A stretch of DNA of 63,762 nt, the filler included, from Diploschistes diacapsis (lineage: Eukaryota): the NCBI GenBank assembly GCA_023645945.1. It is 22 parts of 22 records of this genome, joined end to end, with 100 filler letters (N's around TTAATTAATTAA, not from the genome) between each part and the next. Parts side by side here need not be neighbours in the genome. Positions count along the whole stretch, not along the records: positions 1 to 19,297 come from JALAIB010000376.1; 21 more parts are not named here. One strand, given 5' to 3'. A program made the position numbers and the translations under genes. Positions within the stretch are counted from its first letter, which is position 1; each line of letters starts with the position of its first letter. Positions 1-63,762 of this stretch are shown here, in pieces. Below the pieces are notes generated by a model. The model was not told the DNA's origin and did not search any database. It saw only the letters and a list, made by a program, of their open reading frames with translations.

Positions 1-118
1 CTATTAAGGATAAATAATCTAGAACGGTGCATTTATAAAGAAAAAATTGATTAAAGGAATATTTATAAATATAAAAAGCAACTAATGAGCGAGTCGCTCA
101 TATTCTAGTAGGGGAGGA

Positions 119-228
119 TGTGGTTTCACTACGGAATTAAGCCCTAAGTCCGAAAAGACTTGGTAAAATACCTTTTATTTGTAAATCTGTAGCTATACAA
201 TTTAAACACACCATGCAATCGAATCACA
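119..228 (+). mobile_element. 3' LTR (110 bp) of an LTR retrotransposon truncated by the contig start
   Basis: TG...CA ends (TGTGGTTTCAC...GAATCACA), preceded by purine tract AGGGGAGGA (110-118) and AT-rich sequence; second copy at 13626-13733. Confidence 0.75.
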
Positions 229-473
229 CCAGCGTCTGTAGCGTCACACTAATCAGCGCTAACCTTCGTAAAATACCGTACAGCTGCTCTTGCGGGGTAG
301 CCCTATCAACCCAATACTCTTTGGCTCAATTGATGTAGCCACCGCTTTTTCTGTTCATAAGCGATCGCCGCTCTATATATCGGCCCGAAGGGAAAGGCTC
401 ACAACAACCCATGGGTCTGCATCTATCCGCTTCCATTCGAAGTCAGTGCCAGTATTCTAGTTCTAAGCCGTCA

Positions 474-1806
474 ATGGGAGAATCTCTGGATGCTCCAGAC
501 AACCACGGTTCGCTGGTGAACATCGTGGTTTGGTTCACGTTGGTGTTATCCGTCTTGGCTGTCTCGGCTCGTTGTGTCATAAAATGGCTTCTCCAGCGCA
601 GGTTGCACGGCGATGATGCTCTAATAACAATTTCGACGGTCTGTGGACCTTTTTTTGCGGGCGACGAGATACTGACCTTGAGCAAGGTCTTCAGCATCGG
701 ACTGACAGTCTCAGTATCCATCGAGGTCGCAAACGGACTAGGCCAGCACGCTTCAGCTTTGCAGGACAGCGAGCTCGTGTCATATCAAAAGGTCGCAGCT
801 CCCCGTTTGTGCTTGACATTCATCTGATCGTGTGCAGGCTACTTACGCGACGGGGGTCTTGTATGTAGCCACGATATGCACAAGCAGACTCTCCATTCTC
901 CAGCTGATTCGGTCCCTGAGTCCTGGAGGTCTGTTCCGATGGACTCTGCGGGTTTCCGCTGGCCTCACCCTCGTCTGGTCCTTCGTCTCCGTCCTTGTTG
1001 TCCTCTTTCAATGCCACCCGCCGAACTTCTGGCAGTCTCTGAACAATTCGTGTGTCAATGTTTCCGCATTCTGGATTGTCTTTTCTGCAACCAGCTGCGC
1101 CCTAGAAGCTCCCGTCATCATTCTCCCTTTTATCTTAGTCTGGAACCTCCAGATGGCGGGAAAGCATAGATATGCAGTCGTTGGCATCTTTTCTACTCGC
1201 GCACTGTAAGAAAACACGAGCCCTGCATCTTTGTCGCTCGAAAGTGGCTGACATTTTACCAGCGTCATTGCTGCGTTTGTTGCTCAAATAATCCTGCTGT
1301 CTCTGCCCGCTTCCGACGCAGACTCCACCTGGGCCTCTTATCCGATTACCATTTCGCTAGTAGTGACTCAAACTCTCAGCATTATGACCGCTTGCATGGT
1401 ATATCTGCGACCGCTGCTGGAGGCTTTGGATTCTGGCATGATACGGAGCGACGATATCAACCGCCGGTACCGAGCGAACATACCTCTCTCGAATAAAATA
1501 TTCTCCAGCGGCAAAAGCCGCCCGAACAACAGCGTTCGATTTCAAGCTGCTTTCGGGAACTCCGCAGCCAATGCAAGAAGCCTGTCCAGCCAGCGGCCTT
1601 GGTACAAGCGTTACATGACCGCTGGGCCGGGGCCCGGTGACTCGCTTATGGGTACGCAGGTCGGGACATCTAGGCCCGAAAGAGATGCGGATCGAAATAG
1701 CCAAGGGAGTCAGTCACGCCTCATCCATCAAACAGTTGAATGGACCGTGAGCAGATCGCCGCCGGATCGGCATGGAAATGAGCAAGGGGTCGCGATCAGA
1801 CTCTAG
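474..1806 (+). CDS. PTH11-like (fungal rhodopsin-domain) integral membrane protein, no CFEM domain
   Basis: Spliced from ORFs 411, 832 and 1363; introns about 639-686, 792-837, 1206-1262; hydrophobic helices, DDxLI, FQCxP..W...C, ACMVYLRPLLEAL motifs. Confidence 0.8.
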
Positions 1807-2625
1807 ATAATATTGCAAAGACTTTCGAGATTTGCTTTGAATGGGCCTGAGATATTGTCTAGCGAATCTCATAAACGGAGATCCGAAGGCTGGGTTACTT
1901 CTCCCTTAGGCACTGGGGGCGATATACCCCATGACTCCAGAACTTTAGCACTGCATCTTGAGCGAGGATAAAGTGAGAGTTCAGTGAGAAAAGATTAAGA
2001 TATTCTGAAGCCATCCATCATGCCATCCACGGAGGCAATATGTGGCTGACAGTGGTAGGTCATGGACGGCGCGTTTGCTCAACTCGAGATAACTGCAAAG
2101 AGTAACGTTCTCACCTTCTAGAGGGGTGCGTAGGTTGCTCTGGTTTCCGGGAGCGCCCGCTCATACTAATGCAAGAAGTCGTTTTTAAGTTGACGGGAGG
2201 ACGGGAAAGGCGCAGTCATTCCGACGCTTAGTACTTAGTTCTTAACAGCCAATACTTTGGCAGAAGCCTTTCTCCTTTCCAATCTGGAGAAGAGTGCGCG
2301 GGGTAGCAACATCTGCTCTAGTCATAGTGGTGTGTATCATTCTTGCTCAGCTCCACAGTCATGGGCTCGCTCAGCACAGCGGAACATGGCGGAAGGCTGT
2401 TATTTTCCAGCACAATCCTCTTTGTTTTCTAACGTGTGGAGAGTCGGTCCCGATTCACTTCATATTTTCGCTGAATAGAGGCCTGCTCTAGAGTCCTTTT
2501 TCTTGCTTTCGCAGTAGACTTTCGAAAAGAGATACCTTAGCGCCATGGAAACACTCAGAGACAAGCCATCGATCTTGAACCTTCGTGAGTTCTCCTAGCT
2601 TTTCTACCCTTGACCGCTCAAGCTT

Positions 2626-4079
2626 ATGACCTTAGACTCTGGGCGAAGCACGACCTGCGCGCAAGATATCAACCAAGACGAAAGCACCAAGGGGACTGCC
2701 TCCCCTTCCTCAACAGACCCCCCCAGCAACGCCAACAACGATGAGGACATCGACGGCGGTCTCCTCGCCTGGAGCCAAGTTCTAGCAGGCCACCTGGTAG
2801 CCTTCAACGCATGGGGCTACATAACCTCATACGGGCTGTTCCAAGCCTACTACACCGCAACCCTCGGCCAAACACCCTCCAACATCTCCTGGATTGGATC
2901 GATGCAGATATTCCTGACCTTCGCTCTAAGCACATTCTCCGGTCACGCACACGACACGGGCCACTACTTCCCCATCGTGGTCGCAGGGCTTGCCTTGCAA
3001 ATTCTTGCCATTTTCGTCACAGCCCAATGCACGACCTACTGGCAGCTACTGCTCGCCCAGGGCATCTGCCAGGGTATCGGCAACGGCCTCGCCTTCTGTC
3101 CCACCGTCAGTCTCGTGTCCTCGTATTTCGTCCGCAAGCGAGCGATGGCTATCGCCGGCATGGCGTCTGGCATGAGCACAGGCGGCATCGTGTTTCCGCT
3201 CATCGCGCAGCAGCTGCTTCCTTCGCTGGGCTTTGCCTGGACGATTCGAGTCATGGGCTTTGTGATTCTGGCCAATTCTGTGGCTATTCTGCTACTGGTG
3301 CGACCGCGGCCGGTGAGGGGACCGGTGGAGGGCAGCATCATCATCCTGGCTGCGTTGCGAGAGCCGAGTTATGTTCTCTTTGGCGTCGGGATGCTAATGG
3401 CTGTGATGGGGATGTATTTCGCTTACTACTATGTGCGTCTTGCCACTTTGCTTTCCCTTTTACTCTTTTTTTTCTTTCTTTCTCCGTTGAGCTCATCAAC
3501 TGCTTCCGGGAATTACTTACTGATCAGACCCTATCTTTCGCCGCACACTGACGACGGCATCAGGTAACCCCTTTCGCGCAGGACATCATCCATTCCGACG
3601 CCACAACCTCGCTCAGCCTCCTGCTTGCCGCAAATGCAATCGGCCTTCCAGGCCGCATCGTCCCCGCCTTTCTAGCCGATCGGTTCCTCGGACCAACCAA
3701 CGTGCTCATTCTCGTCATCGCCATCTCCGGCATACTCAACTTCTGCTGGGCCGCTGTGGACTCGTTGTCGGGAACTTGGGCCTTCGCCGTCGTGTGCGGC
3801 TTCTTCGGTGCTAGCGTCCAAAGCATGTTTCCGCCGGCGCTGGCCAGCCTGACCGCAGACAAGAGGCAGGTGCACGGTCGCGTGAGCCTCATGTTCTCGA
3901 TCATCAGCTTCGGCACGCTGTGTGGAGCGCCGATTGCCGGGGCTTTGATTCAGAGGGATGGAGGGAGCTATCTCTATGCGCAGGTTTTTGTTGGGTGCAT
4001 TATGCTTTGTGCGGCTGTTTTGTTGGGTGGGGCGAAGGGGGTGAGGTTTGGTGAGAAGGGGGCTTGGGGAAGGAGCTAG
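2626..4079 (+). CDS. MFS monocarboxylate-porter-like transporter (MCH family)
   Basis: DGGLLAWSQV...WGYITSYGLFQAYY...SNISWIGS, YFVRKRAMA motifs; intron 3433-3563 joins ORF 2626 to the frame of ORF 3702. Confidence 0.88.
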
Positions 4080-6255
4080 GTGGGCATATGGGAATGCGGA
4101 GGGGACATGTAAGATACCTTGCCGCGCTTTTGGGCTTTCGGCGCGCAATGGCGGTACTGTATGATATCATATAGACGTCAAGGCGCTCGACATAGAAAGC
4201 GCTTGTTAAGAATGAGCTTCCTTCCGATGGATCAGACCTCGGTGGCTATCTTTGTTTCAGCGAGAACTAAAGCTCGGACCTCAATACTTTCTCTAGGCGG
4301 TGCATCTTTTGGAACATCCCTTTACCGAAACGACGAATGAGGGCAACCTGGCCGCAACAAAAGCCGTCAGCCTGGTAAACCGCTGCAATACGTAGAGAAG
4401 GTGAGACGCAGCATCAAAGAGTTGTTCACCTGCGTGAACAAAATTGCCGAGGGCAGGAAGGATAGGAATGGGGACTTGCACCTCGCTTCCCCCGCCATCA
4501 GCTGAGTTGATGGTGCATGCACCAGGCCGGACCTGGACGGTGCGTGCGTCGCAGATGGCCAGCGGTTATAGAACCGTGCTGCGGAGTGGGCGCCAGATGC
4601 TGCCTTTGTTAGCAAACGCTTGCTCGAGCCAGGCTTTGCGGAGAAGGGCGATGGGGGTTAGTGTACGAGCCCGCCCAGGATCAAGACATGGGGATGAGCA
4701 TTCGTTCGTTTCGCCTCGCTTGCGGTCTTCCAGTCGTTTCTTTGCCAGCATGTAACGGTGTGAAGTGAGTCTGCGCACTTGATGATGCGGAAACGGCTGA
4801 GGAGCGTCAAATCGCCATCGTTCGACCGAGCTGATCTTTCAGGCAATTGGCAGCTCCGACTGGTGACTGATGTATTCCGTACATTTCATTCGTATAGCTG
4901 TTTGTCGGGACTTTCTACGGCTTTTCGGCTTTTCGACCCTAAGGACTTGAGATTAGCGTTCACATAGCTGACTTGCATACATGCCCGCCAATCAAAGAAG
5001 AAGAAGATCTTATCCCGCTCCCGGCACCTCCTTCTGTGGGTTCTCCCAGTGCCGGCAGATAGTGTGTCTCGACTAGATTCGGGTCTAATGTCTGGCATAT
5101 GCAGTCCCGCTCAGCTCAGATGTGCAGCCAACATTCGATCTTTCGAACCCGCATGACTGGCTGCAGGGTTTTCTGCGGTGAAAACTTGCGAAGTACTAGC
5201 ATGAGGGCCAGCCTATAAGAGAGATAGAACAAGAATAACGGAAAAAGGAGCTCAGAATGCCTATAAAAAGGACTTCTTATCGCACCGATTCCAACTGTCT
5301 TGGGCACATCGAACTATCTTTCAAGCTATTCCACTTTGCCATCCAATTCTGAGACTAAGCTCCAACACCACCCACCTCTATCAATCAAAAATGCCCGGGC
5401 CCAACCAACAAAACTATCTTCAATCCGTCCTTGCCGGCGCTGGCAAAGACAACCGCCAACAGCCGTGGAAGAACCTGGCTGCTGTCCAAGAGCCAGCCGA
5501 GGAACCTAAGAACGAGCTTATCCCCGTCAACCCAGCCTGCAACGTCCAGAGCTTGCTATTCGATTAGGTGCGATGTGTAATGAATAGATTCTAGGCGGAA
5601 GGAAGGACTGAAGGTGCCGCCAGAGCAGCTGCCAGATAAAGCCCCCGTAGCTAAAGGCATTTGGATTTCCGGATGGGGAATAGCGGTCGCGATATATTCG
5701 TTTTGGATACCTCGGACAGACGGAAGATGCATACTTTAGCTAGGACACCCCATGCACATAAGTTACTGCATGTGCTTGGAATCAATATCAATTGTCCCCC
5801 TGCGCTGTGCCCTATCAGTAACAACAGTGCCGAGGGGGCGTAATGGGAGCACGCCGCAGCATAGATTCGACTGTATTCCACTTTCTAGGAGTACATTGGA
5901 ACCATGCTGGAGTGATTTGAATATAGGAGGCGCTATTTGGCTGTCAGATTATGTCAGATTACGATACAGCCACGGCTCTTTAGTATTTTGGACCATGGTA
6001 CCAACACGGGTCTTGATATAAGGTATTTTACACCCAACTTGGTAACACTCATCAAGTCTAACAGCATTGCTTGAAAAGGCCAGGGCGGATGCGGAGAGAC
6101 GGAGCCCTGTTGCCTGTGCCCACCACCACCACCACCACCTGACCTCTTTTGCCCGTGACAGCGAAGTCACACTACGCGCCGGGCACAACAACAGAATGCT
6201 TTAAAATGAAAATTTCATTCACCAAAAGCCTCCCCCGGACCATCGCGCTCTCATC

Positions 6256-6900
6256 ATGCCAGAAAGGCCTTCATTCCAGCTCTGCGGAGTCTACGACGGC
6301 TCATACCCAGCCACGCGCTGGCTCAAGAAATTCGAGCATGAAACCCACGACTGCCACGATGCGCCATTCTGCCTCCAGAGCCTAGACATGCTGCTCAACG
6401 ACGACGCCGCCGACTGGGCCGAATGCAACATCGAATGGCAGCGCTTGCTCACAACGCCCAGTCAAGCTTCTCTGGACAAAGCCAAGGAGCTTCTCTGCAC
6501 CCAATTCCCTGCTTTCATGGGCAAGTTCCCAGAACTCCGTCGAGAACTCGCCGGCCTGCAACAGAACGGCCTCTCGAACGCAGAGTACTATCATAGGGCC
6601 CTCGACATTCTGCGACAGGCTGCAGGCCACGATCGAGTACAGGGAAACCTGGCCTTGCCACCTATCGAGCATGTTCTGCTGAGTGCTGTCATCTCAGCTT
6701 ATGTACGGGGTCTTCCCCATGGATTACGACCGGTGGTGGCTGGGCACGTGGACTCATCCCATGTACCTTTGGCCCAGCTACATGATTGGGTCGATCTGGA
6801 GAGTTCCACACGGCAGGATCGTCTCCATTCAGAGGTGGTTCCACGTCAGTTGTTGCCGCTAGGGTGTCCGGAGTTTTTTCCTCTTCCCATGTCGAACTAG
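6256..6900 (+). CDS. Solitary retrotransposon Gag capsid-like protein (214 aa)
   Basis: Intronless ORF; YDGSxPAxRWL, LLxxDAxxWA, LxQxxxSxxEYYxR and YVxGLPxxLR motifs resemble Ty3/Gypsy capsid; no pol or LTR seen nearby. Confidence 0.6.
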   Translation: MPERPSFQLCGVYDGSYPATRWLKKFEHETHDCHDAPFCLQSLDMLLNDDAADWAECNIEWQRLLTTPSQASLDKAKELLCTQFPAFMGKFPELRRELAGLQQNGLSNAEYYHRALDILRQAAGHDRVQGNLALPPIEHVLLSAVISAYVRGLPHGLRPVVAGHVDSSHVPLAQLHDWVDLESSTRQDRLHSEVVPRQLLPLGCPEFFPLPMSN

Positions 6901-7456
6901 CTGGTCGTTATAGCACAATAGCTCTAGCGCTGGTCGGACTATATGAATGGACCAAGATCTTGGAATGTTCCATATCCCTGAGTGCTCAGATTGCAAGTGG
7001 TTGCAATTCTGGTCTGTCACACTTGCCAGCAATTTTGAATGACCGAGGCAAGTAAGCTGGATGGCTCAGCTGTAATGTGATAGTTTGTTATGGGTAGGGT
7101 TTGGACATCGCTCAATGATGGGGTACATCTGAGAACTTGCTTTGAAGATGAAATACCCAGGAAGGATCGGACGAACAGCCACCTTTGCTTACTAACCCCA
7201 AGTTCAAAGTTTCTTCCAAAATAAGCATTGTCGCGTAATCCTCCCTACGATGTCGATACCTCGATGTAAAGGTTAGGACGCTTTGACTGAAGCGAAATCA
7301 GGCCCGCGATCCTTCATAACTTACCACATCGAGGAAGCTAGCTAGCCACGTCATTTAATTTATGAAGACTCGCTGCCCGCTATATCCGAGATGCGAAAGG
7401 GTGATTTTACTTGTCAACTCTGTACTCAGAGCTACAGCAATGCTTTCAGCTACACC

Positions 7457-8266
7457 TCATAGTCCGACCTCCCAAGGCTTCACAGAAAAACCCTCAATAT
7501 ATGGCCCATCCTTGGGCCTCCACATGATCCACTCATCCAGATCCGACCACTCCCGCTCGCACTTCTTCCACGCCTCATCCGGATCCTCCGTGACAGGTTT
7601 CAGCCGATTATGCTGTACGACGGTGAATCCAAAAAGCTCGTACACCGGCTTCCCGTAACGGAAGGCATCGAGCCACATTTCCACGCCCATCTCGGCCGCT
7701 TTCTTGACTCCCCATTCAAGGATCAGCCGAGCGCCACCCCGGCCCTGATAACTCGGGTGCATGAAAATGATGTTCAGGACTGATTGGCATTAACGCCCAT
7801 CCGATTTACCCCAAGCAAAAAGGAAGCATGATCAAACATGAGAAGCAAACTCACAAACGTGGCCCCTCCTTGCCCACTTTTCCCTAACAGCCTCATGCTG
7901 CGCGACCGCTTGGCTAGCAAACTCCCTCTGTCCACCCTCAGGATGCCAGTAAGCCGTGTGGTGCTCGGGTTCCTCGTATGGATTCTTCGTATTGAGCTTC
8001 CATAGCGCCGCGCCTGCGACCTCACCGGGTCGTTCTGTGTCAACGACTTTCTGCCAATAACTACTAGGATCAGACACGTGCCATTCCCAGAAGCGATCGG
8101 TGCATTCCTTCAGAGCGGAGGCGCGGTCTCCTGCCACCGCGCCCACGGGGTTCATGGGGCAGAAAAGCCTGAATAGGTGTTGTTCGGGATTCTCGAAGGC
8201 GTCCCAGAGACAGGCCATTACGGGTGGGAAGTCCGAGGCGACGACGTCTTGGAGGATGAGGGGCAT
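7457..8266 (-). CDS. GNAT family acetyltransferase
   Basis: Exon 1 MPLILQDVV...GAALWK; intron 7780-7854; exon 2 FMHPSYQGRGGARLILEWG...GKPVYELFGF (acetyl-CoA-binding motif). Confidence 0.85.
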
Positions 8267-8377
8267 GCTGAAGCGAGAGTATTGACACCGTCTATGAAAA
8301 GATGGGTAGGGAAATGCATTTCTAAAGTACAAGCTGTCAAATGGGAGCTTAGTCATATGTTAATCGTAACTAGGTTA

Positions 8378-8586
8378 ACGTCTTTCCCCAGGAAACGGAA
8401 CACCCCACGAAGCGGAACACTACATTATAATGTAATTACGCTAGATAGTTCTAAGCGAGCTTTTGAGCCCCACAACCACACATAAAATTATTTGTACGAA
8501 ACTAAATCTATTTTCAACTACATTATACGAAGGTGCAGGGATTGTATTCCGCTTCGTTGGGTGTTCCGTTTCCTGGGGAAAGACGT
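8378..8586. mobile_element. 209-bp MITE, Fot1/pogo (Tc1-mariner) type
   Basis: About 43-bp TIRs starting ACGTCTTTCCCCAGGAAACGGAACACC (2 mismatches), TA on both flanks, no ORF. Confidence 0.85.
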
Positions 8587-8890
8587 TAAGTTAAAAAGAT
8601 TAACCTCCATATTATAATATTAAATAATCCACCTCCCATTAATTCGTTACTCTGCGGCGGCGAGGGTGTTGTTGTCTTACTTACCTTACGCCGGCTCCCT
8701 AAGAGGCACCCGAGGCTTATTTACCTGAGACCCCCCGGGAGCTCAGCCAAGTGTCACCTAAATCGCGCGACCTTAGGGCGGCCGTCACCCTAGTCCGTAA
8801 GAGGGCATCGGCAAGCTTGGGGAACTCTTCCCTGCTTCATCATCGTCGGTCCGCCTTTTGAGCTCTTTCTCCTAATGCTTGCTTGGATCA

Positions 8891-10487
8891 ATGTCGAACA
8901 CACACGGGGTACCAAACCCTCTGAGACCCTATCACATACCTCAACCGACTGTTCATCAACCTATAGATATATCTTCAAACCCAAGCATTCCCCCCTCTGC
9001 TGGCCGACCTCCCAAACCGGCACAGCCGGCGGAACATGGCTTGGGCTCCTCCGCCCGCGAAATGCTCTCGGAACTCGACTATTCGGAATATCTTTTAGAC
9101 GCATCACCCTCGGTGCTCGAGGTAGTCAAAGGGCTACTAGATCAGGGGTTATGGAAGTACACCAGCGTACTTATGGCGCAACCGTTTGACCTCGCTAAGG
9201 TTGTACTGCAAGTGCAAGATGCGGGTGATGTGAATGATGAAGAGGAGGAAAGTGAGAAGCCAAGGAGCAACGCAACCTCGCGCACAAAGCCCTACGACGT
9301 GAGCTCGGAGCATTTCCACAATACATTGTTGAAGCTAAGCTTTGTAGCTACCCTCTGACGATTCGGACGATGACTCCCAATCCTACTTCACATCTACCGC
9401 ACCCAGACCTAACCCTTCTCGCCGTGCTCGACGGCAATACACATCGTCTCGCTCTACCTCCCCTTCGACTCCTCGATCAAGACGCGGCGCCCGCTCACCT
9501 CAGCCCCAAAATCAAGCCTATGCAAAAGTGCCACTGTCAACGTCGTCCATTACCGCGGTTCTCTCCAGATTATGGAGAGAAGAGGGTGCCTGGGGAGTTT
9601 GGAAAGGAACAAACAGCACATTTTGGCACAGTGTTCTATTCTCGACTATATCCTCGTTCTTGAGATCGTTCCTCTGCGCGATTCTGGCTCTGCCCGATCC
9701 AGCGCATGCAACTGTTGCCTCATTTCCCTCGCCATCCTCTCTCGCTCGACTTGACTTGTTTTCTTCGCCGTCTCCCCTGCTCTCTCTACTTGTCTCTGTT
9801 TCAGCTGCTGGGATAGCTGGGTTGGCTCTAGCGCCACTGGATATTGCGAGAACCAAACTATTATTAACGCCTTCAACAAATGGTCCTCGTTCGATCCTGC
9901 CCACGATAAGGTCTATTGGCTCATGGGTGCTGCCGCTATCGATTGCTCCTGTGACCTTTCTACATTCTATCCTTCCTACCTTAATATTGGCTTCAACTCC
10001 TCTGGTTCTCCGATCTCGGTTAGGGATCGATCCGCTTACTACACCTACTGCGTGCACCGCCGTCGCCTTCTTCTCCCAGGCTGCCGAACTTGGAATCCGA
10101 CTACCAATCGAGACTGTACTACGGAGGGGCCAGATGGCCATTGCCAAGGACACGTCCCCGCCCTCGACGCCGCGTTCATCGAGATCGGCATCGAGTTCGC
10201 TGCAAACTACCGTGAAACTGGGGAGATACAAGGGTCTGTTCGGAACCATGTATCACATCGTCAATCAAGAAGGCAGTAGGAAAGTGTCTTTGTCGGCGAG
10301 CAGCTTAGCTCGAAGCACGGGGGCTGCGTCAACAGCCAAGCCTCAGCCAACCAAAGGACAGCGAAGGAAAGGCCAGGGTCTGGAAGGACTTTGGCGAGGA
10401 TGGAGGGTCGGCGCCTGGGGTCTTCTTGGGATTTGGGGCGCTGGCTTGGTGGGTAGTGGTCCGGGCGGTGGAGGAAGCGAATTTTGA
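8891..10487 (+). CDS. UGO1: Mitochondrial outer-membrane fusion protein Ugo1 (carrier-like)
   Basis: N-terminal PNPLRPY, QPFDLAKVVLQV, EGAWGVWKGTN, APLDIARTKL, LPIETVLRRGQ, GLEGLWRGWRVG; intron 9299-9347. Confidence 0.88.
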
Positions 10488-11237
10488 GAATTCGGACTTG
10501 TGCGGCTCGACGAATAATGATTCTGGCGACAGGCGTCTGACTGGATGGGGGGTTTTTTTTTTGAACTAGAAAGAAGGCATTCTTCAGCACCTTGGCTGGC
10601 ACGGCTGCGGTCATCTCTGCATTAAGTTAATAGGAGATTAGTGGTGGGTCACCTGTATATAGCATAGCCTCCTCTCTCTGGCTAGAACAAAGACACAGCT
10701 TACTTGTATATAGGACTGTACAATACATGTTTCTTTTGGTAGCCTTCGTGGCACTTGGCTCGGTGGTAGCGAAGCCATCAAGCGTTCGGTGGTATGTGGA
10801 GCTCGTTGTGGAACCGCCCAGGCACTACCCGCGTTTCCTGATAGGCCGCAACGGGAAGGTTTGGCGGCTCGCTGCGGCCGAATCTAGTATGGGCTAAATA
10901 CTCTATTATCCTTGGCACGCGTTGTCAACGGCAGCACGGTTTCGGATGCGGGGGTACGGCCAACCTCCCCGCAAAAGGGGCTCCAGCAAGATGATCCGGG
11001 ATGATGAGGTCTAGAAAGCAAATCTCGCAGAATGCTCCAATCCCATGCCCCGGTCTGGTTTAGCTCTGCTTAAGTGCTACGCGGATCTTGTGTGGGATGG
11101 AAGGGGTCCAGGATGATGCGGGGGCTGTCACAGGTCTTATATCAAGTGCCACTGCACCGATCTCCTGTATCATAAGTGCACAATAATAGCTATTGCAATC
11201 CAAGCTTTGCAGGCAATACAAATTAACCCACAACACA

Positions 11238-13207
11238 ATGCGTCGAGACATCTCTATCGCCCACCCCGAGCGTCAAGGGACGACGGAGACCAATGGCGAC
11301 AATCTTGATGTGGATGCTATTATCGTTGGCGCTGGGTTTGCAGGCATCTATATGCTTCACAAGCTTCGAGATGAGCTAGGGATGACGGCCAAGGTCTTCG
11401 AGGCAGGAAAGGACATTGGTGGTGCCTGGTACTGGAACTGCTACCCAGGAGCCAGAGTGGACAGCGGCGCACCTGTGAGTCTTTTAGATTCTGCTTCTCT
11501 ATACACCGACCCTATTCGAAGCAGACATGAATGCAGAAGTGGCACCAGTGGTACTTTTTCAAGCATTCAACTCTGAAGAATTCTTTATACCTACCACGGA
11601 TGCTGCTTCAAGCGAACTATACTGCGGGTTGTCTGCGCAAAGGCACCGCCCTTCACCATACTTTCATCTCGACCCCACACTGGGGATTGCTTGTTTCTGC
11701 ATTGAGACGATTGGTCCATTGCAAGCAACGAAGAAGCCAGTCATACTGACAAATATCACAGGTCTACGAATACTCAATAGAGAAAGTATGGAAGGATTGG
11801 TATTGGTCTGAAAAGTTTCCAGCCACCCTAGAACTGAGAAAGTACTTTGACCACGTTGACAAAGTACTCGACGTTCGAAAAGACATAGCCTTCAACAGCA
11901 AGGTCATTGACGCCCAATTCGACGAGAAGTCGGGCAAGTGGCTAGTAAAAACAGAGGACGGACGCCTGGCGAGAGCCAATTACCTCATCCTAGCAACCGG
12001 TATCGCTGCGAAGCGGCATTTCCCAGACTGGCCTGGCCTCGACAGTTTCAAGGGCGAAATGCACCATTCGTCCTTCTGGCCCGAGGGCGGCATCGATGTA
12101 AAGGGCAAGCGTGTTGGTGTGGTGGGCACTGGCTCGACGGGAGTACAGATCGCTCAGGAACTGTCCAAAGAGGTTGGCGATGACGGAGCACTCACCGTCT
12201 TCCAGCGGACGCCAAATCTCGCGCTACCGATGCATCAGCGCAAGCTCACCAAGGAAGAACAAGACGAGATGAAGCACGATTACCACCAACTATACCAAGA
12301 CAGACTCAAGACGTTTGCCGGTTTCTTTTTCGACTGGTCCGAGAAAAAGACGTTCGACGTCAGCCCAGAGGAGAGGGAGAAGTTCTATCAGGACAAGTGG
12401 GACAAGGGAGGCCTTCACTTTTGGGTGGCGAACTACAGGGACCTGTTATACGAGTCGGGTCCGAACCGCGAGGCTTACAACTTCTGGGCGAAAAAGCAAA
12501 GAGCCCGCATCAGCGATGCTCGAAAGAGGGATATTCTTGCCCCACTGGAGCCGCCCCACTCGTTCGGCACCAAGCGCCCGAGCCTGGAGCAAGACTTCTA
12601 CGAGCAGTTCAACAGACCAAACATCGACGTGCAAGACGTCAAGGCGAATCCAATCAAGGAGGTGGCGGAAGACGGCCTCGTGCTGCAGGACGACACGCGC
12701 CACAAGCTCGACATCCTGGTGCTCGCCACGGGCTTCGACACGCTCACGGGCGGCATGAAGAACATGGGCCTCAAGGACGTGCACGGCGTGGAGCTGATGG
12801 AGAAATGGAAGACGGGCACATGGACGCACATGGGCATCACCTGCGCCGGATTCCCAAATATGTTCTTCATGTGCGGGGCGCAAGCGTCCACCGCCTTCGC
12901 CAACGGACCTACGCTGATCGAGCTGCAGGGCGACTACATCGCCAAGGTGATCGCCAACATGCGCAAGCAAGGGATCAAGTACATCGAGCCCACCAAGGCG
13001 GCTGAGGACGAGTGGCGCAAGCTGGTCATGGACCTCGACAAGCAGACACTGTTCCCGGGTACCAGCAGCTGGTACAACGGCGGCAACATCCCGGGCAAGC
13101 CGAGGGAGCAGCTCGGCTATCTTGGCGGCATCCCGGAGTACAACAAGGTGCTGAACGGGTCGGCAGACGGCTTCAACGGCTTCAACGTCGTGAAGCAGGA
13201 GGCATAG
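11238..13207 (+). CDS. Baeyer-Villiger monooxygenase (class B flavoprotein)
   Basis: GAGFAG, GGAWYWNCYPGARVDS, FKGEMHHSSFWP fingerprint, GTGSTG, ATGFD, SSWYNGGNIPGKPRE; intron 11475-11761. Confidence 0.92.
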
Positions 13208-13625
13208 CGACGGGTTCGAGTTGTGCCGCTGGAATTTAATACGCCATGAAGAGCTTGCCAGGCAAAGCTACTTTATCCGTTGCCTCTGGTCGTTCAGCTT
13301 CGCTATTGTGCGCTTTGCCGCGTGACCAGATGACTGCCAGTTTGTGCGTGTTGAACGGTTCGAGCTGGCGCATGCTTTTGTGGAGATATTGCCCGAGGGG
13401 GTTTACGACGGATATAAAGAAGCGCGCAGAGAGGTATGAGAAGGGAGACAATGGAGAAGGTGCAACAGGTCTTGGAAATGCTGAGATGGAGGAGGAGATG
13501 TTCTGAAGGCTGCTGCCAAGAGGGTTTTCATTTGTCATGCCTGTCAAGTAGGACATTCCTGATAGTGGTATTTTCAGGCGACTCTGTACGACAATCGGTC
13601 CCCGATCGGTCCCCGATCTTCGATT

Positions 13626-13733
13626 TGTGGTTTCACTACAGAGTTAAGCCTTAAACCCGAAAAGCTTGGCAATAGACTTTAATTTATACATCTATAGCTA
13701 CACAATTTGAACACACTATGCAATCGAATCACG
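13626..13733 (+). mobile_element. Solo LTR, same family as 119-228
   Basis: Colinear with 119-228 over its length (TGTGGTTTCACTAC...ATGCAATCGAATCAC); no clear TSD. Confidence 0.75.
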
Positions 13734-13922
13734 GTTTCGTATATACAAAATCAATCTTATGATCGAGACTTGAACACCTATCGCACATTTGGGAGTACTC
13801 CAACGTTTAAAATTCTTAGTAAGGGGTGGCATAGACGCATGCATAGCGATGAACAGCAAAACGACTCGAAAACAATTTATTAATTATTGAAATCGAAGTA
13901 CCATCAGGAAGCACGAATACGT

Positions 13923-15803
13923 TTAACTGCTTTTGTTTCCAGATACCATCCTAAACTGATTCGAATCGCACTCATCGTCATCATGCTCAACGATCGGACC
14001 ATGGTATTCCTTTCGACCTTTGACGGCATAGTATAGGAGGCTGAAGATCACCACTGCGCCCCAGAGTGCAGAGTTGTAGTTCATCTGAGTGGGCTGGATC
14101 ATTGTGCTTTCCGGCCAGAAGCTGAAGAATAAAGCTATTACCAGGAAACAGCAAACAAAAGTGTTCATGACAAGGCCCAGTGCGCCCTGGACGTGCCACG
14201 GCCCCCACGACAATTCTGTGCCTACTGTGTTGGACAACGTGGTATCCGAGTCGTTGAAAACGCCTATGCGACCTCCGCTACGTCTGTAGAGGAGAAGGGA
14301 CGTGGCAACCAGGTAGGAAGAATAGAGCCCAGCAATGGTCAACGACACGAGATCCTCGAACACTTGCGAAGATCCAAAGTTGATCAGCTGCAAGACCACG
14401 ACTACCGTGGCCGTGAGCATGACAGCATAAATCGGAACGGAAGTCTTCTTCTCGACCTTGGAGAAGACACTCCACCCGGGTACGCCATGATCACGTGAGA
14501 AGGACCAGAGTTGTCGAGAAGCTACGGCGAGGGAAGACGTGGTCGCGCAGATTTGCATGACTGCTATGACGAGGACCATCACAACTGTGCCTGTGGACGA
14601 GTTTGTCGCGACCTGAAAGATCTGTATGAAAGCATAGTTGGTAGGCGACGCGAGAGCCTGCGGAATATCCTGAATGCAGTACATGATAGTAACGAGCATT
14701 GCGAAGCCAAGTGTGCCGTCCAGAATATAGGTCGTTAAGATGGCCCGTGGGACAACAAGTTGAGCCCCTTCGATTTCCTCTGCAAGATGAATAGAACCGT
14801 CCGCTCCGGAGAATCTGATCTTGCAAATTAGTACACCAGGGCAATCAAGCAAATCCTTCAACGTACGTCCAAAGCATGCCCACAATACCCACCATGAAAG
14901 AAAGACCTTGGGACGGGTACTCGCCAAGATTCTCGAATTGCTCGAACACAAAGTCATTATCACGCTTAGGTGCCAGTACTGCAAGTGGGATAAGAATCGC
15001 AAAGACGCCGAAGATATGTAGCATAAGCATAGTCGCCTCGAAACGGGGGAGTAACAAGCCTCCGCGGGTATTGATGAGCACTGCGATTGTGATGGTAGCC
15101 CATGCTCCAAGCACCAGGTGCCAAGGGGCAGGAGTATACTCTGGATTGGCAACCGTAGCAAGACCCGTGAACAAGCTGGCCGTCAGGTACGCTCCAGATG
15201 CTGTGTTGGCTTGCCAGCCGCAAAGAGCAAGCCAGCCTGCTCTGTTTCAGCAATGAAGCAACGAAACTCTATCACGGAACTTGACAAACCTGTGATATAG
15301 CTTAGGAAGTCATGACAACTCCTAGGGGCGAGAATGGAGACCCAATGGTATTGACCGCCAGCAGTTGGTGCCCTACTTCTACATTAGCTTTGCTCAAACG
15401 GGCAGATATCTTATCACGGACATTGAAGTCATTTCGCTAATGATCACAAACGAGATCATGACGCCACACCAGACAAAGATGTACTGGTATATCAATCCAG
15501 CAGGTCCTCCATTTTGAAGCCCAAATTTTAGGGTTTCAAGTATGGTCTCCCATGAGATGAGAATGGTGCAACAGAACGCAAGAATCGATATGAAGCCGAA
15601 TTTTCTCTAGCAATATCGATTAGCCTTGAGCCTGAGCAGCAACATGGGCGGTTACGGACCTTGAGTACTGGTCTCTTGCCTAATCGCTTGAGAGCATTGC
15701 GGTCACGTTCGGACAGCATAGGCGAAGACCAGTTGTAGTCCCTTTCACCACCACCGTATGTCATCCTCCTCCGGTCGGGAAGGGGTTTCTCGACAAAAGC
15801 CAT
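13923..15803 (-). CDS. Amino acid/GABA/choline permease (APC superfamily)
   Basis: GGPAG, PTAGGQYHWV, GWLALCGWQA, GADGSIHLAEEI, SRQLWSFSRDHGVP motifs; introns about 15607-15659, 15373-15419 and 14815-14867. Confidence 0.9.
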
Positions 15804-16550
15804 AGCGGTTTGATTCTATGAACGACGCTTGAATAAAGAAGCTAATCATTTGAAAGATTCGGGGAGTCCTGGGCGCATCATAATCATAGAACAGGCCAAA
15901 AGAGAGGGCGTAGTCTGGATGTAGGTGGGTTGAATGCTTCTGCAGGTCTGATTAGGCGATAGCTGTGCCTCGCTTCATAACCCTCGGCATCGCCGATGAG
16001 AAGCGATGTGGATGAGAGAACTCTGACCAGCTAATGGTCCTAAGGACTGTCTGAGGTCACAGCTCGAGCTATCGGGCCATCCTTATGCAAATGTCTGGGC
16101 TGCATGCTTTTGATGTGACTGGTCTCTCGGCTCTAGGCTTTGTGGCAGAGCGCAAGATCGGCATGACTGACATACAACCCTATGGGGGACAAAGCTTCAG
16201 AACTACCGGCCATGGGTTACATCTGGCACATCTGCTTATCTACGTTCATTTCTGAAAGACAAGTCTCAGTCTCCACCTGGAAGCCGTTCATGAGCCAGCC
16301 CTTGCCAGCTTCAACAAGCATGATCTGCTTTGTGTCGTCATGGGAAATACCCTGCCTACTGGCAATCAGAGAGACATGTTACCCTGAACATGCTCGCTTT
16401 CGCTCAGGAAGCATATGGGCATGGCAGCTCAGCTAGATGCCCACGGCGCCTTGCGAATTGGCAGTGTTGTTCCCTCAGTCCTCACCATCTCTTTATATTG
16501 TGCCAGTATACTAGGTACCCAGTGCGGTTCCTCTATGCTGTTACTGCACG

Positions 16551-17575
16551 ATGGAGGGCGCCAACTTCGTGACTGATATAAATAAAGCACCACTGGTGCA
16601 GATTTTGACTCTGTTTTTCCTCTCCAGCGCCGTCATTTGTGCTCTATTCCGACTCTATACTAAATGGGTAGTGATAACGGTTGCAACACTGGATGATTAT
16701 TTCGTCCCAGTTTCCACAGTAAGAAGATCCTCGTTTATACAGCAGAGTGCAAGCACTAATAAAGGTTGTCGTGGCAGCTCTGCTTAATAACACAATCTGT
16801 AGCAGTGTCGGTTATGACTGTGAATGGATATGGAAAGCTACCAGCAGGGATTAGCAGCACGCAAAAGTCCACAATTCTCAAAGCACAATATGCAGCGATG
16901 CTGCTTTACATCCCCAGCCTTCTCTTCTCTAAACTGCCTACGCTGGTCATCCTTCATGTCATATCTCCATCGGAGCGCTTCCGCAGGCTGCTGCTTTTTA
17001 CCTCACTGGTGATTATAGCTTGGGCGATCAGTTCAGAACTCGTTTCTGCCTTTCAATGCCAGCCATCGAAGACCTGGGACTATATCAATGGTCGATGTGT
17101 GAACCGTAAGGCTTTCTACACCTACTTCGAAGCCATGAATGGCATTACGGAGCTTGCTCTGGTGGGCCTACCGTTTGTTGTCCTCGCAAACGTCAATACC
17201 TCCATACGTCGAAGGGTCAGTGTCCTATCTGTTTTCTGTGTACGGTTGATGTCCGTCGGGGCCATCGTAGCAAAGCTGATCTTGCTGGGATCCGGAACAA
17301 ACGACGATCCCTTCTTTGGCACCTGGCCAGTGACTATATGTACTCAGCTCATCCAATTCCTCTCTTTGATGTCAGCGTGTGTCCTCTATTTGAGACCTTT
17401 CCTGGAAGCTCTGACTTCAGGATTCATCAATGGTGACGATCTACGACGTCGAGGGCAGATCAAGCCGTACGCCCTGGAACCCGAAGAATCCTCGGTTGAG
17501 CTTACGACGGTAATGAGTCGAAGTAATGGCACGGCAGACTTTGGCAGAAGGCAGTCGGAGGGCACTCCTCTATAA
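16551..17575 (+). CDS. Second PTH11-like (rhodopsin-domain) membrane protein
   Basis: LDDYF, GYGK, FQCQPSKTWD...C, ACVLYLRPFLEAL; intron 16719-16777. Confidence 0.8.
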
Positions 17576-18160
17576 CATCAAAGAAGAGAGTGAACGAGAA
17601 AGAGCAATGATTCGAATCAATAAGGACTTGGTTCGCTCCATATTCAAGCCCAAAGCCTTGGAGATATAAGCATATGAATACGGTCAAAATTGAAAGTATT
17701 ACGACTCGTCAACTGTTGTCCAAGAGCGCTCTCGCGACTGAACTGAACGTATAATGCTTGATCATATTAGCCTAGTATCTTTTAGCCGCTGGCTGCTGAA
17801 CATAATGATTTGAAGTGTTTGGTGCGTATCGACCACAGTATCAAATAATGGGGATATACCGCTCCCCAAGGCTGGCACAATATCGACGATTTCCAATGTG
17901 TAGGTTATGTGAACAGTGCCGCCTTGTGTCACACCTGTGCTTGTTTGGCCCGTTAGTGTTTGGAAGGATGTACGGCCATCAGGCAATACTGATGATCCCC
18001 CTACGCCTCCGACGTACAGCAGCAATAATGATTTATAAGGGGGGGCTGCGCCACTTTGCTCAATTCAATGCCCCGCGGACGTGACCGTGTATAATATAAA
18101 AAAGACGTCCCAGACTCAACTGTTCACAGCCCAAGAACGAACCCGATCACGATTACGATA

Positions 18161-18925
18161 ATGGATTCAAGTCAGAACTTCAAGCCTGCTTTGCTGGTAG
18201 TGGATATGCAGGAAGATTTCTGTCCTCCGGTAAGTTTGATCTGTATCTTTGCGTTCTTGTATGAAGACTAAGCCCCTGATACGTAGAAAGGCTCATTGGC
18301 GGTAGAAGGTGGCCGGGATCTCGCTCAAGGCATCAACCGACTTCTCAAGCTTCCATTCGCACTAAAGGTAGCGACGCGAGACTGGCATCCTAAGGATCAT
18401 GCTTCCTTCGCAAGCAACCAGGAAGGTCCAAACAACGAGCCCTTTGAGCACAAGACGACGATGACGAATCCCGAGAACCCGGCGGAAACAAAGGAGTCGA
18501 TGCTCTGGCCGGTACACTGCGTCCAGGACACTACGGGCGCCGCAATCATCCCTGAGATCGACACCGACCGCTTTGACTTGGTTGTATCCAAGGGACAAGA
18601 CGCACGAATGGAAATGTATTCGGCTTTTAACGATATTTTCGGCAACAACGGTAGTAAAACGGGGGCCTCCGTCGATATAGCTAGCGTTTTCAAGCAAAAA
18701 CACATTACTCATGTCTATGCCTGTGGACTAACTGGCGACATCTGCGTGTTTGAGAATGCCATGGGAGCACGGAAGGCGGGTTTTGAGGTAGTCGTGCTTC
18801 AAGACTTGATACGGAGCGTGGACAGAAGGAAAGAGTCGGTCGCAAAGCAGATGGAGGAGGATGCCGGAATCGTCGTGGCGAGTACGACGGGTGCGGAAGT
18901 CGCTCGTGTAGAGAACCTGGCTTGA
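18161..18925 (+). CDS. PNC1: Nicotinamidase/pyrazinamidase (isochorismatase family)
   Basis: ALLVVDMQEDFCPP, intron 18230-18286, GSLAV, TRDWHPKDHASF, LWPVHCVQ, EMYSAF, GLTGDICV. Confidence 0.9.
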
Positions 18926-19297
18926 TTGGAGCATACCATAGTGAGTGTCTGGAGCAAGCAAGCAAGGCAAATTTTTTAATTTTTAAAGCGTTTTTTGCAG
19001 CGTGATATGAGCAGTATTTGTAAAAGGCTTATTTATGGGTGAGAGAAATCCCCCATATAGAATGTGAAGGATGTTTGGTGGTCAGCGTAGAGCATGTGTA
19101 GAGCCTCCACGTACAGTACTAGTCCAAAAGTAATGGTCCCTCGGTTAAATCGGTGCAAATAAACAATAAATGCCTACTATTATTTCTACAATAATACTAC
19201 CATATCGTCGTTTAAAGCTCTGGGAACGCTCTGAACTTATAGGCGCATACAGATCAAATATTATCCTAAAAAATATAGCTAATAGACTAAATATTCC

Positions 19298-19397
19298 NNN
19301 NNNNNNNNNNNNNNNNNNNNNNNNNNNNNNNNNNNNNNNNNTTAATTAATTAANNNNNNNNNNNNNNNNNNNNNNNNNNNNNNNNNNNNNNNNNNNN
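19298..19397. other. Artificial contig spacer (first of 21 identical spacers; next at 38689-38788, then about every 1.25 kb)
   Basis: N44-TTAATTAATTAA-N44 gives stops in all six frames; later contigs fall steadily from 1156 to 1152 bp. Confidence 0.97.
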
Positions 19398-19613
19398 ATG
19401 TGGGGGGATGGAAAGTAAGTTTACTGGGTAGTAGGTGAAGGCTGCTGGTGGCGGTGGATTTGATTGAACATGCAACAGCAAGGAGGCCATGGGGCTAGCA
19501 TTACGATCATGATATTGTATATTTACAACATTTGAGAAGCTTACTAGGTGATCTAGCTTCCGACGTTTAGGCTAGACCATATAGGACGATGCAAGGAAGA
19601 GCAAACGGCATTG

Positions 19614-22600
19614 CTAGTAGAGCTTCCTCTTCTCCTCAATGGTCTCGTAACATTGGACCTGGTCGTTGGGCCTGAAGTCCACGAAATCTTCAAAGCCGAG
19701 ACCACATTCCGTACCCTTGCGCATCTCCGTAACATCTTTCTTTTGGTTCTTGAGGGAGGTGAGAAGGCCTGATATAGTTAGCAATGGACTTTGCTCGAAG
19801 TCAGGAGCCCTTCATTGACTTACCATCATATACAACATTCTGGCCCCTCAAAATCTTTACCTTGCTACCCTTGGCCATGACCCCATTCCTCACCCTGCAA
19901 CCAGCAACGGGCATCTTTTTCCTTCCTTTCAGTGAGATCTCGAAGACCTGAGCGACCTCAGCTTCGCCCGTAACTCTGCTTGTGACGAGCGGTGGAAGCC
20001 TATCCTCTAGTATGCCCTTTACTTCATCTGTCAGCCGGTAGATGATGTTACCATCTATAATCCTGACGCCTGCTTTCTCGGCCATGCGCTTGATATTGCC
20101 GTCAACAGGCTGGTTGAAAGAGATGGCATGCCCGCCAGCTGCTGCAGCGAGCTCTATGTCCGTCTCGCTCAAAGGTCCAAAGGCGGAGCGGAGCACCGAT
20201 GCACGAATCTCTGACGTTCCGAGAGCAAGCACGGAGGCCTGCACGGCTTCAACAGACCCGGAAACATCGGCTCGAAGAACGAAAGGTACCGGTGCAAGAC
20301 CCGGGGTTTCTGCAGTCAAGTTTGCGTCTTCCTCTGGATCCAGCTTCCCTTCGCCAATGGCTTTCAGTCGCTCACGCTTCGCTTCTCCAACGCGACGCGC
20401 TTCGTTCATTGCGATGACGTCCGCAGCAAGTTTCTCGGATTCTGCTCGATTGACCCGTACCTCGACTGCGCGGCGTGCACGCTGCTCGTCAGGCGCCTGC
20501 AGCACTTCAGCCCCAGCGTCCGGTGGTTCGCGCCAACCGTCGACCTCGACAGGAGTACTCGGAGTTGCGAAGTCAACGAGAATGCCTGCCTCGTTTCGCA
20601 GAGTCTTTACTCGGCCCCAGGTCTCGCCTGCGACGAGCACATCGCCAGTCCTTAGCGTGCCACGTCGCACAAGCACAGTGGCGACCTTGCCGGATTTCTT
20701 GCTTGTGGCTTCCAGAACCCATCCCTCGACCTGGCCAGTGGTGTCTGCCTTGACGTCGAGAATGTCTGCGAGAGCGATCGCGGATTCCTCAAGATCCTCC
20801 ATCCCTAGACCCGTCTTGCCGCTGACACAGACGGTCTGGACATCGCCGCCAAAGTCTTCGACATCAATGCCCTGGCGAGATAGGTCTTGTTTGACACGCT
20901 CCGGATTTGCATCCTCCTTGTCCATCTTGTTGATTGCCACGATGATCGGGACTTTTGCAGCCTTTGCATGCTTGATGGCTTCAATGGTTTGCGGCTTCAC
21001 TGAGTCATCAGCTGCTACGACCAAGATTACGATGTCGGTCACGTTGGCGCCTCGTGCTCGCATGTCCAAAAACGCAGCATGACCAGGCGTATCTAGGAAT
21101 GTGATTAGTCTTCCAGAGGGCATTGAAACCGTGAAAGCGCCAATATGCTGAGTTATACCGCCATGTTCTGTCGCGGCCACAGAAGACTTTCGCAGCCAGT
21201 CAAGCAAAGTGGTCTTTCCATGATCAACATGACCCATAATGGTGATGATAGGAGGTCGAGGCATCAGCATAATCGTATCTTCAGAAGGCGGGAGAGGCTT
21301 GATGTCGTGCTCAGAGTCCTTGCTTGGAATTATGGGGTCAAAGTCAAACTCGGAGGCGATCAGGCCAGCAGTCTCGCCATCAATAATATGAGCATGGCCC
21401 ACATCTGCAAAGCCCATGGTGACGAGCTTCTTTTCAAAAGCTGCGACACGGACTTTCAGGGCAGAAGCGAGGTTGCCGATTGAAATAAATTCTGGTAAAA
21501 CGATATGACGGCCGGACGCTTTGGGTTTCTCTTGAGTCTTTTGCAGTTTTCGAAGCTGCTTACGCTTCCTCTTTTCCTGTCGGGCTATTTCCCACTCTTC
21601 GTCGTATATGTACTCTCGACCACCGGCATCTTCCTCGTCGTCACCATCCCGCCTGGTAGCCCTCTGCTTCCCTTTTTTCCGGCTACTATCCACACTTTGC
21701 GAGTCATGAGCGTCGTCTAAGCGAGCTTCGTAACGATCTCGTCTTGAAGGACTCTTTTCGGCTTTTAACCTCGACCTAAGCGGTGGATTCTCAACCTCAA
21801 GAGTGTCGTCGACAGGCGCTTGTGGCTCCATGATAGGAGCAAGCTCAGCCTCTAGCGGATCCTCCCTCGTCGAAGACGAACTTTGGTTGACTGTTGGAGA
21901 AGCCGAGCCCGCGTTACTGCGGGACACTGCTGGTGGACCCCGAAAGTTCTGTCGTGCTTGCTGTTGGTGCGTAGATGCCGAATCCCGCTGTCCAGGCTGG
22001 AAACTGACGAAGTCGTTCAAAACAGGCTGTGCTTGTCTATGCCCGGGCTCTTGCTGTATGGGGCGTTGACCGAATGAACCGGCGTCCCAGTTATTGCCAC
22101 CCGATCGCGCTCTGCGAGGCAGCTGACCCCATTGAGACAAACTTCCATCTTGCGAACGATGCGATACGCGGTCTCGCTCAGGGCGACTTTCCTGACGGCT
22201 CATCTGTTGCTGTCCATGCCCACCAGACCTCCATATCCGAGGCGGGTAACGAGGCTGTTCTAAACTTTGAGACTGTGTTTGCGACGTTACAGAAGGGTTG
22301 TGTGGTCCTCGAGGCTGGTTGCGATAGCCATCAAAATTTGCAGGCCGGTTGGTCCCAGTAGTAGGGTTTGGCGAAGGTCTGGAAAGCCTGTTGGATGCTG
22401 AGGCAGACTGAAAAAGCGACTGCAAATGATTTCTGGTTTCATCTAATCTTTGTGAGCTCGAGCGCTGTGGATATGACTTTTGACCGGCGTGTTGGTGGCC
22501 GCCTCTTTGAGAGCTCTGCAACGGCCGGGGCCCACTATCATCCTGAGTGGAAGCGGCGGCCTCATATGGTCGCTGTAACGTGGACGACGAGTGAAAAGAA

Positions 22601-22755
22601 TGCCATCGTGGCGAGCTCCTTGTCGGTGGAGCTTGGAATCGTAAAGCGCAGAAGATGCAGACCTGCGTCGGCGCATTACCCTACTGAGTGTCAGCAAAGT
22701 GAGTGATAACAGGGAATCTAACAAGCCGGACCTTTTGTAAACGAGAGACGCCCAT
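19614..22755 (-). CDS. IFM1: Mitochondrial translation initiation factor IF-2
   Basis: RPPIITIMGHVDHGKTTLLD, GGITQHIGAF, DTPGH, NKMD, GTECG; introns 22681-22731 and 19769-19823; first exon inferred. Confidence 0.93.
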
Positions 22756-23541
22756 GGCACGAGATGCAGATGGAGAGAAGGTCTAGAAATATGAAAGATA
22801 CTTCCAGCTTTTTTTTGCAGGGGGTTCGACGCTTTAGAAGACTTGTAGACCAATCAAATGGGTTTATAGCAAATTCTTCATCTTCTGCTCTTAAGCAGCA
22901 TCCTGTACGGTATGAGAATAATGCAACGCTGTCAAATCTCGAAGCATACATCCTATTCCAGTCGATTGATGATTAGTATGCAGACTTCTGCAAAATCTGC
23001 CTTGACTCTGGATGTTACAAACTATGCTATATGAAGAATAATATTTATCTAGCTCCCCCTCCCCCCCTAATATCTCATGATTTAATATCCTATCTTATAA
23101 CTGCTTTGAACCAGCCAGTGTTTGACAGCAACGGAGCAGTTCCTACTTTGAAGTAACTATCCGGTGTCCCCAGATCATACATCGGTAGCGTCTGCACGCC
23201 ACTCTTGTAGCTAATGGTATAGCTGAAGGCCTGCCCGATCGGCACGTTCCAAATTCAATAGAGCGTTCTTCTAATTGTCAGGTATGCAAGACCATAGCGA
23301 TCGGGCCCTTCCTTAGACGCACCGCGTCTCTAAACATCATAGTCTAACTCAAGACATATTGCGGAGGTTTGATGGGTAGATGAACGGCGAGAGAGACGCA
23401 TGGTTTTGCATTAATGTTACACGTTGGAAGAATGGGGTTTTGAACAATTTATCCGCCTGGCTGCTTTGCCCGAACCAATTGACGTCCCATAAATCCTACT
23501 CCGTATCCCAATCCAACTGAAATGCGCGTATCACAATGAAT

Positions 23542-25217
23542 CTACATGACATATAAGAGTCTGGTATCTGCAAATGAGTCAGTAATTTGTTCTGGGCAAA
23601 CGATCAACACACTGTACCCAGAGGATGACTGCAGCTAAGCTGCGGCTTTTGGGTATATTTCGTGGACAGCTCGTCGCGAATACTGTTCAGCAGCTGCACG
23701 TAGCTCTGCTGAGGATTCTTCTTCAGAGCTGTAATAAACGCCCAGGACATGGCTCCTGTGGACTGGCCGGCGATATTTGCATCTTGTCTATGGTGAAGCC
23801 CATTAGCTGAGGACCTTCCCATTTAGTCGCCTCTGGAGGCTTACGATGTCTGATCATCCTTGCTTCCGCTCCACATGATGACATCGGCAGGACTGGTCTT
23901 GGTCCTCCTTGCCCGTTCGAAATTGGCATCGCCAGTAGTGGCCCGCCGGAAGAAGTTCATAGCCGTATCCGCAATGCCAGACATATCGCCTCTGGCGTAG
24001 GCAGAAACAATGCCAAGCAGGCCTTGTCCGGCTTCCTTGGCAAGGTTGGGTTCCTTGAGCACACCAGAGGTAGAGTAGATGTAAGGAAGATCCAGCGCAG
24101 AGCCGGAGTGACACGAGTCAAAGATTGCAGTCAGTCGCACACCAGGCTGCAGGGACTGTACCATTATGCGGTGCATGTCGTCGTCGACAATGTGGCTTGT
24201 AGTTCTGAAATCGACAGGGTATATGACTTCGTCGTAGCCGTCGTCTTCGTCACCGTCCAAGTCAGGGGTCTGACCTCCATGACCTTCAGTCCCTTGTCAG
24301 CTACAGACTATTGTATGCAGCCGGATGTGCTCACCGGAGTAATGGAAGAACAACGAATCGTTGGGCTTAGCATCCTTGACTAGCCAATGCATGGCGCGTA
24401 GTATGTTCGCTTTCGTCGGCTGGCTCATTGGATTCTGCTGATCATCTGTCAGGATGACCATGTCTTCCCGTGCATAGCCAAAGTTCTGGTTCAAATAAGT
24501 GCTCATGTTCTTGACGTCGTTAATACATCCTCTTAACTGTCCACGCTGGCCGAAATAATTGATGCCTATCAGCAGTGCTTTCCTTCTTCCAGTGCAGTTA
24601 CTGTACTGGAAGCTGTAATCGGGGGGAGCTCCACCACCAAATTGGTGATTTCCTGAAGGTGGAGGCGGTGGTGCGTTTGGGTTGCCGGCAACGTAACTAT
24701 TCTGATTTACTGTCGCAATACCTGTATGGCATTAGAGCATCCCAGTAGCGATATTTGAAGCGTACCTGGTCTCCCATTAAACATGGGACCTCCATCCGGC
24801 GCTGGGGGCCCTGGCGGCCCACCATAACCGCCGTAACCTTGCTGGGGAGGAGGAGGAGGCTGTTGCTATAAGCGGAAGTCGTCCAGCAGTGTAGCATCAC
24901 TCACCTGGCCATAAGGTCCTCCATAAGGTCCTGGAGAATTGTAGCCGCCGTAAGGTCCTTGAGGTTGCGGAGAGCCTTGCGGTGGTGGGTAACCATTGTA
25001 TCCTTGAGGCCTGCAGACATCAGCAAGATACAAGAGCCACGGGGCAAGAGCCACGGGGGCGTGAAGACTCTCACGGTCCGAATTGTTGCTGAGGTGGACC
25101 ATAGCCAGGTCCAGGAGGACCGTAGTTGGCTTGCGGTGGGCCGCCATAGTTGGCTTGCGATCCGTATCCTCCGCCATGCTGTTGGGAGCCCCAACCTGCT
25201 TGGCCTGGAAAAGCCAT
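23542..25217 (-). CDS. MCA1: Type I metacaspase with P/G/Q/Y-rich prodomain
   Basis: [36 protein letters not shown] catalytic motifs, [10 protein letters not shown]; several introns; start MAFPGQAGW at 25217. Confidence 0.93.
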
Positions 25218-26203
25218 GATGCAGAATAAGATGGGGTGAAGTTCAGAAGCGTGCTAGGAGTATAGGAAGTTGAGTCGAGATTTAGGAGGTTCAGAAATCC
25301 GAAGTCAAATAAAAGCGCCAAAGCGGATGCTTTCGCTTCGCGGGGTACCGCCTCGTCAGACTCCCGTTAGAGACAATGGATGATCATTGCTGCAAAAGCG
25401 TTAACAGATGAGGGTTGACTTTAAATCCTCGCTTTCAAGAATACACTGTATGTTGCTAATACTGGCTGCGCATTGCTCTCGAGTCTGTGTAGTATACTCT
25501 ATGGGATTTTGGCCGGCCCCTCTACTCCAAAAGCTTCTCAGCTCAGTCGCCAAAAAGCCTATTTCTGGCCGCAGTGCCAATTAGTGGCTGCCCTCGCACT
25601 CTCTATTCGTCGCACTTTTGCTCCAAGATGCCGGAAATAGTTAAGGGTGCAGATATACCATGGGTTCAGGGTGTCAGTTAGACCTTCACTCGCGGAGACA
25701 GCCGCCTTGAGGTCAAATATTGCAGGCTTGGTGCTTTGCATGGGGGGTCGCGCAGACCGCTCGATAGTGATTAATGAACAGAAACTGCATGGCGTAAGCG
25801 CCACAGACCGTTGACGAGCACTCATCAAGCTTTCGGCTTGCCCACGTGGTGCACATGGAAGGGAGAACTCAGATCGTTATACACTGCTAGCTTTGACTAC
25901 CTTTGGCTTTTGCAACGCTTTAAGCAGGATAGGGCTAATCGTTTCGATGCGTTTGGATGCGATTTGTGTTATGAAATAGTATATATACATGCATCCCATA
26001 CGTTTCCATCAACGCTTGTGGCCTAACCATCAGTGGTATCACAGGAAACAAAACATCATATCTGTCAATAGATCATCTCCGCTCTTTCTAAATCGCCAAG
26101 ACATGGGTCAAATGCTATTGTGTTCACCTTGGGGTTGCTTGGTTTCGGGAACTGTGTCGAGCCTCTGCCTGGGAGTCTGCATACGATGGAGGAGCAGGAG
26201 CAG

Positions 26204-28690
26204 TCATTGCTGGCAGTTCAAAGAACCCAGCCATTTGGAATCTCCAGACCGTGCAGCCTCGGCGGTAAGGTTCACATACTCGTACGTGTGTCCGGTGGCA
26301 GCCGTGTACGGAGCTGCATATGCAGAACTCCCAAACCCCGGATGGGGCGCTGCAAGGTAGTTAAGGCTCGCCGCCGAGCTCTCTGTGGGTATAGACGTAT
26401 AGTGGTTGGTGATGAGTGCACTCCTGTCCCTTGCGCCCTCCGCGAGTTTTGGCGTATCGAAAACCACATTATATGCCGCGCTGCATCTCGGTTATCTGGT
26501 CGGTTTTCACGAACAGCGAGGGCTGCTGGGGATTCTTTATACCTATTGAGCAGTTTCGCTTTCGGATCTGCACCGTACTCCAACAAGAGTTTGGTTATTT
26601 CCAAGCCATTTCTGCACGCAGCGATATGCAGAGCGGTCATGAAGGCTTTCGAAGTCGCGGAATTGGGATTTGCGCCTTTGCGTAGTAGAAGCTGGGTCAG
26701 TCTGGGATTCTCAGAATTCGCAGCGAGCATCAGTGATGAAGTTCCATCCTCTCGGTTCGCATTTACCATTGCACCATGATCCAAAAGAATATTGGCAATA
26801 TCGTATAGAGCGTTGCAGCAAGCATAATGGAGCGGCGTGGATGCAAGATTCATTGAAGCTTCTACTATGTCCGTGTTTGTGGACTTCGCATTTGGTTTCA
26901 GATGTGGAAGTTCAGTGAAGACATTGACCTGACATCCGACTTCAATCAAGCTCGAGCCACTCGGGAGTTATCCTTCGGACACGCGAGATGAAGAGGACGT
27001 TCGCCGCGGTTGTTTTTACCTTCAGATCTTCGAGGGTTGACAACAGCACCTCCAAAATTTCGAGATGACCTTTGCGTGCAGTAGTCGCCCTTACTATCCT
27101 GCTGACGCTTGTTGGCACCGTTTTCTAGTAGAACTTTGACTATAAGTTTCTGAGTTGATTTCGGCAGCACGCATTAATGGTGTCACCCCAGCGTTATCTG
27201 TCATGTTGACATATTTCAATATTTCAATCGGAAACTTGACGCAGTCCAGCCTTTGCCTTTACATTGAAAGCTTATACTCTATACCGGTATCTTTTCGCTT
27301 AAGAGCTTCTTCATCGCCTCGAGATGAATTTGGGTCTCTGCGTTTGGGCCGAGAACCGCTAGGATCTGTGCTTTTGAGCCCTTGTCCTTTGTCGCTCTCG
27401 CTATAAAGGTCGGAGAAGTCACAGACATGCCAAGATCCTTGGCTTGATGGTAAACTCTTTCAGTCCAAGTTGGTGTCTGCAGGAGCTGTGAAAGGCAACT
27501 GCTCTTCCTTTGGAATGGTATGCTGATGTAAGAGTAATACAGGGCTAGGAGGTGACTGATAGAAAAGAAGAAAGCTTCAGGTCAAACTATAATACCTAAC
27601 GCAGACTCCATTCGGTTTGTCTGGAAGATAAGCCATTTGTAAGCTCACATCTTTCACCAGTGCAGAAGCGTAAATCACCACTGCCTTTTGTCGATCGCCT
27701 CACCAGAATTCGTTCAATCAGGTCCATAAGAATTTATACCCGGTGTTTCTGCATCAAGCAATTGCCGAGCAGTCCTTTCCGTGAAATTTGGACCCTCCTT
27801 CTCTAAAGTGCCTGGGCTTCATTCTCTGAGTCCGAATCTGAATCCAAAGTCGGCGTCGCCTCGCCCAGGAACGACATACCTGGAAATGGAACGCTGATAT
27901 TCTGGGCGATAATGGTGTCCCTGTCACAACTTTTATGTCGCACATGTTGAGCAGGTCCTAGTGTCTTGAGTGTCGAAGCGGAACTTGTTCGATCGAGAAA
28001 GTTACGTATCATCCGTTTATATCGCTCTGGATGGTATTTCCAATAAACTTTGGACCTCAATATGATTGAATCAACATCCAGCGTCACTGAATGGTCTTCT
28101 GAAAAGATGGAAGCAGCACCTTCTATATCATTCTCTTCATAGTTCAAAGAAATGTTACTTTCTCGGCCAGCATCAAAAACGTTTCCAGTACCTGTCCGCT
28201 GAAGTGCCTCGGTTGGCTCGGTCATGGTTCAACTGGAAAGACTTATCAGCATGAAGACTAAACAATTGATTGATCATTGAAACACCGTAAGAAGAAGGTG
28301 CAGAGCGCTGACCAGCTGTCCAAGTTGCCGGCGAGATCTTGAAGACTTGATTCAAGTGGACGAAACGCCCTCTGTCGTAGATGGAGGGGTTGGTGAGGTC
28401 CATCTCTCCGACTTTTCGCTCCATGACCGTAACAAGCACGGCGCAGCTCTCGACGATCAGACTAAGATCTCGGCCTAACTGCAACGAGCCGTAGCCAGAG
28501 CGTGTGGCTTCTGACTCCATTGCTGGATTGCCTGCAACGCTGCTTTTACCGTATATAGGGAGCTTGGAACCAGAGTAACATTCAAGGAGTGGTTCCCGTA
28601 TCATTCTTTCACGGTTGTAAGTTTCGCAGCCAGGACAGAGAAATTCCCTATAACGCCCAAGGTACTACTCACCCCTCCTATAACTTCCAT
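26204..28690 (-). pseudogene. Decayed HeLo-like N-terminal domain plus ankyrin-repeat protein
   Basis: MEVIGGVSSTLGVIG...KE*YG...KAALQAIQQW then LGRDLSLIVESCAVL; DSIILRSKVY; about 6 ankyrin repeats (TPLMRA, RPLHLA, TPLHYA, TALHIA) spread over several frames with stops. Confidence 0.7.
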
Positions 28691-29377
28691 GGTGGAAGCG
28701 TATGGCATATAAATGTCACATCACTTCAAGATCTGTTGCGACCTCAAATAGACTTGGCTTGTCTAATAGGGGCTGTCTCGGGATTATTCATCCTTTAGCA
28801 ATCGCAATAGTTTGCAAACCAGTGGGCAGAAGAGGCAGCGAGGCCAGTCCGACAACTTGAACTCGAGGCTGCTTGGGCCGCATCATACAATTCAAGGTTA
28901 TCTCAAAGTGTTAAGTACGTGTTTCCAGCTCTGTCTTTTGATGTCTGGTTTAAAGACACTTGTAGGAATAAAAACGCAACAAGAAATGACAGGCAACCTG
29001 GAAAAACCTTACCCATAAGAAGAAAACGAGCGAAAGAACTCCGTAGGGCTGACATCACGTTCCTTGCGCGATGAAGGAACAGCTCCGCACTGCTGCCTCC
29101 GTACTCGAGTGAACATCACTACTAATACATGTAGATATCCTCATCATCAACTCTAGAGTATTAACAGATCGGCTGCTTTCAAGCACTTACGCGACATCTG
29201 GGCTCCACGGGGTTGAAGTGTATTTGTTTTTCAGGTTCCAAGCAAGCTCCAAACACCATCCGAGCTCCACCCATAACCGCGGTCGCGAATTCCTTAAGCT
29301 TTCCTTATCCACCACGAAATCTTGCAACAAAGATGCGGAAACGAACACACGTTACAGCACTGATACTCTGAAATAGA

Positions 29378-32300
29378 ATGGATAACCCCCCGAGACCGCG
29401 AATAACTCGGGAGCACTCCAAAGTGCCAGGCGGCTTCGACACAGATGATGAGCATTCGCCTACGAAGTCAAGTTATGACGAAGTGGATTTCGGGGTTCAG
29501 GAGGAGCAGATTGATCCAAGGGCTTTTAATGGGTCGAGCAGTCCCCAAGAACATCATGATAAACAGCAGCAAGAGGGGTTCGGAAACAATGGAGCCATAT
29601 TGGATGAGGGGGAAATGAACAGGCAGCTACTTGACGTGGAATCAAGCTTCCTGCCGAATCCATCTCCTCAGACGCTCAAAGATGTCAAGACGAGCCAGAA
29701 TTTCCAGCCTGGCACATCCTTCATTCAGGAAAGCTCAAGCATCGCCGACACTCCTAACAGTTCCTACAAGACTCCAGGGACGACCAAAAACAGCTTCGAC
29801 CTCGAAGAGTCTGCCACTGGTGACCATGCTAACACGTCGAGCTTGGAGACGATGTCATCGTCTCCTACAGCTGCAGCTGCTGCTCGTACAGTGTCGCGCG
29901 TGGTGTCAATGGCTTCGATGGACGGTTACGAGACGGCTGTGGAAGGGGGCTTCACTGACATTAACCGAAATGAGAATCCACTAGAGGGTGAACCTACGCC
30001 CAACAAAGCAAGAGATGAAGAAGCCCAGAATTCCGACGACTATTCGCCAACACCACGGACTTCTCCTTCCCGTGATCCCAGCACCAAAAGCACCGTGGCA
30101 TCGTTGCAATTGAACCCGAAGACCCCAAAAGGCTCGCGCAGACGTCCAAAATATCTCAGCAGTCGACATGCCAGCCAGCGGTCCTCCTACTCTTCCAACA
30201 CCACGTCTGCTTCTGCCGAAGGATCAAATGATCTGGGGGCTGAATATGCACTTCAGACTGGGGGCGGAACCCCTCTCGGCAGTTCGTCTACTAGCAGACC
30301 AGCCGACGCGCTTTCACGGTCGATCAGCTTGGGCAGTATGGCATCCGGCATATCTAGGCTAGATGAAGATGAGGAGATATCCAGAGGCGTCGCCAATACC
30401 AGCTTCGATCTTCACCCTCTGCTAGAAGAAGGTTCCCCTCAATCGAGTATCCTGACAAGCAGGCAAGATTCCGCGCGAGACGTGGGGCCACAGACTCCCA
30501 GGGCTTCGACCATGACACCCGAAACATTGACTGATACCGTAATCAATCAACATGTCAGGAACCTCGAAATCCCAGGCACGGTAGCGCGTAACTTTCTGTC
30601 AAATGATGGCACTGAGCGAAGTGAATCTCCCGGCAAACGGTCGAGCTTAGTTACGCCCTCTGTAGGCCGTGTCAAAAACCTCACGCTCAAGGAACAAAGC
30701 GGTCTTATCGACAGATTGCAGAAGGAGAACTGGAAGCTCAAGCTTAAAGTCTACTTCATGGACCAAATGCTGAACGAGCGTTCAGATGAGGCTGTCAAAG
30801 CAATGATCTCCGAGAATGTAGAGTTGAAGACGTTCAAGTTCAGCGCTACTAAAGAAGTTCGAGGACAAAAGCGACTGATTAAGGAGCTCGAGGCTAAGCT
30901 AAGGGAACGAGACGAAAGATTAGCTAGTCAAGCTAGCACTATACAAAGTAACCTGAGGCAGTCGAGCTATACTGGACATTCTCAACAGTCTTTCGAGCTT
31001 GAATCTGAGGTCACTTATCTTCGCGAGAAAGTCGAGTCGTACCAGGTCGACCTTGAAAGATTGCGAGCGGACAATGCCGTCAAGGAGGGCGAAAAGAGAC
31101 GGCTTGCGGAGATGGTCCGATCTGCAGGTGATCGGAGCAATTTAGGCAGCGACATTGAAACACGCGAGGAAGTCGCTGTGTGGAAAGATCTGCTTGAGGC
31201 GGAGACTGGTCGCAGGGAGCAGACAGAAGATGAGAATAGAAGATTGCAGGAAGAGCTATGGCGCCTGAAAGCTGAGGGCATGTCATCTGCGTCTGCCCAT
31301 CACTCATATCTCCCTCCTTCAAGAATCGGAAAGTATTCAACGCCGTCTGCGGCGGACTCCGGTACCAATGGGATCAGTAAATCCAGCTCTACCTTGGTGG
31401 AGCACCTGAGACAGGAAAATACCGAGCTCCGGAGAGATTTGGGCGCTCAGGCTTCCATGTTAACATCGCGAAATCGGGAAAAGGAGAAGCTCTACCAAGA
31501 GATTGAAGAGCTAAAGATTGGTCAGCGACGAGATGGAAGACGTTCTGTCGGGGACAGCGTACTCGAAAGGTCTATATCTCGTGCTCATGGGAGAACAGCA
31601 TCGCGAGCTTCAAGCCAAAGCCGCGTCACTCCGATTGAAGACGCCGAGCGGGACGCTTACGAGACCGCCAATGGAGAGCTACGTGATCGCGTCGCAGAAC
31701 TCAAGCTGGAAAATCAAGAACTCGCTGATCATCTGGATAATGTGCTCGACGAGTTGGAAAACCTCACCAAGACGCAAGAAGATCTCGACAAACTAAAACA
31801 AATGTATGAAGATCTTACTGAGCAGACAAATCAAGAGGTACTTGGTATGCAGAGCGAGCGAGACGAAGCTTTGCAACTACATGAGGAATCCGAGCAGAGC
31901 TTCCAAGACTTGAGAGCAGAGGCGCAGGAGAGGATCAATGCGCTTGAGGACGAGCTAGATCAAAATTCGGAGACGATCAAGCAACTCGAACAAGAGCTTG
32001 CCCAACGCGATGAGGAATCTAAAGCCTTGCGCAACGAAGTTCGAATGACAAGCGAAGGCCTGGACAAGGTCGAAGCAGATGTTCAGGCTAAGATTCGACG
32101 GATCAAAGAACTCGAGCTGGAGAACGAGGACATCAACCGAGAACTCGAAAACATTGAAAACTCTTTGATCGAAGCTAATGGGAAGAGCGAGAAGCTCTCA
32201 ATAGAACTGGAATCGCGGCAAAGCGAATGCGCATTCTTAAGGGAGGAACAAGACGGCTTCGTACTCAAGATTGGGGACCTCGAGGGCGCTCTTAAGGGTG

Positions 32301-33790
32301 CACAAGCGAGTCTGAAGAGTGAGAAAGATCGTACTAAAGACCTCGACGCTCGGCTTGCAGAAGAGCGGCACCAACGAGAAGTAATCGGCTCCAAAGAGAA
32401 GCAGGAGGTGCAGAAGATCATCAACGATCTCAACCGCGAAGCTACCGGAGCAAAGGACGAAGCAAGAGGCCTCAAAAAAGATCTGGAGACTCGCGAGGGC
32501 GAGGTTGCTGCATGGAAAGAACGCCTGGCAGAGCTTGAGGAAGGGTTGCAAGAAGTTCTTGGCGAGAAGAAGGGATCAAAGGCGAACTATATTTTCGTAA
32601 GTCGGTGTGGGCGCTTCAGTTGCATATTGCTAATCTACATGCAGGCAATCTCCGAAATTCAACGGAATCTTGAAGAGACCATCATGGAACTATCTACCAC
32701 CAGGACTTCTCTATCGGAGAAAGACCGGATCCTCAAGAAACGCGACGCTCTACTCGAAAGCCATGGTCTCGAGTCCAGGAAGCTTTCTGAGCTTCTTGAA
32801 AAGGAGCGCTCAGCCCGCCGCGCTGATATGGCGCAGCAAGAACAATGGCAGAGGACAAGCCAGCACAGTTCGCGTACAATTTCGCAGAAGGACAGTCGCA
32901 TTGCTGAGCTCGAGTCGTCACACCAGACTGATCGCAAGAGATTGGCCACTCTCGAGCAACAGTTCAAGGACCAGTTGACTGATCGCAACAAGCTTCTTTT
33001 GGAGCTTTGGAACAAACTCTCGGTCCTGTGCGGCGACGACTGGGTCAACCAGAACAGCCTAGTAAACAATCACCTACCTACTGTCGATGTGGTCTCGAAT
33101 ATGCTACCCCCCTTCCAAAAGAACCTTCTGCAAGCCGTCAAGACTATTGAAGCTGTCGTTAGCAATTTCCCTCGTCGGGTCAAGAACGTTGAGAATGCGC
33201 TGATCAAAGATTATCAGCAACTCGAGCATAATCTCGATCTGCGCATCCGGCGCCTCGACCGTCTAGAGTCCTCCATACAGCAAGGGCGCGTCTCTGGCGT
33301 AGCAAATGCTGCGCCGGAAATTGCCAAGCTGCGCGGTGAAAATCGGCTGCTGAAGTCTGAGGTAGCTGAACTACACAAACAAGCCCTGATCCGGCAATCA
33401 CGTAACAATGCTGTTTCGATCGAATCCGTTGGGTCCGGCTCATCCCCGGGTACAGGATCGAAGGACGGTTCGTCAAAAGTGGCTCGTGCCGCCGCCGCTT
33501 CGAGTCTGACCCGCCACTACTCAGCAACTGCCGTCGACACTCTACAACGGGACCAGCAGAATGGACGGCCTCCGTCAGAGTCTCACACAGTTCAAAGTCA
33601 GCCGCTCGAGCCGAGCCAGGCTAGGTGGATCCACAGGCTCAAGGACCTTGAGCGCCGACTGAAGGCGGAGAGAGAAGCCCGCCTGCAGGACCGGAAAGGA
33701 GCTAGAGAACGGCTGGAGGAAGGGAGGGCGGAAAACGAGGAATTGAAAAGAGAGCTTGAAAGGGAAAAGGAGAAGAACAGCGAGAAGTAG
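29378..33790 (+). CDS. apsB: MTOC protein ApsB/Mto1 (anucleate primary sterigmata B)
   Basis: CM1 motif LTLKEQSGLIDRLQKENWKLKLKVYFM, long coiled coil, C-terminal RWIHRLKDLERRLKAEREARLQDRKGARERL; 48-nt intron 32597-32644. Confidence 0.88.
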   Translation: MDNPPRPRITREHSKVPGGFDTDDEHSPTKSSYDEVDFGVQEEQIDPRAFNGSSSPQEHHDKQQQEGFGNNGAILDEGEMNRQLLDVESSFLPNPSPQTLKDVKTSQNFQPGTSFIQESSSIADTPNSSYKTPGTTKNSFDLEESATGDHANTSSLETMSSSPTAAAAARTVSRVVSMASMDGYETAVEGGFTDINRNENPLEGEPTPNKARDEEAQNSDDYSPTPRTSPSRDPSTKSTVASLQLNPKTPKGSRRRPKYLSSRHASQRSSYSSNTTSASAEGSNDLGAEYALQTGGGTPLGSSSTSRPADALSRSISLGSMASGISRLDEDEEISRGVANTSFDLHPLLEEGSPQSSILTSRQDSARDVGPQTPRASTMTPETLTDTVINQHVRNLEIPGTVARNFLSNDGTERSESPGKRSSLVTPSVGRVKNLTLKEQSGLIDRLQKENWKLKLKVYFMDQMLNERSDEAVKAMISENVELKTFKFSATKEVRGQKRLIKELEAKLRERDERLASQASTIQSNLRQSSYTGHSQQSFELESEVTYLREKVESYQVDLERLRADNAVKEGEKRRLAEMVRSAGDRSNLGSDIETREEVAVWKDLLEAETGRREQTEDENRRLQEELWRLKAEGMSSASAHHSYLPPSRIGKYSTPSAADSGTNGISKSSSTLVEHLRQENTELRRDLGAQASMLTSRNREKEKLYQEIEELKIGQRRDGRRSVGDSVLERSISRAHGRTASRASSQSRVTPIEDAERDAYETANGELRDRVAELKLENQELADHLDNVLDELENLTKTQEDLDKLKQMYEDLTEQTNQEVLGMQSERDEALQLHEESEQSFQDLRAEAQERINALEDELDQNSETIKQLEQELAQRDEESKALRNEVRMTSEGLDKVEADVQAKIRRIKELELENEDINRELENIENSLIEANGKSEKLSIELESRQSECAFLREEQDGFVLKIGDLEGALKGAQASLKSEKDRTKDLDARLAEERHQREVIGSKEKQEVQKIINDLNREATGAKDEARGLKKDLETREGEVAAWKERLAELEEGLQEVLGEKKGSKANYIFVSRCGRFSCILLIYMQAISEIQRNLEETIMELSTTRTSLSEKDRILKKRDALLESHGLESRKLSELLEKERSARRADMAQQEQWQRTSQHSSRTISQKDSRIAELESSHQTDRKRLATLEQQFKDQLTDRNKLLLELWNKLSVLCGDDWVNQNSLVNNHLPTVDVVSNMLPPFQKNLLQAVKTIEAVVSNFPRRVKNVENALIKDYQQLEHNLDLRIRRLDRLESSIQQGRVSGVANAAPEIAKLRGENRLLKSEVAELHKQALIRQSRNNAVSIESVGSGSSPGTGSKDGSSKVARAAAASSLTRHYSATAVDTLQRDQQNGRPPSESHTVQSQPLEPSQARWIHRLKDLERRLKAEREARLQDRKGARERLEEGRAENEELKRELEREKEKNSEK

Positions 33791-34163
33791 GCATTGAGAC
33801 TCTCCCTCCTAATGAACAACAGCCTTCGAGGCATGATGTCTTCAAATCCTTTCCAGCTTTCGTGTTATTATGATGTGATTACGATTCCATGTCTTGGATC
33901 TGGGATACAAGGTCGAGCGCTCTAGCGCATAAGGGATCGGCCAGTCTTTCTGGCTTGAGTCTAGTGGGGTTTGTAAGGATTAGAACTGTTTGTTCGCTCC
34001 TCGAGGCTCGATATATAGACTGAGTATGGTCTAACACATTTTTGTACTCATAGTTTGTTTGACTTACAGTCTGGTAATCTTGCTGTATAAATTATGTTTT
34101 CCTGCCTATAACGGTGCGATGAATACAACGTTTGTTATGTTTTATATCTATGTCATGATACAT

Positions 34164-35013
34164 TCATTGATCAACATCCGTGCTGTTGCTCAATTCCTTG
34201 AAGCGATCTACATTTTGCTTATAGGTGTCCAGCTTGCCATTGATGGCCTTGAATTCATCGGTACCGACAACACACCTCAAAGAAGGGTCTTTCATGATGG
34301 CAACCTGATGCATAGCATTTGACCCCTTTCTTGGACCTCCAGCTTCTTTCATATGGCGGTCCTCGGCAGCCTTCTTTGCGTTTATGTGGTCGTACGCCGG
34401 CGCTGAGATTTTACCGAAATCCATCGACCGCCCGTTCAATTGGGTGCGCAATCCTCCTGGTTCGACGTTGGTAAGCTGGATACCGCACTCGGGCTTGAGC
34501 TCATGGTATTGGCCTCCATGGCGCCTTCGACAGCCTGCGAGAAATCAGCTTCGGGGAGGATCTCTCTGAATACAGGAGCTACGGACCCATTTCGAGGCAC
34601 AGTACATGCTGAAAGCTGGAACACCCTGTTGGCGGCCGATAGACACAATCTGCTGTATCACGCCTCCAGTCTTCAGATCTCTCATGGTCTATAGCCTTCC
34701 TCGTCACGTTCAGAAGGCCGAAGAAATGGATCTCCATCTACTGCCGTATCTGCTTGTCCGAATAAGACTCGAACACCCCGTTGAAGCCATACCCCGCATT
34801 GCTAACGACTACGTCCACACGGCCAAATGTGTCGACAGTAGCTACGACTTTCCTGTCAAATGGAGAGCGACGGCGAGGTAGTTCTTGGAGTTGGTGCCCT
34901 TAAATAAGAGCTTGGACGGGTTCCGGGGCGACGGCAACCTTTCTAACATTCTCGGCGCCAAGGCCAGTGGAGGTGCCTGTGATAAGAAAGACTCTGGGTG
35001 CGACATTAATCAT
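34164..35013 (-). pseudogene. Short-chain dehydrogenase/reductase pseudogene
   Basis: VFLITGTSTGLG, GRVDVVVSNAGYG, YCASKW, VEPGGLRT motifs broken by an in-frame TAG (IRQ*MEI), a deletion and frameshifts. Confidence 0.85.
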
Positions 35014-35513
35014 TTGAAGTGGGAAAAGTCAAAAGTTCCGTGAACAGGGCAGTGTATTGCAATGGGCATTAAAAGAAAATAGCCCTTACCAGCTGGGTTT
35101 TGAAGTGGGTATCTATTATCCAGTGATCGAACTCTTCCACTACTGACGTTAATCTGTACCTCATCGTGTTGAGCGATCTGTCTTCTATATTGCGGGATTG
35201 TTCTTTTGCCTGAGGCGAATTACGTCCTAGGTACACTCAAGGCATTTGTTGCTTTTGGGCACACTTAACGCTCCAAGATCCTAGTCATAACTAAAAGGCA
35301 TGGGCATACGCTTCTACAATTTCCAAGCGCCTGGCAGCGTTCGATTGGTGATGAGACTGCTGGCTGGAAATTGCCGTTCCGAATGCTTTCTTCTACTTCT
35401 GTGTATACAGCAACAATTAGTATATTGTGTTGCACTACAGTCACCACATTGAAGCATGCTACAAGGTCTTCCACAAAGGTTTAAATGCAGGCACTCTAAA
35501 TCTATATACAACT

Positions 35514-37463
35514 CTAATTCTCATTTTCATCAAGGTCGTGCTTGGGCGCAGTCCATCCAGTACCTGCTTGCAAAATCACTGCAGCCATGCAAAAAATAGC
35601 ACCTGCTGTGAATAAGCTTGTCAAAGCTTGCACGTAACTTTCAATGGCGATCTCTTTGTCCACGCCCTCAAGAGCACCTACTATAGCCGGACTACCCAAG
35701 AGTTTCTCTAGCAAATTATTGTCCGGTGGGAGGCCGCAAGCTTCTCGAAGACCCACGAAAGACGCAGTCAAAGCTCGCGCGAAGATGCCCCCGCCAATAG
35801 CAGATCCAAAGCTGGCACCAAAACCACGAAAAGTGGTCATGAGCGAAGTCACGATGAAGTGTGCTGATGGAGTTGTGAGATGCAAAATGTGCACCAAACT
35901 ATAATTGAGCGAGGCACCCGTGCAAAGACCGTTTGCGAAGACCGCCATCATGAAGCCGGCTACTGGCGACGTCGGTGTTACTATCCGTGAGATCACGAAG
36001 ACAGTCACCGCGAATAATGTAACCACAACGATACAGGAACTTGGTTCTTTAGCATAATTCTACCGAACAATAAGTCGACTCACAAGTAGAAGCTACCAGA
36101 GCGGCGGATATGAAGCCAACCAACGATTAGTCCACCAATCGCAAAGCCAGCATTTGCCGGGATCAGACTAGTACCAGCCCACGACGGCCGCCATTGCCTC
36201 ACAGCGATGGCATAGAGTGGAGCGTAAAAAAGCACCATCCACCTAATCATCATGAGTACTGCGGTGGCCAGAGAACCCAGCAGTGCGCCTCGCGATTTTA
36301 GCACAGAGATGGGTATGATTGGATCGGTAGCAAAACGAGCTTCCACCAACAAGAATAGGAGGAGAGTCAAGCCCGAGATGATCAAAGGGGCAATGAGCAC
36401 CCTCGTTGAAGCAAGACTGACGAGGAACAACACAAGGCTCGTAGTCTACCACGTCAGCGGATCTCACGGCACTGGAAGACTTCTCGTACTAGTGTCGCCA
36501 CCCCAAGATAGTCTATACTGCCGAGCTGTTGCCACACTGTTCCCGTACGGGTCGAAGCCGTTCTAGGCATCGCAAAGAGCATTGCGACTCCGGCGAGAGC
36601 AGAAAACGGTGCTTGGGCTAGAAAGAACTCTCGCTACACAGTGGTAAGAGTATTTCAAGCATTGAGCGCAAAACATACCCATCCTGCTGTAGATACAGTA
36701 GCACCAGCTACTATCGCACCGAGAGAGACTCCGACTGTGAATCCGGTGTTGACAAGTCCGAGCAATATGCCCCTTCGTCTCTCGGAAGCATTGTCGATCA
36801 CAACGATCATCGAGCATGCCACAATTCCGGCTCCACCAAGCCCAGTAATTGCCCTGCCGGCAAGAAAACATGCAAAGGTTGGTGCAAGAGCAGATATTAT
36901 GGTGCCTATGGTAAAAACAAAGCTTGCAACGACTATGCATATTCTGGGCGAGAAGATCTTGCATAGGCGGCCAAGTATCGGGGAAGTGCTTGACATGGCA
37001 ATCTAACGCTGTCAGAGGACGCGTAGCGTGTGCTCTATTGCCCAACATACGACATAGGAAGAGGTGAGCCAGCTGGACTTTGACAATGCATCAAGCTCGG
37101 TGGCTACGGTGGATTGGATCGTCGTCAGGGCCGAGATATTGGCTCCTGGTAATCTTCAATGAGTATACGAGGAAGCGGTGTCGGTCCCAGTACCTTGCAA
37201 AAAAAGCAATACTCCAATGCAGACGGCCATGAACAGATTTCGGAGGATGCCACGCTCAGCACCCTGAGATCCATCTTGCGCCGGATCCGCATCTTCAGTA
37301 GCAGCTGGAGGCTGCAGCAAAGGGGTCTTGGCCGTAAGCAAATATCAAGGCCGAACAATCCTAAAGAGCTTACTGTTTCCGAGACATTCTGCACTATATT
37401 CTCTGCATTTTGTGCTTTGGCTCCCTCGTGATGCGCCTTGGAAGCTCCGGAAGCCAGGGCCAT
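35514..37463 (-). CDS. MFS transporter, DHA2/vacuolar basic amino acid (Vba-like)
   Basis: ET/TPLL sorting signal across intron 1, WLTSSY, GRAITGLGGAG, ATDPIIP, FRGFGASFGSAIGG; six putative introns give a continuous frame. Confidence 0.85.
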
Positions 37464-38159
37464 GCTGCTATAGTATCCTAGCCGCCTTGGCTAATCGATA
37501 TCGCTCACGAGATATGATGCTGCATGAACTTAAGGTTGTAGGCATTGCCCCGGCTGTTTGAAGAACCTTCTCATGGTGAAAATAGTGCTGAGGATGTAAT
37601 GCTGCAAAGAATGATCCGTAAGCAGTTGTCAAGGAATGCTGACATGACGTCGGAAATAAATATGTACTCAATTGCTAGCGCACTATAAGACTTATTATAA
37701 GTCGCGAGCCACTTCGCTGGTGAAATGCTAGCCTTACACTAACGATTGAAATAGTTTACCTGCTTTAGCTCCTGTTAGCCCAGCCGAATAGAAACCTTTA
37801 TTATAAATGACATATTTAGGGTGTTTCTGGCCAGGAAAAACCGTAAACAACAAATTAACTCCGAAAGCTACCGAATACATTACGTTTCCCCAAATCTTTC
37901 ATGACAATGAGAATCATTATCGTATATAAACATTTAAGCGGATTTGGGCGGATTTAAGCCGTATTCAATCCAAATTTAACTTTTGATTTCAGTATATGGG
38001 AAATAAATACGTTTATTCCTAAGCGAAGCGCAGGACTATATTGGCATATTAGTGTGTTTATGGGCGCAGAAAAAACCGTAGATAAGAAATTAACTCCGAA
38101 AAGTCGTGTCAAGGGTTGGATTGGCTGACTGAACTGAACTATTACGTGGCATCTTTTTT

Positions 38160-38530
38160 TGCATCTACTGCTTTACCTACTGCTTTCACTTTCGCACCTA
38201 TTGCTTTCGAATCTACTGCTTTCGAATCTACTGCTTTTGAACCTATTGCTTTTAAACCTATTACTTTCGAATCTACTGCTTTTAAATTTATTACTTTTAA
38301 ATCTATTACTTTTAATTCTATTACTTTTGTCTCTATTATATTTAAATCTATTATTTTTAAATCTATTATTTTTAAATCTATTATTTTTAAATCTATTACT
38401 TTTAAATCTATTACTTTCATATTTATTGTTTTCCTGTCTACTGCTTTCGCATTTATTGCTTTTAAATTTATTATTTTCGTATTTATTATTTCGTATTTAG
38501 TGTTTCCGTATTTATTACTTTTGAATCTAC
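38160..38530. repeat. 15-bp minisatellite (TTTCGAATCTACTGC-like, about 24 units), RIP-eroded
   Basis: Units differ mainly by C>T and G>A changes, e.g. TTTTAAATCTATTAT in the centre. Confidence 0.9.
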
Positions 38531-38536
38531 TGTTTT

Positions 38537-38688
38537 TGTTAAACAGACAGGCAGAAGGCATGGCTGGGAGTACGACTGAGTTCCAGAAGGAGGTTCAGTT
38601 CAGCTGAACCCCGAGGTTCAGTTCAGCTAAATTTTCTAGAATCCTAACTAGACCGGTTTAGAAATAGTGTAAATAATAAAACTTAGCG
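38537..38688 (+). mobile_element. LTR family A (Copia-associated), truncated by contig end
   Basis: TGTTAAACAGACAGGCAGAAGGCATG...GTTCAGCTGAAC shared with 44400-44614, 51691-51930, 59269-59477. Confidence 0.8.
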
Positions 38689-38788
38689 NNNNNNNNNNNN
38701 NNNNNNNNNNNNNNNNNNNNNNNNNNNNNNNNTTAATTAATTAANNNNNNNNNNNNNNNNNNNNNNNNNNNNNNNNNNNNNNNNNNNN

Positions 38789-39060
38789 AATACCGATCCT
38801 TATATCTTTATTTTATAAGGTCGAAACCTATTAATTAGTCTATACGTCGACGATACTATCGTAATAATACCTAAACTACGAAACGTGAACTAATTTAAAA
38901 AAACGCTCGTTAAACGTTACAAGATTAAAAATCTAAAAAAGATTAAAAAGATTCTAAAAATGAAAATTTAACGATAACGTTAGAGAATAATTTAGTTAAA
39001 TTTTAATCAAGAAGTTTACGTTAATAAGATGCTCGATGAATTCTTATCTTTTTTAACCAT
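38789..39060 (+). mobile_element. RIP-degraded Ty1/Copia reverse transcriptase fragment
   Basis: LISLYVDDTIV...FKKTLVKRYKIKNL...ILKMKI*R matches Copia LYVDD...MKDLG...ILGMEI. Confidence 0.8.
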
Positions 39061-39944
39061 TTAATATCGTAGTAGATACTCCTCTTCGATTGAAGCTCTA
39101 TTGATCGAACATTTAGGAGTTACGAGATCGATTATATAATCGCCCTTAAGGCAACAACGGAAAGATGGCAATAACGTAACGAGGAGGAGGAGAATCGCGT
39201 CGTGACGCGTCTTATCCCTAGCAGAACCGCGCATGCGGGCCGGCGAAGAACTCGAACGCGAAAGATAGATTAAAAAACGCAATACAAATAATCGGGGCAT
39301 ACGTGAAAGTAAAATAGAACGAAAGATTAATATAATTTTAAATTATAATAACGGAAGTAATACGCTGAAACGACGCCGGCGCGCCGGAACCTAATCGTAA
39401 AGAAAACGCGTTAAAATTAAAAAAAAAACTGAACACGATTAAAGAAGATATAAAAGCGATATAAGGAATTATAGAAAAATAGAGAAGTAATCGTAATAAC
39501 ATCGGGAACAAGAGCTGGGTTTAAGTGGTGGATTTTACCCCTGGGAGAGAGAACAGGGTAATGGAAGTATTAAAAAGAACGATTAGGGAAGTTATAATTC
39601 GGTTAGGAGATAAGATACAGGCGAGAAAGCAACGGAATAGGTCCGAGTTAGTAACGGACGCGAAAAAAGTTAGAATAAAGAATATTATTGTAGCCTAACG
39701 GTTCCTTAGCGGGGACGTAAGATTCGTAATAAATTAAGAAAAAGTAAGAAACGAAATCGAGAAAATAAAAGAATAAATAACGGTGCTCGGACGAAGGGCG
39801 AAGATAATACGGAAAGAATTTATAATAATAACGTATAGGATACGAATGAACTCCGTGAATATTACGGAATAAGACGTAGCGGTATACGTTATTAATAAAA
39901 TAAACCCGAATTTAGGGAATATAATACGCCGAATAATATAAAAA
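39061..39944 (+). mobile_element. RIP-degraded LINE (Tad-like) 5' region and ORF1 fragment
   Basis: REVIIRLGD...IIVA*RFLSGDVRF resembles the RLPSGD motif of fungal LINE ORF1. Confidence 0.5.
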
Positions 39945-40526
39945 NNNNNNNNNNNNNNNNNNNNNNNNNNNNNNNNNNNNNNNNNNNNTTAATTAATTAA
40001 NNNNNNNNNNNNNNNNNNNNNNNNNNNNNNNNNNNNNNNNNNNNTTATATATCGTAAATAACTTACGAGTAAACGTGCTTATCGATATCGATATATTATA
40101 TTCAAAATAGTTTATCATCGATTTTTAAAAACAAATTACTATTATCGGGAATTACGTCGGCTTAAAGATTCCGATCTTAATTATAACGTAAAAAAAAATC
40201 ACGATTATAATATTTTTTTAAAATACATTTATAATATTTTCGAGATCGATTATCTTAATATTTATTATCGATTCGAAAGAAGTATCTTTAAAATTATTAA
40301 AAGATCGAGATTTCTTTTTTCAATTTAAACGTTAATAAAAGTTATTCGTCTACGCGTATGTCGTCGATAACGATATTAACGTCGTGTTTATACGGAACGA
40401 TTCGAATTTAAATCAAATATTTCTAAATAAATCTTATTTAAGAATCATAATCGATTACGATAAAAATACGGCCTATACCGTGAATAATTATTTCGAAAAC
40501 TTAACACGATGTTTCGTAATATAAAT

Positions 40527-41150
40527 TAGGCTGGCCGTTGCGTGCCACGGTCACTAACACGGACACTACCGCGAAAATTTTCTCGACACGGACACTTCCA
40601 CGGATACTACATTGTAATAAAAGCACGGACACGGATACTACGGCTAAAAATTTTAAAACACGGATACTTCCACGGACACTACACTACAGTAAAAGCACGA
40701 ACACGGACACTACGGCTAAAAATTTTAAAACACGGACACTAACACGAACACGACCGTGTCAATAAATCCACTAACACTGTAATAAATCTATCGAAACACT
40801 TTTTTTTTAAAAAATAAAAGCGTGAAAAATAGACGTAATAATTCCAAAATTATTAAAAATAAAAAAAGTGTTTCGGTGAATTCACGGACACGACAGTAAA
40901 TCTACTAACACGAATATTACGATTAAAAATTTTAAAACACGGACACTTTCACGAACACTACACTATAATAAAAACACGAACACGAACATTACGATTAAAA
41001 ATTTTAAAATACGAACACTTCCACGGACACTACATTATAATAAAAGCACGGACACGGACATTACGATTAAAAATTTCAAAACACGGACACTCCCACGGCC
41101 GTGTCCGTGCCACGGACACGGCCGTGTCAGTGTCCGTGACGGCCAGCCTA
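40527..41150. mobile_element. Complete 624-bp non-autonomous hAT-like element
   Basis: 12-bp TIR TAGGCTGGCCGT; 8-bp flanks ATATAAAT/ATATAACT; interior of ACACGGACAC repeats; partial copies 42556-42850, 43571-43710, 43811-44071, 63377-63762. Confidence 0.8.
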
Positions 41151-41300
41151 ATATAACTCATACCTAAATTTAATAATAACAAGTCAATTAAGCTTAAGAC
41201 NNNNNNNNNNNNNNNNNNNNNNNNNNNNNNNNNNNNNNNNNNNNTTAATTAATTAANNNNNNNNNNNNNNNNNNNNNNNNNNNNNNNNNNNNNNNNNNNN

Positions 41301-41586
41301 AAATAATAATTAAGGATGTTTATAAAAATGAACACGTTCTTTTCCACGAAAATAGAATCGTGTTTATATATAATTAGCTCGTTCGCCGTTTATTGTAAGT
41401 TTAATAAATAATGGTTTCGAAGCTTGCCGTTTATAAAAATAAACGCGACTATCGAGCGGTAGCGAAAGCTTGTTTACCGCTTACGAGAATGAACGCGACC
41501 AGTGAGCGCACCACGTGACCCCCGGTCCCGTGACTGATCTATATACAAAGCTGGGACGTGTCAAGTCTGGTACTTGGATCGTAACA
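41301..41586. mobile_element. LTR family E (terminus TGTTACGATCC/GGATCGTAACA)
   Basis: Related copies at 42041-42330, 48075-48360, 57603-57936, 60107-60998 (split by an insertion), 63242-63376; shared CACGTGAC and TATATA motifs. Confidence 0.7.
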
Positions 41587-43145
41587 ATAGCCCCCTACAA
41601 AACATTTCTGATATAAAATGCTTCAAAAAAGTTACGTGATAATCAAGAAATATTAAATCGAAACCCGAGTTCGCATTGATTCGATGGACGTGGAAAAATC
41701 CAAAATATGATTTACTTACAATGTCTTTAATACCATTAATACTTGGTGGCCTTCAGTAGACAAAATAGCAAAGAAAATCTTCGCCCATATTAAAAAGTTT
41801 CCAAGTTCTATAATCATTTAAATCGGCTGTTTTTTTACAGACGCGTAATAAATAGGTTTTTTTTTTTTAGATAAACAGAAAACCGATATCGCCCTGACCC
41901 CAAGGGGCTTAGTGCTGAGGCTAAATAAATCCGAAGAGGCTTAGTCGTGCAACTAGCGCGCCAGGGTCGTACTGAAGCAAATCCTGTAAATGCCCTTTTT
42001 ACCCGTATGGGTTTATTAACGGGATAATATCGTAACACGGTGTTACGATCCAAGATACTAATCGGTAGTACTTAGCACGCAACAGCTAATCGGGTACTTC
42101 CTAACCATTCCTTATATATAGTCCAATTAGGGTGACACGGGTCATGTGATGAGTAAAAGGTCTGAAAGACCGTTCTACCCGGTTATAAGTAGAAGAAAAG
42201 AACGATAATTCTATTCGTTTATTTATTTATTTTATTAAGGAAGTTGTTAATTATATAAGAACGTCGTTATAGTTTTTATATATTTAAGACGTGTTTATTT
42301 TTATAAATATTCTTAATTATTATTCGGGATTAATTTATATTCGTTATTTCTATCATTAAAAAGCCTTCTTTTTAGAGATAGTTTAAGATCTGTAATTATT
42401 TTTTTTTGTTATATTTCTTTTCTAATAAAGATTAAACCCACTTTAATCTTACTCGNNNNNNNNNNNNNNNNNNNNNNNNNNNNNNNNNNNNNNNNNNNNT
42501 TAATTAATTAANNNNNNNNNNNNNNNNNNNNNNNNNNNNNNNNNNNNNNNNNNNNAAATAGACGTAATAATTCTAGAATTAATAAAATTAAAAATATTTA
42601 AAAGTATTTTAATAAATGCACGAATAAGGATATCGTAATAAAAATTATTTCGGCACGGATAGTAACAGGAATATTATATTATAATAAAAGCACGGATACG
42701 GATACTGTAATTAAAATTTTTAAAATATTAATATTAATACGGACACTGCATTTCCGTGAATCCACGGACACGGACACCGCAGCTAAAAAATCTAAAACAC
42801 TGACACTGACACTATCAGTGTCCGTGTCAGTGTCAGTGACGGCCAGCCTAGTTTAAGCGTTTTGATTCGTAATAGCTCGATTTCGAATTATTAAAAATGA
42901 TTTAATTTATTTCGAACGTGCCATACGCGATTTATTTAATTAAATAATATAATCCGTTTTTTGGGTTAACGCGCTTTTTAACGACGAAAATACTACGATA
43001 TCGAATAACTAAAAAAGATAAAAATTATATGGTAATAATATCATTATATCGATTCGATTAGATATATAAAAACGAATAATATTGGCGGTAATATAATTAT
43101 TATATTCGTTTATAATTAATAAACGACGCGTTTAGGGTCGATTCG

Positions 43146-43470
43146 TGAGACAGCCCAGCCCAGGGGCCTGCCAAGCTGGGCCTGCCAAGACACGGCAGGG
43201 TCAATGCCCAGGTGCTTGCCAAGACACGACAGGGTCAATGCCAAGGTGCTTGCTAAGACACGGCAGGGTTAGGGGGTGGCTGTGTAGACGGGTAGTCCTC
43301 GAACCCCGATAGGTCTGGTATTTAACGGTGCCTTCTTTTTATTTAAATAGGATTTTCTTTAGCTTTTCCAATCGAAACCTTTTATTTATAAATGCTTAGT
43401 TACACGTAATTCTTCCGGATCAGGCCCCGCTTCCGGTAGTATAATATCCTATTCCTGCGCTGGCGTTTCA
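43146..43470. mobile_element. Solo LTR family D
   Basis: TGAGAC...GTTTCA ends; colinear with 45673-46006. Confidence 0.75.
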
Positions 43471-44399
43471 TATTCGAAAAGCTTACTTTACCTTCGCATT
43501 CGTGACGAGAGTTTAGAACGTTAATCGTATTAAATATTCGAGTAAGTCCACGATAACCGGAACTCGAAAGTAGGCTGGCCGTCACTGACACTGATACGGC
43601 CGTGTCAGTGACAAGGACACTAACAGTATCAGTGTCCGTGTTTTAGATTTTTTAGCTGCGGTGTCCGTGTCCGTGGATTCATGGAAATGCAGTGTCCGTA
43701 TTAATATTAANNNNNNNNNNNNNNNNNNNNNNNNNNNNNNNNNNNNNNNNNNNNTTAATTAATTAANNNNNNNNNNNNNNNNNNNNNNNNNNNNNNNNNN
43801 NNNNNNNNNNTAATATTTCGATAAATTTATTATAATATAATATCCGTAATAATATCGTGTTTTAAAATTTTTGACGGTAGTGTCCGTGGAAGTGTCCGTG
43901 TTTTAAATTTTTTAATCGTAATGTCCGTGTCCGTGCTTTAACTATAATGTAGTGTCCGTGGAAATGTCCGTGTTTTAAAATTTTAACGGTAGTGTCCGTG
44001 TTAGTGTCGTGTTTTAAAAATTTTCTCGGTAGTGTCCGTGGAAGTGTCCGTGGCACGAAACGGCCAGCCTAGTCCTAATATTATTAGATTATTAATCCAA
44101 TATTTAGATTAATGATCTAATGATCTAGACCATCTGCAATCCCACCTAATAGTCCATAACTACTAATAGGATGTTTGACTATAGTTAATAGGATGTTCAA
44201 CAGTTGTTAATGGCGTGTCCTGAAGGGTTAAAGAACCTTCAGGGTCCTACTAGTGTTAACTAGTCAGATAGACTAACCCATTTGGGTTAATAATCTGACA
44301 ATCTACGTTATAGATTTAGAGGCGTAGACTCGTCATTGTAAATAAAACGATTATAATTTATTTTACATAACGATTTCCGTAGGGTCGTCCGATCGGTAA

Positions 44400-44965
44400 T
44401 GTTTGGCAACGAAATGGATGTATTGAAGTCTAGAAGTCTATCTAGGAGGTTATCCTACTTTACAGACTTTTATCCTTATGGGATACGCTAAGTCCTACTA
44501 CCTACACTATTCCTAAACCGGTCTAGTTAAGATTCCAGAAGGTTCAGCTGAACTGAATCTCCTTCTAAAACTTAGTTAGACTCTTAACCATACCTTCTAT
44601 CTACCTGCTCAACACTTTCCTATAGACGGAATCGTCAGGCATAACTATATAATACAATTAAATATCTTTTAAACTAAACTAAGTCCCTTAATAAAGACGT
44701 CGTGCTTCGAATAATTTAGTGGCTTCGTAAACCCATTAATAACCATTTTATCGATAAAAACATAAGATACCTTAATACGTCCTTATTTAACCAGATCTCG
44801 TACGTGATAATAAGTAATATCGATATGCTTTAAACGATCGTTAATCCTTACGTGCTTTATTAAATCTAAAGAACCAATATTATCACCGAATAAATGAATA
44901 ATATATAAAAATGATCTTATAAAATCAAAATAACCAATATTTCTCAAAAACTATAAACACTATAA
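44400..44965 (-). mobile_element. Copia 3' end: RNase H relic, PPT and family A LTR (44400-44614)
   Basis: Minus strand KHIDITYYHVRDLVK*GRI...MVINGFTKPL followed by TG...CA LTR. Confidence 0.85.
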
Positions 44966-45672
44966 NNNNNNNNNNNNNNNNNNNNNNNNNNNNNNNNNNN
45001 NNNNNNNNNTTAATTAATTAANNNNNNNNNNNNNNNNNNNNNNNNNNNNNNNNNNNNNNNNNNNNATAAATATACCGGGCCCTATTATTTAAATAATTGA
45101 TATTTCTTTTTATAATTTTTCGAGGCCGTTCCGGCTCTTTTCCGAATCTTTTTTCTTTTATTTCCATTCGTTTCTTATCCGGCATTAACCCGCGTAATAG
45201 CCGCCGAGCTGAATTTTCTTAATCTTATAAATTCCGTATACTCTTTTTTTTAAAATTATTTCGCTGTCGAAGTCCGGTTTAAACCGGAAATACTTATTTT
45301 AAACATTAATCGACGATATTAATTAAAAACATTCTTTTAATAAAATAAATTTATTAGGGCTTTATATCGAATTAATAAAACGTAAAATACGATTAAAGAT
45401 CGAAATAAAGCCGAGAAACGACGAGAAAAAATTATTAATATAAATCTCGATTAAAGTTCTAGAATTAATAAAAATAATATTATGAACCGACGACGGGGCA
45501 GGCACGGGTTTTTTATAGGTTACAAAAAGAGAACGACCGGACATAGAAGATAAAACTAAATTAATATAAAAAAGTTCCGATTTAGAGTCAACACGAGAAA
45601 ATATAAACGAACCGACGGTAAATTTATAAGATATAAGAACCGGCGTTAAAACGAATAAGTTCCGACAACCCG

Positions 45673-46006
45673 TGAGACAGCCCAGCCCAGGGGCCTGCCA
45701 AGCTGGGCTTACCAAGCCACGGCAGGGTTAGTGCCCAGGAGCTTGCCAAGCCACGGCAGGGTTAATGCCCAGGTGCTTGCCAAGACACGGCAGGGTCAGG
45801 GGGTGGCTGTGTAGACGGGTAGTCCCCGAACCCCGGTAGGTCTGGCACCCACACTACTTAACGGTACCCTCCTCCCACCTAGATAGTTTCTTCTTCAGCT
45901 TTTCGAATCGAGACCTTTTATCTGCAGATGCCCAAGCTACACCTAATCCTTCCGGATCAGGCCCAGCCCCCGGTAGAGTAGCATCCTTTCCTGCGCTGGC
46001 GTTTCA
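45673..46006. mobile_element. Solo LTR family D with 5-bp TSD ACCCG
   Basis: TG...CA ends, perfect ACCCG flanks, internal 34-bp tandem repeat. Confidence 0.88.
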
Positions 46007-46320
46007 ACCCGAAATAATTCTAAATAAATTCAAATCGTTTAATCTATTAATTATCCGTCGTAAATTAATAACTTAATCGATTAAAACGTCGTTCGCGACC
46101 CGCGCTTCATATAATCGTAAATATTCGTAATTTAAAATAATTTTCGGCCTAACTTACTATATTAACGTTATAAACGTTTAAATATTTAGCCAATATACAC
46201 GTCTTTAGACCTATTAACCTNNNNNNNNNNNNNNNNNNNNNNNNNNNNNNNNNNNNNNNNNNNNTTAATTAATTAANNNNNNNNNNNNNNNNNNNNNNNN
46301 NNNNNNNNNNNNNNNNNNNN

Positions 46321-47050
46321 GGCCTATAATCTTCCTATAAATAGCTTAATTAAGCATGATCATCGCGTAATCATAAATATATTAAATAAATTAACTAATA
46401 ACGGAAAAGGAAACTGGGTATTAGCTTTACCTTCAATACTCTAAACAGAACGAATCTCGATCAATACTACTACGAAAAAAACCTTATTCTTATTGTTATA
46501 TAGAGCAGAATATGTCTTATCAATCGAAACGGAAGTTACTACGTGGACGATACTACTATAAAACGATATTTATAACCGTGTCGATCTTTTAATAGCAAGA
46601 ATGAGATAACTGGAGAACCGGAATGAAGAAATAAGAAAGATTTCTATTAAATTAGAACGTCGGAAAGGTCAAATAATTAATTCCCGTCATAAAAGTACTC
46701 ATACAAAAACCCACCTCTTTAACCTTAGAAATCAGGTATTATTCTATAATAATAAATACCAGAAGGATTATTCCGTATCTCGAAAGTTGAACTTTTAGTA
46801 ACTCGGTCCCTACAAGATAACCTATACAGACCATCAGAAATCGATATACAAGCTTGCTGAGCTTGATGATACAGACCTCAGTGGAACTTTGCAGCCTGAA
46901 CCTGGACCAGAGTTGGAAGAGGATAGTGAAACCGCTGACCAAAGGATGGACGAAGATGTGGAGGAAGATCGTGGATCTAAGGAATCCTTACCTAGCATGT
47001 TGGAAGGGTACATTCCGGAAGGAAAGAAGTTCGCGGTAGTGGTATAGGAG
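46321..47050 (+). mobile_element. RIP-degraded Gypsy integrase C-terminal region
   Basis: NWVLALPSIL*TER...LLYRAEYVLSIE and GPYKI motifs. Confidence 0.65.
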
Positions 47051-47839
47051 ATAAATCCTCCTATTAATAGGGGAGGGAAAGGTCTAATCCAGTTAAACTC
47101 TTGATAAACCCCTCTAAAAACTTCAGTTAAATTCTTAATAAACCCCTCTAAAAACTTCAAAAAAATAATTTCCTTTACGAATTTTTCATTTTACTTTAAA
47201 ATTCTGCTTGATGCGAATAATAAGAATCTTCATTTTGATTTAAAGTTTTTTTATCTTGTTTTAAAATTTCATTTAGTTCTAACATATTAATGACCTTTAG
47301 TCGCGTACATTGATCGAGCTTTAACTTATATTAATCACGTTTAGAAAAAATACAATATATCTAAATCCATTATTCTTAAAAATCGTAAAAGATTTACGTA
47401 TTAAGGACTACCGATTAACCCACGATATTTAAACATATCAATTAAAACAGCAATAAAGATAATACCGAAAAACANNNNNNNNNNNNNNNNNNNNNNNNNN
47501 NNNNNNNNNNNNNNNNNNTTAATTAATTAANNNNNNNNNNNNNNNNNNNNNNNNNNNNNNNNNNNNNNNNNNNNGGATATTTTTGAATAGTTATCGTTTT
47601 TCTGTCTTATCGTGTTCGAGAAAATAAAATATAGGGAAATAAATTTAGAAATATTATTACGTTTAAAAATATAATTACGTCGAAGAGGGAACATTGAAGA
47701 TAATAAGCCTCTAAATATTTCGGTTATTTAGAAAATATAAGATTATATTAAGATATAAATAATAAAATAAAGATTTTTTATTAATAAGATCTATATAAAG
47801 TTCGTTATGGGGCAGCGAATTATCGAGGAAAGGGTCGTA

Positions 47840-48074
47840 TATAAATATAAAAGTAAGCCGCAGACTTGGTAGGGATGGTCCCTATAGGGCAATTCCATTT
47901 AAGGAGGCTTGCTAGGTAGCTCTAGACAATCAATGCATCCTACACCTTACAAATGTCTTACCTAGGTATGCTGCTGACTACGAAATCACACTACATTCCC
48001 TTACTACACCACCTACGACTATCTACCTACTACAGCAAGGGAAGTCTCCCTAGACAGCGCGCCTAGTGTTTATA
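47840..48074 (+). mobile_element. LTR family G (3' LTR after purine tract)
   Basis: GAGGAAAGGG tract upstream; copies at 52135-52369 (reverse, same tract) and 57100-57334. Confidence 0.75.
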
Positions 48075-48951
48075 CTAGGCAGTCACCTGGCACGTCACAG
48101 CTAGTCGGGCACTTCCCAACCATTCCTTGTATATAGCCAATCACGGACGCTAGGTCACGTGACTGACAGATATTCAGTAACAGACATCTGTTAGGGACAG
48201 ATCTGCCTAAACAGTTATTTATTAGTAACAGCTCTGTCGTAATAGTTCTACTGTCGGTAAATAGCTATCGCTTTAAATTATATAAGAATATCGTTATGGT
48301 TTTTTTAAATCGAGGCGTGTTTATTTTTATAAATATATTTAGCGATTGCTCGAGATTAATTTATATACGAGTCGACGGCGATTCGCTTACGATATCTTTA
48401 TTATCTATTTTGTTAATTATTAGAACGTATATTCGTTAACTTTTATTAAACGGATAATAATCTTTTTAAAAATTAATATAAATCTATAACCGATTTATTC
48501 TTTTTTTATTATATTTTTCTTTTAATAGAAATTAAATTATTTTAATTAATATTTCGTGTTTATATTATAAAGATAAAGATTATTATACTTAAATATTTTT
48601 AAAAATAAATATTTTAAATAATATAATCGGGCGATTATTATTATAAATTAAGTCCGTATTAATTTTAATAATATTAAAATTCGATACGATTATGACGGAT
48701 ATTACGGTGTTATGATCTCTATCTCTACNNNNNNNNNNNNNNNNNNNNNNNNNNNNNNNNNNNNNNNNNNNNTTAATTAATTAANNNNNNNNNNNNNNNN
48801 NNNNNNNNNNNNNNNNNNNNNNNNNNNNGGGAAGGGGGGTTTCGGAGGCGTTTCCCCCAATAAAATAGATCCCCCTCTCAATCCCACTTCGCCACGCCCA
48901 TCCCAAACACCAGCATACATGCCCACTCTTCCATACTAACCCAAGCCCCCA

Positions 48952-49982
48952 GCGTAACGCCCTTCAACACCTCGCACGCCTCCCTCCTCGAGACGCCGTC
49001 GGAGCACAACTTCGGCGACGACTGCCCCATCTTCGACGGGCTGTACCGCTACTGCACGCTCTACTCGGGCGGCACGCTGGACGCGGCGCGCAAACTGACG
49101 TCGCAGCAGTCGCAAATCGCAATAAACTGGTCGGGCGGGCTGCACCACGCGAAAAAGAACGAAGCGTCGGGCTTCTGCTACGTCAACGACATCGTGCTGG
49201 CGATCCTGCAGCTGCTGCACACGCACCCGCGCGTGCTGTACATCGACATCGACGTGCACCACGGCGACGGGGTCGAGCAAGCCTTCTGGTCGACGGACCG
49301 GGTCATGACGCTCTCCTTTCACAAGTACGACCCGAAGGAATTCTTCCCCGGCACGGGCGCGCTGTCGGACACGGGGCCCAAGTCGCACGCGAACCCGGGC
49401 TCGCACCACACGCTCAACATGCCGCTGCACTCGGGGATCGAGGACGAGCAGTACGTGCGGCTGTTCCGGGACGTGGTCGGCCCCGCGGTGGCGGCCTTCC
49501 GGCCGTCGGCCATCGTGCTGCAGTGCGGCGCCGACTCGCTGGGCGGCGACCGGCTGGGCTGCTTCAACCTGAACATCAAGGCGCACGGCGCGTGCGTGCG
49601 CTACACCAAGTCCTTCGGCCTGCCCCTGCTGCTGGTCGGCGGCGGCGGCTACACCGCGCGCAACGTCGCGCGCCTGTGGGCCTACGAGACCGCCCTCGCC
49701 ATCGGCGCCCCGGACATCGACGCCAGCCTGCCCATGCACACCCCCTTCCGCGACCACTTCCGCGACGGCACCCTGTTCCCGCCCCTCAGCGAAATGGGGA
49801 ACAAGTTCTCCAACATGAACGACCGCCGCTACCTGGAGAGCCTGGTGCAGGGCGCGCGCGAGACCCTGAGGTATGTCAAGGGCGCGCCGAGCGTGCAGAT
49901 GAGTCGCATTCCGCCGGACTTGGGCGGCTTGCGGGAGGAGCTGGAGAGGGAGGTTGGGCGGTGGAGGAGGGAGAGGGAGGAG
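48952..49982 (+). CDS. HOS2: Class I histone deacetylase, Hos2/HosA type (partial at both ends)
   Basis: [45 protein letters not shown]...[24 protein letters not shown]; begins after CTAAC...CAG acceptor. Confidence 0.88.
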
Positions 49983-50082
49983 NNNNNNNNNNNNNNNNNN
50001 NNNNNNNNNNNNNNNNNNNNNNNNNNTTAATTAATTAANNNNNNNNNNNNNNNNNNNNNNNNNNNNNNNNNNNNNNNNNNNN

Positions 50083-50586
50083 ATATAATTCTTTATTAAA
50101 TACGATCGAACTGCGAAAGATTAATAAAAAATTTAATCAAACGTTACGAGCCGTTTTAGAATTAATTAATCCGATTCGACGTTATTCGAATCGAATAACC
50201 CGTATGTTTAAATCGACGTATATTAAGTTTATAACGCTTCGTAAAAAAAACCGAAAATAAAAAACGTTTCTTAATAATTATAAAAAACGTAAATTAAATA
50301 AACGAATCGAATTAAAAGATCGTTTTATGTTTAACACAGACGAAGTTCTTAAAATAACAGCTCGGATTAAATCGAGTCGGACAGTTTCGAAACGACCTAC
50401 AACGCGCAAAAAACGTCGTCGCATTTCTGAAATCGAGAAAGATAAAAAGGAAAAAAATAGATTCGATTTAGATCGATTAGATTCTAATTACGACGAACAG
50501 GTTATATTTAAAAACCGTAGAATGTTAGCAGTAGTGATTTGAGGTAACCGGACTCTGGGGGTGGCCGGACTCACCGTCAAACACGT
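50083..50586 (+). mobile_element. Fot1/pogo DNA transposon end (family C)
   Basis: TIR ...CCGGACTCTGGGGGTGGCCGGACTCACCGTCAAACACGT then TA; other ends at 55930, 62039, 62274 (nested), 62977. Confidence 0.8.
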
Positions 50587-50905
50587 TATATTTAATTAAA
50601 TCGAGTTATCGAGATTAATCTTTTTAACGAAATATTAATACTCGTCCGCGTATCGCTTTTATCGTTATTACGTTAATATTATATATCTTTTAACACCGAT
50701 AGAATAACGAAACAAAAAACGATTACTCGCGAGAAAATAAATAATTAAAATATTAATACCATCGCCGAAATTATATAAGATACCTAGAACTTCGCGAAAA
50801 GACATATAATATTAATTTAATAACGATAAAAACGATACGCGGACGAATATTATTATCTCGTTAAAAAAATCAATCCCGACGACTCGATTTAATTAAATAT
50901 ACGTA
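50587..50905. mobile_element. Foldback/MITE with about 105-bp inverted arms
   Basis: 50587-50691 is an imperfect reverse complement of 50797-50901. Confidence 0.65.
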
Positions 50906-50909
50906 ATAT

Positions 50910-51236
50910 TAAAACTACCCGAGCCTATAAAAAATTAAATAATAAATAAAACGATCCTTATAACGTCTTACGAAAAATAAACGAAGTCGATTTCGAGCTA
51001 GACCTACTAACGTCAATAAAATAATTCAAAACGTTTTACGCGTTTTTACTTTTAAAAGACCCGCAGGACCCCTTAGAAGGACAGACGCATCTTAGACCAT
51101 CCCCGGTAGAGACAGAAATTAAAGAAGAATGAGAACTCGAGAAGATCCTCGACGCCAAAAAAGGCCCTAAACGAGAAATAAACGTCCAATATAAAATACG
51201 TTAAATAAGATAATTAATCGACGATAATTAATATTC
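50910..51236 (+). mobile_element. Gypsy chromovirus integrase/chromodomain relic
   Basis: EEE*ELEKILDAKK...QYKIR* matches EWEVExILD...QYLVKW. Confidence 0.65.
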
Positions 51237-51336
51237 NNNNNNNNNNNNNNNNNNNNNNNNNNNNNNNNNNNNNNNNNNNNTTAATTAATTAANNNNNNNN
51301 NNNNNNNNNNNNNNNNNNNNNNNNNNNNNNNNNNNN

Positions 51337-51930
51337 GCCTTATAATGCTTATAGTTTTTAAAAGATATTAGCTATTCTGACCTTATAAAACTATTTTTAT
51401 ATACTATTAATCTATTCGGTAATAATATTGATTTTTTAAATTTAATAAAATACGCGAAAATTAATAATCGTTTAAAACACGTCGATATTACTTATCATTA
51501 CGTATAAGATCTTATTAAATCAAAACGTATTAGAATATTTTATATTCTTATCGATAAAATGATTATTAACGAATTTACGAAACCATTAAATTATTCGAAA
51601 CACGACGTTTTTATTAAGAAACTCGGCCTAATCCAAAAGATATCTAATTAGACTATATAGATATGCTAAACGATTCCGCCTATAAAGAAATATTGAACAG
51701 ATAGGCAGAAGGCATGATTAAAAGTTCGATTGAGTTTTAATCGAGGATTCAGTTCAGCTGAACTCTGAGGTTCAGTTCAGTTGAACCTTTTGGAACTCTG
51801 ACTAGACCGATCGGGAATAGTGTTGGCAATGAGGCTTAACGGAACCTATAGGGTATAAAAGTCTGCGCAGTAGGATATCTTTATAGGTGAAGACCTCTAG
51901 ACTTCAATATATCCATTACGTTGCCAAACA
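51337..51930 (+). mobile_element. Copia 3' end: RNase H relic and family A LTR (51691-51930)
   Basis: KHVDITYHYV*DL...MIINEFTKPL followed by LTR. Confidence 0.85.
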
Positions 51931-53040
51931 GATTTAATAAATAAAAAAGATATAAACGATTTTATGAAGTAATCTTTCGAGATTCGTTATCGGATTTACG
52001 TCTATAATCATACGAAATATGCCGGATTTTCATCCCGGAACGATCCGGACGGATCTAAATAAGAAACTTTGGGGGCTAATGATCCTATTTCCGAAAGAAT
52101 CTTATCTATAATTTTAAATCTTAATTCCCGTTATTATAAACACAAGGCGCGCTGTCTAGGGAGACTTCCCTTGCTGTAGTAGGTAGATAGTCGTAGGTGG
52201 GGTAGTAGGGGAATGTAGTGTGATTTCGTAGTCAACAGCATACCTAGGTAGGAGATTTGTGAGGTGTAGGATGCATTTATTGTCTAGAGCTACCTAGCAG
52301 GCCTCCTTAAATGGAGCTGTCCTGTGGGGATCATCCTTATTAAGTCTATAGTCTACTTTTATGTTTATATACGACCCTTCCTTTAATAATTCGCTGTCTT
52401 ATAGCGAATTTTATATAAGGCTTATTAATAGGAAATCTTTATTCCGTTATTTTTGTATCTTAATGTAGTCCTGTATCTTTCCGGTAATTGNNNNNNNNNN
52501 NNNNNNNNNNNNNNNNNNNNNNNNNNNNNNNNNNTTAATTAATTAANNNNNNNNNNNNNNNNNNNNNNNNNNNNNNNNNNNNNNNNNNNNAGGAACAAGG
52601 GTGAGTGCTTTGGCGAGACGTGCAGTTTCTGTATTTGTACGTAGTAGAAGTAAGTCTGTGTAAGCTGGTTTGCATGTAGTTTTAGTTTTAGTGGGCTGCG
52701 GATTAAATGCCCGAAATCCAAAGGCGAGCAACAGAGCCTTGTTTGCTTTCGTACAAAACATTCCCACAAGTCCTTTTGGGCTGTAGCACGAGGCTGGAGC
52801 CTGTATCCATGTCCTCTGATCAGCTATGCTGACCCGGCTCCACATTCTCGCCGCTCCAGCACCCTACAGAGCTCACCGCCTCTGCCGCTCCTCCCTCGAA
52901 GGCCATTCGGAACCTTCAATCGGCGTCACCTGGACTAGCATCTTCACCTTCAGGCCGCTCAAAGTGCGAAGCCAGGCCCGATAGGCCGCGGACTCTCCCA
53001 AGAACTTCCGTTCTTTTACCAACCTTTGGCTCGGCGTCGA

Positions 53041-53694
53041 TCACGACTTCCTCACAAGCAAATAAACATAGGCAATCCGCAGCGCCGTAAGCTTCTTATA
53101 CGGCCCTTCGAGGTACATCAGTAGCCCACCAAAGGAGACGAACACTTTTCTGCAGTTCCCAGGGGGTCAGCACTCGGCCTCCACACGCACTCGATTCCCC
53201 TACTCCCTCCAACCCATTCCCCTCGCAGCCTCATTAACCTCATCCGGCTCGAGCCACCTGGAGCCAGGATGACCGACTCCCCGCAAACAATCGCCCCCCC
53301 ACGCAACCCAAAAAAAAAAAAAAGCGAACAAAAAGAAAGTAAATCCCCCACCGACTCACATCATATCCCCATCCCCCTCCTCGAAGCGATACACCTTGCC
53401 ATGGCACACGTAGTCGTAATGGTCCGCCAGCGTGCTCTCGCCCTTCTGGATCTCCCTCCACATCCTGCCGTCGTCCTTGCTGCCGTCGGCCGCCAGCGTG
53501 CTGGCCAGGCACAGCGACAGGTTGTCCGCGACCGCGACGGGGTACAGCTCCGTGTTGACGTCCAGGGTCAGCGCGACGTCCGGGTTGCCGGAGGTGGCGT
53601 TGGTCGCGGAGATGCGGCTGACGCGGTCGTACTTTTCGGCGTTGATCGACGTGATGGTGAAGGTCTCGTCGAACAGGATGGAGTCGGACGACAT
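53041..53694 (-). CDS. RPB8: RNA polymerase I/II/III shared subunit RPABC3
   Basis: KYDRVSRI, LTLDVNTELYP, LADHYDYVCHGKVYRFEE; intron 53150-53359; exon 2 VSFGGLLMYLEG...VYLLVRKS*. Confidence 0.95.
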
Positions 53695-53843
53695 TTTTTG
53701 GGGAGCGAGGTGGGGGATCGAGGGTAGATGGGCGAGGAGAAGGNNNNNNNNNNNNNNNNNNNNNNNNNNNNNNNNNNNNNNNNNNNNTTAATTAATTAAN
53801 NNNNNNNNNNNNNNNNNNNNNNNNNNNNNNNNNNNNNNNNNNN

Positions 53844-54500
53844 AAGTTGAACAGGCTCGAATTAAAAGGTTATTAAAAGAAAACAAAAATGGGTAACTAC
53901 GATCGAATATATTTCAATTATTAGTAAAATATTATCGCCTATGATTATTTTTAAAATATTATATATTAATACCAGCTGGATTCCAGTCGAAACGCCTCGA
54001 AACTGACTGTTTAATATTAATAATAAAGAATAAATAATAAATAGATACGGATATTAATAACTTATACGTATTTTTAACCTTTTAATTAGATCGAATCGAC
54101 CCGAAACGCGTCGTTTATTAATTATAAACGATTATAATAGTTATATTACCGTTAATATTATTCGCTTTTATATATCTAATCGAATCGATTTAATAATATT
54201 ACCACCGCATAATTCTTATCTTCTTTAACCATTCGATGTCGCAGTATTTTCGTCGTTAAAAAACGCGTCAGCGTAAAAAACGGATCATATTATTTAATTA
54301 AATAAATCGTGTATAAAATAACTCGAAATCGAGCTATTATAAATCGAAACATTTAAATAAATTTTAAAAATATTAAATTATAAACTATTAATTTTATAAC
54401 CGTGTTTAATAAGCTTTGTTTAATTTATCGGACCCTTTTTTTATCTTTATTTTACAGTTTTTTTAATCACGAATCAATTCGATTTAAATTTATTCTTATT
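53844..54500 (+). mobile_element. RIP-degraded Fot1/pogo DDE transposase
   Basis: RRLLIINDYNSY...LPPHNSYLL*PFDVAVFSSLK matches LLILDGHxSH...LPPHSSHLLQPLDV. Confidence 0.85.
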
Positions 54501-54505
54501 ATATA

Positions 54506-54996
54506 ACGTATATGTATAGCGAGCGGACACTTATAGCGAACGGATACCCCTTATTTAATTTTACGACCTTTCAACTTTTGTATCAATTTTTTACGCGTAC
54601 GATCATGGAATCATCGTTCATTAAAAATAGAACTATAATGGCATTTTAGGCTATTAAACAAGACCTTAAACTTAATATAAAACGCGTATTTTAGATATAT
54701 AAGATTCTTCGTACGACGCTTATTACTCGACGCGATAATCGTATTTTAAAAAACGATATCGTAGCAAACTTAATAAATTTAATCGTGGTAAAAAAAAGAC
54801 TATTCTTAAATATATAATTAATTTAATCGAATATAATTTTTCGCCGCGATAGAACGACATACGCACTATAACTAATTTAATACGCATAACTCGAAATACG
54901 CGGCCGGTCGGACCACGATAAATATAAAATTTCGTACGTAAGTAAGAAATGTTTAAAATGCGATTTTAATATAAAATCGATTATTAAAAAATATTG
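54506..54996 (+). mobile_element. 5' end of another Fot1-like element (TIR and HTH region)
   Basis: TA then ACGT start, duplicated TATAGCGAGCGGACAC motif, degraded ...IYKILRTTL HTH. Confidence 0.65.
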
Positions 54997-55096
54997 NNNN
55001 NNNNNNNNNNNNNNNNNNNNNNNNNNNNNNNNNNNNNNNNTTAATTAATTAANNNNNNNNNNNNNNNNNNNNNNNNNNNNNNNNNNNNNNNNNNNN

Positions 55097-55925
55097 GTTA
55101 TATGGAACATCTGTTACTGGATCCTTAGATATTAATAGCTTGATTATAAAGTCCATCGTGATTGTTTTTTATGGTTGATCTGGTTTTTTAATGGTTTATG
55201 GAATCCCGTATCTTTTATACGTAGAGTGTTTATTCTTTTAATAGTTTTCGTATTGTTTGATAAAGTTCGTGACTTGTTTTTTTATTTTTTCGAAATGGCA
55301 GTTTCGTTAAATGATTTTGATAATATTCGTGATATCTTTATATCTATATTTTGGTGGATTATAGTGTTGTTGTATATAATTTTATATCCTTTCCGTAGGA
55401 ATCTATAATTTTCGTTATATTATTGGATATTGTTCGTGTTGATCTTTTAAGACGTTTATAATTATTATAAATTCTCGAAAATCCGTTATAAATAATTTAT
55501 CATTATTGATTTTTAATAGTTTAGCTTAACGCGGTTTTTTTATTATATAGTCTGGCCGTTTGTTTAGCGCGTTAACTCGTTCGTTTATTTTATTTATAAT
55601 CTTTTTAATCGTGAAACGGTATCGTCCGAGAATTTTTAACTAAACGAAACTATCTTAGGTTAAGTTTTTTTGTCGTCGTGAACTTTAATAAGTTTATATG
55701 GTCTATATAGATTTCGGTTTCTTTTGCTTCGTGAACATAGATGTACTATTCGTTTAAAATAGCGATTATGGCGAGTAATTCTTGATCGCTTATATCGTAG
55801 TTAATTTTTGTTGATGACATCTTTCTCGAGTAACAGGTTATCAGTCGTTACTTATTATTATTGTTAAATTATAATAGGTATGTTATAATAATTAATTTTA
55901 AAGCATCGATTTCGATTCGTATTAA
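55097..55925 (-). mobile_element. RIP-degraded Gypsy RNase H region
   Basis: Minus strand NYDISDQELLAII (NYxxxDKELLAI motif). Confidence 0.75.
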
Positions 55926-56683
55926 TTTAACGTGTTTCACGGGGATTCCGGCCACCCCCAGATTCCGGCCACCTCAAATCACTATTTTCATCTTACATTC
56001 GATCTTTCTCAATAATGATTACCTCGCATAATAATAATTCGATTTTAATAGAATTTAATATTAACGACTGTTTATAGGCCTTAAAATTATAATAATATAT
56101 TAAGATTTAAGAAATTGCTCGCGTATTTAAAGTATCTCGATTAATCATTATAGATCGACTCGATAGAGCTTAATTTCGTTCTAATAATCACGAAGCGATT
56201 TAAATCCTTTTAAATTCGGAAAAAAAGATATTAATACGATGGATTATACNNNNNNNNNNNNNNNNNNNNNNNNNNNNNNNNNNNNNNNNNNNNTTAATTA
56301 ATTAANNNNNNNNNNNNNNNNNNNNNNNNNNNNNNNNNNNNNNNNNNNNATCTAATTAAATATATTTCGAAAAGGTATGCGTAATATTCGTATTATTTCG
56401 TATTAATACCATATTAATACTATAATTAACCACGTGTGCGTATACCGAAAGATATCGCTATCGTTTTAATTAAAATAGAAAATCTCGATCCAGTAATAAC
56501 GCTAAAGGTACACCTTTTAAACCAGTGATAAGTATTAATATGACCGTTTTAAAAAATATCGTCGAGGTATCTTTAACGAAAATTATAACCGTAATCTTTT
56601 CTATCGTTATAACTAAAATTAAAACTTTCAAATTAATATAACTTCTAATAATAACAATATATCTTTAAAAGTCTATCAAAAAC

Positions 56684-56847
56684 TGTAAGGCCTGCGGGGT
56701 TACACATCTGCCGCCTACTGCCACAGCCATGCACCTACATATAGTGTAATAGGGAAACAGTGCTTCGGGGTTCCTGAAAGCATTGTGGTTAGTCTTTTGG
56801 CTCAGTGGGATAGCGCTACCTATTAGGCACTTCCCCCCGCTGTTACA
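56684..56847 (+). mobile_element. 164-bp solo LTR family F with TSD AAAAC
   Basis: TGTAA...TTACA ends, perfect 5-bp TSD, homologous to the LTRs of 60356-60959. Confidence 0.88.
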
Positions 56848-59268
56848 AAAACCGTTCCGGATCTAATATATCGATTCTTATAAATACGTTCGCTCGTAAA
56901 TCGTCGACGATATACAATTCTTTCGTGATTTACGCTAATCTACCGTCGTTAATCGAGAAATATAATTTCAAGACGACGTAATTCGTAACCGAATATTTAA
57001 TCTTACTTACTTTAATAATTTCTATCGGGATCGATATCGTAAATACCTTTATCTCAGGTTTCATTTTACATGGAATTTTTTTATTTATAAAACTTATAAT
57101 GTAAACATAAAAGTAGGCCGCAGACTTGGTGGGGGTGGTCCCCACAGGGCAGCTCCATTTAAGGAGGCCTGCTAGGTAACTCTAGACAATGAATGCATCT
57201 TACACCTCACAAATGTCTTACCTGGGTATGCTGTTGACTACGAGATCACACTACATTCACCTACTACATCACCTACGACTACCTACCTATTATAGCAAGA
57301 AAAGTCTCCTTAGACAACGCGTCTTATATTTATAATAAAAATTAACCTAAGGACTTGTCTAAGGACCCTTCCACATCTTACGAAAGATAAGGAGAAGGTT
57401 ATAATCTAAAAGCTCCAGACATGACAGAAAGACATTATTTACAAGAATATAGAAAGAGAAAGGAAAGGGACATCTGATTGTCCTTAAATAACCTACTAAT
57501 ATNNNNNNNNNNNNNNNNNNNNNNNNNNNNNNNNNNNNNNNNNNNNTTAATTAATTAANNNNNNNNNNNNNNNNNNNNNNNNNNNNNNNNNNNNNNNNNN
57601 NNATTCTTTATAAATAAAAAGTAACGAATATAAATTGATCTCGAACAATCGTTAAAGATATTTGTAAAAATAAACACGCCCCGATTTAAAAGAACCATAA
57701 TAATATTCTTATATAATCTAGGGCGACAGCTAGTTGCCGACAGTCGAGCTGTTACGACAGAACTATTACTAATAAATAGCTGTCCAGGTAGATCTGTCCC
57801 TAACAGATATCTATTACTGGATATCTGTCAATCACGTGACCTAATGTCCGTGGTTGGCTATATACAAGGAATGACTGAGAAGTGCCCGACTAGCTGTGAC
57901 GTACCAGGTGACCACTCGGTGACCTGGATCGTAACAGATTATTTACCTGAACTCTTTAATAAATTTATATTATATTACGCGATGGTTATTATGAAAGTTA
58001 TATTTGTAGAGAAGAAGGATTGTATTACTCTGCAAGAGATGTCTGTAAACGAATTATATACATTCTATATAACTAATCATGTTCCCCTACTCCTTTTCAC
58101 ACTCCCCCTAATTCGGTTATATTACATCTTCGTATACTCCTTCTGAAAAGTCTGAGATATCCGATGCAGCTTCCTCTTCGGAAAGCTTCGCCCTAGGCCT
58201 AAGTCCCAAACGGGCTCTCTTTCTTTTATTCTCCTTTACCTTTATTATTTCCTTATTTTCTTTTGTTTTTAGGCTCTTATAGCCTTTATTATCGAAATAT
58301 TTAAATATCGTTTAAACGTTAGAGGGATCCTTTAAGTATACCTAAGTAATAATATCTATATTCGATAACATTGTGCCAGTAATATCTTTAAATTCCTTAT
58401 ATTTCCTTTTTTAGTTGCTGTATTCAGCTTTAAGTCGCAATATCTTTTAACTCTAAAGGTTCATTTTTACTTCGATTATGGTCACGGCGTTTTTAATAAA
58501 TTAAAAATCGTTAACTAACTTTAAATAAAATATGATCGTAAACGTCTTTAAATATTCTAATTTAAGAACTGCTGAATGTTCTAAAAATATAATCTATTCT
58601 AACTCTCAAAGTAATGCAAGGACAGAAATCTCTAAAACAAGATTATCAAACTAAGAATCAATATTTAAATCGATAGAAAGATATCGAAACGATAAAGAAA
58701 GATCTTTCAATAAAGGAACTTTCATTAATAAAAGAGTATCAGGCAACTCGATATNNNNNNNNNNNNNNNNNNNNNNNNNNNNNNNNNNNNNNNNNNNNTT
58801 AATTAATTAANNNNNNNNNNNNNNNNNNNNNNNNNNNNNNNNNNNNNNNNNNNNCTATTAAAGTTATATTTTATATCGAATATTTATCTTAAGCTTACGA
58901 TATTAATAAATTTAGATAATTTAAGTAATTCAGTCTAAATTTGGTTTCTTAATAAAGAATCGATTTTTTTATTAATACTTTTTATTCTTGTCCGAAAATT
59001 GGATTATTTACGGCTTTTCTGTAATTTTTTGGGATATTAACACGTGTCGGATTTAAATCAACGTCGCTCGTTATTTCTTATTTATTGGCTATAAGCGTTA
59101 TATAATTTCTTAATATTTTGAGTAAAAAAATTGCTCGACATCTCGTTGTCGTTTATTAATAGCGATATTCGTGTTATATAACTCTTTAATGTTTTAAATA
59201 CTTATAATTATTAAAGCGTCTTTCGTGTTATTTATTATTTAAAAATTCTGTATGATAAAAGTTGTTAG

Positions 59269-59477
59269 TGTTTTGCAACGTAATGGATATATTGAAGTCT
59301 AGCGGTCTTGTCTTAGGAAGTAATCCTACTGTCAGACTTTTATCCTCCACGGTGTGCGCTAAGCCCTACTGCCCTAACCGGTCTAGTCCGAATTCCAGCA
59401 GGTTCAGGGGGTCAGCTGAACTGAACCCCTCCGGAATTGGGTCGAGCCTGCCATGCCTTCTGCCTGTCCGCTCAACA
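59269..59477 (-). mobile_element. Solo LTR family A with TSD GTTAG
   Basis: TG...CA ends, perfect GTTAG flanks. Confidence 0.88.
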
Positions 59478-60355
59478 GTTAGTATGGCGTTGATAGGTAT
59501 TATATGCGTAATTAGATTATCAATGGCGTATTTAATATTCGTTATTGATGTAAGAGGTTTTAATGATGCATTCGGTTTAATAAATTTAGGTTTAGGTTTA
59601 GGTTTACGTGTTATTTTTATTTTCAGAATTTCGATCCGTAAGAATCTTTTTATTAACGTCGGCCATTTTTATTTAATTCGGGTTATTTATAGGGAACGGG
59701 AGTAGAGGTTTTTATGATACTGTGATCTGTCGTGGGTTTAGATGGTAAAGATTTAGTATCGTTAAGCTAAACTTTTGTTTTTATGGTTATTAAGTTTTTA
59801 ACGTTTTCGATATTAGATACTAAATCGTTCGTTAAACGTGTCGATGGTTTCCGGACGTGTATGACCTTATTATTCTTTTTCTAACTTTTAAAAATCTTTA
59901 GTTTTTAATAAATAATTATTTTGTTTTTTTAAATTTAATTTAATTAATTTTAATAAATTTTTGATCGTCGGCTGTCTAGACTTTGTATTATTTATCGGTA
60001 TTAATANNNNNNNNNNNNNNNNNNNNNNNNNNNNNNNNNNNNNNNNNNNNTTAATTAATTAANNNNNNNNNNNNNNNNNNNNNNNNNNNNNNNNNNNNNN
60101 NNNNNNGAATAATAACTAAAGATGTTTATAAAAATAAATACGTTAGGATTTATAAAATTATAACGACGTTCTTATATAGTCAACGGCTTTTTAACAAAAT
60201 AAATAAGTAGATAGGTAGAATTACCCTTTTCCCGTTCTATTTATAGAAGGGTAAAATAGCTTTTAAGGTTTTTAATTATCACGTGACCGACGTCACCATG
60301 ATTGGACTATATATAAGGAATGGTTGGGAAGTGCTCGACTAGCTATGGAATGCTA

Positions 60356-60959
60356 TATAACAGCGGGGGTAGTGCCTAATAGGGTAATGCTATCCCACTG
60401 AGCCAAAAGATTAACATAATGCTTTCAGGAACCCCGAAGCACTGTTTCCCTATTATATTATATATAAATGCGTGGCTGTGGCAGCAGGGGGATCTGAACC
60501 CCAGGGCGCACTTTTGGGCGTTATAATTATCTTCCCTCCCCACAATACTAGCCTCCAGCACCTGCCACGTCTTATATAGCGCCCCGAGTATATTAGATAT
60601 TTCAAGCCATTTCTAACACCTACGTTATAGACTCAGAGGCGGGGTTATTCAGCCGCATTTAAAACTAACCGCATATTTCATATAACGTCAATCCCGCAAA
60701 ATCGCACGCTCAACCGTAACGCAATAAATTCGATTATATAAATAATAAACCTTATGCTCGAACTAACGACCTAAAAATAAAAGTATAACTATAATAACGG
60801 AAGTAATGCCTAATAGGATAACGTTATCCCACTAAATTAAAAGACTAACATAATATTTTCAGAAACCCCGAAGCACTGTTTTCTTATTATATTATATGGA
60901 GGTGCGTGGCTGTGGCAGCAGGGGGACCTGAACCCCAGGGCGCACCTTTGGGCGTTACA
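60356..60959 (-). mobile_element. Complete miniature LTR retroelement (TRIM-like), 604 bp
   Basis: Two 170-bp direct repeats (60356-60525, 60790-60959), 264-bp non-coding interior, PPT GGGGAGGGAAGA on minus strand, TSD TGCTA. Confidence 0.85.
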
Positions 60960-60998
60960 TGCTAAGTGGACTACCACCTAGTTATTTGGATCGTAACA

Positions 60999-61258
60999 TT
61001 ATTTAAAGTATAGAATAGTTGTTTTTTTAATCATTTTGTTTAAACCTTTATAATCGATATAACAACGTAGCGCATTATTTTTTCTTAATACAATCAAGAT
61101 CGGTATTCTTATAGAATTAATTAAAAACTTGATTTGTTCGTTTCGTACGATTTTATTAAAGTATTCACGTAATTTGTACAAATCTTTTAATTAATAAGTT
61201 ATATAATGGTCTATATAGGAATTAATCTTCTGTTTTAATATCGTGATCGATATATCGA
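60999..61258 (-). mobile_element. RIP-degraded Gypsy reverse transcriptase fragment
   Basis: IPILIVLRKNNALRCYIDYKGLN matches PILFVxKKDGxLRxCxDYRxLN. Confidence 0.8.
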
Positions 61259-61709
61259 NNNNNNNNNNNNNNNNNNNNNNNNNNNNNNNNNNNNNNNNNN
61301 NNTTAATTAATTAANNNNNNNNNNNNNNNNNNNNNNNNNNNNNNNNNNNNNNNNNNNNAAATTCTTTTATAAATTATGTTAAAAGTTTAATAACAGTCGT
61401 AAGTAGACTCGAAGGATCAAAACTAAATATAAACGAAAAAATAAATAACACCTATCATTTACGGGATCGATCGAAAGAACGCGGATTAACCCGAATAACA
61501 GGTTCTTCCCCGACAACGGCCCACGCGAGTTCATTAACGAGTATATTATTTCTAATTATAAGCTTCGTTAGAAACGTAATAAGAACTTATTGGGAATGGC
61601 TGACGGTGCGTTTGGCCATTATAATCAAAATATAAGAAACAAAGACGGCGAACGATGAATAAGAATAAACAACGACAATAATAAACTAAAAGAATAAATT
61701 CGAAATTAT

Positions 61710-61770
61710 AAAATAAAAAAATAAAAAAATAAAAAAATAAAAAAATAAAAAAATAAAAAAATAAAAATAA
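61710..61770. repeat. (TAAAAAAA)n simple repeat
   Basis: About 7 tandem 8-bp units. Confidence 0.8.
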
Positions 61771-63762
61771 TAAGATTTAAAACGTTATAAACAAGATAAA
61801 GATATTATAATAAAACTAATATTTAAATGGGGATATTAGTAATTAAAAAACATTTAATTTATAAATAATCAGCATCGATATTACCGTTAATCTATATTTA
61901 TAATTAACTATTAATAAATCCTGAGGTATATATACAAGAATAAAAATAGAATGTTAATACGTAATTTACGCGAGGAACGTGAATCCAACGTATTAATTAA
62001 GTTTATTTACATAGACAATTAAGATGATTGATTATATAACGTATTTCACGGGGATTCCGGCCACCTCAAATCACTACCGCCAACATTCTACGGTTTTTAG
62101 ATATAACCTGTTCGTCGTAATTAAAATCTAATCAATTTAAAGCGAATTTATCTTCCTTCTCTTCATCCTTCTCGATTTTAAAAACGCGACGACGTTTTTT
62201 ACGCGTTATAAATCGTTTCGAAACTGTTCGATTCGATTTAACCCGAATTATTATTTTAACAACTTCGTCTATAACGTGGTTGACGGTGAATCCGGCCACC
62301 CCCAGAGTCCGGCCACCTTAAATCACTATTTTTATCTTACATTCGATTTTTCTTAATAATGACTACCTCGTATCGTAATAATTCGATTTTAATAGAATTT
62401 AATATCAACGACTGTTTATAAGTTCTAAAATTACAATAATATATCAATATTCGAAACATTATTCGCGCATTTAAAATATCTCGATCGATAATTATGGATC
62501 GACTTAATAGNNNNNNNNNNNNNNNNNNNNNNNNNNNNNNNNNNNNNNNNNNNNTTAATTAATTAANNNNNNNNNNNNNNNNNNNNNNNNNNNNNNNNNN
62601 NNNNNNNNNNATATTGAGTTTATAACGTTTCGTAAAGAAAACCGAAAACAAAAAACGTTTTTTAATAATCGTAAAAAACGTAAATTAAATAAATAAATTA
62701 AATTAAAAGATCGTTTTATGTTTAATATAAACGAAGTTCTTAAAATAGTAATTCGGGTTAAATCGAATTAAACAGTTTCGAAACGACCTATAACGCGTAA
62801 AAAACGTCGTCGCATTTTTAAAATCGAGAAGGATAAAGAAAAAAAAGATAGATTCGATTTAGATCGATTAGATTCTAATTGCGACGAATAGGTTATATCT
62901 AAAAACCGTAGAATGTTGACGGTAGTGATTTGAGGTGGCCGGACTCTGGGGGTGGCCGGACTCACCGTCAAACACGTTAGTTTTAATGAAATCTACGCAC
63001 AAAACCGCTCATAATAGTTCATTTAAATAAAAAAAATTTTGCTTACTTAAAGCAGATTTTAAAATATTCCATACAATAATAAACCAAACATTCGATAATA
63101 TATATTCTGAAATATTCTACAACATACCAGAAGCTTATTTTTTTAAATTAAACTAGCATATCTAGGTTAACATTTAAGAGTAATTAAAATACACCCTTCC
63201 ACCCTTCTATCATTAAACTTAACGATATATTGTCAGCCGGCTGTTACGATCCAAGTACCAGACTTGGCACGTGCAAGCCATTCGTTGTATATAGACCAAT
63301 CATGGTGACACCGGTCACGTGATTAGTAAAAGGTCTTGGCGGCTTGTCTATTCAGTAGCGAGTAGAAGCAAAGAACTAGGCTGGCCGTTTCGTGCCACGG
63401 ACACTTCCACGGACACTACCGAGAAAATTTTTAAAACACGATACTACCACGGACATTACCGTTAAAATTTTAAAACACGGATACTTCTACGGATATTATA
63501 TTATAATAAAAGTACGAATACGGATATTATAATTAAAAATTTTAAAACACGGATACTTTTACGAATATTATCGTTAAAAATTTTTAAACACGATTTTATT
63601 ACGGATATTATATTATAATAAATTTATCGAAATACCGCGATAAAAAAATAAAAATATAAAAAATAAACGTAATAATTCTAAAATTATTAAAAAATAAATA
63701 TTATTTAAAAGTATTTTAATAAATATACGAACACGATAATAAATTTATTAACACGAATATTA

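What the first reader, a model, noticed from the sequence alone, without database searches (positions are those of the whole stretch)
6256..6900. Stand-alone, un-RIPped Gag capsid-like gene: candidate domesticated retroelement protein
Seen: intact 214-codon ORF of normal GC among host genes, with no LTR, protease, RT or zinc knuckle, while every recognisable retroelement coding region in this window is stop-riddled and AT-rich. Known: YDG...WL, LLxxxAxxW, LxQ...EYYxR and GLxxxLR are Ty3/Gypsy capsid features, and capsid-only genes have been co-opted elsewhere (Arc and PNMA in animals, Ty1 p22 restriction in yeast). Inference: an exapted capsid, for example a restriction factor against related elements or a particle-forming protein.
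Basis: partly seen in the sequence, partly recalled or inferred. Interest (0 to 1): 0.72.

Follow-up and report, generated by a model that had tools for sequence, protein, structure and literature searches.

The report
Stand-alone retrotransposon capsid gene, lichen fungus
An intact single gene in a probable lichen-forming fungus encodes only the two-lobed capsid part of a retrotransposon Gag protein, and it may have been kept by the host, although selection and expression are not yet shown.

Summary
The ORF is real: 6256-6900 (+), 214 codons, GC 0.57, no RIP signature, between host-type genes.

It comes from a retrotransposon capsid.
- Pfam Retrotrans_gag is below threshold for the protein alone (E 0.0074).
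- An exhaustive phmmer search finds 120 relatives. Many pass the Pfam cut-off, and some are ~800-900-aa Gag-protease polyproteins with a CCHC knuckle.
- The AlphaFold model (pLDDT 89.6) is a two-lobed capsid. In an unbiased comparison with 48,161 PDB chains, ranks 1-34 are all retroelement capsids or capsid-derived proteins.

The ORF stops just after the capsid. No knuckle, protease, LTR or second copy was found in the window.

Exaptation is plausible but unproven. The only close relative (P0003, 46% identity) forms a long-stemmed clade with it. Both have lost the conserved Glu of the major-homology-region-like motif. Their differences otherwise avoid family-conserved sites.

Two related samples carry the ORF, diverged about as much as neighbouring coding DNA. 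One has two unlocated gap letters.

No dN/dS, synteny for P0003, RNA or whole-genome copy number could be obtained.

Verdict: a candidate domesticated gag, a new member of a known kind.

The parts
6256..6900 (+). Whole ORF, 214 codons plus stop: a stand-alone capsid (CA-only) gene derived from retrotransposon Gag
   Evidence: ORF; homology to the Gag family; identical annotated protein in NCBI nr; fold
6271..6513 (+). N-terminal capsid lobe, about residues 6-86 (helices 19-29, 36-45, 49-57, 59-66, 70-83)
6517..6831 (+). C-terminal capsid lobe, about residues 88-192 (helices 91-99, 108-121, 136-151, 158-165, 172-192)
6556..6597 (+). Major-homology-region-like motif, residues 101-114. The family pattern is L-x-Q-x3-E-x-L-x2-Y-Y-x-R. 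Here Q, Y, Y and R are kept, the Glu position is Leu106 and the hydrophobic +6 position is Asn108
   Evidence: Among 68 other family members the Glu column is E 62, K 4, D 1, T 1, and the +6 column is L 53, I 11, V 3, A 1. P0001 and P0003 both have L at the Glu column. That this spacing equals the retroviral MHR is recalled, not from a call
6832..6897 (+). Short C-terminal tail, residues 193-214. Low model confidence and no homology to the family. The nucleocapsid knuckle and protease of the relatives are absent
   Evidence: block pLDDT 62-71
4150..6255 (.). Upstream intergenic stretch with no detectable element remains. It includes a (CCA)n microsatellite at about 6119-6139, and it is rich in indels between related samples
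   Evidence: X3 pieces 5643-5832 and 5834-6083 carry 28 and 35 gap letters, and there are four 'skip' joints in 4206-4979
6901..7456 (.). Downstream intergenic stretch up to the convergent GNAT gene, with no protease, RT or LTR remains
   Evidence: X3 piece 6903-7194 has 15 differences in 292 bases

Best explanation
The ORF is the capsid (CA) domain of an LTR-retrotransposon Gag, with both lobes, surviving as a lone gene (no second copy in the window) in a gene-dense, non-RIPped part of a probable lichen-forming ascomycete genome.

Its parent family (Pfam Retrotrans_gag type) normally encodes polyproteins of about 800-900 aa: CA, a disordered linker, a CCHC knuckle and a protease. Here everything after CA, and the LTRs, are gone.

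My reading is that the gene has been kept by selection on the host, that is, exapted. It most likely still works through capsid-type protein-protein contacts. A CA-only protein with an altered major-homology-region motif would bind Gag of related elements, or itself, without building a productive particle. This is the trans-dominant mode of Ty1 p22/p18, Drt2 and RTL8.

Status of each step:
- Shown: homology, fold, truncation, absence of a second copy in the window, absence of RIP.
- Inferred: host-level selection, from the sister sequence, the constraint pattern and the divergence in related samples.
- Conjecture by analogy: the restriction mechanism.
For: (1) Capsid origin.
- phmmer gives 120 hits at E<=0.001.
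- 16 of 30 scanned hits match PF03732 at E<0.001, and 8 of those 30 reach the curated cut-off.
- 18 of 121 family proteins carry a CCHC knuckle. The long relatives read as CA-linker-knuckle-protease.
- The model has pLDDT 89.6.

(2) Not an element copy.
- There are no flanking repeats.
- There is no frame-shifted continuation and no other copy in the window.

(3) Host-like sequence state.
- GC is 0.567 and the RIP indices are 0.48 and 1.44, like the host ORFs and unlike the AT-rich blocks.

(4) A distinct lineage.
- P0001 and P0003 form a clade with SH-aLRT 99 on the longest inner branch of the tree (1.01 changes per column), nested among Gag-protease forms.
- Neither has a knuckle.
- Both have Leu at the family's Glu column (62 of 68 others have E) and a polar residue at the +6 column (67 of 68 others have L, I or V).

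(5) Continued constraint after that change.
- P0001 and P0003 are identical at 75% of the most conserved third of columns, against 24% of the most variable third (Mann-Whitney p 1.2e-9).
- Each keeps 38 of 53 consensus residues, within the family range.
- P0001 departs from only 1 of the 20 most conserved columns. The mean for other members is 1.7.

(6) Related samples (tested).
- An X3 contig covers 6120-6877 with 17 differences in 758 bases (2.2%). Neighbouring coding pieces give 43 in 1977 (2.2%) and flanking intergenic pieces 29 in 732 (4.0%), Fisher p 0.07.
- An X2 contig covers 6429-6770 with 2 differences in 342 bases and no gaps.
- No joints fall inside the ORF, whereas the upstream intergenic DNA has large indels.
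Against: - There is no dN/dS, because the difference table was cut (205 rows not shown) and lists no row inside the ORF.
- The X3 contig over 6120-6877 has 2 gap letters whose position is unknown. If they lie inside the ORF they shift the frame in that lineage.
- The gag versus intergenic contrast is only marginal (p 0.07).
- The lineage has only two known members among 5.8 billion 90%-identity clusters and 1.84 billion 50%-identity cluster representatives of about 15 billion proteins.
- DNA context for P0003 could not be fetched. Its orthology and stand-alone state are therefore untested, and at 300 aa it ends before the place where relatives carry the knuckle, so it could be a truncated element copy.
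- The site-specific constraint could in principle have acted while both ancestors were still active elements.
- 6 of 68 other family members also lack Glu at the MHR column, so that change need not disable a capsid.
- The protein alone is below Pfam's gathering score (16.9 against 24.1 bits).
- No whole genome is held, so RIP-degraded parent copies elsewhere are not excluded.
Confidence: 0.5

Rival explanations
1. It is a non-functional relic. On this reading a retrotransposon inserted here and deletions removed the LTRs, linker, knuckle, protease and pol. The remaining capsid frame is open by luck or youth and was annotated as a hypothetical protein. Its conservation pattern was inherited from the time when its ancestors were active elements.
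For: - Stand-alone 'gag domain' ORFs are common among the hits. Most of the 120 are fragments of 100-350 aa.
- The clade has only two members, and one of them (P0003) has no known context.
- There are 2 unlocated gap letters in the X3 allele.
- The divergence contrast with intergenic DNA is only marginal (p 0.07).
- Degeneration of the MHR-like motif is also what decay would produce.
Against: - No other part of an element is detectable within 2 kb upstream or 0.5 kb downstream, yet the capsid frame is complete to both domain borders.
- The nearest element Gag is only 43% identical, so the copy is not young relative to any sampled element.
- P0001 departs from 1 of the 20 most conserved family columns, fewer than the average member.
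- Changes since the split from P0003 avoid conserved sites in both lineages.
- There is no RIP damage.
- The X2 allele has 2 differences in 342 bases and no indel, and the upstream intergenic DNA is indel-rich while the ORF is not.
Confidence: 0.37
2. It is an exapted capsid that still assembles into particles, Arc- or PNMA2-like, with a cellular role such as packaging or transfer of RNA or protein, rather than acting as an inhibitor.
For: - The model is confident across both lobes.
Against: - The conserved Glu and the +6 hydrophobic residue of the MHR-like motif are lost. In retroviruses and Ty3 this motif is needed for assembly (recalled, not tested here).
- There is no nucleic-acid-binding knuckle or basic tail.
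Confidence: 0.08
3. It is still part of a mobile or non-autonomous element (a gag-only derivative mobilised in trans), or its product is used by an active element elsewhere in the genome.
For: Gag-only non-autonomous LTR elements exist in other organisms (recalled). The whole genome could not be searched.
Against: - There are no LTRs or other direct repeats around the ORF.
- There is no second copy in 63.8 kb.
- In the source run, the summed contig depth over the ORF bins equals that of the flanks (84.4-90.3 against 84.4). A real repeat at 8374-8640 reaches 13,219. The tool warns that depth is not a copy number.
- RIP has not touched the ORF.
Confidence: 0.05

Closest known systems
Drt2 of Saccharomyces cerevisiae (domesticated Ty1' Gag fragment; restriction factor). 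PMC10951436, abstract read; PDB 9rxy
   Different: Drt2 comes from Ty1/Copia and holds only the CA C-terminal domain. Restriction, transcription and association with Ty1' particles are shown experimentally for it. Here both lobes are kept, the parent family is of Retrotrans_gag (PF03732) type, no target element is known, and nothing is shown experimentally.
Ty1 p22/p18 self-encoded copy-number-control factor. PMC4599808 and PMC8458377, seen in the search listing with abstract starts only
   Same: A truncated Gag containing capsid sequence acts in trans on Gag assembly. This is the mechanism I propose by analogy.
   Different: p22 is made from an internal transcript of the active element itself and is identical to its target. 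The ORF here is a separate locus and is at most 43% identical to any sampled element Gag.
Crtg12, Crtg13 and Crtg14, co-opted gag genes of fungi (Wang and Han 2021). PMC8321522, abstract and passages read
   Same: They are single-copy gag-derived genes in fungal genomes, proposed as co-opted from synteny and selection.
   Different: Those derive from Ty1/Copia (Crtg12, 13) and Bel-Pao (Crtg14), and are shared above family level in Pleosporales and relatives and in Tremellales/Trichosporonales. That paper lists no Ty3/Gypsy-derived case in fungi. The present lineage has two known members and untested synteny. Its supplements were not opened.
Arc/dArc1, PNMA2, PEG10, MOAP1 and RTL8 (animal Ty3/Gypsy-derived capsid genes). 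PDB 6s7x, 8rb3, 7lga, 7lgc; RTL8 paper PMC11684626, seen in the search listing only
   Different: There is no detectable sequence similarity to any of them. They are independent domestications in animals with demonstrated expression and function.
Ty3 Gag capsid (PDB 6r22) and the Gag-protease polyproteins of lichen-fungus retrotransposons (P0007, P0013, P0017, P0031)
   Different: Those proteins continue with a linker, CCHC knuckle and protease. The ORF stops 25 residues after the capsid and has an altered MHR-like motif.

Membership tests
Retrotransposon Gag capsid (Pfam PF03732 Retrotrans_gag) | Score at or above Pfam's gathering threshold (24.1 bits) | tested here: not met
   The protein alone scores 16.9 bits, E 0.0074, over residues 45-153. 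P0003 gives no hit at E<=0.1. Membership therefore rests on the next two rows, not on this one.
Retrotransposon Gag capsid (Pfam PF03732 Retrotrans_gag) | Significant sequence homology to proteins that are themselves members | tested here: met
   phmmer E is 8.2e-21 to P0004, 4.5e-13 to P0011 and 1.4e-12 to P0013. Each of these passes the PF03732 cut-off (25.9, 29.2 and 28.3 bits). In all, 8 of 30 scanned hits pass it and 16 of 30 match at E<0.001.
Retrotransposon Gag capsid (Pfam PF03732 Retrotrans_gag) | Two-lobed all-helical capsid fold (CA-NTD plus CA-CTD) | tested here: met
   The model has pLDDT 89.6. In the VIA-align search, ranks 1-34 of 48,161 chains are capsids or capsid-derived proteins, and both lobes are matched separately and together. 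Foldseek gave no E<=0.001, but its top rows are capsids.
Retrotransposon Gag capsid (Pfam PF03732 Retrotrans_gag) | Major-homology-region-type motif (Q-x3-E-x-hydrophobic-x2-Y-x2-R) at the start of the C-lobe | tested here: inconclusive
   Q, Y and R are present. The Glu is replaced by Leu and the hydrophobic residue by Asn, with one residue deleted. That this motif defines the family is recalled knowledge.
LTR retrotransposon (an element copy) | Flanking long terminal repeats | tested here: not met
   No direct repeat longer than 29 nt was found in 3500-9000.
LTR retrotransposon (an element copy) | Nucleocapsid knuckle, protease, RT and integrase coding sequence next to gag | tested here: not met
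   There is no CCHC or D-x-G-S motif in the protein. Gag-protease relatives match nothing outside 6256-6897 in any frame. RT and integrase were not searched with a profile of their own.
Ty3/Gypsy (Metaviridae) superfamily origin | RT phylogeny and PR-RT-RH-INT order of the parent element | not testable with these tools
   No DNA of any relative could be fetched. The only support is the Pfam family PF03732 and Atlas neighbours with PF19259 Ty3_capsid.
Co-opted (domesticated) gag gene, criteria as used in PMC8321522 | Orthologs at the same locus in different species | tested here: inconclusive
   The X3 contig holds the ORF joined to 136 bases of the same upstream flank, and X2 holds 342 bases of the ORF. 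These differ by only about 0.6-2%. No context is available for P0003.
Co-opted (domesticated) gag gene, criteria as used in PMC8321522 | Purifying selection (dN/dS below 1) while a host gene | tested here: inconclusive
   Only protein-level and bulk-divergence proxies are available: 75% against 24% identity in conserved and variable columns, and 2.2% against 4.0% divergence, p 0.07. No codon-level data were obtained.
Co-opted (domesticated) gag gene, criteria as used in PMC8321522 | Expression | not testable with these tools
   No RNA run is listed for this DNA.
Capsid-derived restriction factor (Ty1 p22/Drt2 type) | A related active element in the same genome, and inhibition of its mobility | not testable with these tools
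   No whole genome is held.

The most novel reading that the evidence does not exclude
This would be a host-maintained, capsid-only gene of Retrotrans_gag (Ty3/Gypsy-type) origin in lichen-forming fungi. It would have lost the acidic core of its major-homology-region motif and would act as a trans-dominant poison of Gag assembly for related Gag-protease retrotransposons. That would be a protein-level defence working beside RIP. It would also be the first Ty3/Gypsy-type gag co-option described in fungi.
Probability: 0.2. Interest if true: 0.7.

Novelty: new member of a known kind. Interest (0 to 1): 0.45.

Why it matters
Gag co-option is well documented in animals. In fungi, the papers I saw describe only a few cases: Drt2 in yeast, and three Copia- or Bel-Pao-derived genes in PMC8321522, which lists no Ty3/Gypsy-derived fungal case. 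My three literature searches turned up none in lichen fungi or other filamentous ascomycetes.

If this gene is under host selection, it would extend capsid domestication to a RIP-proficient filamentous fungus. It would also offer a small, well-folding two-lobe capsid with a naturally altered MHR-like motif for testing how capsid-only proteins interfere with, or replace, particle assembly.

If it is only a relic, it is an ordinary annotation item.

Tried and rejected
- Whole-genome copy number: no genome is held for this window.
- DNA of relatives:
  - Two scans of metagenome contigs (A2 pair alignment; P0006) confirmed no relative.
- RNA evidence: no RNA holder is listed for window 5600-7400.
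- Fused or longer forms by word index: none were found among proteins of 376-2000 aa. The exhaustive search later found long Gag-protease relatives, so that blank was a sensitivity limit.
- A search with P0003 residues 1-190 returned only P0003 itself.
- Sequence search of PDB:
  - The single protein gave only a chance-level row, E 0.59.
  - The family profile matched only poly-Q proteins, through the low-complexity linker.
- Pfam on the AT-rich 38-62 kb region read through stops:
  - The substitute scan of 76 open frames found no retroelement family.
- Codon-adaptation index against pooled host ORFs: uninformative. The ORF scores 0.814, but its own +1 frame scores 0.847.
- RIP-insensitive reduced-alphabet blastn (C to T, G to A): hundreds of matches at about 60% everywhere, including host genes, so it is uninformative.
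- Earlier notes of this scan: nothing by place, sequence or words.
- Depth as copy number: the tool states that it is not one, so I use it only as a weak hint.

Full report
**1. The observation**

The window holds an ATG-to-stop frame at 6256-6900 on the + strand, 214 codons. The identical 214-aa protein is an annotated entry in NCBI nr. A Logan contig call of the same locus starts at Met45 (P0002, 170 aa).

The ORF has GC 0.567 and GC3 0.619. Its RIP indices are TpA/ApT 0.48 and (CpA+TpG)/(ApC+GpT) 1.44. Seven host-type ORFs of the window give 0.50-0.68 and 1.17-1.42. The AT-rich blocks at 38-63 kb give 1.05-1.14 and 0.44-0.65. The ORF is therefore un-RIPped and of normal composition.

It lies between three host-type genes:
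- an MFS-transporter fragment at 3702-4079 (+);
- a convergent GNAT acetyltransferase at 7457-8356 (-);
- a mitochondrial-carrier gene at 8879-10487 (+).

Only the carrier passes Pfam's own cut-off.

No direct repeat longer than 29 nt lies in 3500-9000, so there are no LTRs. They fall on the near-invariant columns of the family alignment: G15, W22, L46, A51, P85, Q103, Y111, R114, L142, G152.

None of 76 stop-free frames of at least 60 aa from 38-63 kb matched a retroelement family; only a histone deacetylase and Rpb8 appeared. The read-through scan could not be run.

**2. What the protein is**

Alone it matches Pfam Retrotrans_gag (PF03732) only below threshold: E 0.0074, 16.9 bits against a cut-off of 24.1, residues 45-153.

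An exhaustive phmmer search of 1.84 billion cluster representatives gave 120 proteins at E<=0.001. Of these, 25 were at <=1e-10 and 2 at <=1e-30, and one of the two is the window's own product.

Of 30 hits scanned, 16 match PF03732 at E<0.001 and 8 reach the curated cut-off. Two also match zf-CCHC. A regular-expression scan found a C-x2-C-x4-H-x4-C knuckle in 18 of the 121 proteins, and none in P0001, P0002 or P0003.

The long relatives (P0006, P0007, P0013, P0017, P0031; 789-915 aa) read in this order:
- capsid;
- coiled and Q/P-rich linker;
- knuckle near residue 340;
- a C-terminal retropepsin-like region with D-Q/P-G-S, ending in an acidic tail.

One hit cluster carries a source name, 'Retrotransposon gag domain-containing protein' of Letharia columbiana. 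The run that holds the window's DNA completely is labelled a lichen metagenome. The organism is therefore probably a lichen-forming ascomycete. This is an inference.

**3. Fold**

AlphaFold2 on the 70-sequence alignment A1 gave mean pLDDT 89.6 and pTM 0.66. The model has ten helices in two lobes, about residues 6-86 and 88-192, and a low-confidence tail from about 193.

Foldseek against PDB gave no match at E<=0.001. Its top rows are nevertheless Copia capsid (E 0.039), dArc1, BLV CA, PNMA2, PEG10, Arc, HIV CA and Ty1/Drt2.

VIA-align against 48,161 representative chains does not depend on Foldseek. It put only retroelement or retroviral capsids and capsid-derived proteins at ranks 1-34. The leading rows are:

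|---|---|---|
| dArc1 | 9.8 | 158 residues |
| Copia capsid | 9.3 | 159 residues |
| MOAP1 CA-like CTD | 9.1 | rmsd 2.4, 93 residues |
| PEG10 CTD | 9.0 | 85 residues |
| Drt2 | 8.9 | 86 residues |
| Ty3 CA-NTD | 5.5 | 71 residues |

Sequence searches of PDB found nothing meaningful.

**4. What is missing**

tblastn of all 121 family proteins against the window matched only 6256-6897 in frame +1 (111 alignments at E<=0.001). At E<=10 nothing continued the homology in another frame or elsewhere, and the best other row had E 0.042. Plain blastn of the ORF against the window found only itself.

Homology to the family ends at about residue 190, which is the end of the capsid C-lobe. The ORF stops 25 codons later. 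The locus is therefore a capsid-only gene. It is not a disrupted element with recognisable remains.

**5. Relatives of its own kind**

Only one protein is closer than the element Gags. This is P0003: 300 aa, 46% identity, E 1.3e-43 over residues 3-186, from an ENA assembly.
- It starts with the same Met-Pro...R-P-S-F-Q-L-C motif.
- It has no knuckle.
- It carries an extra 110-aa low-complexity tail.

In a maximum-likelihood tree (quick search, 70 rows, 262 columns), P0001 and P0003 form a clade with SH-aLRT 99. The clade sits on the longest inner branch (1.01 changes per column; tips 0.76 and 0.51) and is nested among clades that contain Gag-protease forms.

A second search with P0003 found nothing but itself. 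The lineage therefore has two known members.

**6. Evidence bearing on selection**

(a) Site pattern.
- Over 199 aligned columns, P0001 and P0003 are identical at 91.
- Identity is 75% in the third of columns most conserved among the other 68 family members, 38% in the middle third and 24% in the most variable third (Mann-Whitney p 1.2e-9).
- Each keeps 38 of 53 columns with a consensus of at least 60%. Other members keep 80% on average, with a minimum of 55%.

(b) The MHR-like motif.
- The family has the pattern L-x-Q-x3-E-x-L-x2-Y-Y-x-R at the start of the C-lobe. By recalled knowledge, this has the spacing of the retroviral major homology region.
- Among the 68 other members the Q column is Q in 67, the E column is E in 62 (K 4, D 1, T 1), the +6 column is L, I or V in 67, and the R column is R in 65.
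- P0001 has Q, Leu, Asn and R. P0003 has Lys, Leu, His and Lys.
- The Glu-to-Leu change is shared, so it predates their split.
- Outside this motif P0001 departs from none of the other 19 most conserved columns, and P0003 from one.

My inference has three steps. The lineage left the constraint typical of working element capsids. It kept the fold-determining residues afterwards. This fits host-level selection better than either an active element or free decay. The argument is weakened because 6 of 68 other members also lack the Glu.

(c) Related samples.
- Contigs of two other runs were laid on window 2500-10500: X2 (rock metagenome) and X3 (organism A).
- X3: the piece over 6120-6877 has 17 differences in 758 bases plus 2 gap letters.
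  - Three neighbouring mostly coding pieces have 43 differences in 1977 bases and no gaps.
  - Three flanking intergenic pieces have 29 in 732, with 28, 35 and 2 gap letters.
- X2: the piece over 6429-6770 has 2 differences in 342 bases and no gaps. Five neighbouring pieces have 26 in 1612.
- By Fisher tests, gag against intergenic gives p 0.07, gag against coding p 0.88, and X2 gag against neighbours p 0.21.

The ORF behaves like coding DNA, but the contrast is marginal. The position of the 2 gap letters is unknown. The difference table was cut, with 205 rows not shown, and lists no row inside the ORF. No synonymous/non-synonymous count was therefore possible.

(d) Extra copies. Summed contig depth over the ORF equals that of its flanks in X1 and X3. 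A real repeat at 8374-8640 reaches 13,219 and 29,626. The tool states that depth is not a copy number, so this is only a weak hint against near-identical extra copies.

**7. Mechanism**

*Shown:* the gene encodes a complete two-lobe capsid domain, with no nucleic-acid-binding knuckle and no protease.

*Inferred:* it is maintained by the host. I put this at about 0.5.

*Conjectured by analogy:* it acts through capsid-capsid contacts as a trans-dominant inhibitor of related Gag-protease elements. The analogues are Ty1 p22/p18, Drt2 (PMC10951436, abstract read) and RTL8 against PEG10 (PMC11684626, listing only). The altered MHR-like motif would prevent productive assembly.

The main rival is a relic with no function (0.37). 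An Arc- or PNMA2-like particle-forming role (0.08) and a still-mobile gag-only element (0.05) are less likely.

**8. Comparison with what is known, and novelty**

Wang and Han (PMC8321522; abstract and passages read, supplements not opened) report 14 deep gag co-options. Three are in fungi: two Copia-derived and one Bel-Pao-derived. They state that none had been documented in fungi before. Drt2 is a later Ty1-derived case in yeast.

Three literature searches showed no Ty3/Gypsy-type gag co-option in filamentous or lichen-forming fungi. One further search failed on a term.

If real, this is a new member of a known kind.

The claim is limited by:
- a clade of two sequences;
- no codon-level selection test;
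- no synteny for P0003;
- no expression data;
- no genome-wide copy number.

Interest is moderate.

Noticed in passing
window 8375-8589: A MITE-like inverted repeat has 46-nt arms, 96% complementary, 123 nt apart. The bin 8374-8640 has summed contig depth 13,219 (X1), 177 (X2) and 29,626 (X3), against about 85, 2-6 and 85 in the flanks. An X3 contig joins 8363 to 8681 with 36 other letters between. This looks like a very high-copy element with an insertion polymorphism at this site.
   Followed up: partly
window 48864-50027 (+): A GC-rich island (GC 0.67 in 49001-50000) lies inside the AT-rich, RIP-like region. It encodes a histone deacetylase domain (PF00850, E 3.9e-75). It is a host gene, or a fragment of one, stranded between degraded repeats.
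   Followed up: partly
window 53359-53787 (-): A second island of normal composition in the AT-rich region encodes RNA polymerase subunit Rpb8 (PF03870, E 4.1e-30).
   Followed up: no
window 38000-63762: The AT-rich third of the window has GC 0.22-0.41 in most 1-kb bins and RIP-type dinucleotide indices. It holds 1,848 N letters. In the translations printed these appear as regularly spaced masked runs.
   Followed up: no
window about 6119-6139: A (CCA)n microsatellite lies 117 bases upstream of the ORF's ATG. X3 contigs break here, with pieces ending at 6083 and starting at 6120. The 2 unlocated gap letters may lie next to it.
   Followed up: no
proteins P0007, P0013, P0017, P0031, P0006 (relatives, not in the window): The Gag-protease relatives carry D-Q-G-S or D-P-G-S where, by recalled knowledge, retropepsins usually have D-[ST]-G. 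They end in an acidic Ser/Asp/Glu tail, and no RT is found in the same frame.
   Followed up: no
window 38086-38604 (+): A 173-aa open frame in repetitive AT-rich DNA gives a sub-threshold pentapeptide-repeat match (PF13599, 31.7 bits against a cut-off of 38). It is probably a translated tandem repeat and not a gene.
   Followed up: no
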